Below, piece after piece: positions 1-64,000 of a DNA stretch of 64,000 bases (positions are counted from its first letter, which is position 1; the number at the start of each line of letters is the position of its first letter). The notes below the pieces were generated by a model. That model was not told where the DNA came from. It saw only the letters and a program-made list of their open reading frames with translations, and did not search any database. Source of the stretch: Deltaproteobacteria bacterium (GTDB lineage Bacteria > Myxococcota_A > Polyangia > Fen-1088); contig JANRKS010000031.1 in assembly GCA_033763315.1 (NCBI GenBank), forward strand, positions 128,001 to 192,000. The letters run 5' to 3'. The translations under genes and the position numbers were made by a program.

Positions 1-476
1 AGCCTCGCTTCGCCTACGCACCCATCGCCCACGCTCACGGAAACGGCATAATTGCCCGCTTGTTCGAGGGGTACTTTGATTAAAGACGCATCGCCGGACG
101 TGGCTTCAGGCGCGATGCTCACACCGCCGCGTGACACTTGCCACTGCCAGTTGAGGGCAAGCGGCCGCGGTTGCCCCACCACTTCGCCGCGCAAACGTAC
201 GAACAAGCCCGGGCCTGCGGGCAAGTTTGTTAGATCCGGTGTGGTGACCGATCGAATGTTCACTTGGCAGGGTAACGGTGCCACATCAGGTGTGAAGATA
301 ACGCCGGCGTCATTGGCGGCGGCGTCAGCACCAGGGATCGAATCGAACTTTACAGAGCCGTCGGCGAGTCCTGCTCCTCCATCGCCCGCCGCTGCGTCTG
401 CTCCAGTCTCTACGTCATCGTCGCCGGCACACGCACACAGCGTTGCAAGCATCAGGGTCATAAGCAACCGCTTCAT
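1..476 (-). CDS. Lipoprotein B' (partial, runs off the window); paralogue of 1606..3657
   Basis: Not in the ORF track; translated by hand: MKRLLMTLMLATLCAC-AGDDD...PCQVNIRSVTTPDLTNLPAGPGLFVRLRGEV. Lipobox-like signal. ATG (474-476) overlaps the TGA of the upstream gene (ATGA). Confidence 0.8.
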   Translation of the reverse strand, partial: MKRLLMTLMLATLCACAGDDDVETGADAAAGDGGAGLADGSVKFDSIPGADAAANDAGVIFTPDVAPLPCQVNIRSVTTPDLTNLPAGPGLFVRLRGEVVGQPRPLALNWQWQVSRGGVSIAPEATSGDASLIKVPLEQAGNYAVSVSVGDGCVGEAR

Positions 477-1567
477 AGGATGTACCTCACAGTCCACGTC
501 ATCCTTTGCGAGCATTGGCCGCCGCCAGACGATGGCGCGTTTGCACTTGCCCTCACGCACGACGCCTCGCTCTCCGCACAGTTGAGCGGCACAGCCATCC
601 GATCGAGCACTTCCACCCGCACCTCGATTTCATCGCCTTGCACGAATGATTGAGCGGGCAACCTGAAGGACGCTTGGTTGTAATCCGTGACGCGCGCCAT
701 TTGGTTTTGCCTGCCGGTTTCTTTTTTGCGCAGCAGCCACACGAAATCCACCTTGGATGATTGCCCTTCGCGCGGTGGAAACGGATCGCCATCGTCATCA
801 ACAGCAACGGTGAACGCCACATCTTCGTCCCAGCGGCGTAAGATCGTCCCTGCGCCGCCGCTTTCGGTGTCGCGTACGCACGGCAGCTGATCAGGCCTGA
901 CCTCAAAGCTTGTGGACGCTATGGCGCCAGCCATTCCCAAGCTGTCGGTGACCGCGAGGTGTGCCGCATATTTTCCGGGCGTGGGAGGCGAAAAACACAG
1001 CACGCTGCCATCGTTCGGCTCGGCGCATGGTGTTCCTGGCATCGTGGAGCCATCGGGCAACGTGATCGTCCACGCAAAAGCCATAACGCCGTCTTTCTCC
1101 GCATCCATGGCGCCGCCCGCGATCATTAGCTCTTGGTAGAGGGCGAACACGGGTGTGGCCGTTGGCAGCAGTCCTTTGAACGATATGGTCGCGGTGGGCC
1201 CTTGGTTTTCCACAACCACGTCCTTCCACACCAGCGTTTCTGCGCCCTGGCTATCCTGCGCCAGAACCCACACGCAAACGGGCCCCGGTGTTTCTGTTTT
1301 CACCGAAAAAGCCGGACCGCTCACAGCCGCGCCCAATGTGGCGCGCGGTCGTGCGGCCAGATCCGCAGGGCACGCGCCCGGCAACCAGCCCCATTGCAGC
1401 GCAGCGGTGTCTGCGTCCACCGTGAACTGTTGGCTGCTGTTGCGACCTATTTTGTCCGGGCCCTTGATGGGTCCCACCTCAGGCGCTTCATTGATCGGTT
1501 CAGACAGCAAACAACCTGCGTTTGCCGCGCAAAGAACGCTGAAACTCAAAAGCCACTGCCTGCTCAT
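473..1567 (-). CDS. Lipoprotein A' with PKD/Ig-like domains; paralogue of 3654..4739
   Basis: Start moved to MSRQWLLSFSVLCAANAGC (lipobox). Shares LLxEPINxAPEV and C-terminal QRMTWTVR with 3654..4739. Confidence 0.8.
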   Translation of the reverse strand: MSRQWLLSFSVLCAANAGCLLSEPINEAPEVGPIKGPDKIGRNSSQQFTVDADTAALQWGWLPGACPADLAARPRATLGAAVSGPAFSVKTETPGPVCVWVLAQDSQGAETLVWKDVVVENQGPTATISFKGLLPTATPVFALYQELMIAGGAMDAEKDGVMAFAWTITLPDGSTMPGTPCAEPNDGSVLCFSPPTPGKYAAHLAVTDSLGMAGAIASTSFEVRPDQLPCVRDTESGGAGTILRRWDEDVAFTVAVDDDGDPFPPREGQSSKVDFVWLLRKKETGRQNQMARVTDYNQASFRLPAQSFVQGDEIEVRVEVLDRMAVPLNCAESEASCVRASANAPSSGGGQCSQRMTWTVRYIL

Positions 1568-1605
1568 TGCGGTGAAACTAACATAAGATTGAGCTGCGGT
1601 TATGG

Positions 1606-3657
1606 TCACAACGATGTGGGGTCGGCGCCCAACAAAACGAACCGGCCGGCGTTGTCGGTGCGCACTTCTGATAGTGGAATCGCAGCGTCGGAAGCGCCCG
1701 TCGAAGATGCCGCTGACGCTTGCCAGCCGCACGACGCCACGCAGTCGAAGCTTTTGCCCACGCAGAAAAGTTGCGTGATGCTTCCACCCAGCGCCCCCGT
1801 TGCCGAACGAATCGTACCCGTGATGCGTGTGGCCGCTTCGAGCGTTCGTGCCACGGCGATCGTCATGTCAGCGCCCTGCACGCCAACCTCACCTAAAGAC
1901 GCGTTCGGATAGCCGGTGGCGGGCAATGGCAGCACGCGCAACCGGTAGGTTCGATAAGGAGGCAGGGCCAACATGTAGCCGCCGTCCGGCCCCACCTTTG
2001 CGGTAAATGGTGGATCCGCGGATGCACCGGTATCGAACGCCTGGATCGTGGCACCGGCGGCCGCTGCGAGGGGCAGCAATGCGCCGCGCACCTTCACGGG
2101 TGCGGCCAGGCCGCGCATCACGGAAGCGTTCTGCACACCCACATCGATCGTCATGGCGGTGCGTGCCAGCCCCGGCGCCCTTGGCGGCGTGAGCAACAAG
2201 TTGTATTGGCCCACAGGCAAGCCTTCGAATGTAATGGCTCCGTTGCCATCGGTGATTGCCCGGCGCAAGACGGTGCCTCGCAGGGGCCGCGCTGTGGTGG
2301 TGCCGACCTGTAACGTGCCTGCGTTTTCGATGGGCGCTGAACGTTCCATTTGCACTTCCACACCTGCCACAGGTGTGGTGCCCACCGGATCGCGAATCTG
2401 CAGGGCCAGGTTCGATGCCTGCAAGCTCGCCCAACTGATGTTTACATCTTCGAGGCTGCCGAACTCGGGCACCGCCAACCCTTGGCTTTCATCTAAGATG
2501 AGATCGGGCAAAGATGAGCCTTCATCGCCGCGTATGATGGCTGAAAACATGCCCTTAGTGCTGCGGAGAACAAACGCGCCCGTGGCATCGCTGATGCCCA
2601 GCGTGGAAGGCACGCCGCCATTTCGCATCAGCAGGCGCGCTTTCGCGACCGCAACACCTGCCCTTTTCACGTGGCCTCTGATGGCTGTGCCTTCGGGTAA
2701 CTTCAAAGGAGGCATCGTCTTGAGCTCCACCAGATTCTTGTTGGCGAGCAGAAGCGGGGCGAGCGTGTCGCCATCGGGCACAATGAGAACATTGTAACCA
2801 AGCCATCCATCAAGTTGCGCTTTGAACGCCGCCACCGTGCCCTGTGCGTTTTGCGTGTGACTTTCCCAACGAAAAGATGACGTTGTTGAAATGATGCTCA
2901 CAAAGGCAGGTACGACCACACTGCCCGCGGGTGAATCCCTTTGAGGCGCGATGGTGACATCTACGGCGGGCCTGAGCTCCAGGTTTTGTTGCGTTTCGGC
3001 ACCGCTTGTCAGCGTCAAGGGCTCTTCCCGGGGCAGGAGCCCCAAGTTCGGCGGTGGCAGAACCCGCAAACACAGATCCGTGGTTCGCTCGTTGGCGTTT
3101 ACGGCCAGCAACACTCGCGTCACAGTGCACGTTTTGTCGTCTACGGTGCCCGTCAGCGAAACAAGATACGTGCCTGGCTGTTGGACGGGGAACCGGAACT
3201 CCGATGTGCCTTGATCTTCTGAGGCAACGGACGTCAATGAGTTTTGCAATTGCACCGACCAGGCGAAGGTCGAACCAGCCTTCATCTCGCCCGGACGCAC
3301 GCGCGCTTGCAGCACCACTTCGGCATTGGGGCTAGCCATCACTCGGGTAAGATCGCTGTTGGTCAGGCTGCCGATGTCCAGCGGGCAATCGACCGCCATA
3401 TCCGCGGGTGAGCCACCCGAACCCAGCGAGCCGCCACTGGCGCTTGAGCCGCCGAGGCCTCCGCCGCTGGATGAGCCGCCTTTGCCCCCTGCCTCGGAGC
3501 TTTGCTCACCGCCACCGCCTGAGGGCACGCCGTTGCTGTCACCCCCGCTCCCATCATTGTCGCTGCCGCTGCCCCGGTCAGACGAAGCCACTCCGCTGCA
3601 CGCCACCAGCGCGAGCGCAAACAACCCGCAAGCGGCACGAAGCTGCGAGACACTCAT
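1606..3657 (-). CDS. Lipoprotein B with Gly/Ser linker and carboxypeptidase-regulatory-like beta-sandwich repeats
   Basis: MSVSQLRAACGLFALALVAC lipobox, Gly-rich linker, repeated (T/S)DxxGxF/Y motifs. ATGA overlap with the upstream gene. Confidence 0.8.
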   Translation of the reverse strand: MSVSQLRAACGLFALALVACSGVASSDRGSGSDNDGSGGDSNGVPSGGGGEQSSEAGGKGGSSSGGGLGGSSASGGSLGSGGSPADMAVDCPLDIGSLTNSDLTRVMASPNAEVVLQARVRPGEMKAGSTFAWSVQLQNSLTSVASEDQGTSEFRFPVQQPGTYLVSLTGTVDDKTCTVTRVLLAVNANERTTDLCLRVLPPPNLGLLPREEPLTLTSGAETQQNLELRPAVDVTIAPQRDSPAGSVVVPAFVSIISTTSSFRWESHTQNAQGTVAAFKAQLDGWLGYNVLIVPDGDTLAPLLLANKNLVELKTMPPLKLPEGTAIRGHVKRAGVAVAKARLLMRNGGVPSTLGISDATGAFVLRSTKGMFSAIIRGDEGSSLPDLILDESQGLAVPEFGSLEDVNISWASLQASNLALQIRDPVGTTPVAGVEVQMERSAPIENAGTLQVGTTTARPLRGTVLRRAITDGNGAITFEGLPVGQYNLLLTPPRAPGLARTAMTIDVGVQNASVMRGLAAPVKVRGALLPLAAAAGATIQAFDTGASADPPFTAKVGPDGGYMLALPPYRTYRLRVLPLPATGYPNASLGEVGVQGADMTIAVARTLEAATRITGTIRSATGALGGSITQLFCVGKSFDCVASCGWQASAASSTGASDAAIPLSEVRTDNAGRFVLLGADPTSL

Positions 3658-4739
3658 CGGAACCTCACTGTCCACGTCATGCGCTGCAAGCACAGGCTGG
3701 TGCCGCACACGTCGTCGCTGGCTTTACACGTCGCGGGCCGCGCCACGCGATCAAACACGTCCACACGCACGCGCAGCTCGTCGGCCGGTAGATACCGGTT
3801 GGGCAAGACGTAAACGCGATCCGTTTGTTCCACCAAGGCCAGGAATGTTGAGCTGCTGCTGTCGCTGACACTCCATTGAAAACGAGCCTTCGAGCTGCCT
3901 TGGCTCGTGGTTGGAAACGCATCCAGATCGTCTGCCACAAATACCTCGAAATGCAGCGGCTCACGCGCGTCTTGCACCACCTGTGCGGCGCGGGGCATGG
4001 CCAGAAGGCACGGCGGTTGATCCTCATCTGCCATCACCTCAAGCTTGCGGTCGATTGCGACAAGTGATCGCGTTGCGTCGGCGGCGCCCCACTTTACCGT
4101 CACCACCCACGGCCCCGGCGTTGTGACCACAAAACAGTGATCGCTTGCAGGCCGTTTCGCGTCTTCGCAGGTGCCGAACGCCACATCTTCGCCATCAGGC
4201 GTTTGCAGCGCGAGCGTGAAAACAGGCACGTCTCCCGCATCAGGATCGCTTGCCACCGCGCTTACCACCACTTCGCTGCCAAGCCTTGCCTTGCTTCCGG
4301 CCGCCGGTTGCACCTGCATCAGCGCCACCTCTGGCTGTCGATCCGAAACCCTAATCTCGGATTGTGCGATCGCATGGGCACCTTGGCTGTCTGTCGCTTG
4401 CACGCGAATGCAAAAATCGCCCAGCTCGTTGGATCCGGGGGTGAAGACGAAGCTTGATCCCGTGGCGTCGGATGTCCAAGCCATGGGCTTCGGGCCGCAT
4501 GCACCCTGCGTTTTGTTCCAGGCAAAGCGAATCGAAGCGGCACCTTCGTTCGCGACGCCCGCTGCAAAGGTGATTTGCTGTCCACGGTAAAACGGGCCCT
4601 GTGGCGGCGTGATCGACACTTCAGGCGCCATGTTGATCGGCTCCCCCAAAAGGCAGGCCGTCAAACTCGTGAGGGCTGTCAGGCCTATCAGGGCAAGGCA
4701 GGAGCTCACCCACGCTCCTTGGAACCATGTCCGTATCAC
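3654..4739 (-). CDS. Lipoprotein A with PKD/Ig-like domains
   Basis: Signal peptide ending LTAC; NMAPEVSI and VQATDSQG Ig/PKD-like motifs; paired Cys. Confidence 0.8.
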   Translation of the reverse strand: MIRTWFQGAWVSSCLALIGLTALTSLTACLLGEPINMAPEVSITPPQGPFYRGQQITFAAGVANEGAASIRFAWNKTQGACGPKPMAWTSDATGSSFVFTPGSNELGDFCIRVQATDSQGAHAIAQSEIRVSDRQPEVALMQVQPAAGSKARLGSEVVVSAVASDPDAGDVPVFTLALQTPDGEDVAFGTCEDAKRPASDHCFVVTTPGPWVVTVKWGAADATRSLVAIDRKLEVMADEDQPPCLLAMPRAAQVVQDAREPLHFEVFVADDLDAFPTTSQGSSKARFQWSVSDSSSSTFLALVEQTDRVYVLPNRYLPADELRVRVDVFDRVARPATCKASDDVCGTSLCLQRMTWTVRFR

Positions 4740-4891
4740 GCGTTGACGTTACCATACCGATGGCTTGTGCAAGGCGGAGGCCACACGCTGGGGGCGCGAT
4801 TTTGAACGGCTTTTGGGGCCGCGGCGCCGTGTCTATGCTCGCGCCTTTGAGGAAGGCGGATCGGAATGTCGGGGTTACGTCGTCTGAGGCC

Positions 4892-6664
4892 TTAGGGATG
4901 GGCGCCCGAAGATCCCGCCGGCACGATGGGTTTGCCCGTGGCGTCGGGGACGATGTTGACGTCGAGGCGCGCGCCCGGTTTCACGCTTAGCGTTGTCACA
5001 AGGACGCGGGGCCCCTCTTTGGTCAAAGCGCAAAACACTTGGTGCGGGCCAGGCTGCACCACATCGTAAATCCGCGGTGGCGCCTTGCGGCTGTTGTCGC
5101 CGTCGAGCGACGGAAAACAAAATGCAAAGCGCGCGAACAGCCGCACCGAAGCGGGCAGGGGAGCGACCGTTTCGGATGGCGTAGGTTTTGCGGCGGCTGG
5201 CTCTGGCGGTGGCGGAGTTGGCGCAGGCACTTCCGCCGGTGGCAGCGAGGTGGCGATGACCTCCGGTTTCTTCCTGGGCACACGCTTGGCGGCTTTCGGC
5301 GCCGCGAGCACAGGCGCCGCGTCCGGCGTGGTGTGGCCATTTGCGGCCGCCACCGGCGCCGGGGCGATCGAGGTTGGCGCTGGTGGTTTGATCGTTTCCG
5401 TCACAGCCGCGTCAAACGGAGCCGCCGGCAGCGCGCGCTTGTGCTGCGCCGACCACCGAACGCCGCCCCAGATCGCTGCGGCCAACAAGGCGCCGCCACC
5501 CGCGGCCAACACAACGCGGCCCCATTTGCGTTGCGACGAAAGCCTGTCGATCATGCGCGACGCTTCGGCGTGGTTCGGCACGTACGCCACCGCACGACCA
5601 AGTTCTGCCAAGGCCCGTGCCAACTGCCGTTTGCGTACAAAAGCACGCGCGTTCTGCACCGCATGCGCTGCCAATTTCGGCGCCAGCGTTTCCGCCAGTT
5701 GCGTTGGCTTATCCAAAAGCTCGCGCACAACCTTGGACGGATCGGTCAGTCCCACGTGGCCCGCGCAGGCGCGAAGTTGCATCGCCAGCTCTTGCGCCGA
5801 TGCAATGCGATCGCTCGGGTTGGGGCGCAAGCAACCAACGATGATGCGATCGAGTTCGGGACCCACGCGTGCGTCGATCTGTCCCGCACGTCGATACTCG
5901 CCTTTGCAGATCGATGTGATCACCGTGATCGGATCGCGTCCTGCAAATGGCAGCTTGCCGGTGGCCATCTGGTAAAGCAGCACACCCATCGCCCACACAT
6001 CAACGGCGGGCCCCACACTTTGCCCACGGGCTTGTTCGGGTGCCATATACGCGGGCGAGCCCACCATCGCTCCCGTGGCCGTCATGGTCGTCAGATCGCC
6101 CACGTGCGCCACACCAAAATCTGCCAGCACCACGCGCGCGCCCTGATCACGCCGTTCGATCATGATGTTGGCGGGCTTCACATCGCGGTGAACCACGCCG
6201 TGCTTGTGCGCCGCAAACAGAGCCTCGGCCACCTCGGCCGCCACCAACGCAGCCAGCTCAGGGATCAACGCGCCGCCTCGCGCTTGCAGCAACGATTGCA
6301 GCGTTTCCCCAACGATCAGCTCCTCGATGAGATAGGCACTGTGCCCGCCTGCGGCCGGGACAAAATCATAGACCTCCACGATGTTCGGGTGGCGAAGCGC
6401 AGCCACCGCCATCGCTTCGCGACGAAACCTCTCCGCGCCTCCACTTTGGCTGGCCACAGCGGGGTTCAAAACCTTGATCGCCACGCGCCGGCCCAAGGTG
6501 GGATCGTGAGCACGGAACACGGTTGCCATGGCCCCGTGACCGAGCGGATACTCCAACACAAAACGACCCAGCACATCGCCCGCACGCGGCGGTTGAATCG
6601 CGGACGCCTGGGAGGGATGTGCGCCGTCCAGCTCTTCTTGTGAGGGATCGTTGCGCTCGGTCAC
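4892..6664 (-). CDS. Hanks-type Ser/Thr protein kinase with TM helix and Pro/Ala-rich extracytoplasmic region
   Basis: LGHGAMATV, VAIK, HRDVKPAN, DFG, YMAPE, DVWAMG motifs; short TPR-like segment then a TM helix. Confidence 0.95.
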   Translation of the reverse strand: MTERNDPSQEELDGAHPSQASAIQPPRAGDVLGRFVLEYPLGHGAMATVFRAHDPTLGRRVAIKVLNPAVASQSGGAERFRREAMAVAALRHPNIVEVYDFVPAAGGHSAYLIEELIVGETLQSLLQARGGALIPELAALVAAEVAEALFAAHKHGVVHRDVKPANIMIERRDQGARVVLADFGVAHVGDLTTMTATGAMVGSPAYMAPEQARGQSVGPAVDVWAMGVLLYQMATGKLPFAGRDPITVITSICKGEYRRAGQIDARVGPELDRIIVGCLRPNPSDRIASAQELAMQLRACAGHVGLTDPSKVVRELLDKPTQLAETLAPKLAAHAVQNARAFVRKRQLARALAELGRAVAYVPNHAEASRMIDRLSSQRKWGRVVLAAGGGALLAAAIWGGVRWSAQHKRALPAAPFDAAVTETIKPPAPTSIAPAPVAAANGHTTPDAAPVLAAPKAAKRVPRKKPEVIATSLPPAEVPAPTPPPPEPAAAKPTPSETVAPLPASVRLFARFAFCFPSLDGDNSRKAPPRIYDVVQPGPHQVFCALTKEGPRVLVTTLSVKPGARLDVNIVPDATGKPIVPAGSSGAHP

Positions 6665-6670
6665 GCTGGC

Positions 6671-7201
6671 CTACGACGTTTTGCCCGCGCCCGCTTTGGC
6701 TTCGGCAAGCTTTTCGGAGATCACCGCGGCACCAGGTTCAAAGGTGCGCGCGAAATTGAAGTTCAATGCGGCGCCTTTAAAGTCTTTGTTGCCCAAGGCA
6801 ATCATCCCAAGCCGGAAGAATTTCTTGGCGTCTGGGTGCTTCAAGGTCTCTTCAGGGTTCACTGGCCCGCGGCGCTCCCGCGACGTTGTCAGCAAGCGCT
6901 TTTGCCCGCGCGTCAGCGCTTCGTCGTATTGGGCACGCTTGGCGGGATCCGAGAGCACACGATAGCCTTCGGCGATCCGAGCGTAGATCGTTTCCAGGCG
7001 ACGCTTGGCATCCGCGTCAGGCAGCGTTGCGTATCGATCGGGGTGCAGCTTGGCGGCCACTTCGTAAAACGCCTTGCGCAACGTTGGCTGATCGGCTTTA
7101 GGGTTCACGTTCAGAAGCTCGTAGTACGAACGACTTTCCAGCGTCGGCTCCACCAACCGCGCAAACGACGCTAGCTGCAGCAACTGTTCAGAGACACTCA
7201 T
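6671..7201 (-). CDS. J-domain (DnaJ-like) protein with C-terminal TPR-like helix pair
   Basis: SYYELLNV...KLHPDRY...GYRVLSDPAKRAQYD; HPD intact. Confidence 0.92.
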   Translation of the reverse strand: MSVSEQLLQLASFARLVEPTLESRSYYELLNVNPKADQPTLRKAFYEVAAKLHPDRYATLPDADAKRRLETIYARIAEGYRVLSDPAKRAQYDEALTRGQKRLLTTSRERRGPVNPEETLKHPDAKKFFRLGMIALGNKDFKGAALNFNFARTFEPGAAVISEKLAEAKAGAGKTS

Positions 7202-7214
7202 GGTTCATGCAACT

Positions 7215-8801
7215 TCAGTCTTTGACAGCGGGCAAGTGGTCGGCCGCCGCGCGATCAGCCGCCGCATCAACTTCTTGCGCGCTCATCGCGCCACGCACAT
7301 TCACTTGTGCTTCTTGAAACGAACCGGTTTCAAGATCACGCGCACGCACCCGCAAGATGCCGTTCGTGTCTACGCGGAAGGTCACCTCGATTGAAACCTC
7401 ACCACGGCGCGCGGGGCGAATGCCCGAAAGTTCCAGATCACCCAGCGGGTAGTTTTCGTCAAACCGCCGCGCTTCGCCTTGGCACACTTGAATGCGCACG
7501 ATCGATTGATTGTCCGCTGACGTGGAGAACACACGTGTTTGCTCTACGGGCAGCGGCACATTCCGCTCCACGATGGTTTCAGCGAAGCCACCTGAGACGG
7601 CAATGCCCAAAGCCCGTGGCGTCACATCCAGCAACACCGCGCGGTTGGATACGTCGCCTGTGCCGAAGGCCAGGTTGTCGGCCTGAATGGCCGCGCCCCA
7701 GGCCACCACTTCATCGGGGTTCAGATCCACGCGCGGCGGCCGGCCGAAGAACCGCTGCGCTTCGGTGCGTACGAGCGGCATGCGCGTTGACCCGCCAACC
7801 ATGATCACTTCATCAATCTGTGAAACGGTCAGCTGCGCGGCCTGCATCACCGCATGGCACGTGGCGAACGTCCGTTGCACCAAGGGATACACGCCCCGAT
7901 CAAAATCGTCGCGTCGAATCGCAAAGCGCAGGTTCAAGGTTTGCCCTTGATCGTTGACCACCAATTGCTTCAGGTCACCCTTGGCTTCTGGACGATCGGA
8001 CAGGTGGCGTTTGACTTGTTCTGCCGCCAGCATCAGGCGTGCACGTGAGCTTTGTGCCGCGCGCGGATCCACGCCCGTTTGCTGCATGCACTGCTCGGCC
8101 AACATGTTCATCAAAACGGCGTCAGCGTCGTCGCCACCCAGGAAGCTGTCACCACCAGTGGCCAACACTTCAAATACGTCACCTTCCACCTGCAAGATGG
8201 TGACGTCGAACGTGCCGCCGCCAAAGTCATACACGGCGATCCGGCGCGACATATTGCGGCCCATGCCGTACGCCAAAGCGGCCGCGGTGGGCTCGTTCAA
8301 GATGCGCATCACTTCCAGGCCCGCGATGCGGCCGGCGTCCATGGTGGCGCGGCGTTGGGCGTCGTTGAAATTGGCAGGCACGGTGATCACGGCGCCTGAA
8401 ACAGAATCGCCGAGATAAAACTCGGAACACTGTTTCAGATACGACAGGAACAAGCCGCCGATCTCGGGAATCGTGTAATTGCGATCGGGGCCCACCACAA
8501 CCGCTTGCTCGTTGTTGCCCTCGGTCAGCTTGTAGGGCAGCCGTGAGGTGGCAAACCGCACCTCATCTGAGCGAAAAGGCAGGCCCATCAGTCGCTTGGC
8601 CGAATAAACGGTGAACTCGGGCGCCACAATTCGCCGCGCCACCGCCTCGTGCGAAAAGAGCTTCAGCCCGTCGGATGAAAACGACACCACCGACGGATGC
8701 AGGTGGCGACCTTGTCCATCGGGAACAACCATCACCTGCCCGTTTTGCACGGTGGCGATGACCGAGTTCGTGGTTCCTAAATCGATCCCGACGACGGCCA
8801 T
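7215..8801 (-). CDS. Hsp70 (DnaK-like) paralogue, 528 aa, lacking the helical lid
   Basis: [40 protein letters not shown], linker VLLDVTP, beta substrate-binding domain; ends shortly after it. Confidence 0.95.
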
Positions 8802-8822
8802 TTCTTACACAAATTCCGGCAC

Positions 8823-10043
8823 TTATTGTACAGCCATTTTGTCGTCCAGCGCCACTGCCAGACCCAAAACAAGCGCGGTTGTTATCACGGAGCCTACGGC
8901 CACCAGCACGGGCCAGCGTTTTTTCGCCCAACCTCCGGGATCTTGGGTGGGGTTTTCCGGCGGTCCCGCGGCCTTGGTCGGCGCAGATGTGATGATGAGG
9001 CCACCGCTGTCCTCTTGTAATGCTCCTTGCTGTGCCAACAAATCGCGCCGACGTGCCTGCTCATCCATCCGCATGACCGCGGCGAACACGCCTCCCACCT
9101 CGCCCGTGAGCGCCACGCGCGTGGAATCAATGCGCTTGCCTGTGATCACCTCCACCAAGCGCAATTCGATCGCCGGCTGTGCGCCCGGCTTGAGTTCGGC
9201 CACCAACGCGAAGGCCGCACTCATGCGTCGCGCGTGATCGGCGGCGTCCGCATCGGCGAACGTCTTAAAAATCTGATCGGGCACGTCTACCTGCACGCGC
9301 GACAGACTCAATGGTACGACATTCGCCCACGGCCGCCGGCCCGGGCGCTCCACGCGGATGTAGTGTTGGCCAAAAGGCAAAGACAGGCTCACAGGTGCCG
9401 CCGCGACGGGGCGCCCGTCCACACTGATCAGGGCGTCGCTTGCGGCGTTGATCACCAACGTGCCTTCGCCGCGGCGTTTGTTCTCGGCCACCGCGGCGGC
9501 ATGCCGAGCCACAGCCACGGGCGGGAACGTGCGTTGGTAAAGCTGTCGCTGCGGGCACAAAGCCGCCGCTTGCAAATACGCTTGCCACGCCTCGGGCGGC
9601 GGTGCGGGCGGGCCTCCCTCCGGCAAATCGTGCCAATCGGCGCGTTCATAGGCCATGGCCAGATACAGATGAAGGTTGCACAGCTCTTCTTGTGACAGGC
9701 CATTCGCACCCGTGGCCATCGCTTCTTCTACCGCGGGCAAAAGCAGCGAGCGCACTTCATCGAACGCCAACTCTTTGAAGCGCGCCACCGCCGCCGCCAA
9801 AGTTTTGCCAGCTTTGGGTGCGGGTTCTGGGGGCAAATCCACCGTTTCGACCGGCCCCAAACCCAACTTTGTGGCGGCTGTGGCAAAGGCCAGCTTGGCC
9901 GCCGCGTCGGCCGCGGCATCGTCAATGGCGACATAGAGCGGATGGGCCGCAGGGGGCGACGCGGCAACCTGCGCCTCGGCCGCTCCTCCCACAACACAAA
10001 CCAAAGCGACGCAACCGATATGTAAGCCAGTGAAGAGGCGCAT
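8823..10043 (-). CDS. Exported PEGA-domain protein with C-terminal TM anchor
   Basis: Signal peptide (AEA-Q); GTLVINAASDALISVDG...LPFGQHYIRVERPG PEGA pattern; hydrophobic C-terminus after KKRWP. Confidence 0.75.
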   Translation of the reverse strand: MRLFTGLHIGCVALVCVVGGAAEAQVAASPPAAHPLYVAIDDAAADAAAKLAFATAATKLGLGPVETVDLPPEPAPKAGKTLAAAVARFKELAFDEVRSLLLPAVEEAMATGANGLSQEELCNLHLYLAMAYERADWHDLPEGGPPAPPPEAWQAYLQAAALCPQRQLYQRTFPPVAVARHAAAVAENKRRGEGTLVINAASDALISVDGRPVAAAPVSLSLPFGQHYIRVERPGRRPWANVVPLSLSRVQVDVPDQIFKTFADADAADHARRMSAAFALVAELKPGAQPAIELRLVEVITGKRIDSTRVALTGEVGGVFAAVMRMDEQARRRDLLAQQGALQEDSGGLIITSAPTKAAGPPENPTQDPGGWAKKRWPVLVAVGSVITTALVLGLAVALDDKMAVQ

Positions 10044-10143
10044 GGCACGCATTGTTTCAGCCGGCACGCCTCCAGGTCAACTTCGGGTCAACATTTGCAA
10101 TCGGTGCCAGGTCCACCCCTGGGGCTGCTATGGTTTTGGGCTT

Positions 10144-10839
10144 GTGCGGCCCCTGATCTACCTGTTCGACATTGATGGCACTTTGGTGAGCACCGCCGGC
10201 GCGGGTCGCAAAGCCCTGTGTGCAACGTTCCGTGCACGCTACGGCAGCGACCATGGGCTGCACTTTAGCTTCGACGGCATGACCGACAAAGCCATCGTCG
10301 CGTTGGCATTGGAGGCGATGGCGGTTCCCCTGCGCGAGCCAACGTTGGCGGATGAGGTGCAAAGCGTCTTGGAAGCCTATGTGCAAACGTTGGCGTCGCT
10401 GGCCACGGCATCGGCTGACGCTTTTGTGGTTCACGAGGGCGTGGTGAACGTCCTCGATCAGGTGCACGCGGCGGGGCGGGGCGTGATGGGCCTAGGCACA
10501 GGCAACGTGCGGCAGGGCGCCGAGATCAAGCTTGCGGCGGTGAACCTTTATCACCGCTTTGCGTTCGGAGGCTTCGGTTGTGACCACCGCGATCGAACCG
10601 CGCTGCTGGCCGTGGGCGCCGCGCGGGGGGCGGCTTTGTTGGGCAAACCAGTGGCTGATTGCGATGTGCTGGTGATTGGCGACACACCGAAAGACATTGC
10701 GGCCGCGCACGGCATCGGCGCTCGCTGCGTGGCGGTGGCCACGGGCAGCTACAGCGTCGCCGACTTGCGGGCCGCGGGCGGCGACGTTTGTGTGCCCACG
10801 CTAAACGATCCTGCCGCGCTGGCGGCGCTCATGCCTTAA
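10144..10839 (+). CDS. HAD-superfamily hydrolase
   Basis: LFDIDGTL (motif I), GTGN (motif II), IGDTPKD (motif IV); GTG start inferred. Confidence 0.9.
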   Translation: MRPLIYLFDIDGTLVSTAGAGRKALCATFRARYGSDHGLHFSFDGMTDKAIVALALEAMAVPLREPTLADEVQSVLEAYVQTLASLATASADAFVVHEGVVNVLDQVHAAGRGVMGLGTGNVRQGAEIKLAAVNLYHRFAFGGFGCDHRDRTALLAVGAARGAALLGKPVADCDVLVIGDTPKDIAAAHGIGARCVAVATGSYSVADLRAAGGDVCVPTLNDPAALAALMP

Positions 10840-12974
10840 CCTTCGGCGACGGCTTTAAGCTTTTGCGCCGGCAACAGCCGCGTGATGATGTCTTCCAACG
10901 AAGCGCGCTTCCAATTGTCGGCCGGTTTGCCGAAATAAAAGCCCTGAACCACATCACAATCGCTGCTGTGCAGGTGGTGAAGTTGATCTTCAGTCTCCAC
11001 GCCTTCGGCAACCACTTCAAGACCCAGGCGGTGCCCCAAGCCCACGATGGCGCCTGCCACGGACCCTTTACGTCCTGTGACGTTGATGGCGTTGATGAAC
11101 GAACGATCGATCTTCAAAACGTCCACCCGGAACCGTTCTAGGTACGCCAAGGACGAATAGCCGGTGCCAAAGTCGTCCACCGCGATGCGAATCCCCAAAC
11201 CCTTGAGTGCTTCGAGCGTTTGGTTGGTGCGGGAGGTATCCTGCATCAACAGGCTCTCTGTGATCTCCAACTCAAGCCCATCGGGTTCGATGCCCGAAAC
11301 CTGCAAAGCGTGTTGCACGACGCGAATGAGGTCATCGGTTTCAAATTGTTTGGCCGATAGGTTCACAGCGACCCGCAAGTCATGCATGCCCTCGTCGCGC
11401 CAGCGCCGCAGCTGCATGCACGCTTCCTCTAGAACCCACGCGCCCACATCCACGATGAGGCCCGTGTCTTCCAAGATGGGGATAAAATCCACCGGCGACA
11501 CCAATCGACCGTCAGGCTTGCGCCAGCGGAGCAATGCCTCAAGCCCACTGACGCGCGCCTCGCGAATGTCGATCTGCGGCTGGTAAAACAGCAGAAACTG
11601 CTTGGCCTTGAGCGCGTGGCGCAGTTCGGCGCTCAAGCGGATGCGCTTGGTGGCGTCGGCGTCATCGTCGCCCACCGCCATTTGATAATTGTTGCGGCCC
11701 TTGTGCTTGGCTGCATGAACCGCTGAATCGGCCGCCTTCATCAGGCGTTCAGCCGAATCGCCTGCCTGGGGGTGCACCGCCACGCCCACGCTGCCCGTCA
11801 TCACAAGTTCAATGTCGTTCACAATGATCGGCGCGGTTAACGCCGCCAAAATCCGCTGCGACACTTCCTTGGGGCCGTGCGCGTTGTCGAGATCTTCAAG
11901 CAGCACGGCGAACTCATCGCCGCCGATGCGCGCCACCGTGTCGTACTCACGCACGGATTGTTGCAAACGGAGGCTCACCGTTTTGAGTAGATGATCACCC
12001 GCCTCGTGGCCCAAGCTGTCGTTGATCGCTTTGAAGCGATCGACGTCCACGAACAAAACGGCCAACGGCTGTGTTTGTCGCCGCGCGCGTGCCAAAGCGC
12101 TGTTCAGCTTCTCAACGAAGGTTGTTCGGTTGGCCAACCCGGTCAACTGATCGTGGCGCGCCAAATATGCCAAGCGCTGTTCGGCGCGTTTGCGTTCCAC
12201 GGCATAGCGCAAGGTGCGGCGCAAGGTCCGAGGATCCATCGCGCGCTTTGATAGGTAGTCTTGAACACCCATCTGCACGCCCCGCAACGCCACGTCTTCA
12301 TCATCAACGCCACCCAAAATAATGATGGCCGCATCGGGTGCCAGCGTGCGAAGCCGCACCACCACGTCCAAACCGCGTGCGTCGGGCAAAGATAGGTCGG
12401 CGAGTACGGCGTCGAACGAACTTTGGCGCATCACCTGCAACGCCTCGGCGAGGCGTTCGTTCAAGACGATCTCAGACGTCACAGGATCAAGAATGCCGCG
12501 AATGGTTTCGGCATCCGTGGGGTTGTCCTCAATCACGAGGACGCGCGGCAGCGCCTCGGGTTGAACTTCGGCCATGCCGCAACGTTGAGCGAACAGATTG
12601 GCCGCGCGCTTGAGAACTTCCTCCAGCTCGTCAGCGTTCCACGGCTTCGACAAAACCGCGTCGATCTGATTTGTCGTTGCGTTGGCGCGGTTCAAATCGA
12701 GATCCGGCATGCCCGTGATCACCACGTATGCAGCGTGGGGCTGCAGGGGCCGGAGTCGATCGATGAGCGTCAACCCGTCCATGCCGGGCATCCGCAAATC
12801 AGTGACAATCACCGGGTAAACGCAGCGCTCCGCCAAAGCCACGGCTTCGGGACCGGTTCCTGCGCATTCTGTTTCAAAGCCCCGTGTTGCCATCACGCGC
12901 GAGAACGCCCGGCGAATACCGGCGTCATCGTCGATGAAAAGCACTTTCACGGTGGTGTGGTTTTCCGCCATCAA
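10836..12974 (-). CDS. REC-REC-GGDEF-EAL diguanylate cyclase/phosphodiesterase
   Basis: Two receiver domains (TDLRMP, ADLSLP), REYD I-site, GGDEF, EAL and DDFGTGYSS all intact. Confidence 0.95.
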   Translation of the reverse strand: MMAENHTTVKVLFIDDDAGIRRAFSRVMATRGFETECAGTGPEAVALAERCVYPVIVTDLRMPGMDGLTLIDRLRPLQPHAAYVVITGMPDLDLNRANATTNQIDAVLSKPWNADELEEVLKRAANLFAQRCGMAEVQPEALPRVLVIEDNPTDAETIRGILDPVTSEIVLNERLAEALQVMRQSSFDAVLADLSLPDARGLDVVVRLRTLAPDAAIIILGGVDDEDVALRGVQMGVQDYLSKRAMDPRTLRRTLRYAVERKRAEQRLAYLARHDQLTGLANRTTFVEKLNSALARARRQTQPLAVLFVDVDRFKAINDSLGHEAGDHLLKTVSLRLQQSVREYDTVARIGGDEFAVLLEDLDNAHGPKEVSQRILAALTAPIIVNDIELVMTGSVGVAVHPQAGDSAERLMKAADSAVHAAKHKGRNNYQMAVGDDDADATKRIRLSAELRHALKAKQFLLFYQPQIDIREARVSGLEALLRWRKPDGRLVSPVDFIPILEDTGLIVDVGAWVLEEACMQLRRWRDEGMHDLRVAVNLSAKQFETDDLIRVVQHALQVSGIEPDGLELEITESLLMQDTSRTNQTLEALKGLGIRIAVDDFGTGYSSLAYLERFRVDVLKIDRSFINAINVTGRKGSVAGAIVGLGHRLGLEVVAEGVETEDQLHHLHSSDCDVVQGFYFGKPADNWKRASLEDIITRLLPAQKLKAVAEG

Positions 12975-13123
12975 ACACGCTTCCGAACTGGATTGGGTGA
13001 CCTAGTCGTAAGGTGCATCGGCGGGGCCCGCGCGCGCCTGTAGGCCAAACCCGCAAACAGACCGGAGCCAGATAGCCCAGCTCAGGCGAGATCACCGCGT
13101 CGAAAGGTCGCCGAGCCTCAAAC

Positions 13124-13165
13124 ACCAAAGGGTCTGGGCTGCCCCACAGCCTCAGACCCTTTGGT
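13124..13165 (-). terminator. Strong stem-loop downstream of leuA (putative terminator)
   Basis: ACCAAAGGGTCTG / CAGACCCTTTGGT 13-bp perfect stem plus 5-bp inner stem; U-tract is weak. Confidence 0.6.
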
Positions 13166-13187
13166 TACAATTTCTTCGCGTTCGTTG

Positions 13188-14342
13188 TTAGGCGGCGCTT
13201 TGCGCTTGGCGGGCAATGCTGGCGATCTCGTCGTCGGTCAGGCCCTTCTTGTTGTCCGCCAACGCGATGAACTTGGTGTACACCTCGTCAATCTGCGACG
13301 TGGTCAAGGCAAAGCCCAAATGCGCGCAGCGATCGGCCAAGGCGTGACGGCCACTGTGTTTGCCCAGCACCAATCGGCTTTCAGGGACGCCCACGCTGTG
13401 CGGATCCATGATCTCGTATGTGGTGCGTTCCTTGAGGAAACCGTCTTGATGAATGCCCGCTTCGTGTGCGAAAGCGTTCTGCCCGACAATCGCTTTGTTT
13501 GGCTGTGGCGACACGCCGATGATTGAAGCCAGCAATTGGCTTGCTGGGTAAAGCTGCGGCGTGTTGATGCCTGTCGAAAATGGCAACAGATCGCTGCGCA
13601 CCTTCATAGCCATCACAATTTCCTCAAGCGAGCAGTTGCCGGCGCGTTCGCCGATACCGTTGATGGTGCATTCCACCTGGCGCGCGCCGGCCTGCACACC
13701 CGCCAAGCTATTCGCCACCGCCAGACCTAGGTCGTTGTGACAGTGAACCGATACGATGGCTCGGTTGCCTACCGCGGCCACCACTTTGGCGATCATTGCG
13801 GCAAACTCCTGCGGCAGCGTGTAGCCCACGGTGTCGGGAATGTTCACCACGCTCGCGCCGGCATCCACGACCGCCTTTGCGAATCGAGCCAAGCTGTCGG
13901 GCGATGTGCGCGTGGCGTCTTCGGCCGAAAACTCAACATTGCTGACGTATTTGCGTGCCAAGGTGACGGCCGCCACGGCGGCTGCCAAAGCTTCGTCCTC
14001 GGTTTTGCGAAGCTTGTGCGTCAAGTGGATGGGGCTTGTGGCAATGAACGTGTGAATGCGTGGGTTCTTGGCCTTATCAAGGGCGCGCGCCGCCTGATCA
14101 ATGTCCTTGGCGTTGCAGCGAGCCAACGCGGCCACGGAGACGTCCGAAAACTCGCGGCTGATGAGGCTGACTGCCTGGGTGTCCCCTTCCGAAGCCATCG
14201 GAAACCCAGCCTCCATCACATCCACCCCCAGCTCCACCAGCTTGCGCGCCATCAACAGCTTCTCTTCCACGGTCATGCTGCAGCCGCAGGACTGTTCGCC
14301 GTCGCGCAAAGTGGTGTCGAAGATGAATACGCGGTCGTTCAT
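13188..14342 (-). CDS. leuA: 2-isopropylmalate synthase, short form without the C-terminal regulatory domain
   Basis: DTTLRDGEQ, HCHNDLG, NGIGERAGN, HEAGIHQDG, GKHSGRHA; 384 aa. Confidence 0.88.
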   Translation of the reverse strand: MNDRVFIFDTTLRDGEQSCGCSMTVEEKLLMARKLVELGVDVMEAGFPMASEGDTQAVSLISREFSDVSVAALARCNAKDIDQAARALDKAKNPRIHTFIATSPIHLTHKLRKTEDEALAAAVAAVTLARKYVSNVEFSAEDATRTSPDSLARFAKAVVDAGASVVNIPDTVGYTLPQEFAAMIAKVVAAVGNRAIVSVHCHNDLGLAVANSLAGVQAGARQVECTINGIGERAGNCSLEEIVMAMKVRSDLLPFSTGINTPQLYPASQLLASIIGVSPQPNKAIVGQNAFAHEAGIHQDGFLKERTTYEIMDPHSVGVPESRLVLGKHSGRHALADRCAHLGFALTTSQIDEVYTKFIALADNKKGLTDDEIASIARQAQSAA

Positions 14343-14467
14343 GGTGCCTCGATTGTTTCCTCAGGTTGAGCTGATGTGGCGACCCGCTGGTGGGTCTAAA
14401 TGCTTTGACTCTTTAGAAGTTAGCGCCTCACAAACAATATGGCGAATTTATTGTTTCCTTAATTTTT

Positions 14468-14482
14468 ATAATACCTGCTTAT
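14468..14482. promoter_or_regulatory. Putative LysR binding site (T-N11-A)
   Basis: ATAA-TACCTGC-TTAT dyad in the AT-rich spacer between the divergent leuA and LysR genes. Confidence 0.55.
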
Positions 14483-14523
14483 GCAATAAGATGAATTAAT
14501 CTAAACCTGAGGTGGGATAAGCA

Positions 14524-15390
14524 ATGGAACTGCACGAGCTGCAAGTTTTTCGAATGGTCGCAGACGAAGGAAGCTTCTCACGCGCCGCGGTGAAATTGGG
14601 CCGCACGCAGCCGGCCGTGTCTTTGGCGGTTCAACGCCTGGAATCCGAACTGGGTGAGGCTCTCATTGATCGTGGCACAAAAGCCTTGCGGCTGACGGAC
14701 GCGGGCCAACTGGTGCACGATTTTGCCCGCCGTTTCGACAACTTGGGTGGCGAGCTGACCGGGGCGCTGGCGGAATTGCGTGACAAAGGCGCAGGTCAAC
14801 TGGTGATCGGCGCCAACGAGTCCACGACGCTTTACCTGCTGAATCAAATTGTTGAGTACCGGCGCAAGTACCCACGCGTGCGGGTCCTCGTGCGCCGCAG
14901 CCTTTCCAGCAAGATTCCCGAAGACATCGTTGGTGGCGAGCTTGAGCTTGGGGTGATCTCTTACGACCCGCGAGACGAACGCCTGGCAACGAAGGAGATC
15001 TACACGGATCACTTGGCCTTCGTGGTCTCGCCCCAACACCGGTTGGCGTCGCGCAAGTCTGTGGCAATCACGGAGCTGGGGATGGAGACCTTCATCGCTC
15101 ACATCGTGCTTTCGCCCTACCGGGAGGGGGTTTTGCGCGAATTTGAACGGCGAAACGTGCCGCTCAACCGGGACATCGAAATGCCCACGATCGAATCCAT
15201 AAAGAAGTTGGTGCAAATGAACGAAGGCGTCGCGTTCCTGCCCCGCATGTGCGTCGGGCCTGAGATCGAACAAGGGATACTGCGGGAGGTGGAAGTCAGC
15301 GAGTTCCGCATCGATCGGAAGATCAACCTCGTGTATCCGGCGAAGCGTTCGTTAAGCCACGCCGCTAAGGCCTTTTTGGCGCTCTTGTGA
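14524..15390 (+). CDS. LysR-family transcriptional regulator
   Basis: SFSRAAVKLGRTQPAVSLAVQRLESELG HTH plus LysR substrate-binding domain. Confidence 0.95.
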   Translation: MELHELQVFRMVADEGSFSRAAVKLGRTQPAVSLAVQRLESELGEALIDRGTKALRLTDAGQLVHDFARRFDNLGGELTGALAELRDKGAGQLVIGANESTTLYLLNQIVEYRRKYPRVRVLVRRSLSSKIPEDIVGGELELGVISYDPRDERLATKEIYTDHLAFVVSPQHRLASRKSVAITELGMETFIAHIVLSPYREGVLREFERRNVPLNRDIEMPTIESIKKLVQMNEGVAFLPRMCVGPEIEQGILREVEVSEFRIDRKINLVYPAKRSLSHAAKAFLALL

Positions 15391-15499
15391 CGCCCATTCT
15401 TCCGCTTGGGGCACGATCTGCCTTAATAATGGCCGTTGCGTGTCAAGACGAGGTTCAGTTCGGACGAATTGCTGTGCAGTCTGCGTAACACCAGCGCTC

Positions 15500-17791
15500 A
15501 TGAACTTCACCAAGAGAACAGCTTTGTTGCTTAGGGCAAACGTGGTCGTGGCGGTCTCGCTGTGGTTGTGCCTATGGCAGCCACAGGCGATCCGGGCACA
15601 AACGTGGGTGAACGCCCATGACCCGAAGTCGTTCGTGTCCCCTCCGTTGGGAGCGAAGGCGGATGGGTTTGGTGGGCAGGTGCGCGTGGACGCTGAGCTT
15701 CATGCGGCCTGGTTGCGCGCGCAGAGCCAAGGACCGCGCAAAGCAGCCACAGACACTTCGGGCATCGTGCGCGTGGGCGAAGTGCTCATTGTGCCTGGCG
15801 ACGATCAAATGATCACAATGGTGGGCAACAAGTTTGGCATCGCGCCTGCGGCACTCAAGAACATCACCCGCCCTGTGATCGAATTTGCCGGCGACAATTT
15901 CGAGATCATCACGTTGTGGGTCACGTTTGACGATCGAGGCACCGACGCGTTGGCGTATGCCGTGAACGTGCGCAATGAAGTCAAAGGGTTGGGGCGACGC
16001 CTGCCGTTGCAGGATATGTCCGGCAGCTATGGTTCAAAGGGCACTCTGCGGGCTGTGGTGAACATGAAGGGGGTGGGGCTGTCATCCACCGACGAGCAAA
16101 AAAACTGGACCGTGGGTTTGCAAATTTGGGGTCAAGAGACCGGCCATCGTTTCATGGCATTCATGGAAGTCCGCGATCCGCGAAGCGGCCGCCCCTCCGA
16201 CCTGCTGTTGGGCCGCGACTGCGCCCATTTCGATTGGTTCGTTGACACGCAAGCGTCGGTGCAAGATGGCCTCGCGTGGACCGACAATGGCAACGGCACA
16301 TTCACGTGGACTGATCGCACACTTCGCTACGGCAACCTTGATTTATACGGAATGGGGTTGATGCCCGGCGATGAATTGCCGCCGTTTTTTGCGATCACTG
16401 ACGTAGCCAACTACACGCGGCCGGCGTGTCTTGATTGGAGTGGAGGCCGCATTCCGACGCAGCAAACGGTCACCGGCAAGCGTTTGGATTTGGGCATCGA
16501 CGATGTGGTCGCGGCCAATGGCCTGCGCGTTCCCGAGATGTCGACGGGCTATATGCGTGAGCTGCAAGTGGTCGTGACGAAGCCGAATGAAAGCGTCACC
16601 AGCGCTACGGCGGTGGGCTTGGCGCAGCGGATCGACCGCGCGCGCGTGTGGTGGGAAGAGTGGGCTCGCACCGCCAGTGGCAATCGTTTGGTGGTGTGCA
16701 CGCAATCCACAGCAGACTGCGGGGACGCACGTTCGGATGTGCTTGGCGTGGCGCCCGCGCCAAACGCCGTTCCAGCCCTGGGACCGGTGCCCTTCGAGGT
16801 CAACCTGGCCAACACCGGTGCGAAGGATGCCACCGGCATCAAAGCTTCGGTCGAGGTACGCCTCGGCGAGCAACGGTTTTCTTCGGGCCCACCACAACCT
16901 GTGCCTGCCTTGCCTGCGGGCGCTGTTCGAACGGAGCGAATCAGCGTCAGCCTGCCCGGTGTGGCGTGCGGCACCGAAGTGGAGGTGTTCGCTCGCACCC
17001 AAAGCGACTTTCACTACAGCCGCCAACGTGTTTCGCTGCCTGTAGGCGTCAGCACCTTGTGGACAGAGGGATTCGAGCAGGAAAGTGGGTGGGTTGTGAA
17101 CGCCGACGCCACTGACACCGGCCAAGGTGCCACGTGGGAGCGCGGCCGTCCTCAACTTAGCTTTCTTTCCGATCGCACCGTTCAACCGGACGCCGCCTTC
17201 GCGGGCGACAACGCGTTCGTCACTGGTTTGGTGCCCACTGAATCGGGCTTATCAGGTGGCTTTGTGAAGATGGGCAAGGTTTCTTTGTTGTCACCCGTGG
17301 TTCCTGCCGCAGGCGCGCGCACACCTACGCTGCGTTACCATGTCAGCTTTTCCGGTATGCGTTCGGCCGGTGGTGGCGGCGTCGAAGCCAGCGACCAATC
17401 GTCGTTGGTTGTTCAAGTGCGGTCGGTGGCGGCAGGCGTGGCTAGCCCCTGGGTCGATATCGATCGCCTCACAAACCTCTTCACCTCAGGTTGGATTCAA
17501 CGTGTTGTCGTTTTGCCTATGGGCTTGAACCTTAGCGAGGGCGTGCAATTTCAGTTCGTCGCTGCGGACGACAACGTGGATGCGCCAGGCGGCGTTGAAG
17601 CGGCCATCGATGACGTTTCGCTCACCTCAACCCTGGCTGCGTGCGATGTCCCGGATGCGGGTGTCGATGGCGGCCGCGCCACTGATGACGGCGGTGGTTG
17701 TGGCTGCACCGTGGGACGTCGCTCTCCGCGCGACGCGGCCTTTGTGTTTGTGTGCGGCGCTCTGTGGCTGTGGCGCCGTCGACGCCGCTGA
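15500..17791 (+). CDS. Secreted MYXO-CTERM surface protein with a metallopeptidase-like (QExxH) domain
   Basis: Signal peptide; GQETGHRF; C-terminal GGGCGCTVG...hydrophobic helix...RRRRR sorting signal. Confidence 0.8.
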   Translation: MNFTKRTALLLRANVVVAVSLWLCLWQPQAIRAQTWVNAHDPKSFVSPPLGAKADGFGGQVRVDAELHAAWLRAQSQGPRKAATDTSGIVRVGEVLIVPGDDQMITMVGNKFGIAPAALKNITRPVIEFAGDNFEIITLWVTFDDRGTDALAYAVNVRNEVKGLGRRLPLQDMSGSYGSKGTLRAVVNMKGVGLSSTDEQKNWTVGLQIWGQETGHRFMAFMEVRDPRSGRPSDLLLGRDCAHFDWFVDTQASVQDGLAWTDNGNGTFTWTDRTLRYGNLDLYGMGLMPGDELPPFFAITDVANYTRPACLDWSGGRIPTQQTVTGKRLDLGIDDVVAANGLRVPEMSTGYMRELQVVVTKPNESVTSATAVGLAQRIDRARVWWEEWARTASGNRLVVCTQSTADCGDARSDVLGVAPAPNAVPALGPVPFEVNLANTGAKDATGIKASVEVRLGEQRFSSGPPQPVPALPAGAVRTERISVSLPGVACGTEVEVFARTQSDFHYSRQRVSLPVGVSTLWTEGFEQESGWVVNADATDTGQGATWERGRPQLSFLSDRTVQPDAAFAGDNAFVTGLVPTESGLSGGFVKMGKVSLLSPVVPAAGARTPTLRYHVSFSGMRSAGGGGVEASDQSSLVVQVRSVAAGVASPWVDIDRLTNLFTSGWIQRVVVLPMGLNLSEGVQFQFVAADDNVDAPGGVEAAIDDVSLTSTLAACDVPDAGVDGGRATDDGGGCGCTVGRRSPRDAAFVFVCGALWLWRRRRR

Positions 17792-17798
17792 TCCCCGC

Positions 17799-18263
17799 TT
17801 ATTTCTCTTCCGCCTGAGTCAAGATCGCGATGTGCGCGGCGCCTGATCGGCGTGCCACCGACATGATGTCCACCGCGGCACCTAGGTAAACGTTCTTGTC
17901 GCCGCGGATCAGCAACGTGTCTGAGCCCACTTCAGCGAAGGCTTTCTTCAATTCAGCTTCAAGCTGGTCTGGGGCCACCTTCTTATTGAACACGAATAGC
18001 TCGTTGTTCTTCGTGATCGTCAAGATTGGATCCGTTCGACGCTTCGTCACGGGACCCGCCGTTTGCGATTTCGGCAGGGTGACCTTGACGCCGGAACGTG
18101 AAGCCTTCTCCGTTTCCACCAAGGCCGTTGAAGTCACCATAAAGATGATCAGCAACACCAAGAAGACGTCGGTCAAAGGCGTGATGTTAATTTCCGCGAC
18201 GATGGCCTCGCTGCCGCCTTCCTCATCGGAAGTGGCGTCGGCCATGTTGACTCCCATGCCCAT
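17799..18263 (-). CDS. exbD: ExbD/TolR-family biopolymer transport protein
   Basis: EINITPLTDVFLVLLIIFMVT; LLIRGDK. Confidence 0.9.
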   Translation of the reverse strand: MGMGVNMADATSDEEGGSEAIVAEINITPLTDVFLVLLIIFMVTSTALVETEKASRSGVKVTLPKSQTAGPVTKRRTDPILTITKNNELFVFNKKVAPDQLEAELKKAFAEVGSDTLLIRGDKNVYLGAAVDIMSVARRSGAAHIAILTQAEEK

Positions 18264-18290
18264 GATGCGTCTCCTTCGCTGGCGCGGCCG

Positions 18291-18968
18291 TTAAGCCGTG
18301 ACGGTGGGTTCAGCGGCCGGCGGGGCCGCAGGTTTCGGTGCTGCGCCTTGGGCCACTTCATTTAGGGCCGCCAAGAACTCTTCACAGTAAAGCTTGTATT
18401 GAACGCCGATGCCGGCCACCCGCGCGACGAAATAGTTGTAAGCAATGACCGCGTAGATGGCGACCATTAGGCCCGCCGCCGTGGCCACCAACGCCGCCGC
18501 GATGCCGCCCGCCACAACCTTAAAGCCGCCGGTGCCCGCCGCTGCCATAGACTGAAACGCCTTCAAAATACCCACGACGGTGCCGAACAAGCCAACGAAC
18601 GGCGCTGACGAGCCCACCGTGCCCAGAGCCCATAAATACCGTTTGAAGTGCGATGTGACCGCTAAACGTTGCGAAGTCACCACTTGGGCCGTCTGCTCGG
18701 GGCGCTTCTTGAAGGTTTTCAAGCCCTTCTCGAACACTTCCGCCAAGGGTTCGTTCGATGTTTCACATAACGCCGTGGCCTTGGGCAACTCGCCATTCTC
18801 GATGGCGGCCACCACCCGATCTTTGAAAGCTTCGGATTTCGGTAACACGTTCCAAAGGCTATAAAAGCGCTCGCAGATGATCGTTAAGCCGGCCAAGGAC
18901 CACATGAGCAGCAGTCCCAGAATCAGCCATTCGTCGCGCAGCAGGTCGCGTAGGGTTTCCCAGGTCAT
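18291..18968 (-). CDS. exbB: MotA/TolQ/ExbB proton channel protein
   Basis: LGTVGSSAPFVGLFGTVVGI; ALVATAAGL; three TM helices. Confidence 0.9.
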   Translation of the reverse strand: MTWETLRDLLRDEWLILGLLLMWSLAGLTIICERFYSLWNVLPKSEAFKDRVVAAIENGELPKATALCETSNEPLAEVFEKGLKTFKKRPEQTAQVVTSQRLAVTSHFKRYLWALGTVGSSAPFVGLFGTVVGILKAFQSMAAAGTGGFKVVAGGIAAALVATAAGLMVAIYAVIAYNYFVARVAGIGVQYKLYCEEFLAALNEVAQGAAPKPAAPPAAEPTVTA

Positions 18969-19024
18969 AGGCGTTAAACGAGCATAGCTCTAAACCCGCG
19001 GACTAGCATGGGACCTCAAGTACA

Positions 19025-21286
19025 ATGACGGCGATGAGCCGCACCACTGCCCCACGCGCCGCCGTGGTTGCCGTCGCCACGCCCCGGGGCACGTTGGCCT
19101 CCGAGCTGTTGCTATGCGAAGCCGTGGGCCTCGCCGTCGAACTGCTGGCTTGGGGCGTCCCTTTATGGACCACGTTGCGTACCTCATCTGCGGTCCTGCG
19201 CGTGGTTGCCGTTGTTTTCGGCACGTTTGCTGTTGCCGGCGCCATTCGATTGTTCGATGTGGCACGACCTCTGTTGGCGGTGGCGCGGCGGCGTGAGCGT
19301 CAAGAAGCGGTTCCCCCGGCGTTGGGGCCTCCCGCGCTCAAAGCGCTCGTGCGTTTGCCCGGCGAGTCCGCTTTGCTCCGGTTTTTCGGTTGGCTCGTTT
19401 TGGTGCTGGGAACGCTCGCCTGGTGCTTGTGGGCGCATCGTCTTGCGTTCGTGCAAGCCGCGCAGGTGGCGGGCGTGGCCTTCATCCACGGCGCGGGGGC
19501 CGCGGCTTTGCGAGGTCGGTTGCTTGAGGGCCGCCTGCGACGCCTGCGGGGGTGGCTTTTGCCAGGCACCGACGGCATGCGCGTGTATATGGAGGTCTAC
19601 CGGCGGCGCCTCGGCCGCACGGGTGTGCTGGTGTTGTCCGCGGGGCATGCGTTCTGGTTGTGGCTGACCTCAAGCGCGCTGGACGTCGGCGGCTTGGGGG
19701 TGGTGATGTGGGGGTGGCCTGTGCTGTTTGTGGGCACGTACTCCTGGGGGCGTTCATTGCGCCGGCGCAGCCAACCCATTGAGGCCTACTTCAACGTGCT
19801 TTACCGTTCCGCCTCGGTGCGGGGGCCGGCTCGTGATGAACCCACCGCGGTGCCTGCGTTCCGGGCGGCGCAAGCCTTGCCGTATCGGCTGGCAGGTTAT
19901 CTGTCATTCACTTTGGCCGTGGCTCTGCTCGGCGCGGTGGCCGTAGGACGATGGCGCGTGGGTTACCCTGCGGCCGTGGCCGCGCACATGTTGTTGGCGG
20001 CGACGGTCGCGGTGTTTGCGTGCGGTGGCTACGTGTTGCTGCTGCTGCGACGGGTGGTGAACCCTTTCTTGCGCCACTTGGGCTCGCGACATCATCTGCC
20101 TTTGCAGCAGATTCGTTCGCCCGCGGGCGTGTCACTGCGCATCGCTGTGGTGTTCGCGTCGTTTGGCGCGTGCTTGGCGGGGCCTTGGGCCATCGCCGTG
20201 GCGGCCAGCGAGCCCGTGCCGTGGCTGCGGGCTTTGGGTGGCCTTGTGTTGGCTTTGGGTTTGGCGTGGCTGGTGACCAACGACACTTTGCGCCCGCTGA
20301 GCATGTTGGAAATGCGTTCGGAAGAAATGGCGCGTGGTGAACTGGCGCGCCCCGTTTCGCCCGCCGGTGAAGCCGATGAGATCGGTCGTCTCACCGTGGC
20401 TTTCGAAGAGATGCGAAGGGCGTTGCGTGATCGTTTGCGTTCCACTGAATCCATCAACGTTGATCTCGAGCGTGAAGTCAGGCGGCGCACGGACGCCCTC
20501 GAAAAGCGCAACGCTGAGCTCGCGGACGCCCTCGATAAGCTCAAGCGGGCGCAGGATGATCTTGTGCGTTCAGAGAAATTGGCATCCATGGGCCGTTTGG
20601 TCGCCGGCATCGCGCACGAGATCAACAACCCCGTCAACGCGGTGATCAACACCCTCGACCCATTGGGCGAGCAACTGGACGACATCGAGAAAACCGCCGA
20701 TCCCCAGCAGACGATGGCGTTGGCAAAAGAAGCGAAAGATATGTTGAGTGTCATTCGCCGTGGCGCCGCACGCACCAAGGCAATTGTGCGCGCTTTACAC
20801 AATTATTCACGCGGTGACGAGAACCAATTTCGTGTTGTGGATTTTTCGCGCGTGGTGCGCGACACGCTCGATCTGCTTCGACACCAATTGCGTGACATCA
20901 ACGTCGCGGTGGATGTGCCCTCGCCGTGTGAGATGCAGGCCATGCCCGGGCAAATCGATCAGGCCGTGATGAACATCGTTGTGAACGCAGCGCAAGCGCT
21001 TGCCGAATCGTCCGTGGCGCAGAAGAACATCAACATTCGCGCTCAGCAAAACGCAGACGAGTGGCGCGTGACTATCGCCGACAACGGCCCGGGCATCCCG
21101 CCTGACGTGTTGCCGAAGATCTTCGATCCGTTCTTCACAACCAAAGGCGTGGGCGAAGGCGCAGGCCTGGGGCTTTCAATCGTGCATGGAATCATTGAAC
21201 GACACGGCGGCAAATTGTTGGTTGATACGTCACCTTCCACTGGCACCACGTTCACATTCGTGTTGCCTATGGCCACGCCCGCTTAA
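19025..21286 (+). CDS. Multi-TM HAMP sensor histidine kinase (NtrB-like)
   Basis: Many TM helices, HAMP (DEIGRLTVAFEEM), SEKLASMGRLVAGIAHEINNP, DNGPG, FDPFFTTK, GLGL. Confidence 0.93.
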   Translation: MTAMSRTTAPRAAVVAVATPRGTLASELLLCEAVGLAVELLAWGVPLWTTLRTSSAVLRVVAVVFGTFAVAGAIRLFDVARPLLAVARRRERQEAVPPALGPPALKALVRLPGESALLRFFGWLVLVLGTLAWCLWAHRLAFVQAAQVAGVAFIHGAGAAALRGRLLEGRLRRLRGWLLPGTDGMRVYMEVYRRRLGRTGVLVLSAGHAFWLWLTSSALDVGGLGVVMWGWPVLFVGTYSWGRSLRRRSQPIEAYFNVLYRSASVRGPARDEPTAVPAFRAAQALPYRLAGYLSFTLAVALLGAVAVGRWRVGYPAAVAAHMLLAATVAVFACGGYVLLLLRRVVNPFLRHLGSRHHLPLQQIRSPAGVSLRIAVVFASFGACLAGPWAIAVAASEPVPWLRALGGLVLALGLAWLVTNDTLRPLSMLEMRSEEMARGELARPVSPAGEADEIGRLTVAFEEMRRALRDRLRSTESINVDLEREVRRRTDALEKRNAELADALDKLKRAQDDLVRSEKLASMGRLVAGIAHEINNPVNAVINTLDPLGEQLDDIEKTADPQQTMALAKEAKDMLSVIRRGAARTKAIVRALHNYSRGDENQFRVVDFSRVVRDTLDLLRHQLRDINVAVDVPSPCEMQAMPGQIDQAVMNIVVNAAQALAESSVAQKNINIRAQQNADEWRVTIADNGPGIPPDVLPKIFDPFFTTKGVGEGAGLGLSIVHGIIERHGGKLLVDTSPSTGTTFTFVLPMATPA

Positions 21287-22200
21287 GCCAGAACGGCCGA
21301 GCTCAGATTCCACGCGCCCATGTGAGCCGCCACGCGTGCGTCCAGATCCCGGCTCGCCCACGCGATGTTGGCCTCCGGAAACCCAAGCAGCTTTGGACCT
21401 TCTGAAAGCGCCATTTCCATCGCCACGGGATCTAGCGGAGTGCCTACGTCAAGGCCTATGCGTTCCACCACCGCGTTTGCCAGGGTGACGAAATTGCTCA
21501 CGGCATAAGGCTTCCAGGGATCATAAGCGTAGGGCTCAGCGATGCAGTGGCGGATGATCGTGGGCATGCCCCATTTAACGGCCAGCAGCCGGCCAACTGT
21601 GGCGTGGCTGCCCATCACCACTTTGCCCCAGTCGCCCGCATCAAGCCACCGATCCACGCCCGCTCCGGCGAGCCGCCGCTCCGAATCCAGCAACAGCGCG
21701 GCCACCACCGGTTTGCCCAGATCGTGCAGCAAACCGCCCGTATAGGCCGCTTTCGTGACCTCTCCATGGCCGAGGCCGAAGACGAAGCCCGCCAAATCTT
21801 GCGCCACCAGAGCCACCGCCACGCAGTGTTCCCACACCCGCTGGCGGTTGGCGTTGATGTCAGCGTTGCGCGACAAGATGGGGCGGTCGACGCCCGAGTC
21901 GTCCAAAAAGATGCGCGCCGAACGCGGGCCCAAGCGCGCCACCGCGTCCTGCGGTGTACACACCGCTGCGCCCGCCGAATACGCCGCGCTGTTGGCTTTT
22001 CGGATCAAGCGCGCGACGCATAGCGGATCTGGCTCTAAAGCCGTTGCCACTTTGTGAGGCGCAAAAGGGCTTTCGGATAAAGCTTCCGCCGCCGCGCGAA
22101 GCACCCAGGGCAACGCTGGCAAAGCAAGGTCGTCCTCGGTCACCCGTTTGAGCACAACACTGCTTATCTGACCGATCGGCGGCGCGGAGCCTTCACCCAC
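21283..22200 (-). CDS. HDOD-domain protein
   Basis: LPALP, DPLCVARLIRKANSAAY, WEHCVAVA, LLHDLGK, HATVGRLLAVKWGMP. Confidence 0.9.
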   Translation of the reverse strand: MGEGSAPPIGQISSVVLKRVTEDDLALPALPWVLRAAAEALSESPFAPHKVATALEPDPLCVARLIRKANSAAYSAGAAVCTPQDAVARLGPRSARIFLDDSGVDRPILSRNADINANRQRVWEHCVAVALVAQDLAGFVFGLGHGEVTKAAYTGGLLHDLGKPVVAALLLDSERRLAGAGVDRWLDAGDWGKVVMGSHATVGRLLAVKWGMPTIIRHCIAEPYAYDPWKPYAVSNFVTLANAVVERIGLDVGTPLDPVAMEMALSEGPKLLGFPEANIAWASRDLDARVAAHMGAWNLSSAVLA

Positions 22201-22264
22201 TGCGCACCAGTGTATCCCTAACAGGGGGCGCCGCCAAAACGGCGATACGCAGTAAACTGCGATC

Positions 22265-23467
22265 GTGCCAGCCGCAAAAAATTCGTCTTTGCTCGATCCC
22301 CCGTCCTTTGCCGGCGGTGTGTTCCGCGCCGATCTTCCAAACGGCCGCGCCGGGGCTGAGGTAACAGTTGGGCTCTATGCGGTCAAAGCCCACACCAGCA
22401 CCGGCGCTGACATCGAGATCCCCTACGGCCGATGTCACCTTGAACAAGGCGGCGCGAGCGGGCGCATGGTGTTTTGCCGCGACCAAGAGCGGACAGTCAC
22501 GATCTTTAGCGAGGCGCCTGGTTTCCTCGCGGCGCTCACAGCGGCAGGTGGCGTGGCCCTGGCGGGGCCATTGGCCAACATCAAGCGTGCGCAAACCACG
22601 CAGCGAAAAGCAGCGGGTCGTTTGTGGCTGGTGGCGGCGAGCGCGGTGTTGTTGCTGCTTGCGGGCGGTTACGTTGGGCTGCGATCAGCGGCAGGGGTTG
22701 CCGCCCGCGCCCTGCCGGTGTCGGTGGATCGAAAGCTTGGCGACGCCGCTTATGCCGCTTTGCCTAAGCAGGGTCCGCTGGTCACCGATCCGGTCGTGGT
22801 CAACGCTGTGCAAGACATCGTCTCTCGCTTGGCGGTGCTGGCTCCCCCCACCTTCACGTTCCGCGTGGCGGTTGTGGATTCGGAAATCAAGAATGCCTTT
22901 TGTCTGCCAGGCGGCCAGATCGTTGTGTTCACAGGTTTGCTCGCGCTGGCGGAATCACCGTCCGAAGTTGCCGGCGTGCTGGCGCATGAGATGGCCCACG
23001 CGGTTCTTCGCCACGGCATCGAGCGCGTGGCACAAACGATGGGTGTGGTTGTCGCCTTTCAACTATTGATTGGCGACGTGGCTGGGCTTGCGGCGCTGGG
23101 CGCGCAGCTGGCGCAAGAAGGACTGCTCACAAGCTATTCGCGTGACCAAGAAAGCGCGGCCGACCTGCATGGTCTGCCCTGGACAAATGATGCCGGCTTT
23201 GACGCTCAGGCGTTGGGCACGATCCTTTTGCGTTTGGACAAGGGCACGGCGCTTGTTCCCAGTTGGCTGGGGTCCCATCCAGAACCGCGGCAGCGACAAG
23301 CGGCGATCGCCTCTTTGTCGCGGACGCTTACTCGACGCGCACCCGTGGTGCTGCCGTTTAACTGGGGCGAGGTTCGCGCGCATCTGCCGCGACCAGCTGG
23401 AGTAGACAGCAAAACCGAAGTGAACCAAGATGCTGGGGTGCCAGACGCAGGCGAGGGAATCCAATGA
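22265..23467 (+). CDS. M48-family (Oma1/BepA-like) Zn metallopeptidase with an N-terminal cytoplasmic domain and TM helix
   Basis: NAFCLPGG, VLAHEMAH, YSRDQESAAD, LGSHP. Confidence 0.92.
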   Translation: MPAAKNSSLLDPPSFAGGVFRADLPNGRAGAEVTVGLYAVKAHTSTGADIEIPYGRCHLEQGGASGRMVFCRDQERTVTIFSEAPGFLAALTAAGGVALAGPLANIKRAQTTQRKAAGRLWLVAASAVLLLLAGGYVGLRSAAGVAARALPVSVDRKLGDAAYAALPKQGPLVTDPVVVNAVQDIVSRLAVLAPPTFTFRVAVVDSEIKNAFCLPGGQIVVFTGLLALAESPSEVAGVLAHEMAHAVLRHGIERVAQTMGVVVAFQLLIGDVAGLAALGAQLAQEGLLTSYSRDQESAADLHGLPWTNDAGFDAQALGTILLRLDKGTALVPSWLGSHPEPRQRQAAIASLSRTLTRRAPVVLPFNWGEVRAHLPRPAGVDSKTEVNQDAGVPDAGEGIQ

Positions 23468-24123
23468 TGCAAGCGCAGATCAAAGACAAGGCCGCGTTCG
23501 CCAACGTGCATCTGCAATTGCAACCCGGGGACAGCGTGGTGGCTCAAGCCGACGCCATGTCGCGGATGAGCGCCACCATTGACATGACCACGCGTATGGC
23601 TGGAGGGTTCTTCACGGCGTTGGCGCGTCGGTTTTTAGGGCAAGAGTCGATGTTCATGAACACGTTCACCACACAAACCGGCGGTGAGCTTGTGCTGACG
23701 CAGCCAACCCCAGGGGACATTGACTGCGTCACGCTTAACGGCACGTCGCTTTACTTGCAACCGGGCGCGTTCATCGCCTGCGAGCCTACGGTGGCTTTGG
23801 GTTTGGGCTGGGCTGGACTTGCAAGCTTTATCGGCAAAGAGGGCTTGTTTCGCCTAAAAGTCAGCGGCGAAGGCCGCGTGTGGTTTGGTGCCTATGGCGG
23901 CCTCGTCACGCAAGAGATCAACGGGGAGCTGTTGGTGGATACAGCGCACCTTGTGGCCTACGAGCCAACGTTGCGCGTGAAGATGGGACTGCCGGGCGGT
24001 TTATTCTCGAGCTTTCTGGGCGGCGAGGGGTTGATCACGAGGCTGCAAGGGCAGGGGCGGGCGTATTTGCAAACACGCTCAATCGATGGCTTGGCCGCGT
24101 GGACGAACGCGCGTCTTTATTAA
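23464..24123 (+). CDS. AIM24 / TIGR00266-family protein (copy 1)
   Basis: LQPGDSVVAQADAM, GQESMFMNTF, PGDI, VDTAHLVAYE, GGEGL, YLQTRS; ATGA overlap with the M48 gene. Confidence 0.9.
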   Translation: MMQAQIKDKAAFANVHLQLQPGDSVVAQADAMSRMSATIDMTTRMAGGFFTALARRFLGQESMFMNTFTTQTGGELVLTQPTPGDIDCVTLNGTSLYLQPGAFIACEPTVALGLGWAGLASFIGKEGLFRLKVSGEGRVWFGAYGGLVTQEINGELLVDTAHLVAYEPTLRVKMGLPGGLFSSFLGGEGLITRLQGQGRAYLQTRSIDGLAAWTNARLY

Positions 24124-24133
24124 GGGGCTTGCA

Positions 24134-24814
24134 ATGCGTGCTGAAATTTTATGTAAACCTGCGAGCACCGTGGCGCAGTTAACACTGCAAGCCGGCGAAG
24201 CTGTGACCTGTGAAGTGGGCGCCATGATCGCGATGAGTCCGGGCTTGCAGGTGGAGACCTCAAGCCGCAAGCGTGGTGGCGGTGGCCTCGTGAAAGGCCT
24301 CAAGCGAATGTTTGCCGGCGAAAATTTCTTCCTCAACCACTTTACGGCTCAACAACCAAACCAAACTCTGTGGCTCGGTCCGACGCTGGTCGGCGACATT
24401 GCCCAGCATCATCTCTCTGGTGGCACGCTCGTTGTGCAGGGAGGCAGTTGGTTGGCAAGCGATCCAGACGTGCAGATCGATGCCACGTGGCAAGGCTTTG
24501 GCAAGGCGCTGTTTTCGGGCGAGAGCGTGTTTTGGGTCAAACTTTCAGGCACGGGTGACGTGTTGTTGTCGAGCTTCGGCGCCATCACAACCGTTAACGT
24601 TGACGGCGAGTATGTTGTGGACACCGGCCACATCGTTGCATTCGAAGACACACTGCAATTTCGCATCACGAAAGCGGGCGCCAGCTTGATCGGGAGCCTT
24701 CTGGGCGGCGAAGGTCTCGTGTGTCGGTTTTCGGGGCAGGGCAAGCTCTATTGCCAAAGTCACAACCCGAAAAGCTTTGGACAAGAACTAGGCCCGTTGT
24801 TGAAGCCACGTTGA
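24134..24814 (+). CDS. AIM24 / TIGR00266-family protein (copy 2)
   Basis: GENFFLNHF, VDTGHIVAFE, GGEGLVCRFSGQG; start moved to MRAEIL. Confidence 0.9.
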   Translation: MRAEILCKPASTVAQLTLQAGEAVTCEVGAMIAMSPGLQVETSSRKRGGGGLVKGLKRMFAGENFFLNHFTAQQPNQTLWLGPTLVGDIAQHHLSGGTLVVQGGSWLASDPDVQIDATWQGFGKALFSGESVFWVKLSGTGDVLLSSFGAITTVNVDGEYVVDTGHIVAFEDTLQFRITKAGASLIGSLLGGEGLVCRFSGQGKLYCQSHNPKSFGQELGPLLKPR

Positions 24815-24826
24815 AAGGTCAAACAG

Positions 24827-25552
24827 ATGAGTCACTCCAACGCACTCGACTTCTCGTTTGAACAGCGACCGGATTTCACGTGGTTGAACGTGTCCCTTCG
24901 TGCGGGACAGAAGATCTTGGCGGAGCCATCGGCCATGGCCACGATGGATCCCACGGTCACGATGAAGGCCGGGTTGCGCGGCGGTTTAGGCAAAACGTTC
25001 GGTCGCATGTTAGGTGGTGAAAGCCTCATCATGAATACCTTTGCGGCGCCCACGGCCGGTGGGGCGGTTCGCTTTGCGCCCGGCACGCCCGGCGACATGG
25101 CCCACAAGAGTTTGGACGGCGGCAAATTTTATTTGCAGCGAGGCGCATTCGTGGCGCACAGCGAGGGCGTGGAACTCTCAGGCCGCTGGCAAGGCGCGCG
25201 CGGCTTTTTCTCTGGGCAAGGATTGGTGTTGTTGGAGGCCACGGGCCAAGGCGATCTGTTCTTCAACGCCTATGGCGCCATCTTGCCGATCGACGTCACC
25301 GATGAATTGATCGTGGACACAGGCTACGTCGTGGCTTTTGAGGACACGCTGGCCTACCAGGTGAGCGTGATGCCCGGGTTGCGTCCCGGCGCGAAGGTAA
25401 AGTCGTTCTTGTTTGGCGGCGAGGGTTTGGTGTGCCGGTTCCGGGGCCAAGGCAAGGTTTGGGTGCAAACGCGCGACGCAGGTGCCTTTCTGCGGTGGAC
25501 GTATCCCTTCCGGCCCGTGCGCAGCAAGAATGTGTCCTTAGGCGACAGCTAG
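24827..25552 (+). CDS. AIM24 / TIGR00266-family protein (copy 3)
   Basis: GGESLIMNTF, PGDM, VDTGYVVAFE, GGEGLVCRFRGQG. Confidence 0.9.
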   Translation: MSHSNALDFSFEQRPDFTWLNVSLRAGQKILAEPSAMATMDPTVTMKAGLRGGLGKTFGRMLGGESLIMNTFAAPTAGGAVRFAPGTPGDMAHKSLDGGKFYLQRGAFVAHSEGVELSGRWQGARGFFSGQGLVLLEATGQGDLFFNAYGAILPIDVTDELIVDTGYVVAFEDTLAYQVSVMPGLRPGAKVKSFLFGGEGLVCRFRGQGKVWVQTRDAGAFLRWTYPFRPVRSKNVSLGDS

Positions 25553-25718
25553 GGTTAGGGTGGATGCCTTCGCCGCTGCCGGCGCCCGGGTGGGCGAAAC
25601 GGCGCGACCGCTGTTGAAGGGTACGTGTGCGTTTGTTGAAAAATTTGACGCTCTCTGGATCCCCTTTAATGTAGGCGATGTAGGATTCATTCCTACGGTT
25701 AACGACACAGAGGAACAG

Positions 25719-28355
<2,637 letters not shown>

Positions 28356-28441
28356 ACGGCCGCGCCCGGCTTGAACAAAACTGGGCTTCCCCGCGTCATT
28401 ATTACGAGCGGGCAGGGCGGCGGGTGTGGCCTTTCGCTAGG

Positions 28442-29197
28442 ATGACAACGATGCTTTGGACTGCGTTGCAAAAGGTTTGTGTGTTGATCGCTGCCGCCAC
28501 TGGCACGCCGGCTGTACCCGCGAAGGCGGCACCCGTGCCCGCCCCAGCGCCGAGTCGCAGCGCTGAGCCGGCGGTCGCCAAGCCGACTGCGACGGGCTTG
28601 CCGTTGGCCGACGTCATCGCTCGCGTGCAAAAGAGCTACGACGGCGCTCAAAGTTTCAAGGCGCAATTCGAGCAAGCGCAGCTCAACGCCACTTTTGGAC
28701 GCACCACAAAATCCTCGGGCGACGTGACATTCAAGAAGCCTGGTCGCATGCGTTGGGATTACGCGCAGCCTGAAAAGAAGATGTTCGTGTCCAGTGGCGA
28801 TTTGCTGTGGCTATACGAACCTGAAGACAAGCAAGCTTTCAAGCAAGAGCTGAAGCAATCGCAACTGCCTGCGGCTTTGGCATTCTTGATGGGTAAGGGA
28901 CGCTTGTCGGATGAATTCAACATCGAGTTTGCGCCCAAACTCGAATATGGCCGCCCCGGTGACTATCGGCTGTCGCTTAAGCCGAAACAACCGCAGTCAA
29001 GCTACAAGGCGATCTACTTCATCGTTGATCCTGCCAGCTTTCAAGTGCGAGAGACGGTGCTTGTAGACTCGCAGGGCAACATCAACGACGTGACATTCAA
29101 AGACATGGCGTTCAACACCAAGGTCGCCGACGCCATTTTTGTTTGGAAGCCGCCCGCCGGGGTGCGCGTGATCGACGCGGCGAAGGCTCGCCCCTAA
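28442..29197 (+). CDS. lolA: Outer-membrane lipoprotein carrier LolA
   Basis: FKAQFEQ, KKPGRMRWDY, GDLLWLYEP; conserved position after ftsK. Confidence 0.88.
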   Translation: MTTMLWTALQKVCVLIAAATGTPAVPAKAAPVPAPAPSRSAEPAVAKPTATGLPLADVIARVQKSYDGAQSFKAQFEQAQLNATFGRTTKSSGDVTFKKPGRMRWDYAQPEKKMFVSSGDLLWLYEPEDKQAFKQELKQSQLPAALAFLMGKGRLSDEFNIEFAPKLEYGRPGDYRLSLKPKQPQSSYKAIYFIVDPASFQVRETVLVDSQGNINDVTFKDMAFNTKVADAIFVWKPPAGVRVIDAAKARP

Positions 29198-29217
29198 GGA
29201 CGCAGTGGGGGCGCGCG

Positions 29218-30102
29218 ATGCGTGCGATCCAGATCGAGACACCCAAGGGCACAGCGCCCTTCTTCTCGTGGCGAAAGCGCAAAGAAGCGGCGTTGAGCTT
29301 TGTCTGGCACTATCACGCCGAGATCGAGCTGACGTACATCATCCGCAGCCGCGGCGTGAGGTTTGTGGGGGATAGCACCGCGCCGTACGCAAGCGGGGAT
29401 CTAGTTTTGGTGGCGCCGTTGGTGCCGCACTCTTGGTCGGGCGATCCATCGTTTCGTGGTGATCACCAGTGTGTGGTGCTGCAGTTTCATCCACGCATGA
29501 TTCCCAACCACGACGCGGGCACCACGGATCAGATCCTGCCATTGTCTCGCCTCATGGCCGACGCCTGCCGTGGCGTGTCGTTCCACGGAACAGTCAAACA
29601 AAAGGCGGCCGCGTTGTTGCGTGACTTGGGGGCGCGACGGCCGCTTGATGGTTTGTCTCGACTTTACGCCTTGCTCGATCTGCTGAGTCAAGCGGGTGGC
29701 AAAGATCGGAGAGTTCTTTCTACGCGCGCTTATGGTGGACCCCTGACGACGCAGGCGGGTGAGACGAACGAGCTTTCGCGGGTGCTGGCATTTGTGTGGA
29801 CCCATCACCGCCACGCAATTTCTTTGCAAGAGGCTGCTGCGTCGATCGGGCGCAGCCCCAGCGCTTTTGCCCGCTTCTTCCGCAAGTCAACCGGTCACAG
29901 CTTCGTTGCATACCTGAATGAATTTCGCATTGCCCAGGCTGCATCCATGCTGCTTGAGCCCAACCACTCCGTCGCGCAAGTGGCACGCTCGGTGGGCTTT
30001 GCGAACTTGGCGCATTTCAATCGCATGTTTTTGCGATTGCGTGGTCAAACGCCCACGGTGTTTCGTCAACGCTTCGCCGCGTTTTTGGCCCCTCGGCTTT
30101 AG
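29218..30102 (+). CDS. AraC-family transcriptional regulator (cupin + HTH)
   Basis: WHYHAEIEL cupin; FARFFRK and VGFANLAHFNRMF double HTH. Confidence 0.93.
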   Translation: MRAIQIETPKGTAPFFSWRKRKEAALSFVWHYHAEIELTYIIRSRGVRFVGDSTAPYASGDLVLVAPLVPHSWSGDPSFRGDHQCVVLQFHPRMIPNHDAGTTDQILPLSRLMADACRGVSFHGTVKQKAAALLRDLGARRPLDGLSRLYALLDLLSQAGGKDRRVLSTRAYGGPLTTQAGETNELSRVLAFVWTHHRHAISLQEAAASIGRSPSAFARFFRKSTGHSFVAYLNEFRIAQAASMLLEPNHSVAQVARSVGFANLAHFNRMFLRLRGQTPTVFRQRFAAFLAPRL

Positions 30103-30382
30103 CCTGAGACCGCGAGGCGGCGCGATCGTACGTAACATCGGTCGGATCGTATCAGCTGTCCCTGATAGATCTTCATCGTGAACCTAACGCCTGGTCACGC
30201 CGGCGGTATCAAACCCCTGCAAAAGTTCGCTGCATTCGCAGAGATGCGCGGCGTGAGCCCGGCACTTTGGGCACCGACTTTAGTCCTATTGCTGTTGCCC
30301 TAACCGTTGATAGACCACGGATAGGCCATTCCCTGGGTGAGCTTAACACGATCGACTTAACACGATCGATAGGAGCAGTTCG

Positions 30383-31360
30383 ATGAACCTCAAACATGTG
30401 ATTCTGTGTGGCGCTTTGTCCGTATCGGTTGTTGCTGCGTGTGGAGGCGGCGGTTCCAGCGACGGCGAACCCAACGGCGGCAAGGGCGGAACAGGTGGCA
30501 AAAGTGTCACGGGCGGCAAGGGCGGCACCGCGGGAGGTGGTGTGGCCGGCAAAGGTGGTTCGTCAAATGGTGGCTCAGGTGGATCCAGTGGAGGTTTAGG
30601 TGGATCCAGTGGGGGAATGGGCGGCGGCGCAAACGGTGGTTCATCCGGCACAGGTGGATCTGCTGCGATGACCGGAGCGCCTAAGGACGGCCTCATTGCT
30701 TACTACCCGTTTGATGAAGGTACGGGGACGTCTGTCAAAGACGCGTCCGGAAACAACAATAACGGCATGGCCGTCGAGGGGGGCGTGATCGACTCGCCCG
30801 TCTCTGCGACTGTAAGTTGGTCAGACGGCAAAAAGGGCAAAGCCTTAACCCTGGACGGAACAAACGACTGGGTGAAAGTTCCACGCTCCGATAGCATTGA
30901 CACCACTGGTTTGAACGGCGCTGTCACCGTCGGTGCGTGGGTGAAAATGAGAGAGTATCGGCAGGCGGCGGCAAACTCCGCCTTCAACTTCCTTGTGTGT
31001 CGTCAAGAAGTCGGTACGTCCCACGAACACTTTGGTTTGGCGGTGCTTGAGGGCAAACCGACCGCCGCGGTTCATTTCTTCTTCTCGACCGCGGCTGACG
31101 TGATTGCCCTTGATACATGGACACACCTGGCGATGACTTACGATGGCATCACGCTGGTCGTTTACACGAATGGCGTCCTATCGAACACCTTGGATGTGGG
31201 TTGGCCCATCGCTGCTGATACCACTCCGTTAACGATTGGTGGCGCGCAGAATATCGATACGGTGAAAGAATTTGTCAGCGGAAGTCTGGACGAGGTTTAC
31301 GTCTACAACCGGGCGCTGGATGCCACCGAGATCACCGTTTTGATGAACGCCGCCAACTAG
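30383..31360 (+). CDS. LamG-like jellyroll lipoprotein with Gly-rich linker
   Basis: AGGAG RBS; VAAC lipobox; LIAYYPFDEG, WTHLAMTYDG, GSLDEVYVYNRAL. Confidence 0.88.
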   Translation: MNLKHVILCGALSVSVVAACGGGGSSDGEPNGGKGGTGGKSVTGGKGGTAGGGVAGKGGSSNGGSGGSSGGLGGSSGGMGGGANGGSSGTGGSAAMTGAPKDGLIAYYPFDEGTGTSVKDASGNNNNGMAVEGGVIDSPVSATVSWSDGKKGKALTLDGTNDWVKVPRSDSIDTTGLNGAVTVGAWVKMREYRQAAANSAFNFLVCRQEVGTSHEHFGLAVLEGKPTAAVHFFFSTAADVIALDTWTHLAMTYDGITLVVYTNGVLSNTLDVGWPIAADTTPLTIGGAQNIDTVKEFVSGSLDEVYVYNRALDATEITVLMNAAN

Positions 31361-31965
31361 ATGGCGCGCGGCGTTTCACCCACAACGATCGACTCGTTGT
31401 GGGTGAACACCGCTCCGAATGCCGTTGGCAGCGGAAACGAGCATTGGTATCGCAGGCGTATGCTCGCGCCTTCAAACAGCCGAGCGAGCTTGGCAAAATC
31501 GAACGGTTCAACGTGGGTGGGGTCTGAAGCGAAGCCGCGCGCCTGTGGCGCGATAATCACCACCTTGCCCGCTGGTTTCACGAACGGCAGGTACTGAAGA
31601 AGCAATTCGCTCGCCTCAGAAAAGCGCATGTGCTCAACCACGTGCGACAACAACAAGGCGTCGAATCGATCGGGGCGCGCCCAGGGTGATCGAAGAAACT
31701 CTTGGTCGGTATATGCGTCAAGCCCCTTGGCCCTGCACACGGCAACCGCCGCCGCGTTTGTGTCGACGCCCACTCCATGTCCGCCGGCATTGCGCAAGCT
31801 GCGGCCTATGCCACAGCCAACATCCAACACGAAGCCAAGGTTCAGTCGCCGCAAGTACCACCTGTACGGGCGCTGCACATCGAGCAAACGCTTCCACCAG
31901 CGCCCCTGCAGCCGCGCCAAGCGTTCCACGTAGGCGGCGTCGTCGATTTGCGAGGGCCTCTGCAT
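31357..31965 (-). CDS. Class I SAM-dependent methyltransferase
   Basis: VLDVGCGIG; FDALLLSHVVEH; DPTH. Confidence 0.88.
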   Translation of the reverse strand: MQRPSQIDDAAYVERLARLQGRWWKRLLDVQRPYRWYLRRLNLGFVLDVGCGIGRSLRNAGGHGVGVDTNAAAVAVCRAKGLDAYTDQEFLRSPWARPDRFDALLLSHVVEHMRFSEASELLLQYLPFVKPAGKVVIIAPQARGFASDPTHVEPFDFAKLARLFEGASIRLRYQCSFPLPTAFGAVFTHNESIVVGETPRAI

Positions 31966-32036
31966 CTTTTTGCAACGCTAGCGCCCTGGGCAAAGGCTGT
32001 CACGGCCGATCGGCCGCCCGTCACATCCCACGTGTG

Positions 32037-33587
32037 TCAGCGGCACAAACCAGAGGCGTCGCACCGGCGGCCACCGGTGCATTGCGCGTCTGTGGTGTTC
32101 ACCCTCAAGGTGCACGTGCCCGTGCCGCAAGAGAAGCAGCTCTCATTGCAGGCGCTATTGCAACAGGCACCATCAACGCAAAAGCCACTGGCGCACTCGG
32201 CGCTTACGCTACAGCGCTGCCCATTGACTTTCGTGCAAGCACCACGGGCGTCGCACATGACTGAACCGCTGCAGCCGCGGGGATCCACGGCGTTCGTGAT
32301 CGATTTGCAAGTCCCATCGCCGCAGTTCTGGCACGCGCCGCCGCATGCGCTGTTGCAGCAGATACCACTGACACAATGCCCGGTAGCGCAATCAGTGTCG
32401 CGGCTGCAGATCTGACCGTTGCTGCGTCCGCACGTGCCGCGCCCATCGCAAGAATACTTGCCGGTGCACGTGTAGTGAGGCGCTCCGTCTTGGCTACCGG
32501 CGGGGCGTGGCACACAGGTCCCTCCCGCGCCTGTGCATTGCATGCACGGGCCACACGATGTGCGGCAGCAGTGGCCATCGGTGCAGTTGCCGGAAGCACA
32601 AACGTTGCTGGTCTCGCACAAGGCCCCGTCGACGCTACGACGAATGCATGCGCCCGCGATACATCCTTCGCCGGCTCCGCAGTCAGCATCCACTTTGCAC
32701 CGCGGACCACACATTCCAGCACCGTCGCACACGCCACCGTTCGCGCAGCCTGCCCCGCCACCGATCGAACCGCTTGGGCGCGGCACGCAGGATCCTTCAT
32801 GACCCGGCGCCGAGCACACCTCGCACGCACCGGTGCAGGCACTGGAGCAGCACAAACCATCAATGCAATGACCGTGGGCGCAGTCCGCGTCGGCGCGACA
32901 CATGTGCCCCGCGCTGTTGCGGCAAGTGCCCTCGCCATCACACGTCTGCTCGTTTTCGCACGGCAGTGGTGCGTTGGTGTCGGGCTCGCCTAGAGGCACA
33001 GGGGCGCACGTACCAACGCTGCCGCGCAAGTTGCAAGCCGCGCAGGTGCCGCACTGTTTTTGCCCGCAACACACGCCATCAACGCATGCGCCCGATAAAC
33101 ACTGTTCGTTGGCGCTGCATGATTCCCCGTTTGGCCCCAGGCCCAACAAATCCTCGGTGTCGGGCCAATCCTGCGTTGGCATCAGCGTGACGCGCACAAC
33201 GGTTTGTTGGCCGCTCTCCGCGATCGGCATGGTGCGGCCGCGCCCAATGCGGGCGCCGTCTTTGATCGCAAAAATGTTTAGTTCAAGGCGCCCGGTCGCG
33301 TCGCCTATGTGCAGAACGATGCTTCCCAACTCTGCCTCTGAGACGGGCTGCAAGGTCCCCTCCTTCGGCAGACGTTCATCGTCAAACAGCGGAACGCCTT
33401 CAGGGCCGTAGAGAAAAACGCGCAAGGCTTCTGGATCGCTTGGCATCCCGGAGCCATTTACCACTTCGACCACCAAAGACGTCTCTGTGCCGTCTCCGCA
33501 TGACCCCACCACAAAGATGGCCAGCGCGCACATAACACTAACGCGAGAGTGTGCCAATTGAGCCCTCCTGCAGCGGCGTGCGGTCAT
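32037..33587 (-). CDS. Exported Cys-rich repeat protein (probable lipoprotein)
   Basis: VVGSC lipobox-like motif; five repeats of GxxCx5CxxGxCxxGxCC-x3-4-C-x2-3-CxxC; start uncertain. Confidence 0.8.
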   Translation of the reverse strand: MTARRCRRAQLAHSRVSVMCALAIFVVGSCGDGTETSLVVEVVNGSGMPSDPEALRVFLYGPEGVPLFDDERLPKEGTLQPVSEAELGSIVLHIGDATGRLELNIFAIKDGARIGRGRTMPIAESGQQTVVRVTLMPTQDWPDTEDLLGLGPNGESCSANEQCLSGACVDGVCCGQKQCGTCAACNLRGSVGTCAPVPLGEPDTNAPLPCENEQTCDGEGTCRNSAGHMCRADADCAHGHCIDGLCCSSACTGACEVCSAPGHEGSCVPRPSGSIGGGAGCANGGVCDGAGMCGPRCKVDADCGAGEGCIAGACIRRSVDGALCETSNVCASGNCTDGHCCRTSCGPCMQCTGAGGTCVPRPAGSQDGAPHYTCTGKYSCDGRGTCGRSNGQICSRDTDCATGHCVSGICCNSACGGACQNCGDGTCKSITNAVDPRGCSGSVMCDARGACTKVNGQRCSVSAECASGFCVDGACCNSACNESCFSCGTGTCTLRVNTTDAQCTGGRRCDASGLCR

Positions 33588-34257
33588 TCTGGCTGATCAG
33601 AAACCAAGTGGCGCCTGCAGCGAGCACGGCCGCTCCCAAGGCCGGCCAAACCCAGTTTAGGGCCCGCTGTTTTTGCGCGGGAACTTCTGTCGCTTGCTGA
33701 AGATTAAGACCTGCGGGCTCACCTTGCATTGCAAGGTTCGGCCTTGGCAAATACGATTCGTTGTCGCCTTCGTCTTTGGCCTGCGCCACAAGTGTGGCGA
33801 CGGGGGCGGCAGGCACATCCCGCGTCTCGGCTGTCGACGCCTTCTTGGAAGCGGCTTTGGCGGCGGCCGGTGCCGGGCGTGGGCCGCGTGCTTTGACTCC
33901 GGTGAGAGCGGCCAAGGCCTCTTGCACCGCGGGTCTGTGAACGTCTGTGGCGGGAGCGCGTTGAAGAAAGAAGCGGTAATGCTTCGTGGCTTCACGGATG
34001 TTGCCCAGCCGCGCATGGCAGTGGGCGATGTTCAGCAGAAATCCTCGCAGACCGGTGAGGGTGAACGCGCGTTCGTAGCCTCGCAACGCCGCCTGGTATT
34101 CGCCGGATGAAAAGTGCACTTCGGCTTGCAAGAACAACTTGCGGGCACGCTCGCGCTGCGATGGTGCGGCGGCCGCGGGCGAGGAAGCCGCCGTGGCGTG
34201 CGTCTGCGCGGTAAAGGCCATCAGCACGGCGAACACAGCCACGCGTACAGCCGTCAT
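33538..34257 (-). CDS. Exported TPR protein with C-terminal TM helix
   Basis: Signal peptide MTAVRVAVF...THA; ARKLFLQAEVHFSSGEYQAALRGYERAF; LLNIAHCHARLG; TM WVWPALGAAVLAAG. Confidence 0.82.
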   Translation of the reverse strand: MTAVRVAVFAVLMAFTAQTHATAASSPAAAAPSQRERARKLFLQAEVHFSSGEYQAALRGYERAFTLTGLRGFLLNIAHCHARLGNIREATKHYRFFLQRAPATDVHRPAVQEALAALTGVKARGPRPAPAAAKAASKKASTAETRDVPAAPVATLVAQAKDEGDNESYLPRPNLAMQGEPAGLNLQQATEVPAQKQRALNWVWPALGAAVLAAGATWFLISQNDRTPLQEGSIGTLSR

Positions 34258-34273
34258 GTGCCGCTTATGCAAG

Positions 34274-35998
34274 CTATGGCGAGAACGGGTCGACATGCGC
34301 AGCGTCCAAAACATCGCCAGTGTGCTTCCACAGGTCCAGGTGCGGTTTCGTTCGCACTCGTTCCACATCACGCAGAGCCACGGATCTTCGGCGCACAACG
34401 GGCGGTTCGCGGGGCGCAACCAACGGCTCATCATTGGCCGTCTTGGCCACCTGTGGTTCCGGCGCGGCCAGCGGTTGTCGCAGTCCCTCTTCAAACAATG
34501 ACGTCAATTCCCGCGTGCGAAGCTCGTCTAGCAGCGTTGAACGCGACAGCGGCGTGGTGTGAATCTGGGCGGTTGTCTGCGGAGCCAAGGCCGGAGCAAC
34601 CTCTGCCTGCGCCACCGGCTGAGCCGTGTCATTCGATGTGCCGAGTGCCCTCAAAGTTAGGACGAAGGCGAGGGCCGCAAACAGCGCCGCGCCGGCCCGC
34701 GCCGGCCGGGGCAAACGCGACAACAAAGCCGCAGGCCACCCACCTCTACGCTGCCACATCTGTGTGGGGACGAAGATCTGTGAATCAGCCTTGAGTAAAG
34801 TGGCCTTTGATTCCGTCACGCCTGCGGGCAGATCCAGATCCGCATCAAACACCTCGGCCATCGTCTCAGCGGTTTCGGTTGACGGCAACTCACTGACGGG
34901 CTGGGCGCCGTTGGATGCACCGCTTGGCAAGGCGAATCCCAAAGGCCGTCGTCCGAACGCGTGTTCCAATAGGCGCGGAATGTCAGTGCGATGGTGCGAT
35001 ACCACCCGCAACACTTCATCGAGATCTTCGGCCAAGTGATCGGCGGTGGGATAACGGTCAGCGGGGTTGCGTGCGAGCGCGCGCAGAACCACAGCGTCGA
35101 ACGCCTTAGGCACTTCAGGGGCGATCTTTGACGGTGGCGTGATGGGCCGTTCAAGCACGTTGTAAAGTGTGCGTGCGTCGTCTTCGCCGGCAAAGAGACG
35201 GCGGCATGTGAGCATCTCCCACATCACCACGCCCAAAGAGAAAATGTCCGAACGGCCATCCAAGGGGCGACCTGTCACCTGTTCGGGCGATGTGTAGCCA
35301 AGCTTTCCTTTGAGCACCTTGCCCTGCGTGACTGAAGAGGCCAACCGCTGATCGGAAAGCGCGATGCCAAAGTCAAAGAGCTTCACGGTGCCGGCGTCGA
35401 GCAGCATCACGTTTTCAGGGCTCACATCTCTGTGAACCAAGTGCAATGGTTTGCCATCGGAATCGCAAGCTGTGTGCGCGTAGGCCAAGCCGTGTGCGAT
35501 CTGCTGTGCCACGAAAGCTGCCGTTGACGGTGCCATGCGTTCGCCGCGGCGTGAAAGCTGCGTTAACACCGAGGCCAGATCCATGCCGTCGAGGTAATCC
35601 ATCGACAAGTAGTGAATGCCCGCGACGACTCCGAACTCGTACACTTGCACAAGGTTCGGGTGGTGCAGCATGGCACTAAGCTTCGCTTCGTCAGCAAACA
35701 GACTCACGAAGTAGGGGGACGATGCAAAGGCCGGCAGGATGCGCTTGACCACGAAGACGCGGCGGAAGCCCTGAGCCCCTTCAGCCACCGCTTTCCAAAC
35801 CTCAGCCATACCGCCGCTGCCAAGTTTCTCCTGCAGCAGGTACCGCCCGAACCGTTCGTGGAACACGTGGCCCTCGTCTGACACCGCCAACGCCGGCGTG
35901 CCCTCAAGTCGACAACGCTGCACCACGGTTGAATCGTCGGCAGAGCCGCTGCGAAGAAGCGGCAAGGTGACGTCCTCCATATTGCTTAGGTCCTGCAT
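34274..35998 (-). CDS. Hanks-type Ser/Thr protein kinase with TM helix
   Basis: LGSGGMAEVW, VVKRI, HRDVSPEN, DFG, YTSPE, DGRSDIFSLG; C-terminal DPF; start uncertain. Confidence 0.93.
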   Translation of the reverse strand: MQDLSNMEDVTLPLLRSGSADDSTVVQRCRLEGTPALAVSDEGHVFHERFGRYLLQEKLGSGGMAEVWKAVAEGAQGFRRVFVVKRILPAFASSPYFVSLFADEAKLSAMLHHPNLVQVYEFGVVAGIHYLSMDYLDGMDLASVLTQLSRRGERMAPSTAAFVAQQIAHGLAYAHTACDSDGKPLHLVHRDVSPENVMLLDAGTVKLFDFGIALSDQRLASSVTQGKVLKGKLGYTSPEQVTGRPLDGRSDIFSLGVVMWEMLTCRRLFAGEDDARTLYNVLERPITPPSKIAPEVPKAFDAVVLRALARNPADRYPTADHLAEDLDEVLRVVSHHRTDIPRLLEHAFGRRPLGFALPSGASNGAQPVSELPSTETAETMAEVFDADLDLPAGVTESKATLLKADSQIFVPTQMWQRRGGWPAALLSRLPRPARAGAALFAALAFVLTLRALGTSNDTAQPVAQAEVAPALAPQTTAQIHTTPLSRSTLLDELRTRELTSLFEEGLRQPLAAPEPQVAKTANDEPLVAPREPPVVRRRSVALRDVERVRTKPHLDLWKHTGDVLDAAHVDPFSP

Positions 35999-36298
35999 GT
36001 GCGACAGCCTCGCGATGCCGTCCTGACAAGGGGCCAGGTGGTAACGCTGCCTGGAAAGGATTACCCGCACACGCGTGTAAGTCAACGAATTAGATGTAAG
36101 AAGAATTACGTATCGTCTGAGACATAATCCTGGCGCGCGACCCCCGGCGTGAGGTTCATGCAAACGAGCGAAACTTCAGCCCTTCGCTCACGCGGCCCCG
36201 CCGCCGCTTGAACCTGCACGGTGGGCGAGTCACGAACGCGACGGCGTTCATCCCTCCCTAGCAGCGTGAGGGCGTAGGGTCCGTTATGATGACCACCC

Positions 36299-36616
36299 AT
36301 GGAGACTGTTGAACAAGCCAAACCTCGCAGCTGGTTTCGCCGGCTAATGCTGCATCTTGAACTTGGCGTGCTGCTGGGCTTGGTGGCGTGGACGCTGGTC
36401 GGCGCCTCGCTGATCACGTGGTGGTACAAGCCGCCCGTGGACCAGGCCTTGTCATGTTCGCCGATGGTGCAGTCGGCTTTGACTGACTTCTCCCGCTATC
36501 AGTTGATCGCCGCGGGCGCCGGAGCCGCTTTGGTAATGATCGTATCCGCCCTGGTGCGCCGCAAACCCGCCGCCGTAGCGAGCCCAACCACCTCCACAGC
36601 CCCGCGGACACCATAA
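36299..36616 (+). CDS. Small two-TM membrane protein
   Basis: Two hydrophobic helices around WWYKPP...C; followed by a terminator. Confidence 0.7.
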   Translation: METVEQAKPRSWFRRLMLHLELGVLLGLVAWTLVGASLITWWYKPPVDQALSCSPMVQSALTDFSRYQLIAAGAGAALVMIVSALVRRKPAAVASPTTSTAPRTP

Positions 36617-36617
36617 A

Positions 36618-36651
36618 AAAAGCCCCACCGCCCAAAGACGATGGGGCTTTT
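36618..36651. terminator. Bidirectional intrinsic terminator
   Basis: AAAAGCCCCA...TGGGGCTTTT stem between convergent genes. Confidence 0.8.
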
Positions 36652-36667
36652 GCAGAGCGGCCGTTCG

Positions 36668-37246
36668 CTAGCCCAGGTTCTTCGCGGCGAAGTCCCAGTT
36701 GATCAGATGTTTGATGAACGTCTCAACGTAGTTGGGACGAGCGTTGCGGAAGTCGATGTAGTACGCGTGCTCCCACACATCGCAAGTGAGCAACGGCTTT
36801 TCGCCCGTGCGCAGGGGTGTCTCGGCATTGCCGGTCTTCATGACCTTGAGCTTGCCTCCCGACTCGACCAACCAAGCCCAGCCTGAACCGAACTGCGTCT
36901 TGGCTGCTTCGCTGAACTGTTGCAGGAACGAGTCAACCGAACCGAAGTCACGGTTGATGGCTTCAAGCAGTTTGCCCGTAGGCAAACCACCGCCGCCTGG
37001 CTTCATGCTGTTCCAGTAAAAGGTGTGGTTCCAAACCTGGGCCGCGTTGTTAAACACGCCGCCCTCGCTGGTCTTAACCAAGTCTTCGAGCGAGCTCGAA
37101 GATTCGGGCTTGCCTTCGAGCAGTTTGTTCAAGTTCGTCACGTAGGCCTGGTGATGCTTGCCGTAGTGAAAGTCGATCGTCTCGGCGCTGATGTGAGGCG
37201 CCAGGGCGTCTTTGGCCCAGGGCAGTGCAGGTAACTCGAATGCCAT
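36668..37246 (-). CDS. sodB: Fe/Mn superoxide dismutase (Fe-type signature)
   Basis: HYGKHHQAY, FNNAAQVWNH, FGSGWAW, DVWEHAYY. Confidence 0.95.
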   Translation of the reverse strand: MAFELPALPWAKDALAPHISAETIDFHYGKHHQAYVTNLNKLLEGKPESSSSLEDLVKTSEGGVFNNAAQVWNHTFYWNSMKPGGGGLPTGKLLEAINRDFGSVDSFLQQFSEAAKTQFGSGWAWLVESGGKLKVMKTGNAETPLRTGEKPLLTCDVWEHAYYIDFRNARPNYVETFIKHLINWDFAAKNLG

Positions 37247-37376
37247 CGTGAAGTCCTCTCGGTTTGAGGGTTAGCGAAACGCGCAGATTTTCCGCGCAGC
37301 ATACCATCGTGCCTATGCTTGTCACCGCTGCAGGCTGCGCCGCACAGCTTCGTTTGCTAGAGTGAGTAAACGCTTT

Positions 37377-37735
37377 GGGGGCGAACTAGGCTCGACGGGG
37401 GGAAGCAAAGCGCATGTTGCGTGCCGAGGCGCCCGAGGCCTCGTAAAAACGGGCAAAATCGAACTGCGAACGATAATGCGTTCGCTCTGGCAGCCTAAAA
37501 AACTGATCAGACCGTGAATCCGGGAGTCGCCTGCGGCCCGGCCTAGCGGCTAATTTAGCGGGCTAGACATCGGTGGGTGCCAACCGGCACCGAATGTGAC
37601 TTTTACCGGCGGGCTAAGCTGCAGAACGCAAGTTAACGAGCGTCACTGCGGACGAAAAATCAATCGCTGACTACGCACGTAGCGGCAGGCGTGGAGCCCT
37701 CTCGGACCGGGGTGCAATTCCCCGCGCCTCCACCA
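37377..37735 (+). ncRNA. ssrA: tmRNA
   Basis: 5' GGGGGCGAAC...CTCGAC; 3' T-arm GGGTGCAATTCCC and CGCCTCCACCA; tag ORF 37466-37498 encodes ANDNAFALAA*. Confidence 0.96.
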
Positions 37736-37817
37736 AAGAGACGGCAAACGGCGCCGGACCTCAAGTTGTCTTGTGGGTCCGGCGCCGAAGACTTGCCGTC
37801 AATGTTACGTTAAAGGC

Positions 37818-38555
37818 ATGTCGCTTTGGGTACTGCTGGTCGGCGCCGCCCCGGCCATGGCGCTGATGGCGTTCTTCTACTGGCGTGATCGTTATGAGCG
37901 AGAGCCGTTGCCGCATGTCCTCGCCGCTTTCATCCTGGGTGCCTACGCCCTGTTGGCTGCCCAAGGCGCCGCCGGGCTTGTCGAACGGTTCGTGACGCGC
38001 GAATGGCTTGCGCTGGGGGGCACACCGGCGCGCCTCTTCGACGCTTTCGTGGTGGCGGGGCTTGTGGAGGAATGCGCCAAGCTTATTGTGCTCGCTGGGG
38101 CCGTTTATCACTGGTCCCAGTTTGACGAGCCGCTTGATGGCTTGATCTATGGCGTGGCGGTCTCGCTCGGGTTTGCTGGCGTCGAGAATGTGTTTTATCT
38201 GGCGCGGCTTGGCTTAGGCGTCGCGTGGCTGCGCGCGGTGTTTGCCGTGCCGGCCCACGCGCTCATGGGGGCGATCATGGGCTTTTACTTGGGACGCGCC
38301 AAATTTGAAAAGGGTGGGTTGCAGGCGCGGCATTTCCTTTATGCGCTAGGCCTGCCCACGCTGTTTCATGGTGCGTACGATTTCGCGCTGGCCCGGCGCC
38401 TCCAATCGCTGGTGTGGATCACGATCAGCGTTCTCTCTGCCTTATTCTGGCGTTTCGTCCTGGTTCGCGTGTATCGCGCGCAACGCGCTTCGCCATTCCG
38501 GCCGCGCACGATCGCGCCCTTTTCGCGACCTACCGAAAAGCATCCACATAGATGA
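37818..38555 (+). CDS. PrsW-family intramembrane metalloprotease
   Basis: EREP, VEECAK (EExxK), FAGVEN (FxxxEN), PAH, FHGAYD. Confidence 0.9.
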   Translation: MSLWVLLVGAAPAMALMAFFYWRDRYEREPLPHVLAAFILGAYALLAAQGAAGLVERFVTREWLALGGTPARLFDAFVVAGLVEECAKLIVLAGAVYHWSQFDEPLDGLIYGVAVSLGFAGVENVFYLARLGLGVAWLRAVFAVPAHALMGAIMGFYLGRAKFEKGGLQARHFLYALGLPTLFHGAYDFALARRLQSLVWITISVLSALFWRFVLVRVYRAQRASPFRPRTIAPFSRPTEKHPHR

Positions 38556-38668
38556 ATGCACGGCAAGTGATCGTTTTTCGGCGCTCAAACACACTATCCA
38601 TGACGAAACTCCGGGATCGGTTGCACTCACACCCGACTGACACTCGTTTCGACAACAAAGGAGCCCAC

Positions 38669-39634
38669 ATGAAAAAGCTGTTTGCGCTGCTTGCCAGCGT
38701 CTCTATTGCAAGTGGTGTGGCGGCTTGTGGAGCCAGCAACGGTGGCGGAGCGGACGGGGCGGGCGCCGGCAAAGCGGGCAGCAACGGGGCCGGAGGAACA
38801 GGCGGTTTTCAGGTTGATTTTTCGAACGGTGGGCGGCCGGCCTCGGGTGCCACCGGAGGCAGCGGCAACGTAAACAGCCCAGGCAGCTCCGAAAATGGCG
38901 GCTGCCGGAAAGTGGACTTGGTGTTTGCCGTTGATAACTCCAGCAGCATGCAGGAGGAGAAGAAGGCGTTGGCATCCGATGTCTTTCCGAAATTCGCCAA
39001 GGCACTCAGGGATGTAGGGGGTGGGCTGGACGATTACCGCGTCGGCGTGATCGACGCGTGCCCGAAGCCAGCCACTTTGCACGTCAAAGGCACAAGCGGC
39101 GCGTGCAACTTTGCCGGCGGCCAAACGTGGATGCAGTCGGCTTCGGCCAACCTTGAGCAGGAGTTTGCGTGCGTCGGCTCAATCGATTCGGCGGATACGC
39201 AATGTTCGGGGCGCAACGACGACGAACAGCCGGCTTCTTCCGCCAGCGCCGTGGTCGAGGCCTCCTTGGCAGGCACGGCCAACAAGGACTTCATCCGCAA
39301 GGACGCCCTGTTGGTGGTCGTGGCCATCACCGACGAAGATGAACAACCGGTGCCCGCGATGAGCACCAGCCAATTGTTCGAGCGCATGAAAGCTCTTAAG
39401 GGCGGTGATGCTTCACGCATCGTGTTCCTCGGCATCGGCGGCACAAAGGCTTGCCAGGGGCTATACGGCGACGCCGAGGAGGCCAAGCGCCTTAAAGAGT
39501 TGACGGGCTTGTTCGAGGCCGCCCAGCGTGGGGTGTTTTGGGATCTCTGTGCGGGTAAACTCGAAGACGGCCTGACCCAAGCCATGTCAGTCATCAATAA
39601 GGCCTGTGAGGCCTTCGTGCCCGTCGTCTTATGA
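38669..39634 (+). CDS. VWA-like lipoprotein
   Basis: AAAGGAG RBS; VAAC lipobox; Gly linker; VDLVFAVDNSSSM (MIDAS-like); ITDEDE. Confidence 0.82.
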   Translation: MKKLFALLASVSIASGVAACGASNGGGADGAGAGKAGSNGAGGTGGFQVDFSNGGRPASGATGGSGNVNSPGSSENGGCRKVDLVFAVDNSSSMQEEKKALASDVFPKFAKALRDVGGGLDDYRVGVIDACPKPATLHVKGTSGACNFAGGQTWMQSASANLEQEFACVGSIDSADTQCSGRNDDEQPASSASAVVEASLAGTANKDFIRKDALLVVVAITDEDEQPVPAMSTSQLFERMKALKGGDASRIVFLGIGGTKACQGLYGDAEEAKRLKELTGLFEAAQRGVFWDLCAGKLEDGLTQAMSVINKACEAFVPVVL

Positions 39635-39696
39635 GCCGGCTCTGGCCTCGAAGGCTGGCCCGAGCCCGCCGCTGCGCCGGGTGTTAAACTGTCACG

Positions 39697-40365
39697 ATGC
39701 AACCTAGGAATCTTCGCCTGCCTTGGGAGACTTTGCGGCACCCTTGGATCGGGCTGTTTGGTTGGGTGGCTTTGTGTACGGCGGGCGGCTGCTCCAAGAA
39801 GGCGCCGAAGCCCGACGATGCTTTCACCAGCCAGTGGCGTGAGCTGTCGTCGCGGGAAGTCTTCTATATCGAAGACGATGGCGGGCAGGGCCTGATGGGG
39901 AGGGTGCCACGCGGCGAGCACCTGCCGGACAAGACTGGTATGGCAGCCGAGTACGACGAGCGCACTGGAGCCGATCTGCATCCCACGAGGCCGCCGGTGC
40001 CTGTGGCGCCAAGGGTGGCTGCCACGGGCGGCCAAACGGGTGGCGCAGGAGCCGCCGCTACTGCACCCTTGCCTGAGGCGTTGACCTTCTCCGAAGTTTC
40101 GTCTGTCGTGCGGCGCAACTTAGGAGGGGTGCGCGTGTGCTACCTCAAGCTAACCCGCAGTGGCTCAAGCCCGTCAGGCCGCGCGATTGTGAGCTTCTCT
40201 GTAGAGCCCGCAGGCAAGGTGGGTCAGGTCCGGGTGGACGCGCCTGTGTTCCAAGACACCTCGCTGCCGAATTGCGTGTCGGAGCAGGTGAAGCATTGGT
40301 CTTTTCCGCAAACGCAAAAGGGTGGGGCCACGGTGCAATACCCACTCGTGTTCGTAGGCGGATGA
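39697..40365 (+). CDS. Lipoprotein with AgmX/PglI (TonB_C-like) C-terminal domain
   Basis: AGGC lipobox; VRRNLGGVRVCY...GRAIVSFSV...CV...WSFP...QYPLVF. Confidence 0.8.
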   Translation: MQPRNLRLPWETLRHPWIGLFGWVALCTAGGCSKKAPKPDDAFTSQWRELSSREVFYIEDDGGQGLMGRVPRGEHLPDKTGMAAEYDERTGADLHPTRPPVPVAPRVAATGGQTGGAGAAATAPLPEALTFSEVSSVVRRNLGGVRVCYLKLTRSGSSPSGRAIVSFSVEPAGKVGQVRVDAPVFQDTSLPNCVSEQVKHWSFPQTQKGGATVQYPLVFVGG

Positions 40366-40394
40366 CGGTCGCATTCGTTCGGAGCCAAAAATAC

Positions 40395-40432
40395 CAAAAG
40401 TGCCGTCGATCCAGGGGACCGCGGCACTTTTG
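40395..40432. terminator. Bidirectional intrinsic terminator
   Basis: CAAAAGTGCCG / CGGCACTTTTG 11-bp stem between convergent genes. Confidence 0.8.
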
Positions 40433-40478
40433 ATGACCAAGCAGGGCGCGAACGCTCTTTTGAACTTTTGCTGTGCGG

Positions 40479-40691
40479 CTACTCTTCCAAGTAGAACACG
40501 GTGATCGCCAAACAGTGGAACGCTTCGTCAGATGACTGCGTAACGATCGTATCAACGATCTTGCGGTTCTGATGGTCGCGAATCCAGGCGGTCACTTTCT
40601 CACCCAAGTTCTCGCGCTCTTGCGCCATGGTCGCCGAGAAGACCTTCACGCCATTAAAGCGAGCTGTGGTGGAGTTCTGATTCTGCGACAT
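40479..40691 (-). CDS. Small conserved-type hypothetical protein (70 aa)
   Basis: GAAAGGA RBS; globular composition (FNGVKVFSAT...QSSDEAFHCLAITVFY); terminator downstream. Confidence 0.8.
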   Translation of the reverse strand: MSQNQNSTTARFNGVKVFSATMAQERENLGEKVTAWIRDHQNRKIVDTIVTQSSDEAFHCLAITVFYLEE

Positions 40692-40829
40692 AAAACATGT
40701 TCCTTTCGTTCGGTCCTGCGAAGTCGATCCAAGTTGTCAGCCCGCCCAAGGCGCGTACCCCGTGCCAAAGCCAATCTAAGCCCAGGCCGCGATCCTTACA
40801 AGAAGGCCCCGCGGCGCGAGTGACATTCC

Positions 40830-42026
40830 CTATAGCAGCGTTTCCACTAAGACGGCAATCCCCTGTCCACCACCAATGCAGGCCGCACCAATGCCAAACC
40901 TGCCTTGCCGCCGCCGCAGTTCATGAACCAGGTGCGCCAAGATACGTGCACCCGAGGCCCCTAGTGGGTGGCCCAGCGCAATGGCGCCACCGTCCACGTT
41001 GGTTTTTTCTCGGGGCAGGTCCAATAGCTTCTCCACCGCTAAAAACTGGGCGGCGAAGGCCTCATTTACCTCGATGAGGTCCATCTGGTCGAAGGTCATT
41101 CCCGCGCGCGACAGGGCCTTCATCATGGCTGGCACTGGGCCGAGCCCCATCAGCTTCGGCTCCACACCAACGCTGGCCCACGCATGAATTTTCGCCAGTG
41201 GTTGCACGCCCAGGCTTTCACATTTTCCCCGCGACGCCAGCACCAACGCGGCCGCGCCATCCGCTATGCCAGACGCGTTGCCCGCCGTGACCACGCCGTC
41301 TGCTTTGAAAACCGGGCGTAGCGCTTCAAGGGCCGCGATTTGAGTGTTGGGTCGTGGATGCTCGTCTTGTGTGACGACGGTGGCCTTTTTCCCCTGGCCC
41401 ACCTCAACAGGCACGATCTCCGCGGCGAACCTGCCGGCCGCCTGGGCCGCGGTCCACCGCTGCTGTGATTGCAACGCGAACTCATCGCACGCTTGCCTGC
41501 CGATGTTGTGCAGGGCGGCCACATTTTCCGCCGTGACGCCCATCGCGCAGCCCGCGTAGGTGTCTGTCAAAGCCGCCCACAAACTATCTTCGAGCGGAGG
41601 CGCCTTGCCAAACGCCAGCCCCCAGCGGGCGCCGCGCACCACGTGGGGCGCCAAGCTCATGGATTCGGTGCCGCCCACCAAACAAAGCTCTGCCTCGCCA
41701 AGCGCGATCGCTTGTGCCGCGGTGATCGCGGCTTGGAAACCTGAGCCACAAAGCCGGTTGACCGTTAAGGCGGGCACTTCCACTGGCACGCCCGCACGCA
41801 GGGCAATGTGGCGGGCACAGTAGACGTCTTCCGGCGTGGTTTGAACCACGTTACCGAAGATCGATTCGTCGACCAAGGTCGGATCCACGCCCGCTGCGGC
41901 CAAGGCCGCTTTGGCTGCATGCACCCCCAAGTCTGTTCCTTTGAGGTCGCGAAGCGCGCCACCGAAGGCGCCAAAAGGGGTGCGCTTCGCCGACAGAACC
42001 AAACAGTCTTTGTCCCCTTGCCCCAC
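40830..42026 (-). CDS. Acetyl-CoA C-acyltransferase (thiolase)
   Basis: NRLCGSG, NEAF, GHPLGASG, CIGGGQG. Confidence 0.95.
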   Translation of the reverse strand: MGQGDKDCLVLSAKRTPFGAFGGALRDLKGTDLGVHAAKAALAAAGVDPTLVDESIFGNVVQTTPEDVYCARHIALRAGVPVEVPALTVNRLCGSGFQAAITAAQAIALGEAELCLVGGTESMSLAPHVVRGARWGLAFGKAPPLEDSLWAALTDTYAGCAMGVTAENVAALHNIGRQACDEFALQSQQRWTAAQAAGRFAAEIVPVEVGQGKKATVVTQDEHPRPNTQIAALEALRPVFKADGVVTAGNASGIADGAAALVLASRGKCESLGVQPLAKIHAWASVGVEPKLMGLGPVPAMMKALSRAGMTFDQMDLIEVNEAFAAQFLAVEKLLDLPREKTNVDGGAIALGHPLGASGARILAHLVHELRRRQGRFGIGAACIGGGQGIAVLVETLL

Positions 42027-42041
42027 CGCTACCTCGCTTTG

Positions 42042-45000
42042 TCACACCACGGGTGAAATGCCGAGCTCTTCTCTTAGTTCAAGATGCTCGATGGAGAGCA
42101 CGAATTCCAGGAAGTCTTCGAGCGCTTCAGGACCTTCCTCTTCGGAAACGATCTTACCGACCCGCATCACGTCGCCACAGATAAGCGTGCCAAGGCGTGT
42201 GGCGGTGCGGCCCAAGCTGCGCGCCCACGCGGATAAATTGATGGCTGAACGATCGCGCACAAGCCGCGAGCCGAGCTCAGCCAAGATCACCTTTTCTTGC
42301 GGCGCGCTTGTCTCGATGTGCTCGATGATCTCCGGATCGACTTCGCTGCCAGAGAGAGTCTTGCGGCCCAAGGCCATACACGCCATCAAGAACGGGCGAA
42401 GTTGGCGCCCCGAGCGTGATGACCCGGCGATGCGCCCCGGTGTGCCAAATGACATCGCGCGGCCCAACCGGAAGCCAAGTTCAACAGTGTCGGTCGATTG
42501 CAAGAGAGCCGGCCCCACGAACAATGAATAGGGTCGCGTGTCTGCCAAGCGCGCGTCACCCTCCAACGCTTCATAAGGGAAGATGCGTTCGGGCAGCGAA
42601 ACCTTCAGCACGCCACACGCATAATGAAGCACGCGCCGAAACGCATCCGGGATTTCACCGGGCGCGAGTGGATGTTCGCCCGTCAAGCCCATGTCTTCGT
42701 CTGAAAACGGCGCCAATAGACCTGACGTTGCGAGGAGGGCGAACAAGGCTTCGAGATCGGCGTCCTCACCCGGGTGGCGCGCCTTGGCCAAGATGCCGCC
42801 TTCGATCGGCTGCGCCAAACGACCCAAAACGCGCGGCCGGTGTTGCACAGCCATCGTTTGTTGAGCAGGCGTGGCGTGCCCACGCAACACCAACGCGGCG
42901 GCCCCGATCGTCGCCGCATCAGTTTTGCCCACACGCAAGAACAGATCCACCAAGGCCGAACCCACGGCGCCGTCGAATGGTTGTAGCCGCCACTCCGCCG
43001 TCAAGGCGCGCGCCAACTCTTTCCAACGCGCGAGGTCTTGTTGGTTCAACGCCACCACTTTGCGTTGCAGCTCGAGATCATCTGGAGCCAAGCGCGCGGC
43101 CATCTCGTACGCGATGCGGGCGGAGGCGAAGTCCTCGAACTCCGTCTCGTAAAGCGCCGCCAAGTCTTTCCAGATGCGGCGTCGCAGCGGCAAAGCGCGA
43201 TCGCCCAGGGCGCGAATCAAGCGCCGGTAAATGCGCTCGGTGGCATGAAATTCACTGTAGTTTCCGTAGATGCGGGTCAAGGCATCCAATGCCTGCTCAC
43301 GCGAGGGATCCGCCTCAAGCGCCTTCTCTAGCGAAGCGCGCGCCGTGTCTTCGTCACCCGTGGCGGCCGCCAAACGCCCCAAGAACTCGTGCGCGTCTAC
43401 GTGGCCGGGATCCAGGGTCAAAGCGTGTTCGAGACGTTCACGCGCCTCGGAAACTTTGGGCTCCCCATCGGCCAGATATTGCGCCCACCCCAAGAAGGCA
43501 TGGTAGGCGGCTTGATCGGGTCCTGCCCGCACCGCTTGTTCAAGCTTCAGCAACGCTTGCTGCAAATCGCCGGCGTCCAAGTGCGCGCGCGCTTCAGAGA
43601 AGATCAGTTCGGCGCCGAGCAGATCGGCCTCTTCGTTGGCTTGCCCCAACGTCTTGTCGTAGCCCGCGCGGATGTTTGAATCACACAGCACTTTGAAGGC
43701 GCGGTTGTAAGCAGAACGAATGTTTTCAAGCTTGGCGGCATCGGCACCGAGATCGACGCCCGCGAAGATGTCGGGCGCGAACTTGCGTGTGCGACGCTCA
43801 TAAGCGGCCACGATCTGATCCAGGCCCGCGTTGCGATCGACGCCAAGCAGCTCGTAAAGGTTTTTGCCGTGAATTTCCAGGTATTCACGCAACACAACTT
43901 GGCGAGGATCTTCTTGGCGCTCTTGCGCCAACGCCTGCATGACTTGCGATTGTGCAGCTTCGGCCAAAGCCAAGCGGGCCAACGGCTCGATCGTGATCAC
44001 GCCAGAATCAGGGGAATCCATCTCAGCCATGGGCACGCCGTCGCGTGGCGCGGGCACGTCCAAAGCGCCGCCGTGGCTGTCGTCCATTGAGAAGCCGAGA
44101 TCGATCTCGGGCAGGGCCATCGACGAGCTTTGCGCCGGCAACGTTTCATGGCCCAGGCGTTCCAATGAAAAGGATGACTTCTCCGCCTCTTCCGGCGTGA
44201 CCGCTGATAACACTTGTGGTGGCGCTGGTTCGAAGTCCGCGAGGCCACACAACGCCAGGGCTTCGAGGCCCAAGATCACATTGGATGCGTCTTGTCGCAA
44301 CGCTAGCTCCCCGACGGTGGGTTTGCCTGCCAGCGACTTCGGCAGCTCAGGGCCGAAGACTTCTTCCACCAGGCTTCGGTAGCGTTCAAGGCGGCTTGAA
44401 AGCCGCACGGGGCTCGCGCCGTGCTCTTCCACCAAACGTTCCAGCAACAGATCCGGTGCCGCTGTTTTTTGCAGCCCCACAAACAGCAAACGTGGAATCT
44501 CGAGCTCGTGTTCGATCACGCGCTCCATAAATTCAGCGCCCGATGAAAACTCGAAAGCTCCATCGGTCCAGCGCAAGCAATCTACGACGCGTTTGCGGGC
44601 TTGAGCGCCCAAATACTTCAGAACGTCTTCGGGCGACAGCCATCCCAGCTCAACCAAAACGGCGCCCATTTTCTGTCCGCGCCGCTTCATCTCTGACAGA
44701 AGGAACGTTAACTGTTCCTCATCCAAAATCCCGCGTGCTTGCAGCAGCGAGCCCAAGGCTTCTTGGCGCAGGTTCGATTCAGATCCCACAGGCTTGCCGT
44801 CGCGAATGAAGATCTCTTTGCGCACCTGTCCGCGACGCAACACCAATGTGCCGGTCGAGCCCGCTTCCAGATGTTCGATCAAAAGGCGGGGAACCGGCCG
44901 GTTCGAAAGCGACCCTGCGTTGACGAGGCCGATGTCGATGGGCTCGGAGACCATGGGTGGTATTTCAACCGGTACGGCCCCCAGGTCTGGCCCAGGGGGC

Positions 45001-45638
45001 CGCACAGGCACAGGAGGCGCAACCACCGCGCCCGGCGGTGCCACGCCCACCATGGTGGGAGGGCGTTTCGGCCCTTCGTCGGTGCGTGCCGCTGCGGGCG
45101 CCCCGGAGCGCACGCCCGCAGGCACCACGCCGAATCCCACGGTTCCCCCTGCAGGTGCGGCAGGCGGAGGCGTGGGCAAAGCCACCGCTGGCCTCACTGC
45201 AGAAGGGCGCACTGGTGCGGGTGCGGGCGTCGCTGCGTCCAGCAATTTCAGTACGGCCTGCCCCACAGCACTGGGATCGGCCGGCTTCGGAAAAAACGAT
45301 CCGCCGACCTCTGCCAGCAGTTGATCCAACTGCGCGCGATCACGCACCAAGCCGGACACAAACACAATCGGCAGATGTTCCGTTTCGCCATCCGCGCGCA
45401 GAGCCCGAGCCAGCTCGAAACCATCCATGCGGGGCATGAACAGATCGACGATCACCGCGTCGGGCATTTCCTTGTGAATTTGCGCAAGCGCCCGCTTGCC
45501 ATCGCCTGCGCGCGATGTCTTGATGCCCCGCTGTTGCAGCGAAGGATCGTTTAACAGACCGCGCTCCAGCAACTGGCGCGCCACCGGGTCGTCGTCGACC
45601 AGCAAAACGTTGAGTTTGGCCTCAGCTCCGGCGCTCAT
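42042..45638 (-). CDS. Multidomain REC - Pro linker - DUF4388/PATAN - J-like - TPR protein
   Basis: REC (VDDD, DLFMPRMDG, KP); GSL...GTLVLRRG...IRDGKP; YELLGV...FAPD J-like domain; TPRs; C-terminal helical domain ending LREELG. Confidence 0.85.
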   Translation of the reverse strand: MSAGAEAKLNVLLVDDDPVARQLLERGLLNDPSLQQRGIKTSRAGDGKRALAQIHKEMPDAVIVDLFMPRMDGFELARALRADGETEHLPIVFVSGLVRDRAQLDQLLAEVGGSFFPKPADPSAVGQAVLKLLDAATPAPAPVRPSAVRPAVALPTPPPAAPAGGTVGFGVVPAGVRSGAPAAARTDEGPKRPPTMVGVAPPGAVVAPPVPVRPPGPDLGAVPVEIPPMVSEPIDIGLVNAGSLSNRPVPRLLIEHLEAGSTGTLVLRRGQVRKEIFIRDGKPVGSESNLRQEALGSLLQARGILDEEQLTFLLSEMKRRGQKMGAVLVELGWLSPEDVLKYLGAQARKRVVDCLRWTDGAFEFSSGAEFMERVIEHELEIPRLLFVGLQKTAAPDLLLERLVEEHGASPVRLSSRLERYRSLVEEVFGPELPKSLAGKPTVGELALRQDASNVILGLEALALCGLADFEPAPPQVLSAVTPEEAEKSSFSLERLGHETLPAQSSSMALPEIDLGFSMDDSHGGALDVPAPRDGVPMAEMDSPDSGVITIEPLARLALAEAAQSQVMQALAQERQEDPRQVVLREYLEIHGKNLYELLGVDRNAGLDQIVAAYERRTRKFAPDIFAGVDLGADAAKLENIRSAYNRAFKVLCDSNIRAGYDKTLGQANEEADLLGAELIFSEARAHLDAGDLQQALLKLEQAVRAGPDQAAYHAFLGWAQYLADGEPKVSEARERLEHALTLDPGHVDAHEFLGRLAAATGDEDTARASLEKALEADPSREQALDALTRIYGNYSEFHATERIYRRLIRALGDRALPLRRRIWKDLAALYETEFEDFASARIAYEMAARLAPDDLELQRKVVALNQQDLARWKELARALTAEWRLQPFDGAVGSALVDLFLRVGKTDAATIGAAALVLRGHATPAQQTMAVQHRPRVLGRLAQPIEGGILAKARHPGEDADLEALFALLATSGLLAPFSDEDMGLTGEHPLAPGEIPDAFRRVLHYACGVLKVSLPERIFPYEALEGDARLADTRPYSLFVGPALLQSTDTVELGFRLGRAMSFGTPGRIAGSSRSGRQLRPFLMACMALGRKTLSGSEVDPEIIEHIETSAPQEKVILAELGSRLVRDRSAINLSAWARSLGRTATRLGTLICGDVMRVGKIVSEEEGPEALEDFLEFVLSIEHLELREELGISPVV

Positions 45639-45649
45639 GCGGGGGCTTC

Positions 45650-46420
45650 CTATGACCGCTTCGCTTCGCCTTCAACGGTTTCAGGGACGTCTTCTTCAAT
45701 GGCCACACGCGACGACGGCAACGCCGCCTGCGCTTTGGTGGCGGGGGCAAGCCCCATCTTTGCTTTGAGCGCGCTCAGAGCATCGTCGGTGCCCACGCTT
45801 CCTGCTTCGAGGGCTTTGAATTTTTGGGCCAGTGTATCGCCCGACAGTTCCCCGCCCAATTCTGTGGACGCTTCTGCCTCCGCTTCGATCTGATCCACCT
45901 TATTGGCCATGCGATCAAAAGCGTCAAACGCGCTGTTGTCTGAAAGGCCTTGCATCGTGTCTTGAATCGCTTTTTGCGCTTCGGCGCGCTTTTGCCGCGC
46001 GATCAACACGTTCTTCTTACGTTTGGCTTCCTCGATCTTGTCGTTGAGGGTGCGCAGCTGTTCCTTCAGTTTCTCAACCGCGGCTTTTTGCAGCTCCCAC
46101 TGTTTGCCAAATTCTGCTGATTGACTTTCGTGCTCGGTCTTGCGCTTGAGTGCTTCCCGCGCCAAGGCGTCGTCGCCCGCCCGCACCGCGATCATGGCCT
46201 TGCGTTCCCATTCGGCGGCCAGTTCAGTCTGTTCGTCGAACTGCTTCTTTAATCGCTTTTCATCGGCGATTGAGACGGCCACTTGTTTTTTTGCATCAAC
46301 AAGCTGGCTCTGCATGTCCATGACCAGCTGATCCAACATCTTCTTTGGATCTTCGGCCTTTGAAATCAGGTCGTTTAAGTTCGACTTGATGAGTGTGCCT
46401 AGGCGGGAAAAGAAACCCAT
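45650..46420 (-). CDS. pspA: PspA/IM30 family protein (bacterial ESCRT-III)
   Basis: MGFFSRL amphipathic helix, AEDPKKMLDQ, long coiled coil, FDRMANKV, LSALKAKMG. Confidence 0.93.
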   Translation of the reverse strand: MGFFSRLGTLIKSNLNDLISKAEDPKKMLDQLVMDMQSQLVDAKKQVAVSIADEKRLKKQFDEQTELAAEWERKAMIAVRAGDDALAREALKRKTEHESQSAEFGKQWELQKAAVEKLKEQLRTLNDKIEEAKRKKNVLIARQKRAEAQKAIQDTMQGLSDNSAFDAFDRMANKVDQIEAEAEASTELGGELSGDTLAQKFKALEAGSVGTDDALSALKAKMGLAPATKAQAALPSSRVAIEEDVPETVEGEAKRS

Positions 46421-46483
46421 GATCGTCCTTGTAGCTTACGTGCAGGCTGCGGTGTTTGTGCGAGGTTCGCTTGAAGAAGTGAC

Positions 46484-46867
46484 TTAGGAGGCGTCCCTAA
46501 AACGTGACAACGTCGGGTATAACTTGCCCACCGACATCGTTATGTCGTCGACAGAAGATTGGAACTCATTGAAGTCCAAATTCTCGAGCGCCAACGCCGC
46601 CACGATCACCACGGAGCCGTTCTCAAGTCCGAACGCCCCATGCACCATCTCTGTCGTGTTCAGTCGCAAGAGGGACTCAAAAAACGACTCTCGGTTGGCG
46701 GTCGGCGCGTCCATCACCTTGAGGCGGAACACCACCAAGGGCCCCGTGAGGGAAACCACGAGGTTCTGGTTTTCCTGCACGTGTACGTTCCACATGTGCT
46801 CGCCGAGCGCCTCGTAGGGCGTGTCCAGGCGCAGCAAATAGGATTCGATGTCCTCGGGTCCCTTCAT
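46484..46867 (-). CDS. CesT/YbjN-like (type III chaperone fold) protein
   Basis: 127 aa acidic protein; LLRLN...HGAFGL...LENLDFNEF; GGAGAA RBS; start moved to MKGPED. Confidence 0.82.
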   Translation of the reverse strand: MKGPEDIESYLLRLDTPYEALGEHMWNVHVQENQNLVVSLTGPLVVFRLKVMDAPTANRESFFESLLRLNTTEMVHGAFGLENGSVVIVAALALENLDFNEFQSSVDDITMSVGKLYPTLSRFRDAS

Positions 46868-47090
46868 GGGTGCCTGTTCTCCAGATGGATTGTGTCGTGC
46901 CAGCGCAAACCCGCGCCGCCGCGAAAGTTTTACGGTCCCCCAGAGCGTAGACGATTCTTGACGCAACCACAAACAACGCCCCTTCCAAACGTCTCGCCCG
47001 CCCCCTCCTGCAGGCCTGCTCACGCTTTGGGGCATGCCGTCGCTGTGCTGCCCGGTTCCCTTGCCGCGGCCATGTGAATGTGGTACCCGA

Positions 47091-47855
47091 ATGTCCCTTA
47101 GCCCTATGTCGCTTGATCCCGCCAATTTGCCGCAGCACGTTGCCATCATCATGGACGGCAACGGCCGCTGGGCCCAGTGCCAGGGGTTGCCGCGCGTCGA
47201 AGGGCACCGCCGAGGCGCCAAGTCCGTGCGAACGGTGGTGCGGGCGGCGCGCGAGATTGGGCTTCGTGCACTCACGCTTTACGCCTTCTCCGCCCAGAAC
47301 TGGCGTCGTCCAGGCGAAGAAGTGGCCCTGCTGATGCAGCTGCTGCTTGAGTACGTGCTCGAAGAGCGGGCAGAAATCATGGACAACGGCATACGTCTCA
47401 CAGCGATTGGCCAAGTCGACCGGTTGCCGGGCTTTGTGCGTGAGCCTTTGCAGACCTTGATTGCGGATTCCGCCAGCAACACGGGCATGACTTTATGTTT
47501 GGCGCTCTCTTATGGTGGCCGCGAATCAATCGTCGACGCCGCCCAACGCCTGGCGAAGTCGCTGTCCAGCGGCGAAATCACCGTTGAGAACATCACCGAG
47601 GAGGCTTTCTCCGGCGCTCTGCAAACGGGCCACCTGCCGCAACTTGATCTGTTGATCCGGACGTCAGGCGAGCAGCGGCTGTCGAACTTCATGTTGTGGG
47701 AGGCGTCGTACGCCGAACTGTGCTTCACCGAAACCTTGTGGCCCGAGTTCGGACGCGAGCATCTGTTGGCCTGTTTGGAACAATACGGGCAGCGGGAACG
47801 GCGTTTCGGCCTCACGGGCGACCAACTGCGCCCAGCGATTCGCAGCGTTGGTTAA
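47091..47855 (+). CDS. uppS: Undecaprenyl diphosphate synthase
   Basis: HVAIIMDGNGRWA, YAFSAQNWRRP, YGGR, IRTSGEQRLSNF. Confidence 0.96.
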   Translation: MSLSPMSLDPANLPQHVAIIMDGNGRWAQCQGLPRVEGHRRGAKSVRTVVRAAREIGLRALTLYAFSAQNWRRPGEEVALLMQLLLEYVLEERAEIMDNGIRLTAIGQVDRLPGFVREPLQTLIADSASNTGMTLCLALSYGGRESIVDAAQRLAKSLSSGEITVENITEEAFSGALQTGHLPQLDLLIRTSGEQRLSNFMLWEASYAELCFTETLWPEFGREHLLACLEQYGQRERRFGLTGDQLRPAIRSVG

Positions 47856-47895
47856 GGGCGTGACCGGGCGCCGGCTTTTCGGGTAGAAAGCCCTC

Positions 47896-48726
47896 GTGTT
47901 CGACAAGAATCTTCTGTTGCGGGCGCTTTCGGCGCTGGTCGGTTTGCCTCTCGTGGGCTTGCTGGTGGTTTGGGATCAACGCTGGGGCTTTGCCCTGCTG
48001 ACCTTTGCGATGATGGCGATCGCGCTTTCCGAGTACACGAATATGTCGCCGTTGCGCGGCCGCAGTGGCGCCGAACGAGGCACGCTTGTGGTGGCCGGCG
48101 TCGTGTTAGGACTGGCCATCTACGCCCGTCCCGACTTCGCATTGACGTCCCTTATCGTGGTGGCACTTGCCGTGGGGGCGGCGCAGTTGTTCTTCGCGAC
48201 CGATATGCCCACGGCGGGGGCGCGTTTTGGGGCAACGCTTGCGGGTTTGCTTTATGTGCCGCTGCTGCTCACGGCGCTGCCGCTTTTGCAGCGGGACGCG
48301 ACGCACGGAGAGTCGTGGGTGTTCGTTGCTCTGGGCGTGACATTTAGCTGTGATACGGGTGCTTATTTCGCGGGTCGCGCGTTAGGTAAGCGCAAACTGG
48401 CCCCGGCGATCTCACCGGGTAAGACATGGGCAGGTTTCTGGGGCGGTGTGGCCTCTGCGATGTTGTTCGTATTCATCGCCCGCCAAACCTTTTTCCCAAC
48501 CTTGAGCCTCGTTGATGTGGCCGTGGTGGGGGGCGCCTCAGCGGTCCTCGGCCCAGCCGGCGACCTCGTTGAATCCATGTTGAAGCGTTCGTCTGGCGTG
48601 AAAGACTCGGGCAACGTCATCCCTGGTCACGGCGGGGTTTTAGATCGCGTCGACGCCCTGCTGTTCGTGGGCGGGTTCGTCTACGTTTACGCCGCTCAAC
48701 TCCGAGCGGCGCTTGGTCTTGGTTGA
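47896..48726 (+). CDS. cdsA: Phosphatidate cytidylyltransferase
   Basis: DTGAYFAG, ISPGKTW, GDLVESMLKR, KDSG...PGHGGVLDRVD. Confidence 0.95.
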   Translation: MFDKNLLLRALSALVGLPLVGLLVVWDQRWGFALLTFAMMAIALSEYTNMSPLRGRSGAERGTLVVAGVVLGLAIYARPDFALTSLIVVALAVGAAQLFFATDMPTAGARFGATLAGLLYVPLLLTALPLLQRDATHGESWVFVALGVTFSCDTGAYFAGRALGKRKLAPAISPGKTWAGFWGGVASAMLFVFIARQTFFPTLSLVDVAVVGGASAVLGPAGDLVESMLKRSSGVKDSGNVIPGHGGVLDRVDALLFVGGFVYVYAAQLRAALGLG

Positions 48727-48989
48727 TGAAGCCGCTATGACAAGGGTGTCATAGGACCGCAGGCGGTCCCTCAGATGCCTGCGGGGCCCAAACGACGAAA
48801 CCCCCGCGAGGCGTTTGCCGGCGGGGGCGTTGTCGTAACTAAGTGAAAAAAAGATCTTAAGTCTTTGAGGCCGTCGTTCGATGGGACGTTGGCCCCTCAA
48901 CCGTGGCTTTTGCCCTGTAAGCTACTGAAACCATAAGCAAAGCTGGAATACGGTGGGCCGGAAGCTAAGCAAGAGTAAGAAAGTATTTA

Positions 48990-49308
48990 AGCCAACTAGG
49001 GGTACGGCTGCTGGTCAATCCAGCGGGCCGAAGTATTAGGCCACACCGGTTGTTAAGGCCGGTGTGTGGGAGGAGCGGCTTGTTTGGGGGCCATAATAAT
49101 CCCATCCAAACCACTCCCTTGGCTTTTGCAAGGGTTGTGCCGAAGCGATTCTCCCGTTTACCGCATGGCCAAGTCCTTGGAAATCTGCGCACTTCCATGT
49201 TAGGACGGTGGTCAACACATCCCTACGGACCGCCCAGCGGCCTTTTCACCCTGACTTTGATGTCACACCGCTTTTGCGCAGGTCCCGGCCCTTTTCACGT
49301 GTCAGTGA
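48990..49308 (+). promoter_or_regulatory. Candidate structured 5' leader RNA of the RNase E/G gene
   Basis: At least six stems including a three-way junction, readable directly from the sequence (see findings); no credible ORF; boundaries approximate. Confidence 0.55.
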
Positions 49309-51264
49309 ATGTCGAACAGCGTTTTGGTCGTTAACGCGGACGGCCCCGAAATCCGCGTAGCCCTTATTGAAGATGGTTTGCTTGGCGAATTGTTCGTCGA
49401 GCGCAAACGCGATCGTGGGATCGCGGGAAACATCTATAAAGGGAAGGTTGAGCGGATCCTGCCAGGCATGCAGGCCGCCTTTGTTAACATCGGCTTGGAG
49501 AAGTCGGCTTACCTGCACGTCTCGGACGTGCGCGGCACGCCAGACGATCTGCGCCGCCTGCTTTCCGGGGACAGCGGTCCCCGGGACAGCGCCGAAGCCA
49601 ACGGCGATGACGCGGGCGACGAGCCTAACGAAAAAGGCGGCGGCGATCGTCGCGGTGGCGTGCCGGGCAACGGGCAAGGCCGACGCATCGAAGAGCTGCT
49701 CAAGCCTGGCCAAGAGATCATCGTTCAGGTGACGAAGGAGCCCATCAGCACCAAGGGGGCCCGTGTCACGCGGTACATCTCGCTGCCTGGGCGTCACCTC
49801 GTCTTCATGCCCACTGTCGACCACGTGGGTATCTCGCGCCGGATCAATTCGGATCGAGAACGTCGGCGCCTGCGGCGTTTGGTCAACGAGATGCGTCCGC
49901 AGGGGTCGGGCTTCATCGTGCGCACCGTGGCTTCGGGCGTTGCAGATAAGGATCTGCGCGCCGACATGGCCTTCCTCATCAAGATGTGGAATGAGGTCGT
50001 CAAGAAGACCGAGACCAGCCGTTGCCCGTCATTGATATATAGCGACTTGGATCTGCTGCTGCGCTCGGTGCGTGACTTATTCACGGCTGACGTTGAGAAG
50101 ATGATCATCGACTCCAAGAGCGAGTATGAACGCGTGAAGAAATTCATCGCGGCTTTCATGCCCGACTTCCCTGGGGAGATTGAGTTTTACAACAGCAACG
50201 AGCCCATCTTCGACGGCTTGGGCATCGAGATGGAGATCGACAAGGCGCTTGAGCGCAAGGTCTGGTTGAAATCCGGTGGCTACCTCATCATCGACGAGAT
50301 GGAGGCTTTGACCGCCGTCGACGTCAATACGGGTCGCTTCGTGGGCAAAAAAAGCCTGGAAGATACGATCACGCAAACAAACCTGGAGGCCGCCCGCGAG
50401 GTGGCGGATCAGCTCCGTGTACGTTCCTTGGGCGGCATGATTGTTGTCGATTTTATCGACATGGATCGCGCGTCCAACCGCGAAAAAGTGATGCGGGTGT
50501 TCAACGACGCCCTCAAGCGTGACCGCAACCGCGCGCAAGTCACCCGCATTTCCGAACTTGGTTTGGTGGAGATGTCCCGCAAGCGTACGCGCGAATCCCT
50601 GCTGCACACCCTTACGGAGCAGTGTTTGCACTGCGAAGGCAAAGGCTTCACGCGGTCGCGCCAAACGGTTTCGTTCGAGGTGCTGCGCGAGCTGCGCCGC
50701 CAAGGCAACTTGGTTGATGGGCACACCATCTTGGTGGAAGTGCACCCCGACGTGGCCAAGCAACTGACCACCGTGGATCGCGATTTCCTGGAAGACATCG
50801 AGAAGCGCTTACAAAAGCAGATCTTGGTGAAGACCCGTGGCTCGTTCCACATGGAAGAGTTTGAGATTCGCTCGCCCAAGGACAAGCAGAAGATCGAGCG
50901 CTCTGAGGTCGCTACCAGCTCCGACAAATTGGAAGAGCGTAAACGTCGTCGGTTCCGCCGCGTTCTATCGCCTGATGAGCTTGCAAACCTCGACAACGAC
51001 GAAGGCGTTGTGAATGCCGAATTCATGACGGACGACGCCGACGACGAAGCGAAGCCCTCCTACGATCACGCGGGCCGCGAGGTGCAGCACGAACTCGACG
51101 AGATGGATCTCGCTTACGCCGCGGCTTCGCAAGAGGATGACGAAGCCACAGGTACGTCCGATGAGCCGGGGACGACCACGGATCCTGACGCTGAGCTGCC
51201 ACACGCACACAGCGCCGCCTTGATCTCACAGGTTGATTCCGAAGTCCCCGACACGGATGACTGA
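49309..51264 (+). CDS. rne: Ribonuclease E/G family
   Basis: GNIYKGKV...PGMQAAFV, QVTKEPISTKGAR, DVNTG, TNLEAA, GGMIVVDFIDM, CLHCEG Zn link; Arg-rich patch and acidic tail. Confidence 0.95.
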   Translation: MSNSVLVVNADGPEIRVALIEDGLLGELFVERKRDRGIAGNIYKGKVERILPGMQAAFVNIGLEKSAYLHVSDVRGTPDDLRRLLSGDSGPRDSAEANGDDAGDEPNEKGGGDRRGGVPGNGQGRRIEELLKPGQEIIVQVTKEPISTKGARVTRYISLPGRHLVFMPTVDHVGISRRINSDRERRRLRRLVNEMRPQGSGFIVRTVASGVADKDLRADMAFLIKMWNEVVKKTETSRCPSLIYSDLDLLLRSVRDLFTADVEKMIIDSKSEYERVKKFIAAFMPDFPGEIEFYNSNEPIFDGLGIEMEIDKALERKVWLKSGGYLIIDEMEALTAVDVNTGRFVGKKSLEDTITQTNLEAAREVADQLRVRSLGGMIVVDFIDMDRASNREKVMRVFNDALKRDRNRAQVTRISELGLVEMSRKRTRESLLHTLTEQCLHCEGKGFTRSRQTVSFEVLRELRRQGNLVDGHTILVEVHPDVAKQLTTVDRDFLEDIEKRLQKQILVKTRGSFHMEEFEIRSPKDKQKIERSEVATSSDKLEERKRRRFRRVLSPDELANLDNDEGVVNAEFMTDDADDEAKPSYDHAGREVQHELDEMDLAYAAASQEDDEATGTSDEPGTTTDPDAELPHAHSAALISQVDSEVPDTDD

Positions 51265-51274
51265 GACGGCTGCC

Positions 51275-52525
51275 TCAACCCGCCTGCCGATGGTGTAGGC
51301 GGGGCTCGGGCTCGATCGTTTCTCGAGCGCGTAGCAACGACCTTAGCTTTTGTACCGGTTTCTCCACCGCAATGTAGAGCAACGCCGCAAACGCGATGGT
51401 GATGAGCAAGAAGATGGACGAGCCAAGGAAGAAGCTGGTCACGGATGGAGCTCGAGGAACCGCAAAGAAGATCACCTTCCCAACATCAATGGCAGGAAAG
51501 TGTACGAGGTACATTGAGTAGGAAATCCTTCCGACCCATACCATTGGCTTCGCTTCCAACGCTTTAACGAGTGGCGAATGGCCATTGTTCGCCACTTCGA
51601 TCACCAACGTTGTGAAGCCCAACGCCAGCGCAGACAGGCCAAGGGAATCACCCAGGGCTGTTCCGGGTGGCAACACTGACAAATGACCTGTGATGGAGAG
51701 GATTACCACTGTCGTGAGCGCAGCCGCTCCCAACCACCGCACGATGGCCATGTGTCGTGAGAGCCAGCCAAATGCCAGGGCGGCAACGGCACCCCACAAG
51801 ATGGAGTCGAGGCGATAATGAGAGACGGCATGGACAGTCGTTGTGACCTCCCAATGCCGATGAAGCACAATGAAACGCAGCAGCGGCAGCAACAAACACA
51901 CCGCTAGGCCCAAGACCAGGCGGCTCCTTTGGCGCTTGATGAAGAAGAGCGCGAGAGGCCACAAGAGGTAGAAGTGCTCCTCGACGCACAGCGACCAGAA
52001 CACCAGATACGCGTCCCCCGGATTATAGACGCGCGTGGAAAAAGACCCTTGAAGATAGGCGGCAAAGTAGTTGCCCCAGAACGTGCCATAAGGGATGACC
52101 CCCAAGGCAGACTTACGTTGCCATAGGTGCTCGGCGCGAATGCTCGTGAACACTTCAAAGCGCGACCCTACGTAAGTGATGAGGAAAAAGGCCGCAAAGA
52201 AAACGGGAAGGATACGCAGCGAGCGTCGTTCATAAAATCTAACGAGGGAAAACGTCGGGCGCTGGCCGCTTTGAACGTGCCTAACTTCCTCCCTCAGCAA
52301 AAGCGTTGTGATCAAAAAGCCCGATAGCGCAAAGAAAAGATCCACGCCGGCCCACGAGGAAGCGATCAACCATCGAAGTGGCCCGAAGGCCTCAAGCGGG
52401 AAGCGTGTAACAACGGCTCCATGCCATACGACGACGGCTATGATCGCCAGCGCCCGGAGGCCATCCAGCCCCGGAATTCGTCCGTCCGAGGTCGTGGCTG
52501 CACCTGTGGTTGGGCTAGCGTTCAC
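51275..52525 (-). CDS. Acyltransferase family 3 (OafA-like) membrane protein
   Basis: LDGLRALA, GVDLFFALSGFLIT, RRSLRILP, WSLCVEEHFY, GRISYSMYLVH. Confidence 0.92.
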   Translation of the reverse strand: MNASPTTGAATTSDGRIPGLDGLRALAIIAVVVWHGAVVTRFPLEAFGPLRWLIASSWAGVDLFFALSGFLITTLLLREEVRHVQSGQRPTFSLVRFYERRSLRILPVFFAAFFLITYVGSRFEVFTSIRAEHLWQRKSALGVIPYGTFWGNYFAAYLQGSFSTRVYNPGDAYLVFWSLCVEEHFYLLWPLALFFIKRQRSRLVLGLAVCLLLPLLRFIVLHRHWEVTTTVHAVSHYRLDSILWGAVAALAFGWLSRHMAIVRWLGAAALTTVVILSITGHLSVLPPGTALGDSLGLSALALGFTTLVIEVANNGHSPLVKALEAKPMVWVGRISYSMYLVHFPAIDVGKVIFFAVPRAPSVTSFFLGSSIFLLITIAFAALLYIAVEKPVQKLRSLLRARETIEPEPRLHHRQAG

Positions 52526-52630
52526 CGACGTGATGATACATTCATCGGTACGCCGTGCCAATTTCGTGTGGTGCGGATGCCCGAAACCTTACGTGGGGGA
52601 GGGCATCAAACCTGTTAAGAGGTGAAGCGG

Positions 52631-52915
52631 ATGCTTGCCGATGTGCAGATGTATAAGACGAGCTATTGCCCCTACTGCGTGCGCGCGGCGGCGCTTTTGA
52701 AGCGCAAGGGTGTGGCTTACAAAGAGATTGATGTGTCCAACGATGATTCCACGCGAGCCTGGCTTGTCGAAGCCACTGGTCAACGGACGGTGCCGCAAAT
52801 CTTCATCAATGGCCGCTCCGTGGGCGGGTGCGACGAGCTTCACGCGCTTGAGCGAGCGGGCCGCCTGGACGCTTTATTGGCTGAGCCACCTGCCGCGGTT
52901 GAGGTTGCAAGATGA
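52631..52915 (+). CDS. grxC: Glutaredoxin 3
   Basis: CPYC, RTVPQIFI, GGCDEL. Confidence 0.93.
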   Translation: MLADVQMYKTSYCPYCVRAAALLKRKGVAYKEIDVSNDDSTRAWLVEATGQRTVPQIFINGRSVGGCDELHALERAGRLDALLAEPPAAVEVAR

Positions 52916-53943
52916 GTCGATCGCCTATTCGCCGTGTTAAGCCGTTGGGGTTCCCGTGGGAGACGCCCGATCCGTTCTTGTTCTGTGTGCATCACGACGA
53001 TCGTTATCCTGCGGGCAACGAATTGATGGGTCCTGCGGTGTCATTGGCAGGGCGCAACTTGGGCCAGGATTTCGAGGTCAAAGACGGCTTTCGCATGTAC
53101 CACGGTCGCGTGGTGCCTGGGTTCCCTCAACATCCACACAGAGGCTTTGAGACTGTCACCGTCGTTCGGCGGGGATTGATCGATCACTCGGATTCGATGG
53201 GGGCGGCGGCTCGTTATGGTGGCGGCGATGTGCAATGGCTAACGGCAGGGCAGGGCATCCAACACGCTGAGATGTTCCCCTTGCTCGATCGTGAGCGCGG
53301 CAATCACCTTGAGCTGTTCCAGATTTGGTTGAACCTGCCTAAGGCCGACAAAATGGCCGATCCTCACTTCACGATGTTCTGGAACCACGAGGTGCCGCGC
53401 GCGGTGCCAACACACAGCGAAGGCGTTGAAGTGACCCTTGTGGCGGGCAAGTTGGAGAATCATGGGCCGCCCGCGCCGCCTCCCAAATCATGGGCCTCCC
53501 GCCCTGATGCTGATGTTGCGATTTGGATCGTGCGTTTGGCGCCCGGTGCGAAGTGGACCATGCCCGCCGCCGCGACGGGGTCGAACCGCATCCTTTACTT
53601 CTTCGCGGGCCACGGATTGCGTGTCGCTGGCCAGGTGATTCCCGATCAGCATCTCGTTGATGTTCATGCCGACGCGGCGTTGGCGTTGGAGGCAGGGCCA
53701 TCTGTTACCGAGCTGCTCGTTTTGCAAGGACGGCCGATCGCTGAGCCCGTGGCGCAATACGGTCCTTTTGTTATGAACACGCGCGCGGAGATCCAACAGG
53801 CATTCGCCGATTACCAACGGACGCAGTTTGGTGGCTGGCCGTGGCCGAGCGAAGCGCCTGTGCACGGCAGGGAAGAAGGCCGGTTCGCTCGCCATGCAAA
53901 TGGCCGCATCGAACGCCCTGCGCTTAAAACGAAGCGCGGTTGA
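52912..53943 (+). CDS. Pirin-family protein
   Basis: DPFL, HPHRGFETVT, GIQHAE, QIWLNLP, YGPFVMNT; ATGA overlap with grxC. Confidence 0.93.
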   Translation: MSRSPIRRVKPLGFPWETPDPFLFCVHHDDRYPAGNELMGPAVSLAGRNLGQDFEVKDGFRMYHGRVVPGFPQHPHRGFETVTVVRRGLIDHSDSMGAAARYGGGDVQWLTAGQGIQHAEMFPLLDRERGNHLELFQIWLNLPKADKMADPHFTMFWNHEVPRAVPTHSEGVEVTLVAGKLENHGPPAPPPKSWASRPDADVAIWIVRLAPGAKWTMPAAATGSNRILYFFAGHGLRVAGQVIPDQHLVDVHADAALALEAGPSVTELLVLQGRPIAEPVAQYGPFVMNTRAEIQQAFADYQRTQFGGWPWPSEAPVHGREEGRFARHANGRIERPALKTKRG

Positions 53944-54027
53944 CCAACGCCCCCCGCTCGGCATCCCGCGACGGTTGTGCTTCTTTATCGAGGCCGTTGT
54001 GTTTACACTCTGGTGGTTCGTCGTCTC

Positions 54028-54366
54028 ATGACCGAGGGGCCCAACGTGCGGGAACGTCGAGTTGACATCAATGTTGAGTTCGATTCGCTCAGCAAATTGC
54101 TGTCGGAGTATTTGACCAATCTGTCCCGCACAGGGGCATTCATTCAAACGCGTGAGCCATGGCCTGTGGGTACGAGGCTGCGTTTACGGTTTACCGTGTT
54201 GGCCGATGACCCCGAAATCTTAGAAGGTTCGGCGGAAGTGGTGCGTGTGTCGGAGACGCCGCCCGGCATGGGTGTGGCGTTCCTTGAGCTAACCGAATCT
54301 TCCAAGGCTTTAATTGATAAGATTCTGAAGCGCCGGCCGGCGAAACGAAACCGCACGCAACCTTGA
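54028..54366 (+). CDS. PilZ-domain protein (myxobacterial TIGR02266-like)
   Basis: RERR, NLSRTGAFI, GMGVAF. Confidence 0.85.
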   Translation: MTEGPNVRERRVDINVEFDSLSKLLSEYLTNLSRTGAFIQTREPWPVGTRLRLRFTVLADDPEILEGSAEVVRVSETPPGMGVAFLELTESSKALIDKILKRRPAKRNRTQP

Positions 54367-54387
54367 TCGCTCCCCAGCGAACGCACG

Positions 54388-55053
54388 TCAGGGGCCGAGG
54401 CCAATCCACTCCGAGCCGTCGACGCCGATCTCCTTCTTCCAAATCGGCGCCCGCTCCTTCAGCCGATCGATGCAGGCCCGGCAGGCGGCGAACGCTTCCG
54501 CTCGATGAGGTGCCGACACGGCGATGATCACGGCCAGATCTCCCACGTTCAGGTGGCCTCGGCGGTGGTGCATCGCCACGCGCGTGCCCGGCCATTGCGC
54601 CTCCACTTCGTCAGCCAGCGCAGAGAGCACCTGCAGCGCCATGGGCACGAACGCCTCGTATTCAAGCCGCACCACTTGGGCTTGCTGCCCGTGATCGCGC
54701 ACAACGCCCGTGAACGTCACGAGGCCTCCTTGCGAGGGCGCCATCACTTGTGACACCACGGCGTCGAGCGAAAGCGGGGTGTCGAGCATCGCGACGCGGG
54801 CCAGGCCGGACCCGCCAGCCACGGGGGGCAACAATGCCACTTCGTCCCCATCATGAAGGGGCGTGCTGTGGGGTACAACCGACCGATTTACCGCCACGCT
54901 CAGCTTTGGCAGCAGGGGTGCCAACACAAAATGCAAGTCTGAAAGGCGCCTCAGCAGGGTCGAAACAGTGGCGTCTGCGGGTAGGGAAATGTGCTCTTCG
55001 TCGAGGCCGAGACGCTCACGAACCACAGCAAAATAGAGTAGTTGCACCTTCAC
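54388..55053 (-). CDS. Fused molybdopterin synthase MoaD-MoaE (MoaX-like)
   Basis: MoaD part VQLLYFA...DGDEVALLPPVAGG fused in frame to MoaE part FTGVVR, LEYEA, HRRGHL, PHR, PIWKKE. Confidence 0.92.
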   Translation of the reverse strand: MKVQLLYFAVVRERLGLDEEHISLPADATVSTLLRRLSDLHFVLAPLLPKLSVAVNRSVVPHSTPLHDGDEVALLPPVAGGSGLARVAMLDTPLSLDAVVSQVMAPSQGGLVTFTGVVRDHGQQAQVVRLEYEAFVPMALQVLSALADEVEAQWPGTRVAMHHRRGHLNVGDLAVIIAVSAPHRAEAFAACRACIDRLKERAPIWKKEIGVDGSEWIGLGP

Positions 55054-55300
55054 GAGCTGTTTTCTAGCAGAGCGCTGGGGAGCGTGGATTTTTGTCAAAA
55101 AGGATATCCACAGGAAAAAACTAGTAATCCCAGTGTGATAGAAATTTTGCGTTGGCTAAACACTGTCACTAGTATCCATTTTCGTCGCTGCGTCACCTAC
55201 ATAGCGCACACAAAACTACAGCAGACGAAATGTGAGGCACCATTTGAGCCCCAACACCCATCGCCCTGACGACCCGGCTTCCATAAGGGATACTAGTCTG

Positions 55301-56143
55301 GTGAGCCAACGCGTAAGCCCCTCCGCCGCGGGCCCGGGTGGCCGCCGGCGGGCGGTTGCCAGCCACGCCTCTGCGGCCGCGGACGACGCCAGCCGGTTGC
55401 GTCGCCCCGCACAGCGCGCCCCTGCACGGCAAGTGCGTGTGGCGGCGGAAGCTCCGCGCGTGCCCGAGGAGGTCAAGCTTGAGCAGCAGGTGGCCAGCCA
55501 CATGCCGCCTGGCAAAGATCTCGAGCTTAAGCTCACGGACAACCGCTATACGATGATCACGGTTCGTCGCCAAGCCGATGGCTACGGCGTGCGCGTCCAT
55601 CGCATGTTTGCGGCGTCCGATAGCCGCACCGTGCGGCACTTGGCCCGGTACATCGTTCACAACGATCCTCGCGCTTCGGCCGCCTTGGGCGATTTTATTC
55701 GCGACAACGACGACATCATCAAAGATCAACCCCGGCAACGCCGCCCTTTGCGGGTGCGTACGCAAGGGAAGATCCACAATCTGCAAAGCATCTTCGACAC
55801 GCTCAATCGCAACCATTTTGCGGGCGCCATCAAAGCCAGGATTACGTGGGGCTCGGCACCGAAGCGGCTGGGTCGACGCCGCTCCATCAAGATGGGCAGC
55901 TATTCTGTTGAAGACCGCGTGATCCGCATCCACCCAGCGCTTGATCGCGCCGATGTGCCCGAATACTTCGTGGCTTGGATCGTGTTTCACGAGATGCTGC
56001 ACGATAAGCACGGCGCCGTTGAGAAAGACGGCCGCCGCTGTTACCACACGAAGGCGTTCATGGACGAAGAGCGATCCTTTGTGGATTACGAACGCGCCGC
56101 CGCCTGGGAGAAAGCGCACATTCAGAGCTTGCTCGTCGGCTGA
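55301..56143 (+). CDS. SprT/YgjP-like zincin metalloprotease
   Basis: LNRNHF, MGSY, IRIHPALD, FHEMLH, HTKAF; start uncertain. Confidence 0.78.
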   Translation: MSQRVSPSAAGPGGRRRAVASHASAAADDASRLRRPAQRAPARQVRVAAEAPRVPEEVKLEQQVASHMPPGKDLELKLTDNRYTMITVRRQADGYGVRVHRMFAASDSRTVRHLARYIVHNDPRASAALGDFIRDNDDIIKDQPRQRRPLRVRTQGKIHNLQSIFDTLNRNHFAGAIKARITWGSAPKRLGRRRSIKMGSYSVEDRVIRIHPALDRADVPEYFVAWIVFHEMLHDKHGAVEKDGRRCYHTKAFMDEERSFVDYERAAAWEKAHIQSLLVG

Positions 56144-56285
56144 GGTCCTTGTGGGGGCGTTGCCAAATTGGCAGGCGTCCGCAAAACGCCGGGTCCAAAT
56201 GGCAGCCTACCGCACCGTTGTTGGCCAGCGCCCTTGTGATTTCAACGCGTTATACGAATTCGACGCTTGGAACACGGGATGCTAG

Positions 56286-56807
56286 GTGCAGGGCGTGATG
56301 GGTCGCCTATTCCACCGCCTGTTGATCTGTTCTTTGCCAGTCGCGGCTTTGTGCCTTGCTGCCACATTTGGCTCCGTGGGGTGTGCCCACGAGTCGAACT
56401 TGCCTGGCACCACCGTGCCCGATACGCCTGCCAACCGCGCCATCTTGGAGACGGTTGAGACTTACCGCACGCGCTTGGTTGAGCGGAATGTCTCGGGCCT
56501 TTTGCTGCTGGCATCAAAGAACTATTTCGAGGATTCCGGCACGCCTCAGGCCGACGACGATTATGGCTATGAAGGTTTGCGACACATTCTGGCCCACCGC
56601 TTGGGGCGCCTGAAAAGCCTCCGCTATCAGATCCGGTACAAGGCTGTGAAGGTTCAGGGCAAGAAGGCGCACGTCGAGGTCTTAATCGATGGGTCCTTCG
56701 AGTTGACGGCTGAAGTGGGCGATCAGTACCGCCGCGTGAGCGACTTTCACGAGTTCGTGATGGAAGAGGCGGGCGACGGCAAGTGGAAGTTCGTCAGCGG
56801 TATGTAG
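56286..56807 (+). CDS. Lipoprotein, probable NTF2-like fold
   Basis: SVGC lipobox; helix followed by beta strands ending WKFVSGM. Confidence 0.75.
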   Translation: MQGVMGRLFHRLLICSLPVAALCLAATFGSVGCAHESNLPGTTVPDTPANRAILETVETYRTRLVERNVSGLLLLASKNYFEDSGTPQADDDYGYEGLRHILAHRLGRLKSLRYQIRYKAVKVQGKKAHVEVLIDGSFELTAEVGDQYRRVSDFHEFVMEEAGDGKWKFVSGM

Positions 56808-56835
56808 CCCCCGGTTGTGCGCTAAAGTGCAGCGC

Positions 56836-57465
56836 ATGAAGGGCGCACGGCTCGCTTTCGTGTTGGTATTTGCGGCGTTTTTAGGCAGCGTCGGGTGTGC
56901 AGGGCAAAAGCAGGTCCTGACGCCGCAATACACGCTGCGGGTGCCGGGCTTCTGGGACGTCAAAGCCACCGCCGTGAAGTATGGCGAGCCCACCAAGGTG
57001 GTGATAGGCCAGTACGGCGACGCCGTGATCAACGACGGCAGCGGCGCGGGCAGTGCCTACGACAGCGTGACCGCCGACGTGCACGTATGGATTTATGTGT
57101 GGCCCACGCAAGCCTCGCCGCAAGAGCCATTGGAGGAGATCCTTGTGCGCCTATCACAGGTGCCCGAGTTCGCGCTTCCGGCGCATCGCCGGGTCCCCGA
57201 GCAACCGATGGAATGCGGCCTTTTTCCAAAGGCCGCGCGGCTCGGCGGAAAAACGCTTCCGGCGTTGGATCTTGTGAAACGCCCGGGGTGGCGAACGATC
57301 GTGTTGGGGGGCGTGTTCGATGTTGGTCTGGTGGGGGTGTTGGCTCGCGTGGATTTCGAGCAGGACGCCGGGCGGTATTGCCACAACGTGCGCAACATGC
57401 GCACCCAGCTGCAGAACCTGTTGGATGGCTTGCAGCTTGGGCCGGACAAGCCGGCGCCGCCTTAG
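56836..57465 (+). CDS. Hypothetical lipoprotein
   Basis: MKGARLAFVLVFAAFLGSVGC lipobox; typical codon usage. Confidence 0.72.
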   Translation: MKGARLAFVLVFAAFLGSVGCAGQKQVLTPQYTLRVPGFWDVKATAVKYGEPTKVVIGQYGDAVINDGSGAGSAYDSVTADVHVWIYVWPTQASPQEPLEEILVRLSQVPEFALPAHRRVPEQPMECGLFPKAARLGGKTLPALDLVKRPGWRTIVLGGVFDVGLVGVLARVDFEQDAGRYCHNVRNMRTQLQNLLDGLQLGPDKPAPP

Positions 57466-57521
57466 TTGCCTTCACGTTCCAATCTTTTCAAGCGGGGGCG
57501 TTTCGCGGTAGGAATCTCTTC

Positions 57522-58601
57522 ATGAAGTTTTGGCGAGGATTTTGGGTGGTGGCTGCGGCGGCAGCGGTGACGGCACACATCGCGCGCGCGGATGAGCCTG
57601 CCCCTTCTGCGGAAACGGAAACCGCCAAGCCGGGTGCAAGTGCGTGGACCGCCACCGCCAGCCGCAAAAATGGCGGCGCGGGCACATTCGAGGCGCTGGC
57701 GGCGCAGGCCATGCCAGCGGTTGATCTCGGAACGTTAATCGCACCGTTTGTTGAGGACTGTGAGCACGCGCGGCGAGAGATCGACAAAGCCCGGTGCCGC
57801 GGCACCGTGTCGTTTCTACGGCAAACCATGCCGGCTCACACCTATGCGGCGATCGTGTCGGACGCGGACGCCGTGACCGTTTCGGATTACGACGCGCGGG
57901 TCAAAGGCTTTCGGGTGGGTGCCGTGGGCTGTTTGGCGTGCAAGCAACCGGTGAGCGCCGGCAAGGGCGAGGTCAAGCGTATGGTCACGCTGCGTATGCC
58001 CGACAAGAACGCGCGCACGCTGCCCAGCGCTTTGCAGGTGGCCGAGGCGTCACTGACATTCGCCGATGTGGCGGCTTCCAAAGCGTGGCTTGCTGAGGTG
58101 AGGCCAAACTTGCGCGTTCAATACATTTTCGAGCCGACGCCCACGCCGTGGACGTACGGGCCAAGCCGTGGCTTTGCGTTCAACTTGTTGGGCGCGCGTA
58201 TCTTCAACCACTGCACAGGGGAAGTGCTTTATTCGCAACCCAAGTCAGAAGGGATGGCTGACAAATACAGCGAAGGCGATGAGTGCGACGGCAACGCCAG
58301 CGGAGCGAACGGTGAAGCCGCACAAACAAAGTTAGCCGCCACCGACATCGCGCGCGGCATGCAAGCGATCAAACCCGAGCTCGATCGCTGTCACAAACAA
58401 TTTCAGCTGCGTGGGCGGGCCGATCTGGAATTTGTGATTACGGGTGCCACGGGGCTGCCGCGATCGGTGGTTGTCAAAGGCAGCTTGGGGGGCACAACTT
58501 TGGGGCAGTGTTTGACCGACGCCGCTCGCAAAGCGCAGTTCCCTCGCTTTTCGCAAGACAGCCAGTCGTTTAGCTATCCTGTTCTGTTTGAGACGCGCTA
58601 G
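57522..58601 (+). CDS. Exported protein (DUF6066-like N-terminus) with TonB_C/AgmX-like C-terminal domain
   Basis: Signal peptide MKFWRGF...ARA; C-terminal C...EFVI...CL...QFPRF...SYPVLF; family name from recollection only. Confidence 0.72.
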   Translation: MKFWRGFWVVAAAAAVTAHIARADEPAPSAETETAKPGASAWTATASRKNGGAGTFEALAAQAMPAVDLGTLIAPFVEDCEHARREIDKARCRGTVSFLRQTMPAHTYAAIVSDADAVTVSDYDARVKGFRVGAVGCLACKQPVSAGKGEVKRMVTLRMPDKNARTLPSALQVAEASLTFADVAASKAWLAEVRPNLRVQYIFEPTPTPWTYGPSRGFAFNLLGARIFNHCTGEVLYSQPKSEGMADKYSEGDECDGNASGANGEAAQTKLAATDIARGMQAIKPELDRCHKQFQLRGRADLEFVITGATGLPRSVVVKGSLGGTTLGQCLTDAARKAQFPRFSQDSQSFSYPVLFETR

Positions 58602-59745
58602 CCGGCCGTGTGCCAAGCGCAAAGCGCATCAAGCGCACTTCGATACCGCCGTTCCACAACCGGTGTGAAAATTCAGGCTGAATCGTGAGCGCACGGACGA
58701 ACGACGGATCCGGGCACAACAACACGGCATTCCAACCCCACAAGCGGTGAAACGCGGTGGCCAACTCGCGTGAGATGTCGCGCGTTTGGCGAGCGTTGCG
58801 TTCGAGCCGCTCTCCATAAGGCGGGTTTGTGCACAAGGTGCCATGTGGTGCGGGTGCCGTGAGGCTGCCAAGGTTTGCCACAGCGTATTCGATGTCGTTG
58901 CCAACACCGGCGGCCAAGGCGTTCTGTCGCAACGCCGAGATGGCTTGTGGATCGACGTCACGGGCCCAAATCGGCGCAGGTGCATGCGACAGTGCTTCGG
59001 CTTTCGCATTCTCGAGCATGGCTGGGTAGTTCGCACGCAGCGCTTCGCTTGGCCACCTTTGGAAGCCAAAGCGACGACGCGCGCCGGGCGCGATGCGACG
59101 GGCTTTGAGCGCCTGTTCGATCGCCAGGGTTCCTGAGCCTGCCATAGGATCGATGAAGGGCTCGTCGGTGGGCACGTTGCCCAGGGCCAAAATCGCGGCA
59201 GCCAACGTTTCTTTGAGCGGTGCCTCTGTCATCGCCACCCGGTAGCCACGGCGGTGCAAAGGTTCACCCGAAAGGTCCAAGAACAAGCGCGCGTGCGTGC
59301 CATTGATGTGCAGGGCCACCAAAACGTCTGGCTCTTGTGGATCGACGTTCGGTCGCTGGCCCAGCTTGTCGCGCAAAGCATCGACGATGGCGTCCTTAAC
59401 TTTGAGCCCGGCGAACTGCGAATTGATCAGCGTATCGGAGCCACTGACTTGTGCCTTGACGGCAAAGGTCTGCTTGTCAGTGAGGTGCTCATGCCAGGCG
59501 ACGGTGCGTGTGCCTTCGTAGAGCGCCTGCGCGTTCGGCGCTTGAAAATCGGCTAGCTCCAACAACACACGCATGGCTGTGCGGGCATGCAAGCACACGC
59601 GCATGCCTTCCTCGAACGTGCCGCGAAAGGACACGCCGCCGCGCGCGCCTTTGGGCGCCCGGATGCGCAGCTCCACAAGCTCGCGGCGCAGGGCGCCTTC
59701 AGCCGACAGCTCACAGGTGACGAAGAAAGGAAACAGGGTAACCAA
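58570..59745 (-). CDS. rlmL: THUMP-domain RNA m2G methyltransferase (RlmL-like)
   Basis: LHRRGYR, APLKETLAAA, DPMAGSGT, TNPPYGER; start inferred. Confidence 0.88.
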   Translation of the reverse strand: MVTLFPFFVTCELSAEGALRRELVELRIRAPKGARGGVSFRGTFEEGMRVCLHARTAMRVLLELADFQAPNAQALYEGTRTVAWHEHLTDKQTFAVKAQVSGSDTLINSQFAGLKVKDAIVDALRDKLGQRPNVDPQEPDVLVALHINGTHARLFLDLSGEPLHRRGYRVAMTEAPLKETLAAAILALGNVPTDEPFIDPMAGSGTLAIEQALKARRIAPGARRRFGFQRWPSEALRANYPAMLENAKAEALSHAPAPIWARDVDPQAISALRQNALAAGVGNDIEYAVANLGSLTAPAPHGTLCTNPPYGERLERNARQTRDISRELATAFHRLWGWNAVLLCPDPSFVRALTIQPEFSHRLWNGGIEVRLMRFALGTRPASASQTEQDS

Positions 59746-59821
59746 GGCGCCCAACTGTAGCAGACCCAATGTGGCGCAAGGCCCCTCCTTGGTGGTCGCA
59801 CCCGCGACCGTGGACCGTTTG

Positions 59822-60463
59822 TCAGCCGCCGGGGGCCTGCAACAATCCGCGGTTGAGCGCAATGGCCACGGCTTCTGTGCGGGTTTTTGCGCCGAGTTTG
59901 GCCAGCAGCCCTCCCACGTGAAAGCCTGCGGTGCGTTCGGTGACACCTAGCTTGGTGGCAATCTGTTTGTTGGTGAAGCCATGGTAAATGGCTTCGAGCA
60001 CTTGGCGTTCGCGCAAAGTTAAAGCGGGCAGCGTGAGGTGGGTGGACAGCCGCTGTTCGACGCTGGGGGGCAGATATCTTTGGCCACCGTGGACCGCTCG
60101 GATCGCATGCACGAGATCGGGGCCGCCCGTGTCTTTGGTGAGATAGCCGTGCACGCCCGCTCGCAACGCCAGCATCACGGTTTCTTCGCCGTCATAATGG
60201 GTGAGCACCAAAATGCGCGCGGCGGGGAACTCGCGTAAGACGGCCGAGGCCACGGCGGCGCCATCGAGCCGCGGCATGCGCATATCCACCACCAGCACGT
60301 CTGGAAGCAACGCCCGGTATTGTTCCACCGCACGGACCCCATCGTCGGCCTCGCCAACCACAGAGATGCCGTCTTGCACCAACAACAGGGCCTTGATGCC
60401 CGCGCGGGCGATGACGTTGTCGTCAGCTATCAGAACTCGAATGCAGGCAACAGGCGCGGGCAC
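59822..60463 (-). CDS. NarL/LuxR-family response regulator
   Basis: VLIADD, VDMRMP, GYLTK, LTLRERQVL...NKQIA HTH. Confidence 0.93.
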   Translation of the reverse strand: MPAPVACIRVLIADDNVIARAGIKALLLVQDGISVVGEADDGVRAVEQYRALLPDVLVVDMRMPRLDGAAVASAVLREFPAARILVLTHYDGEETVMLALRAGVHGYLTKDTGGPDLVHAIRAVHGGQRYLPPSVEQRLSTHLTLPALTLRERQVLEAIYHGFTNKQIATKLGVTERTAGFHVGGLLAKLGAKTRTEAVAIALNRGLLQAPGG

Positions 60464-60488
60464 GCGGCCATCATACCAGCCTCGCGCA

Positions 60489-63400
60489 TTAAGCGTGATT
60501 GTGCAGCTGGGCCGTGGGGATGTGCAGGGTGACCTCGAATCCCCCATCGGCGAGGGGCTGCGCCGCAAACGTTCCGCCCATTCGGTGTGCGCGCTCTTGC
60601 ATACCAACCAGACCGAACCCAGGGCGATCATCCGCCGGTGGCTTCGCGGCTCCAGGGGCATTGCGGATGATTAAGCGGAGGCCATCGGCGTTGCACTCTG
60701 CGTGCACATCCACCACCGGCGCGTCGCCGTGACGAACGGCATTGGTGACCGCCTCTTCAACCACGCGTGGCAGCTCATGCTCGCGGAGCCCCGACGCGGG
60801 CACCATTTCCCCCTCCCAGTGGAAGCGAACCGGGCGGCCCAGATTGTTGGAGAGTCGTGAACATTGCGTCTCCAGCACGGTTTTGAGGTTGGGGCGCGCG
60901 AGCGTGGTGGCCCGCAGATCCCAGATTGTCTCGCGCAGCTCCGCTTCGGCACGCGTTAAAATGTGGCGGCTTTCATCGAGCAGTTGCGATTCGCGCTCGT
61001 CGCGCCCGCGTTTGCCAAGCAAGTGATCCAAGCCATCTAAGTGAAACCGGACGCCAAGAAAGGCTTGGCCTAACCCATCATGGATCTCGCGAGCCAAACG
61101 TGATCGCTCTTCGTGAACGGCACGGTGCCGGGCGGCCAATTGGCTCAACCGCAAGCGATGCCACAAGAAAGCCGCACAGGCCACCAGCAGCACGATGAGC
61201 GTGCGGAACCACCAAGACTGCGCAAGAGACGGCTGTACATGAATGTGGCTTTCGCTGATGGCCGCCGTTTGCGCCCCCACACCAGCCACATACGCTTGCA
61301 CGCGAAACGTATAATCGCCGGGAGGAATGACACCATAGCGGGCGGAACGCTCTTGGCCGCCATCGATCCAATCTCTATCGAGGCCCTGCAACTGGTAGCG
61401 AAAGCGAACCGCCTGCGGCAATATGAATTCCGGTGCCGTCCACGACCATTGCAGTGACTGTGGCTTGGGTGGCACTTGCGCGTGTGCCAGATCTGCGACG
61501 GCACGGCCGTTAATCGCGAACCCTTCGAGCACCGCTTGTGGTGGCGCCTGCGTCTGGTTGGCTTCGATGATCGAGATGCCCGCGGTGGTAGAGAACCAAA
61601 GTGCGCTGGCGCTGTCGAGTGCCACCAAAGGAGGAAAGGCGGCGATGCAGATGGGGCTCCGCATGCCTGATTGTTCGTCGATGCGAAACCACCGCACGTC
61701 TTTGCGCTTGCCGTCCATGCAGTCTTCGAGTTCAGACCAGGTGGCCCTGTAGACCCCACGGTTAGACGTGGCCCAAACCCGATCACCAGTGGTGGTGAGC
61801 GAAAAGAAGCCACCCGCGGCCACGCCACAGTCGGCAGGCAGCGGTGTGAACTTATCGTCGTGCCAGCGTGCCATCGATATGCGACCCATGGTGGCAGCCC
61901 ACACGGAGCCGTTTGGCGCTTGAGTCACGGCCGTGACTTCGTTGCGCTGCAAACCAAGCTCACCGACGAAACAATGCGCTTCTGTTTGCCCGTTGCGGGA
62001 CTGCACGCGCGTCACCCCCTGTGGGCCTGCGCTCCACCACAAGGTGCCGCGTGGCGCTTCACCCGCAAAGATCTGTGGCCCGATGCAAACACCAACGAGA
62101 TCTCGCCGTGTGGCCGCCGTTATGGTGGCGTTGGGGAACGTCGACAAGCCATGGTGCTCCCATCCAATCCACAATGCGTCCGTGGCGTCCACGTACACCG
62201 AACGCACAAAGTCGTCCCTTAGCCCTTCAGTGTGGCTCAGCCTCTGGAACGCACCTTTGGCGTACCGTAAAACGGCATTGTCCGCGGAAAAATACAAGGC
62301 ATGGTTGCTTGACTCCGCAATCGAACGTGCGCTCCACACGGGCAGTTCGCTGCCATAGCGAAAGCCGATCAGTTTGTTGTCGACGCTGTGAACGATGCCC
62401 TTGGTGGTGGTGATCCATAGGCTGTCATCGTGTGCACGGTGAATCGAGAACGCCACTTCGCCCAGAAGCCCCTCGGGCGGTCCCAGATTGCGCACCGGAG
62501 GTTGAAACACCTGCGTCACGGGACCACTTCGTACCCCGAACCAATAGCTGCCCTCATGATCACGCAGCGCCGTGAGCGCATCGTGCACTTGCACCTGTCC
62601 GAACGCCGCGGGACGGCCGGGCTCGAAGCGCAGGGGCGTGCCGTTATGCATGCCGATGAGTGTTCCTTCGGGTGAGACAACAAATGGGCTCATTCCATCA
62701 CCTGCGTCTTGCAGCTTGGTGACGTTGTTGCCGCTGACGTCGAACACGCCGTCGCACGTGGACGCGAGCAGATGACGATCAGCGTTCTGAGCCAGATTAA
62801 TCACCCCGTTCAGGACCGGGCTTCCCACGTCAACCTTGCCGGCAGCGTTGATTGTGCCGAGCGCTAAGCCACGCGATGTGCCTATCCACACGTGGCGTGC
62901 GTCCACGAACAGCAGCGATGTGACGAACGCCGCAGGAAGCTGCGCTGCGGACACGATGAGCTGTGGTTTTTGTGGTGGGCCGTTGGGGGACGTTGACATC
63001 CGTGCAACGCCGCCTTCGGTGCCCAACCACACTTCTTGCGTGCCCGGCCTTTGGGCAAGGGCCCACACCCAGGGCGAGGGCAAAGCGGTCAGATCGACGT
63101 GCGTGGCCTGCCGGGCTTGCACAAGGAAAAGCTCCGGCTGCTCTGTGCGAAAACGAACGCGCAAAGGCGCGTTCCCATCCGGGTATCGTTCAAGAAAGCC
63201 TCCGCCTGTTGCCACCCACACGCCTTCGGTCGTGGCAAGAAGACGACGCGCGGGGCCCGGAGGCAAACCGGTCACTGGCGTCCATGCCACGCCATCGAAG
63301 CGTTGCACACCGTCGGTCCCCGCCACCCAAAGGTGGTGGTCTGCGGTCTGCACGATCGATTGAACGCTCAGAACTCCATCAAAGGTGCGCTTTTGCCAAC

Positions 63401-63500
63401 CGGCGGGTGCGGCCACGGGCGCGGGGATGTCCACAACGCATGCGACCATGGCCAAGGCAACCATCACCCACCGACGGGCCTGCAAGGCAAATCCACTCAT
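60489..63500 (-). CDS. Beta-propeller / Y_Y_Y periplasmic sensor histidine kinase (HisKA_3)
   Basis: Reg_prop repeats, FRYQLQGLDRDW...PPGDYTFRV, TM, ERSRLAREIHDGLGQ, EAVTNAVRH, GFGLVGMQERA. Confidence 0.92.
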   Translation of the reverse strand: MSGFALQARRWVMVALAMVACVVDIPAPVAAPAGWQKRTFDGVLSVQSIVQTADHHLWVAGTDGVQRFDGVAWTPVTGLPPGPARRLLATTEGVWVATGGGFLERYPDGNAPLRVRFRTEQPELFLVQARQATHVDLTALPSPWVWALAQRPGTQEVWLGTEGGVARMSTSPNGPPQKPQLIVSAAQLPAAFVTSLLFVDARHVWIGTSRGLALGTINAAGKVDVGSPVLNGVINLAQNADRHLLASTCDGVFDVSGNNVTKLQDAGDGMSPFVVSPEGTLIGMHNGTPLRFEPGRPAAFGQVQVHDALTALRDHEGSYWFGVRSGPVTQVFQPPVRNLGPPEGLLGEVAFSIHRAHDDSLWITTTKGIVHSVDNKLIGFRYGSELPVWSARSIAESSNHALYFSADNAVLRYAKGAFQRLSHTEGLRDDFVRSVYVDATDALWIGWEHHGLSTFPNATITAATRRDLVGVCIGPQIFAGEAPRGTLWWSAGPQGVTRVQSRNGQTEAHCFVGELGLQRNEVTAVTQAPNGSVWAATMGRISMARWHDDKFTPLPADCGVAAGGFFSLTTTGDRVWATSNRGVYRATWSELEDCMDGKRKDVRWFRIDEQSGMRSPICIAAFPPLVALDSASALWFSTTAGISIIEANQTQAPPQAVLEGFAINGRAVADLAHAQVPPKPQSLQWSWTAPEFILPQAVRFRYQLQGLDRDWIDGGQERSARYGVIPPGDYTFRVQAYVAGVGAQTAAISESHIHVQPSLAQSWWFRTLIVLLVACAAFLWHRLRLSQLAARHRAVHEERSRLAREIHDGLGQAFLGVRFHLDGLDHLLGKRGRDERESQLLDESRHILTRAEAELRETIWDLRATTLARPNLKTVLETQCSRLSNNLGRPVRFHWEGEMVPASGLREHELPRVVEEAVTNAVRHGDAPVVDVHAECNADGLRLIIRNAPGAAKPPADDRPGFGLVGMQERAHRMGGTFAAQPLADGGFEVTLHIPTAQLHNHA

Positions 63501-63582
63501 CGCCGCATTCAGTTTCGCACAGGTTGATAAGCGGTGGTCATTCCCGGATGAGCTTGCGCGCTTTTCTGTCAGACTCGGGCGC

Positions 63583-64000
63583 ATGGCAAGCGCGGATGAC
63601 GGCCTGAAGAACGAAGCCTTTCGGGAGGCTTTGGCGGAAGCGTTGGTGGGCAGCAGCGCTCGCTTGGAAAGCCTGTTGGCGCGCTACGGCGGTTTGCCCA
63701 GCGCCAAACCGAACATGCGTTTGGCGGCAGCCTTTGGCGCCGAATTGGCAAACGTTTCTCGTCCCGTGGCGAAGCTGTTGCACCGGCTTTCGGCGAACGA
63801 GGCGCTCGAAGACACCGCCGAGGCGTATCTGCCCGTGGCGGCGGCGCATGCGTGGGCGGCTTTGATTCGTGTTGGCAAAGACGTCGAGAATGCATGGTCA
63901 GAGCTTGCAGACATTGCGTCTGACGAACGTAAGCCCGTGATGTTGGGTGTGCACGACGCGCTTCTGCAGTTGGCCGTGCGCGAAGGCGGCGCCGATACCC
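63583..64000 (+). CDS. Hypothetical helical protein (partial, runs off the window)
   Basis: Translated by hand: MASADDGLKNEAFREAL...GGLPSAKPNMRLAAAF..., open to the window end. Confidence 0.65.
   Translation, partial: MASADDGLKNEAFREALAEALVGSSARLESLLARYGGLPSAKPNMRLAAAFGAELANVSRPVAKLLHRLSANEALEDTAEAYLPVAAAHAWAALIRVGKDVENAWSELADIASDERKPVMLGVHDALLQLAVREGGADT

Follow-up and report, generated by a model that had tools for sequence, protein, structure and literature searches.

A predicted sigma-54-dependent small RNA gene in the cdsA-rng gap of uncultured Polyangia

The window, by which we mean the whole 64,000-nt stretch of DNA analysed, contains a 582-nt gap (48727-49308) between cdsA and an RNase E/G gene, rng (Table 1). 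A sequence-only reading of this DNA had proposed that the gap holds a long plus-strand leader of rng acting as an autoregulatory sensor, with an sRNA among other options. The gap itself, the gene that follows it and the lack of a clear Shine-Dalgarno sequence before its ATG are all borne out, and literature searches for an RNA in the gap returned nothing. Direct inspection also recovers the stems that had been listed, namely CGGC.GCTGG/CCAGC..GCCG (49005-49030), CACACCGG/CCGGTGTG (49042-49066), GTTTGG/CCAAAC, GGGAGGA/TTCTCCC, TGGAA/TTCCA and TTCAC/GTGAA, together with the repeats of AAGTATT (48981 and 49031) and of CGGCC(C)TTTTCAC (49238 and 49286). The order cdsA-gap-rng is kept in relatives, which are metagenome-assembled genomes (MAGs) of uncultured Polyangia, and blocks of gap sequence are common to them. 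An Rfam search of 47500-50500 (cmscan, both strands, E<=10) gave two hits, both outside the gap and neither to an rne family such as rne5 or rne-II, so the element is new to Rfam. A sigma-70 consensus scan of 48500-49500 returned zero promoters, and a single sequencing run (0.05 share of sequence; contigs, probably of DNA) gave one 151-nt contig over 49248-49394.

Table 1. Genes and predicted features of the cdsA-rng region, in window coordinates
Feature	Position	Strand	Basis or remarks
cdsA	47896-48726		PF01148
Terminator hairpin, GC-rich	48790..48836	-	core 48801-48827; UUUCGUCGUUU next on minus strand
Predicted sigma-54-dependent small RNA	48790..49116	-	5' end predicted from promoter, 3' end from terminator
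P1 hairpin	49005..49030	-	position conserved, sequence variable
P2 hairpin	49042..49066	-	CACACCGG/CCGGTGTG; pairing and wobble counts
C/U-rich (CU) box	49068..49075	-	CUCCUCCC on minus, GGGAGGAG on plus; candidate seed
P3, 5' stem-loop	49071..49118	-	contains GTTTGG/CCAAAC; minus-strand RNA fold and covariation
Sigma-54 -24/-12 promoter (predicted)	49128..49141	-	GGCAC AACCC TTGC, then A (TTGCA)
Block C, sigma-70-like promoter (tentative)	49177..49206	+	faces rng; extended -10 geometry: TTGGAA, 14 nt, TGT, TAGGAC
Candidate short rng 5' UTR	49213..49308	+	conserved T-run/CAYAG motif; TTTTCAC at 49292-49298; no Shine-Dalgarno
Block D, imperfect palindrome	49249..49266	.	CCCTGAC..GTCA, conserved; centre about 140 bp upstream of predicted sigma-54 start
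RNase E/G gene (rng)	49309-51264		PF10150, E 2.4e-104

The sigma-54 consensus is TGGCAC-N5-TTGCW, with GG and GC dinucleotides at fixed spacing. On the minus strand the gap carries GGCAC AACCC TTGCA, in which the -24 GG (49141-49140) and the -12 GC (49129-49128) stand at consensus spacing and place the predicted start at about 49116. When up to 400 nt upstream of rng were searched for GGCA[CT]-N5-TTGC, 52 of 106 distinct loci proved to carry the motif, always on the minus strand and antisense to rng; the plus strand has no copy, and no outgroup locus has one in that interval. The groups behind the promoter matrix were chosen by the motif itself. Positions outside the search pattern match the consensus too, with a purine (R) after GGCAC in 50 of the 52 and W after TTGC in all 52. 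By our reading of the locus table, 44 of 47 loci with at least 65% N-terminal identity carry the motif, as do 27 of 28 family sequences, the remaining one having N6, and in most loci TTGC lies at -168 relative to rng. The genome encodes rpoN (PF04552, E 1e-64) and enhancer-binding proteins (EBPs; 59 matches to PF00158); no EBP gene adjoins the locus.

At the other end of the gap, the GC hairpin is followed on the minus strand by TTTCGTCGTTT, which gives the GC-rich hairpin and U-run of an intrinsic terminator. Across 51 loci, the 10 nt past this hairpin hold on average 3.78 T on the minus strand against 1.76 on the plus strand; the minus run is the richer in 38 loci, the two are equal in 6, and the plus run is the richer in 7. 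Sister clades have textbook minus-strand terminators about 165-200 nt past the promoter, and they keep the promoter and its position with a changed RNA body. The same GC hairpin may also terminate transcription of cdsA.

The RNA predicted for this DNA would be about 270-330 nt long; in most relatives it would measure about 165-240 nt. Read as minus-strand RNA, 49118-48786 folds at z -4.15, with none of 100 shuffles equally good, and model R1 matches 48962-49120 on that strand, weakly (24.9 bits, E 0.003-0.006). By inspection, the conserved hairpins begin, with P3, 13-15 nt after TTGC in relatives, that is, at +2 to +5 relative to the start predicted there. In the R1 alignment (39 distinct rows), 89.6% of cells are paired as compared with 82.0% in shuffles, a level that none of 500 shuffles reaches and that falls to 31-47% in slid controls, and 16 of 25 pairs have changed on both sides, among them 7 of 9 in P3 and 6 of 7 in P1. 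RNAalifold, applied to plain MAFFT alignments of each strand, yielded no more than 3-4 trivial pairs owing to misalignment of the variable hairpins.

As to which strand carries this structure, the hairpin helices are themselves symmetric. The whole-core fold energy picks no strand (mean z -2.16 for plus and -2.33 for minus in 28 family sequences), and a strand-neutral purine/pyrimidine fold gives 35 minus-sense against 30 plus-sense wobbles. The best-aligned helix, P2, favours the minus strand: 98.8% of its cells pair when read as minus against 93.0% when read as plus, and its G.U pairs number 21 in the minus sense against 1 in the plus sense, so that the earlier argument from G-U pairs toward a plus-strand RNA is not upheld. 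Interior pairs of P3 give 20 minus-sense against 3 plus-sense G.U pairs and P1 a mixed 18 against 14 (7 against 7 at one pair), in an alignment that was fitted to the minus-strand model and hence leans toward minus in both helices; in one clade P1 has plus-sense wobbles.

We can now weigh the original proposal, in which a structured plus-strand rng 5' UTR of about 330 nt acts as a sensor of RNase E/G activity and exerts feedback on rng expression. It is well established that Escherichia coli rne autoregulates through its 5' UTR, and this precedent is joined by the strict linkage of the element to rng, the missing Shine-Dalgarno sequence, the conservation and covariation of strand-symmetric helices, the plus-sense P1 wobbles in one clade, and raw fold energies, of which the plus strand has the lower in 21 of 28 family sequences. 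Against it, the single plus-strand RNA proposed for 48975-49320 folds at chance (z -0.84; 20 of 100 shuffles equally good), and the opposite strand of the same interval folds at z -2.99. At the three-way junction, the closing helix GGGAGGA/TTCTCCC has 7 bp here and is not conserved, its longest run averaging 4.32 in 44 box-carrying relatives against 4.13 in shuffles, and the proposed CCCTTG/CAAGGG stem overlaps the invariant promoter motif and varies freely among relatives. That motif lies in opposite orientation in the middle of the supposed leader and, with a terminator that faces the other way, brackets the conserved hairpins; the P2 wobbles lean 21:1 toward minus; there is no rne5 or rne-II match; and a sigma-70 consensus promoter is not found upstream.

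The rng side of the gap bears on the same question. Block C is a promoter-like block of fixed geometry; of 52 loci, 33 have its pattern, TTGnnn-N14-TGnTA, on the plus strand and none has it on the minus strand. Its assignment as the rng promoter is tentative because the -10 lacks the usual T at -7 and this T is not conserved. With a predicted start at about 49213, it would leave the hairpins at 49005-49118 outside the rng transcript. Block C coincides with what had been drawn as a long stem. The rng-proximal region that follows, roughly 100 nt, has no significant structure (z +0.26 for 49213-49330 on the plus strand; mean z about -1.0 in 28 relatives), and its sequence differs between clades; a hairpin and T-run just 5' of the ATG, considered as a conserved attenuator, was dropped on account of this variation. 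Taken together, a plus-strand fold no better than shuffles, a non-conserved junction helix, hairpins bracketed by minus-strand signals, minus-leaning wobbles in the best-aligned helix and an rng-proximal remainder without significant structure leave the long autoregulatory leader unsupported, and we consider it unlikely. What stands of the earlier reading is a conserved structured element, with the sRNA that it had named among its options.

Block D is the other conserved feature on this side. All 28 family sequences compared have the same TGAC and GTCA halves around a variable centre, whereas in sister clades the 3' half has decayed with no compensating change. It may be either an activator site or an rng leader hairpin. 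Upstream activator sites of sigma-54 promoters are expected about 100-150 bp away, a range that fits the position of block D, and as a candidate EBP site this palindrome lies inside rng leader DNA. A small ORF over block D (MNPDI...) was rejected as family-wide coding sequence, its variable bases falling at codon positions 1-2; an ATG stands directly 5' of it in about 14 of 41 sequences with exact block D, by our reading of the table. It could be argued that the whole gap works at the DNA level, its palindromes being protein sites of a complex divergent promoter region that yield no stable RNA. In favour of this, block D and P2 show sequence conservation, and the spacing between block C and the -24 GG falls mainly at two values, 25 and 36 nt, a step that suggests helical phasing of DNA-bound complexes. 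P1 and P3, however, keep their pairing while their sequence changes, with 13 of 16 pairs doubly changed, which is not expected of sequence-specific DNA sites, and a promoter and a terminator bracket the hairpins. We hence hold this explanation to be very improbable.

Both strands could also be transcribed, an rng leader or read-through from cdsA overlapping the sigma-54 RNA, which would then be a cis-antisense regulator of rng. Such an arrangement would suit the mixed wobbles, with P1 leaning plus and P2 leaning minus, the strict linkage and spacing relative to rng, and a cdsA terminator that is weak in the plus sense and in most relatives has no plus-strand T-run. Nothing, however, points to a plus-strand transcript across the hairpins, the promoter-like block that faces rng is situated downstream of these, and the retention of promoter and position in sister clades with an altered RNA body fits a trans-acting RNA equally; we think overlapping transcription unlikely. 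There is a minor possibility that the sigma-54 RNA and rng are parts of a single regulatory module, in which an EBP bound at the palindrome turns on the divergent RNA and simultaneously blocks or modulates rng transcription, or in which the RNA is antisense to a long rng transcript or to cdsA read-through. If so, an environmental signal would set the cellular level of RNase E/G, and the single copy, the adjacency to rng and the fixed spacing would all be accounted for.

The hairpins probably belong, in our judgement, to an undescribed, Pxr-like small RNA gene on the minus strand that is driven by sigma-54, and not to a long rng leader. The cdsA-rng gap would then be a divergent control region housing this gene. 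The promoter at 49141-49128 would need one of the many enhancer-binding proteins, bound upstream, perhaps at block D, for transcription to begin at about 49116, and the RNA would fold into the P3 stem-loop at its 5' end, a single-stranded CUCCUCCC box and then P2 and P1, followed by an A/U-rich tail with GCUUAR motifs and a 3' end formed by the GC hairpin and U-run beside the cdsA stop. On the other strand, rng would be transcribed from its own sigma-70-like promoter, its leader being some 96 nt long and without notable structure. The CU box is present in 39 of 50 loci and is more exposed than the RNA as a whole (mean unpaired probability 0.70 against 0.42), as a conserved single-stranded seed of a trans-acting base-pairing sRNA would be. 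It resembles an anti-Shine-Dalgarno sequence. We suggest that it would pair, without Hfq, with purine-rich ribosome-binding sites of target mRNAs. Pairing with the rng start region itself gives no signal (mean duplex z of +0.34 relative to shuffles), in a crude calculation that leaves intramolecular structure out of account. A role in trans alone would not explain why linkage to rng is so strict.

Conservation of the RNA family extends over several genera of uncultured Polyangia. Under strict filters it is found in single copy in 39 of 89 family genomes, in a genome-wide scan that misses the source genome itself, and rng adjoins the element in 29 of 30 fetched loci. A class-wide search for the promoter and CU box pattern finds it in 29 of 46 family genomes (control 0) and, by our count, in about 31 of 254 genomes outside the family against about 15 control hits; most of these outside matches look like promoters preceding ORFs. 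Among 12 fetched loci from the class-wide search, rng is adjacent in 7 and not in 5.

Several known systems invite comparison. Like E. coli rne5 and rne-II, the element is a conserved non-coding sequence directly upstream of an RNase E/G gene; unlike them, it gives no covariance-model match, its conserved hairpins apparently lie on the opposite strand, and the same-strand leader is short and without significant structure. RsaE/RoxS-type sRNAs bind Shine-Dalgarno regions through C-rich seeds, and the exposed C/U-rich motif between or in the hairpins is like theirs, by motif alone. The Qrr1-4 RNAs of Vibrio are sigma-54-dependent. The enterobacterial GlmY/GlmZ genes have a -24/-12 promoter and an enhancer-binding protein (PMC3045617), and CrcZ of Pseudomonas, with CbrB, is likewise a sigma-54-dependent sRNA (PMC8871633). 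The candidate shares with Qrr1-4, GlmY/GlmZ and CrcZ an sRNA gene with a -24/-12 promoter and an EBP requirement, both predicted here, and is set apart from them by taxon and by the absence of a sequence or Rfam match. Pxr is a 108-nt intergenic sRNA of Myxococcus xanthus and other Cystobacterineae, and is reported from these alone. It belongs to myxobacteria of a group without hfq, and its description includes several stem-loops, a sigma-54 promoter inferred from sequence and an enhancer region upstream (PMC5684412; PMC5568312); its neighbours are pxrR/nla19 and an NADH dehydrogenase gene (PMC5568312). Our candidate resembles it as an intergenic myxobacterial RNA for which a sigma-54 promoter and several stem-loops are predicted, and in this genome, too, no Hfq gene was found. 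It differs in its length, about 170-330 nt, its neighbours, cdsA and rng, and its occurrence in uncultured Polyangia.

A more general caution for sequence-only work is that what looks like a hairpin-rich gap 5' of a gene may turn out to be another gene, encoded on the opposite strand. Pxr, itself with a predicted sigma-54 promoter, is the only regulatory sRNA that surfaced in the myxobacterial literature searched, and if another sigma-54 sRNA family, to all appearance unrelated, stands beside it, promoters of this class may well serve riboregulation generally in a phylum where enhancer-binding proteins number in the dozens and Hfq is absent. The constant position beside the RNase E/G gene, in turn, hints that signal-dependent transcription may be connected with RNA decay.

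In the sequence-only reading, the gap between cdsA and the RNase E/G gene (rng) had been taken for a long structured leader of rng, with an autoregulatory feedback element, a riboswitch-like leader or an sRNA as the candidate readings. This observation is partly confirmed: every stem and repeat that it listed is present at the coordinates it gave, and the gap has no match in Rfam on either strand at E ≤ 10, so that it does not belong to the Rfam rne leader families. The leader interpretation is nonetheless probably to be largely replaced, on the comparative sequence evidence set out here, by that of an undescribed sigma-54-dependent small RNA gene divergent from rng. The cdsA-gap-rng order is conserved in 14 genomes of the family (the Polyangia relatives sharing the element), with gap lengths of 307-706 nt; the closest rng loci are from uncultured Myxococcales/Polyangia MAGs, and outside the genus DNA similarity is confined to the coding start. 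When 28 distinct family gaps are aligned, a fixed series of blocks is seen, running from cdsA through a GC hairpin, an A/T-rich stretch with TAAGC repeats, the variable hairpin P1, the hairpin CACACCGG/CCGGTGTG (P2), GGGAGGAG, the variable hairpin P3, AGCAA-N5-GTGCC, TTGAAA-N14-TGnTA (block C), a CCCTGAC..GTCAG palindrome (block D), and a T-run with CAYAG near the ATG.

Observed and predicted features of the cdsA-rng gap, in window coordinates
Feature	Position	Strand	Remarks
cdsA	47896-48726		PF01148; upstream of gap, preceded by uppS
cdsA-rng gap	48727-49308		582 nt
Predicted small RNA	49118-48786	minus	
Terminator hairpin	48801-48836		
A/U-rich tail	48840-48990	minus	
R1 match	48962-49120	minus	24.9 bits, E 0.003-0.006
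P1	49005-49030	minus	
P2	49042-49066	minus	
P3	49071-49118	minus	
Predicted sigma-54 promoter	49128-49141	minus	-12 GC at 49129-49128; predicted start ~49116
Block C (putative promoter)	TTGGAA 49177-49182, TGT 49198-49200, TAGGAC 49201-49206	plus	predicted start ~49213
Block D palindrome	49249-49266		
T-run and CAYAG	49292-49298		
rng	49309-51264		651 aa; PF10150, E 2.4e-104; downstream of gap

Read on the minus strand, the AGCAA-N5-GTGCC block becomes GGCAC-N5-TTGCT, the -24/-12 consensus of sigma-54 promoters. A search of both strands for GGCA[CT]-N5-TTGC, up to 400 nt upstream of rng in 106 distinct loci, returned 52 loci with the motif on the minus strand and none with it on the plus. Two positions beyond the search pattern also match the consensus: the base after GGCAC is a purine in 50 of these 52, and that after TTGC is A/T in all of them. 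As read from the table of loci, the motif is present in 44 of the 47 with at least 65% N-terminal identity (the others being a variant with a 6-nt spacer, a locus with masked bases at the site, and one more) and in 8 more distant Myxococcota loci. All distant outgroup loci (Desulfomonilaceae, Acidobacteriota and others), which carry it on neither strand, are among the 54 motif-negative ones. The genome codes for sigma-54, and the sigma-54 activator domain matches it 59 times; sister clades have kept the promoter about equally far from rng. We identify the block as a predicted sigma-54 promoter on the strand opposite rng.

Back to back with this block, in the window and in relatives, stands block C, whose geometry, TTGnnn-N14-TGn-TA, is fixed across deep divergences (plus strand 33 of 52 loci, minus strand none). 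It resembles an extended -10 promoter of the sigma-70 type, oriented towards rng, an assignment that is tentative because the usual -7 T is not conserved. A long stem proposed at 49166-49214 is there as sequence, but reads as this promoter-like block. Between block C and the -24 GG there are either 25 or 36 nt, values that differ by roughly one turn of the helix, and these spacing classes suggest a face-of-helix constraint between DNA-bound complexes. The rng leader of about 96 nt that would follow from the predicted start is not significantly structured (z +0.26); across the family the leader region has a mean z of about -1.0, and its sequence varies among clades. The TGAC/GTCA halves of the block D palindrome are invariant within the family around a variable centre, and its 3' half is lost without compensation in sister clades. 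The palindrome lies some 140 bp upstream of the predicted sigma-54 start, which is where one would look for an activator, and it could be a candidate activator site or, equally, a leader element. In some genera (L005, L011, L020, L021, L024 and other loci) an ATG directly precedes it, and a short ORF, which starts MNPDI(R/C/S/Y)VS, runs over it and stops shortly upstream of rng; neither the window's genus nor the largest clade has this ORF. In the window as in relatives, the conserved T-run with CAYAG stands at the Shine-Dalgarno position, 5-20 nt ahead of rng; CATAGT resembles a -10 hexamer, so that a second promoter could conceivably yield an rng mRNA almost without a leader.

A long plus-strand leader of rng is improbable. 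As one plus-strand RNA, 48975-49320 folds at z -0.84 against dinucleotide shuffles, 20 of 100 being equally good, and its reverse complement reaches -2.99; the helix GGGAGGA/TTCTCCC, proposed to close a three-way junction, has 7 bp in the window and is at chance in relatives (4.32 versus 4.13). The predicted minus-strand RNA has a fold of z -4.15, which none of the shuffles equals. Its order would be P3, a single-stranded CUCCUCCC box, P2, a linker, P1, an A/U-rich tail carrying GCUUAR motifs and, last, the GC hairpin next to the cdsA stop codon. In relatives P3, the first conserved helix, starts 13-15 nt past TTGC, a few bases beyond the predicted start. AACUCC occupies its loop in 18 of 50 loci, and the box is found in 39 of 50, with a mean unpaired probability of 0.70 versus 0.42 for the whole RNA. 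The T-run of the GC hairpin is on the minus strand: the 10 nt past the hairpin contain on average 3.78 T on the minus strand versus 1.76 on the plus (51 loci), the minus count being higher in 38, equal in 6 and lower in 7; sister clades have textbook minus-strand terminators about 165-200 nt past the promoter, with a different RNA body. The existence, strand and ends of the RNA are predictions, its 3' end falling, with some uncertainty, between ~48850 and ~48790. In a crude duplex test the RNA did not pair with the rng start region (mean z +0.34). In the tail, GCUUAR (TAAGC on the plus strand) recurs, with at least two copies in 20 of 50 loci and a spacing, read from the sequence of L006, of ~21-24 nt; these repeats may be protein-binding or cleavage sites. 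ACGAC/GTCGT arms flank the terminator hairpin, which in this genome is thereby almost symmetric and so may end transcription of cdsA as well as of the small RNA.

The covariance model of the element, R1, was built on the minus strand from nine sequences of one clade; it matches the window, and all of its full-length matches are antisense to rng. A scan of 89 family genomes with R1 under strict filters recovered a single copy in each of 39 and missed the window's own genome; rng adjoins 29 of 30 fetched loci, the remaining one being cut by a contig end. In an alignment of 39 distinct rows, fitted to R1 and its figures thereby somewhat inflated, paired cells amount to 89.6% versus 82.0% in shuffles (0 of 500 reach the observed value) and 31-47% in slid controls, and 16 of 25 pairs have changes on both sides. 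Since the helices are strand-symmetric, G.U wobbles were counted: minus-sense and plus-sense wobbles number 21 and 1 in P2 (ungapped stems), 20 and 3 in the interior pairs of P3, and 18 and 14 in P1, where those of one clade lean clearly to the plus strand. Folding on a strand-neutral purine/pyrimidine basis yielded 35 minus-sense versus 30 plus-sense wobbles, and mean fold z across 28 sequences (-2.16 plus, -2.33 minus) leaves the strand undecided. Because P1, the strand-neutral fold and the energies are indecisive, the main grounds for the minus-strand call are the promoter and the terminator, together with P3's position and the wobble counts in P2. We consider transcription of both strands unlikely.

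In two loci from another family of the same class, L128 (G171) and L129 (G114), the sigma-54 motif precedes a GGGTACGAC..GTTCGTTACCC hairpin and CTCCTCCC, and no rng lies within 1.5 kb; they may encode a related sRNA at a different genomic site. The closest analogue of the predicted RNA is Pxr of Myxococcus xanthus, described as a 108-nt sRNA of three stem-loops whose gene has a predicted sigma-54 promoter and enhancer region, lies beside an NtrC-like regulator and is reported only in Cystobacterineae; myxobacteria are reported to be without hfq (PMC5684412, PMC5568312). A search of the present genome, 90.85% complete, turned up no Hfq gene. Size, neighbours and taxon set Pxr apart from the predicted RNA. 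Our literature searches found no paper describing this RNA, and the predicted sigma-54-dependent sRNA would be a previously undescribed one.
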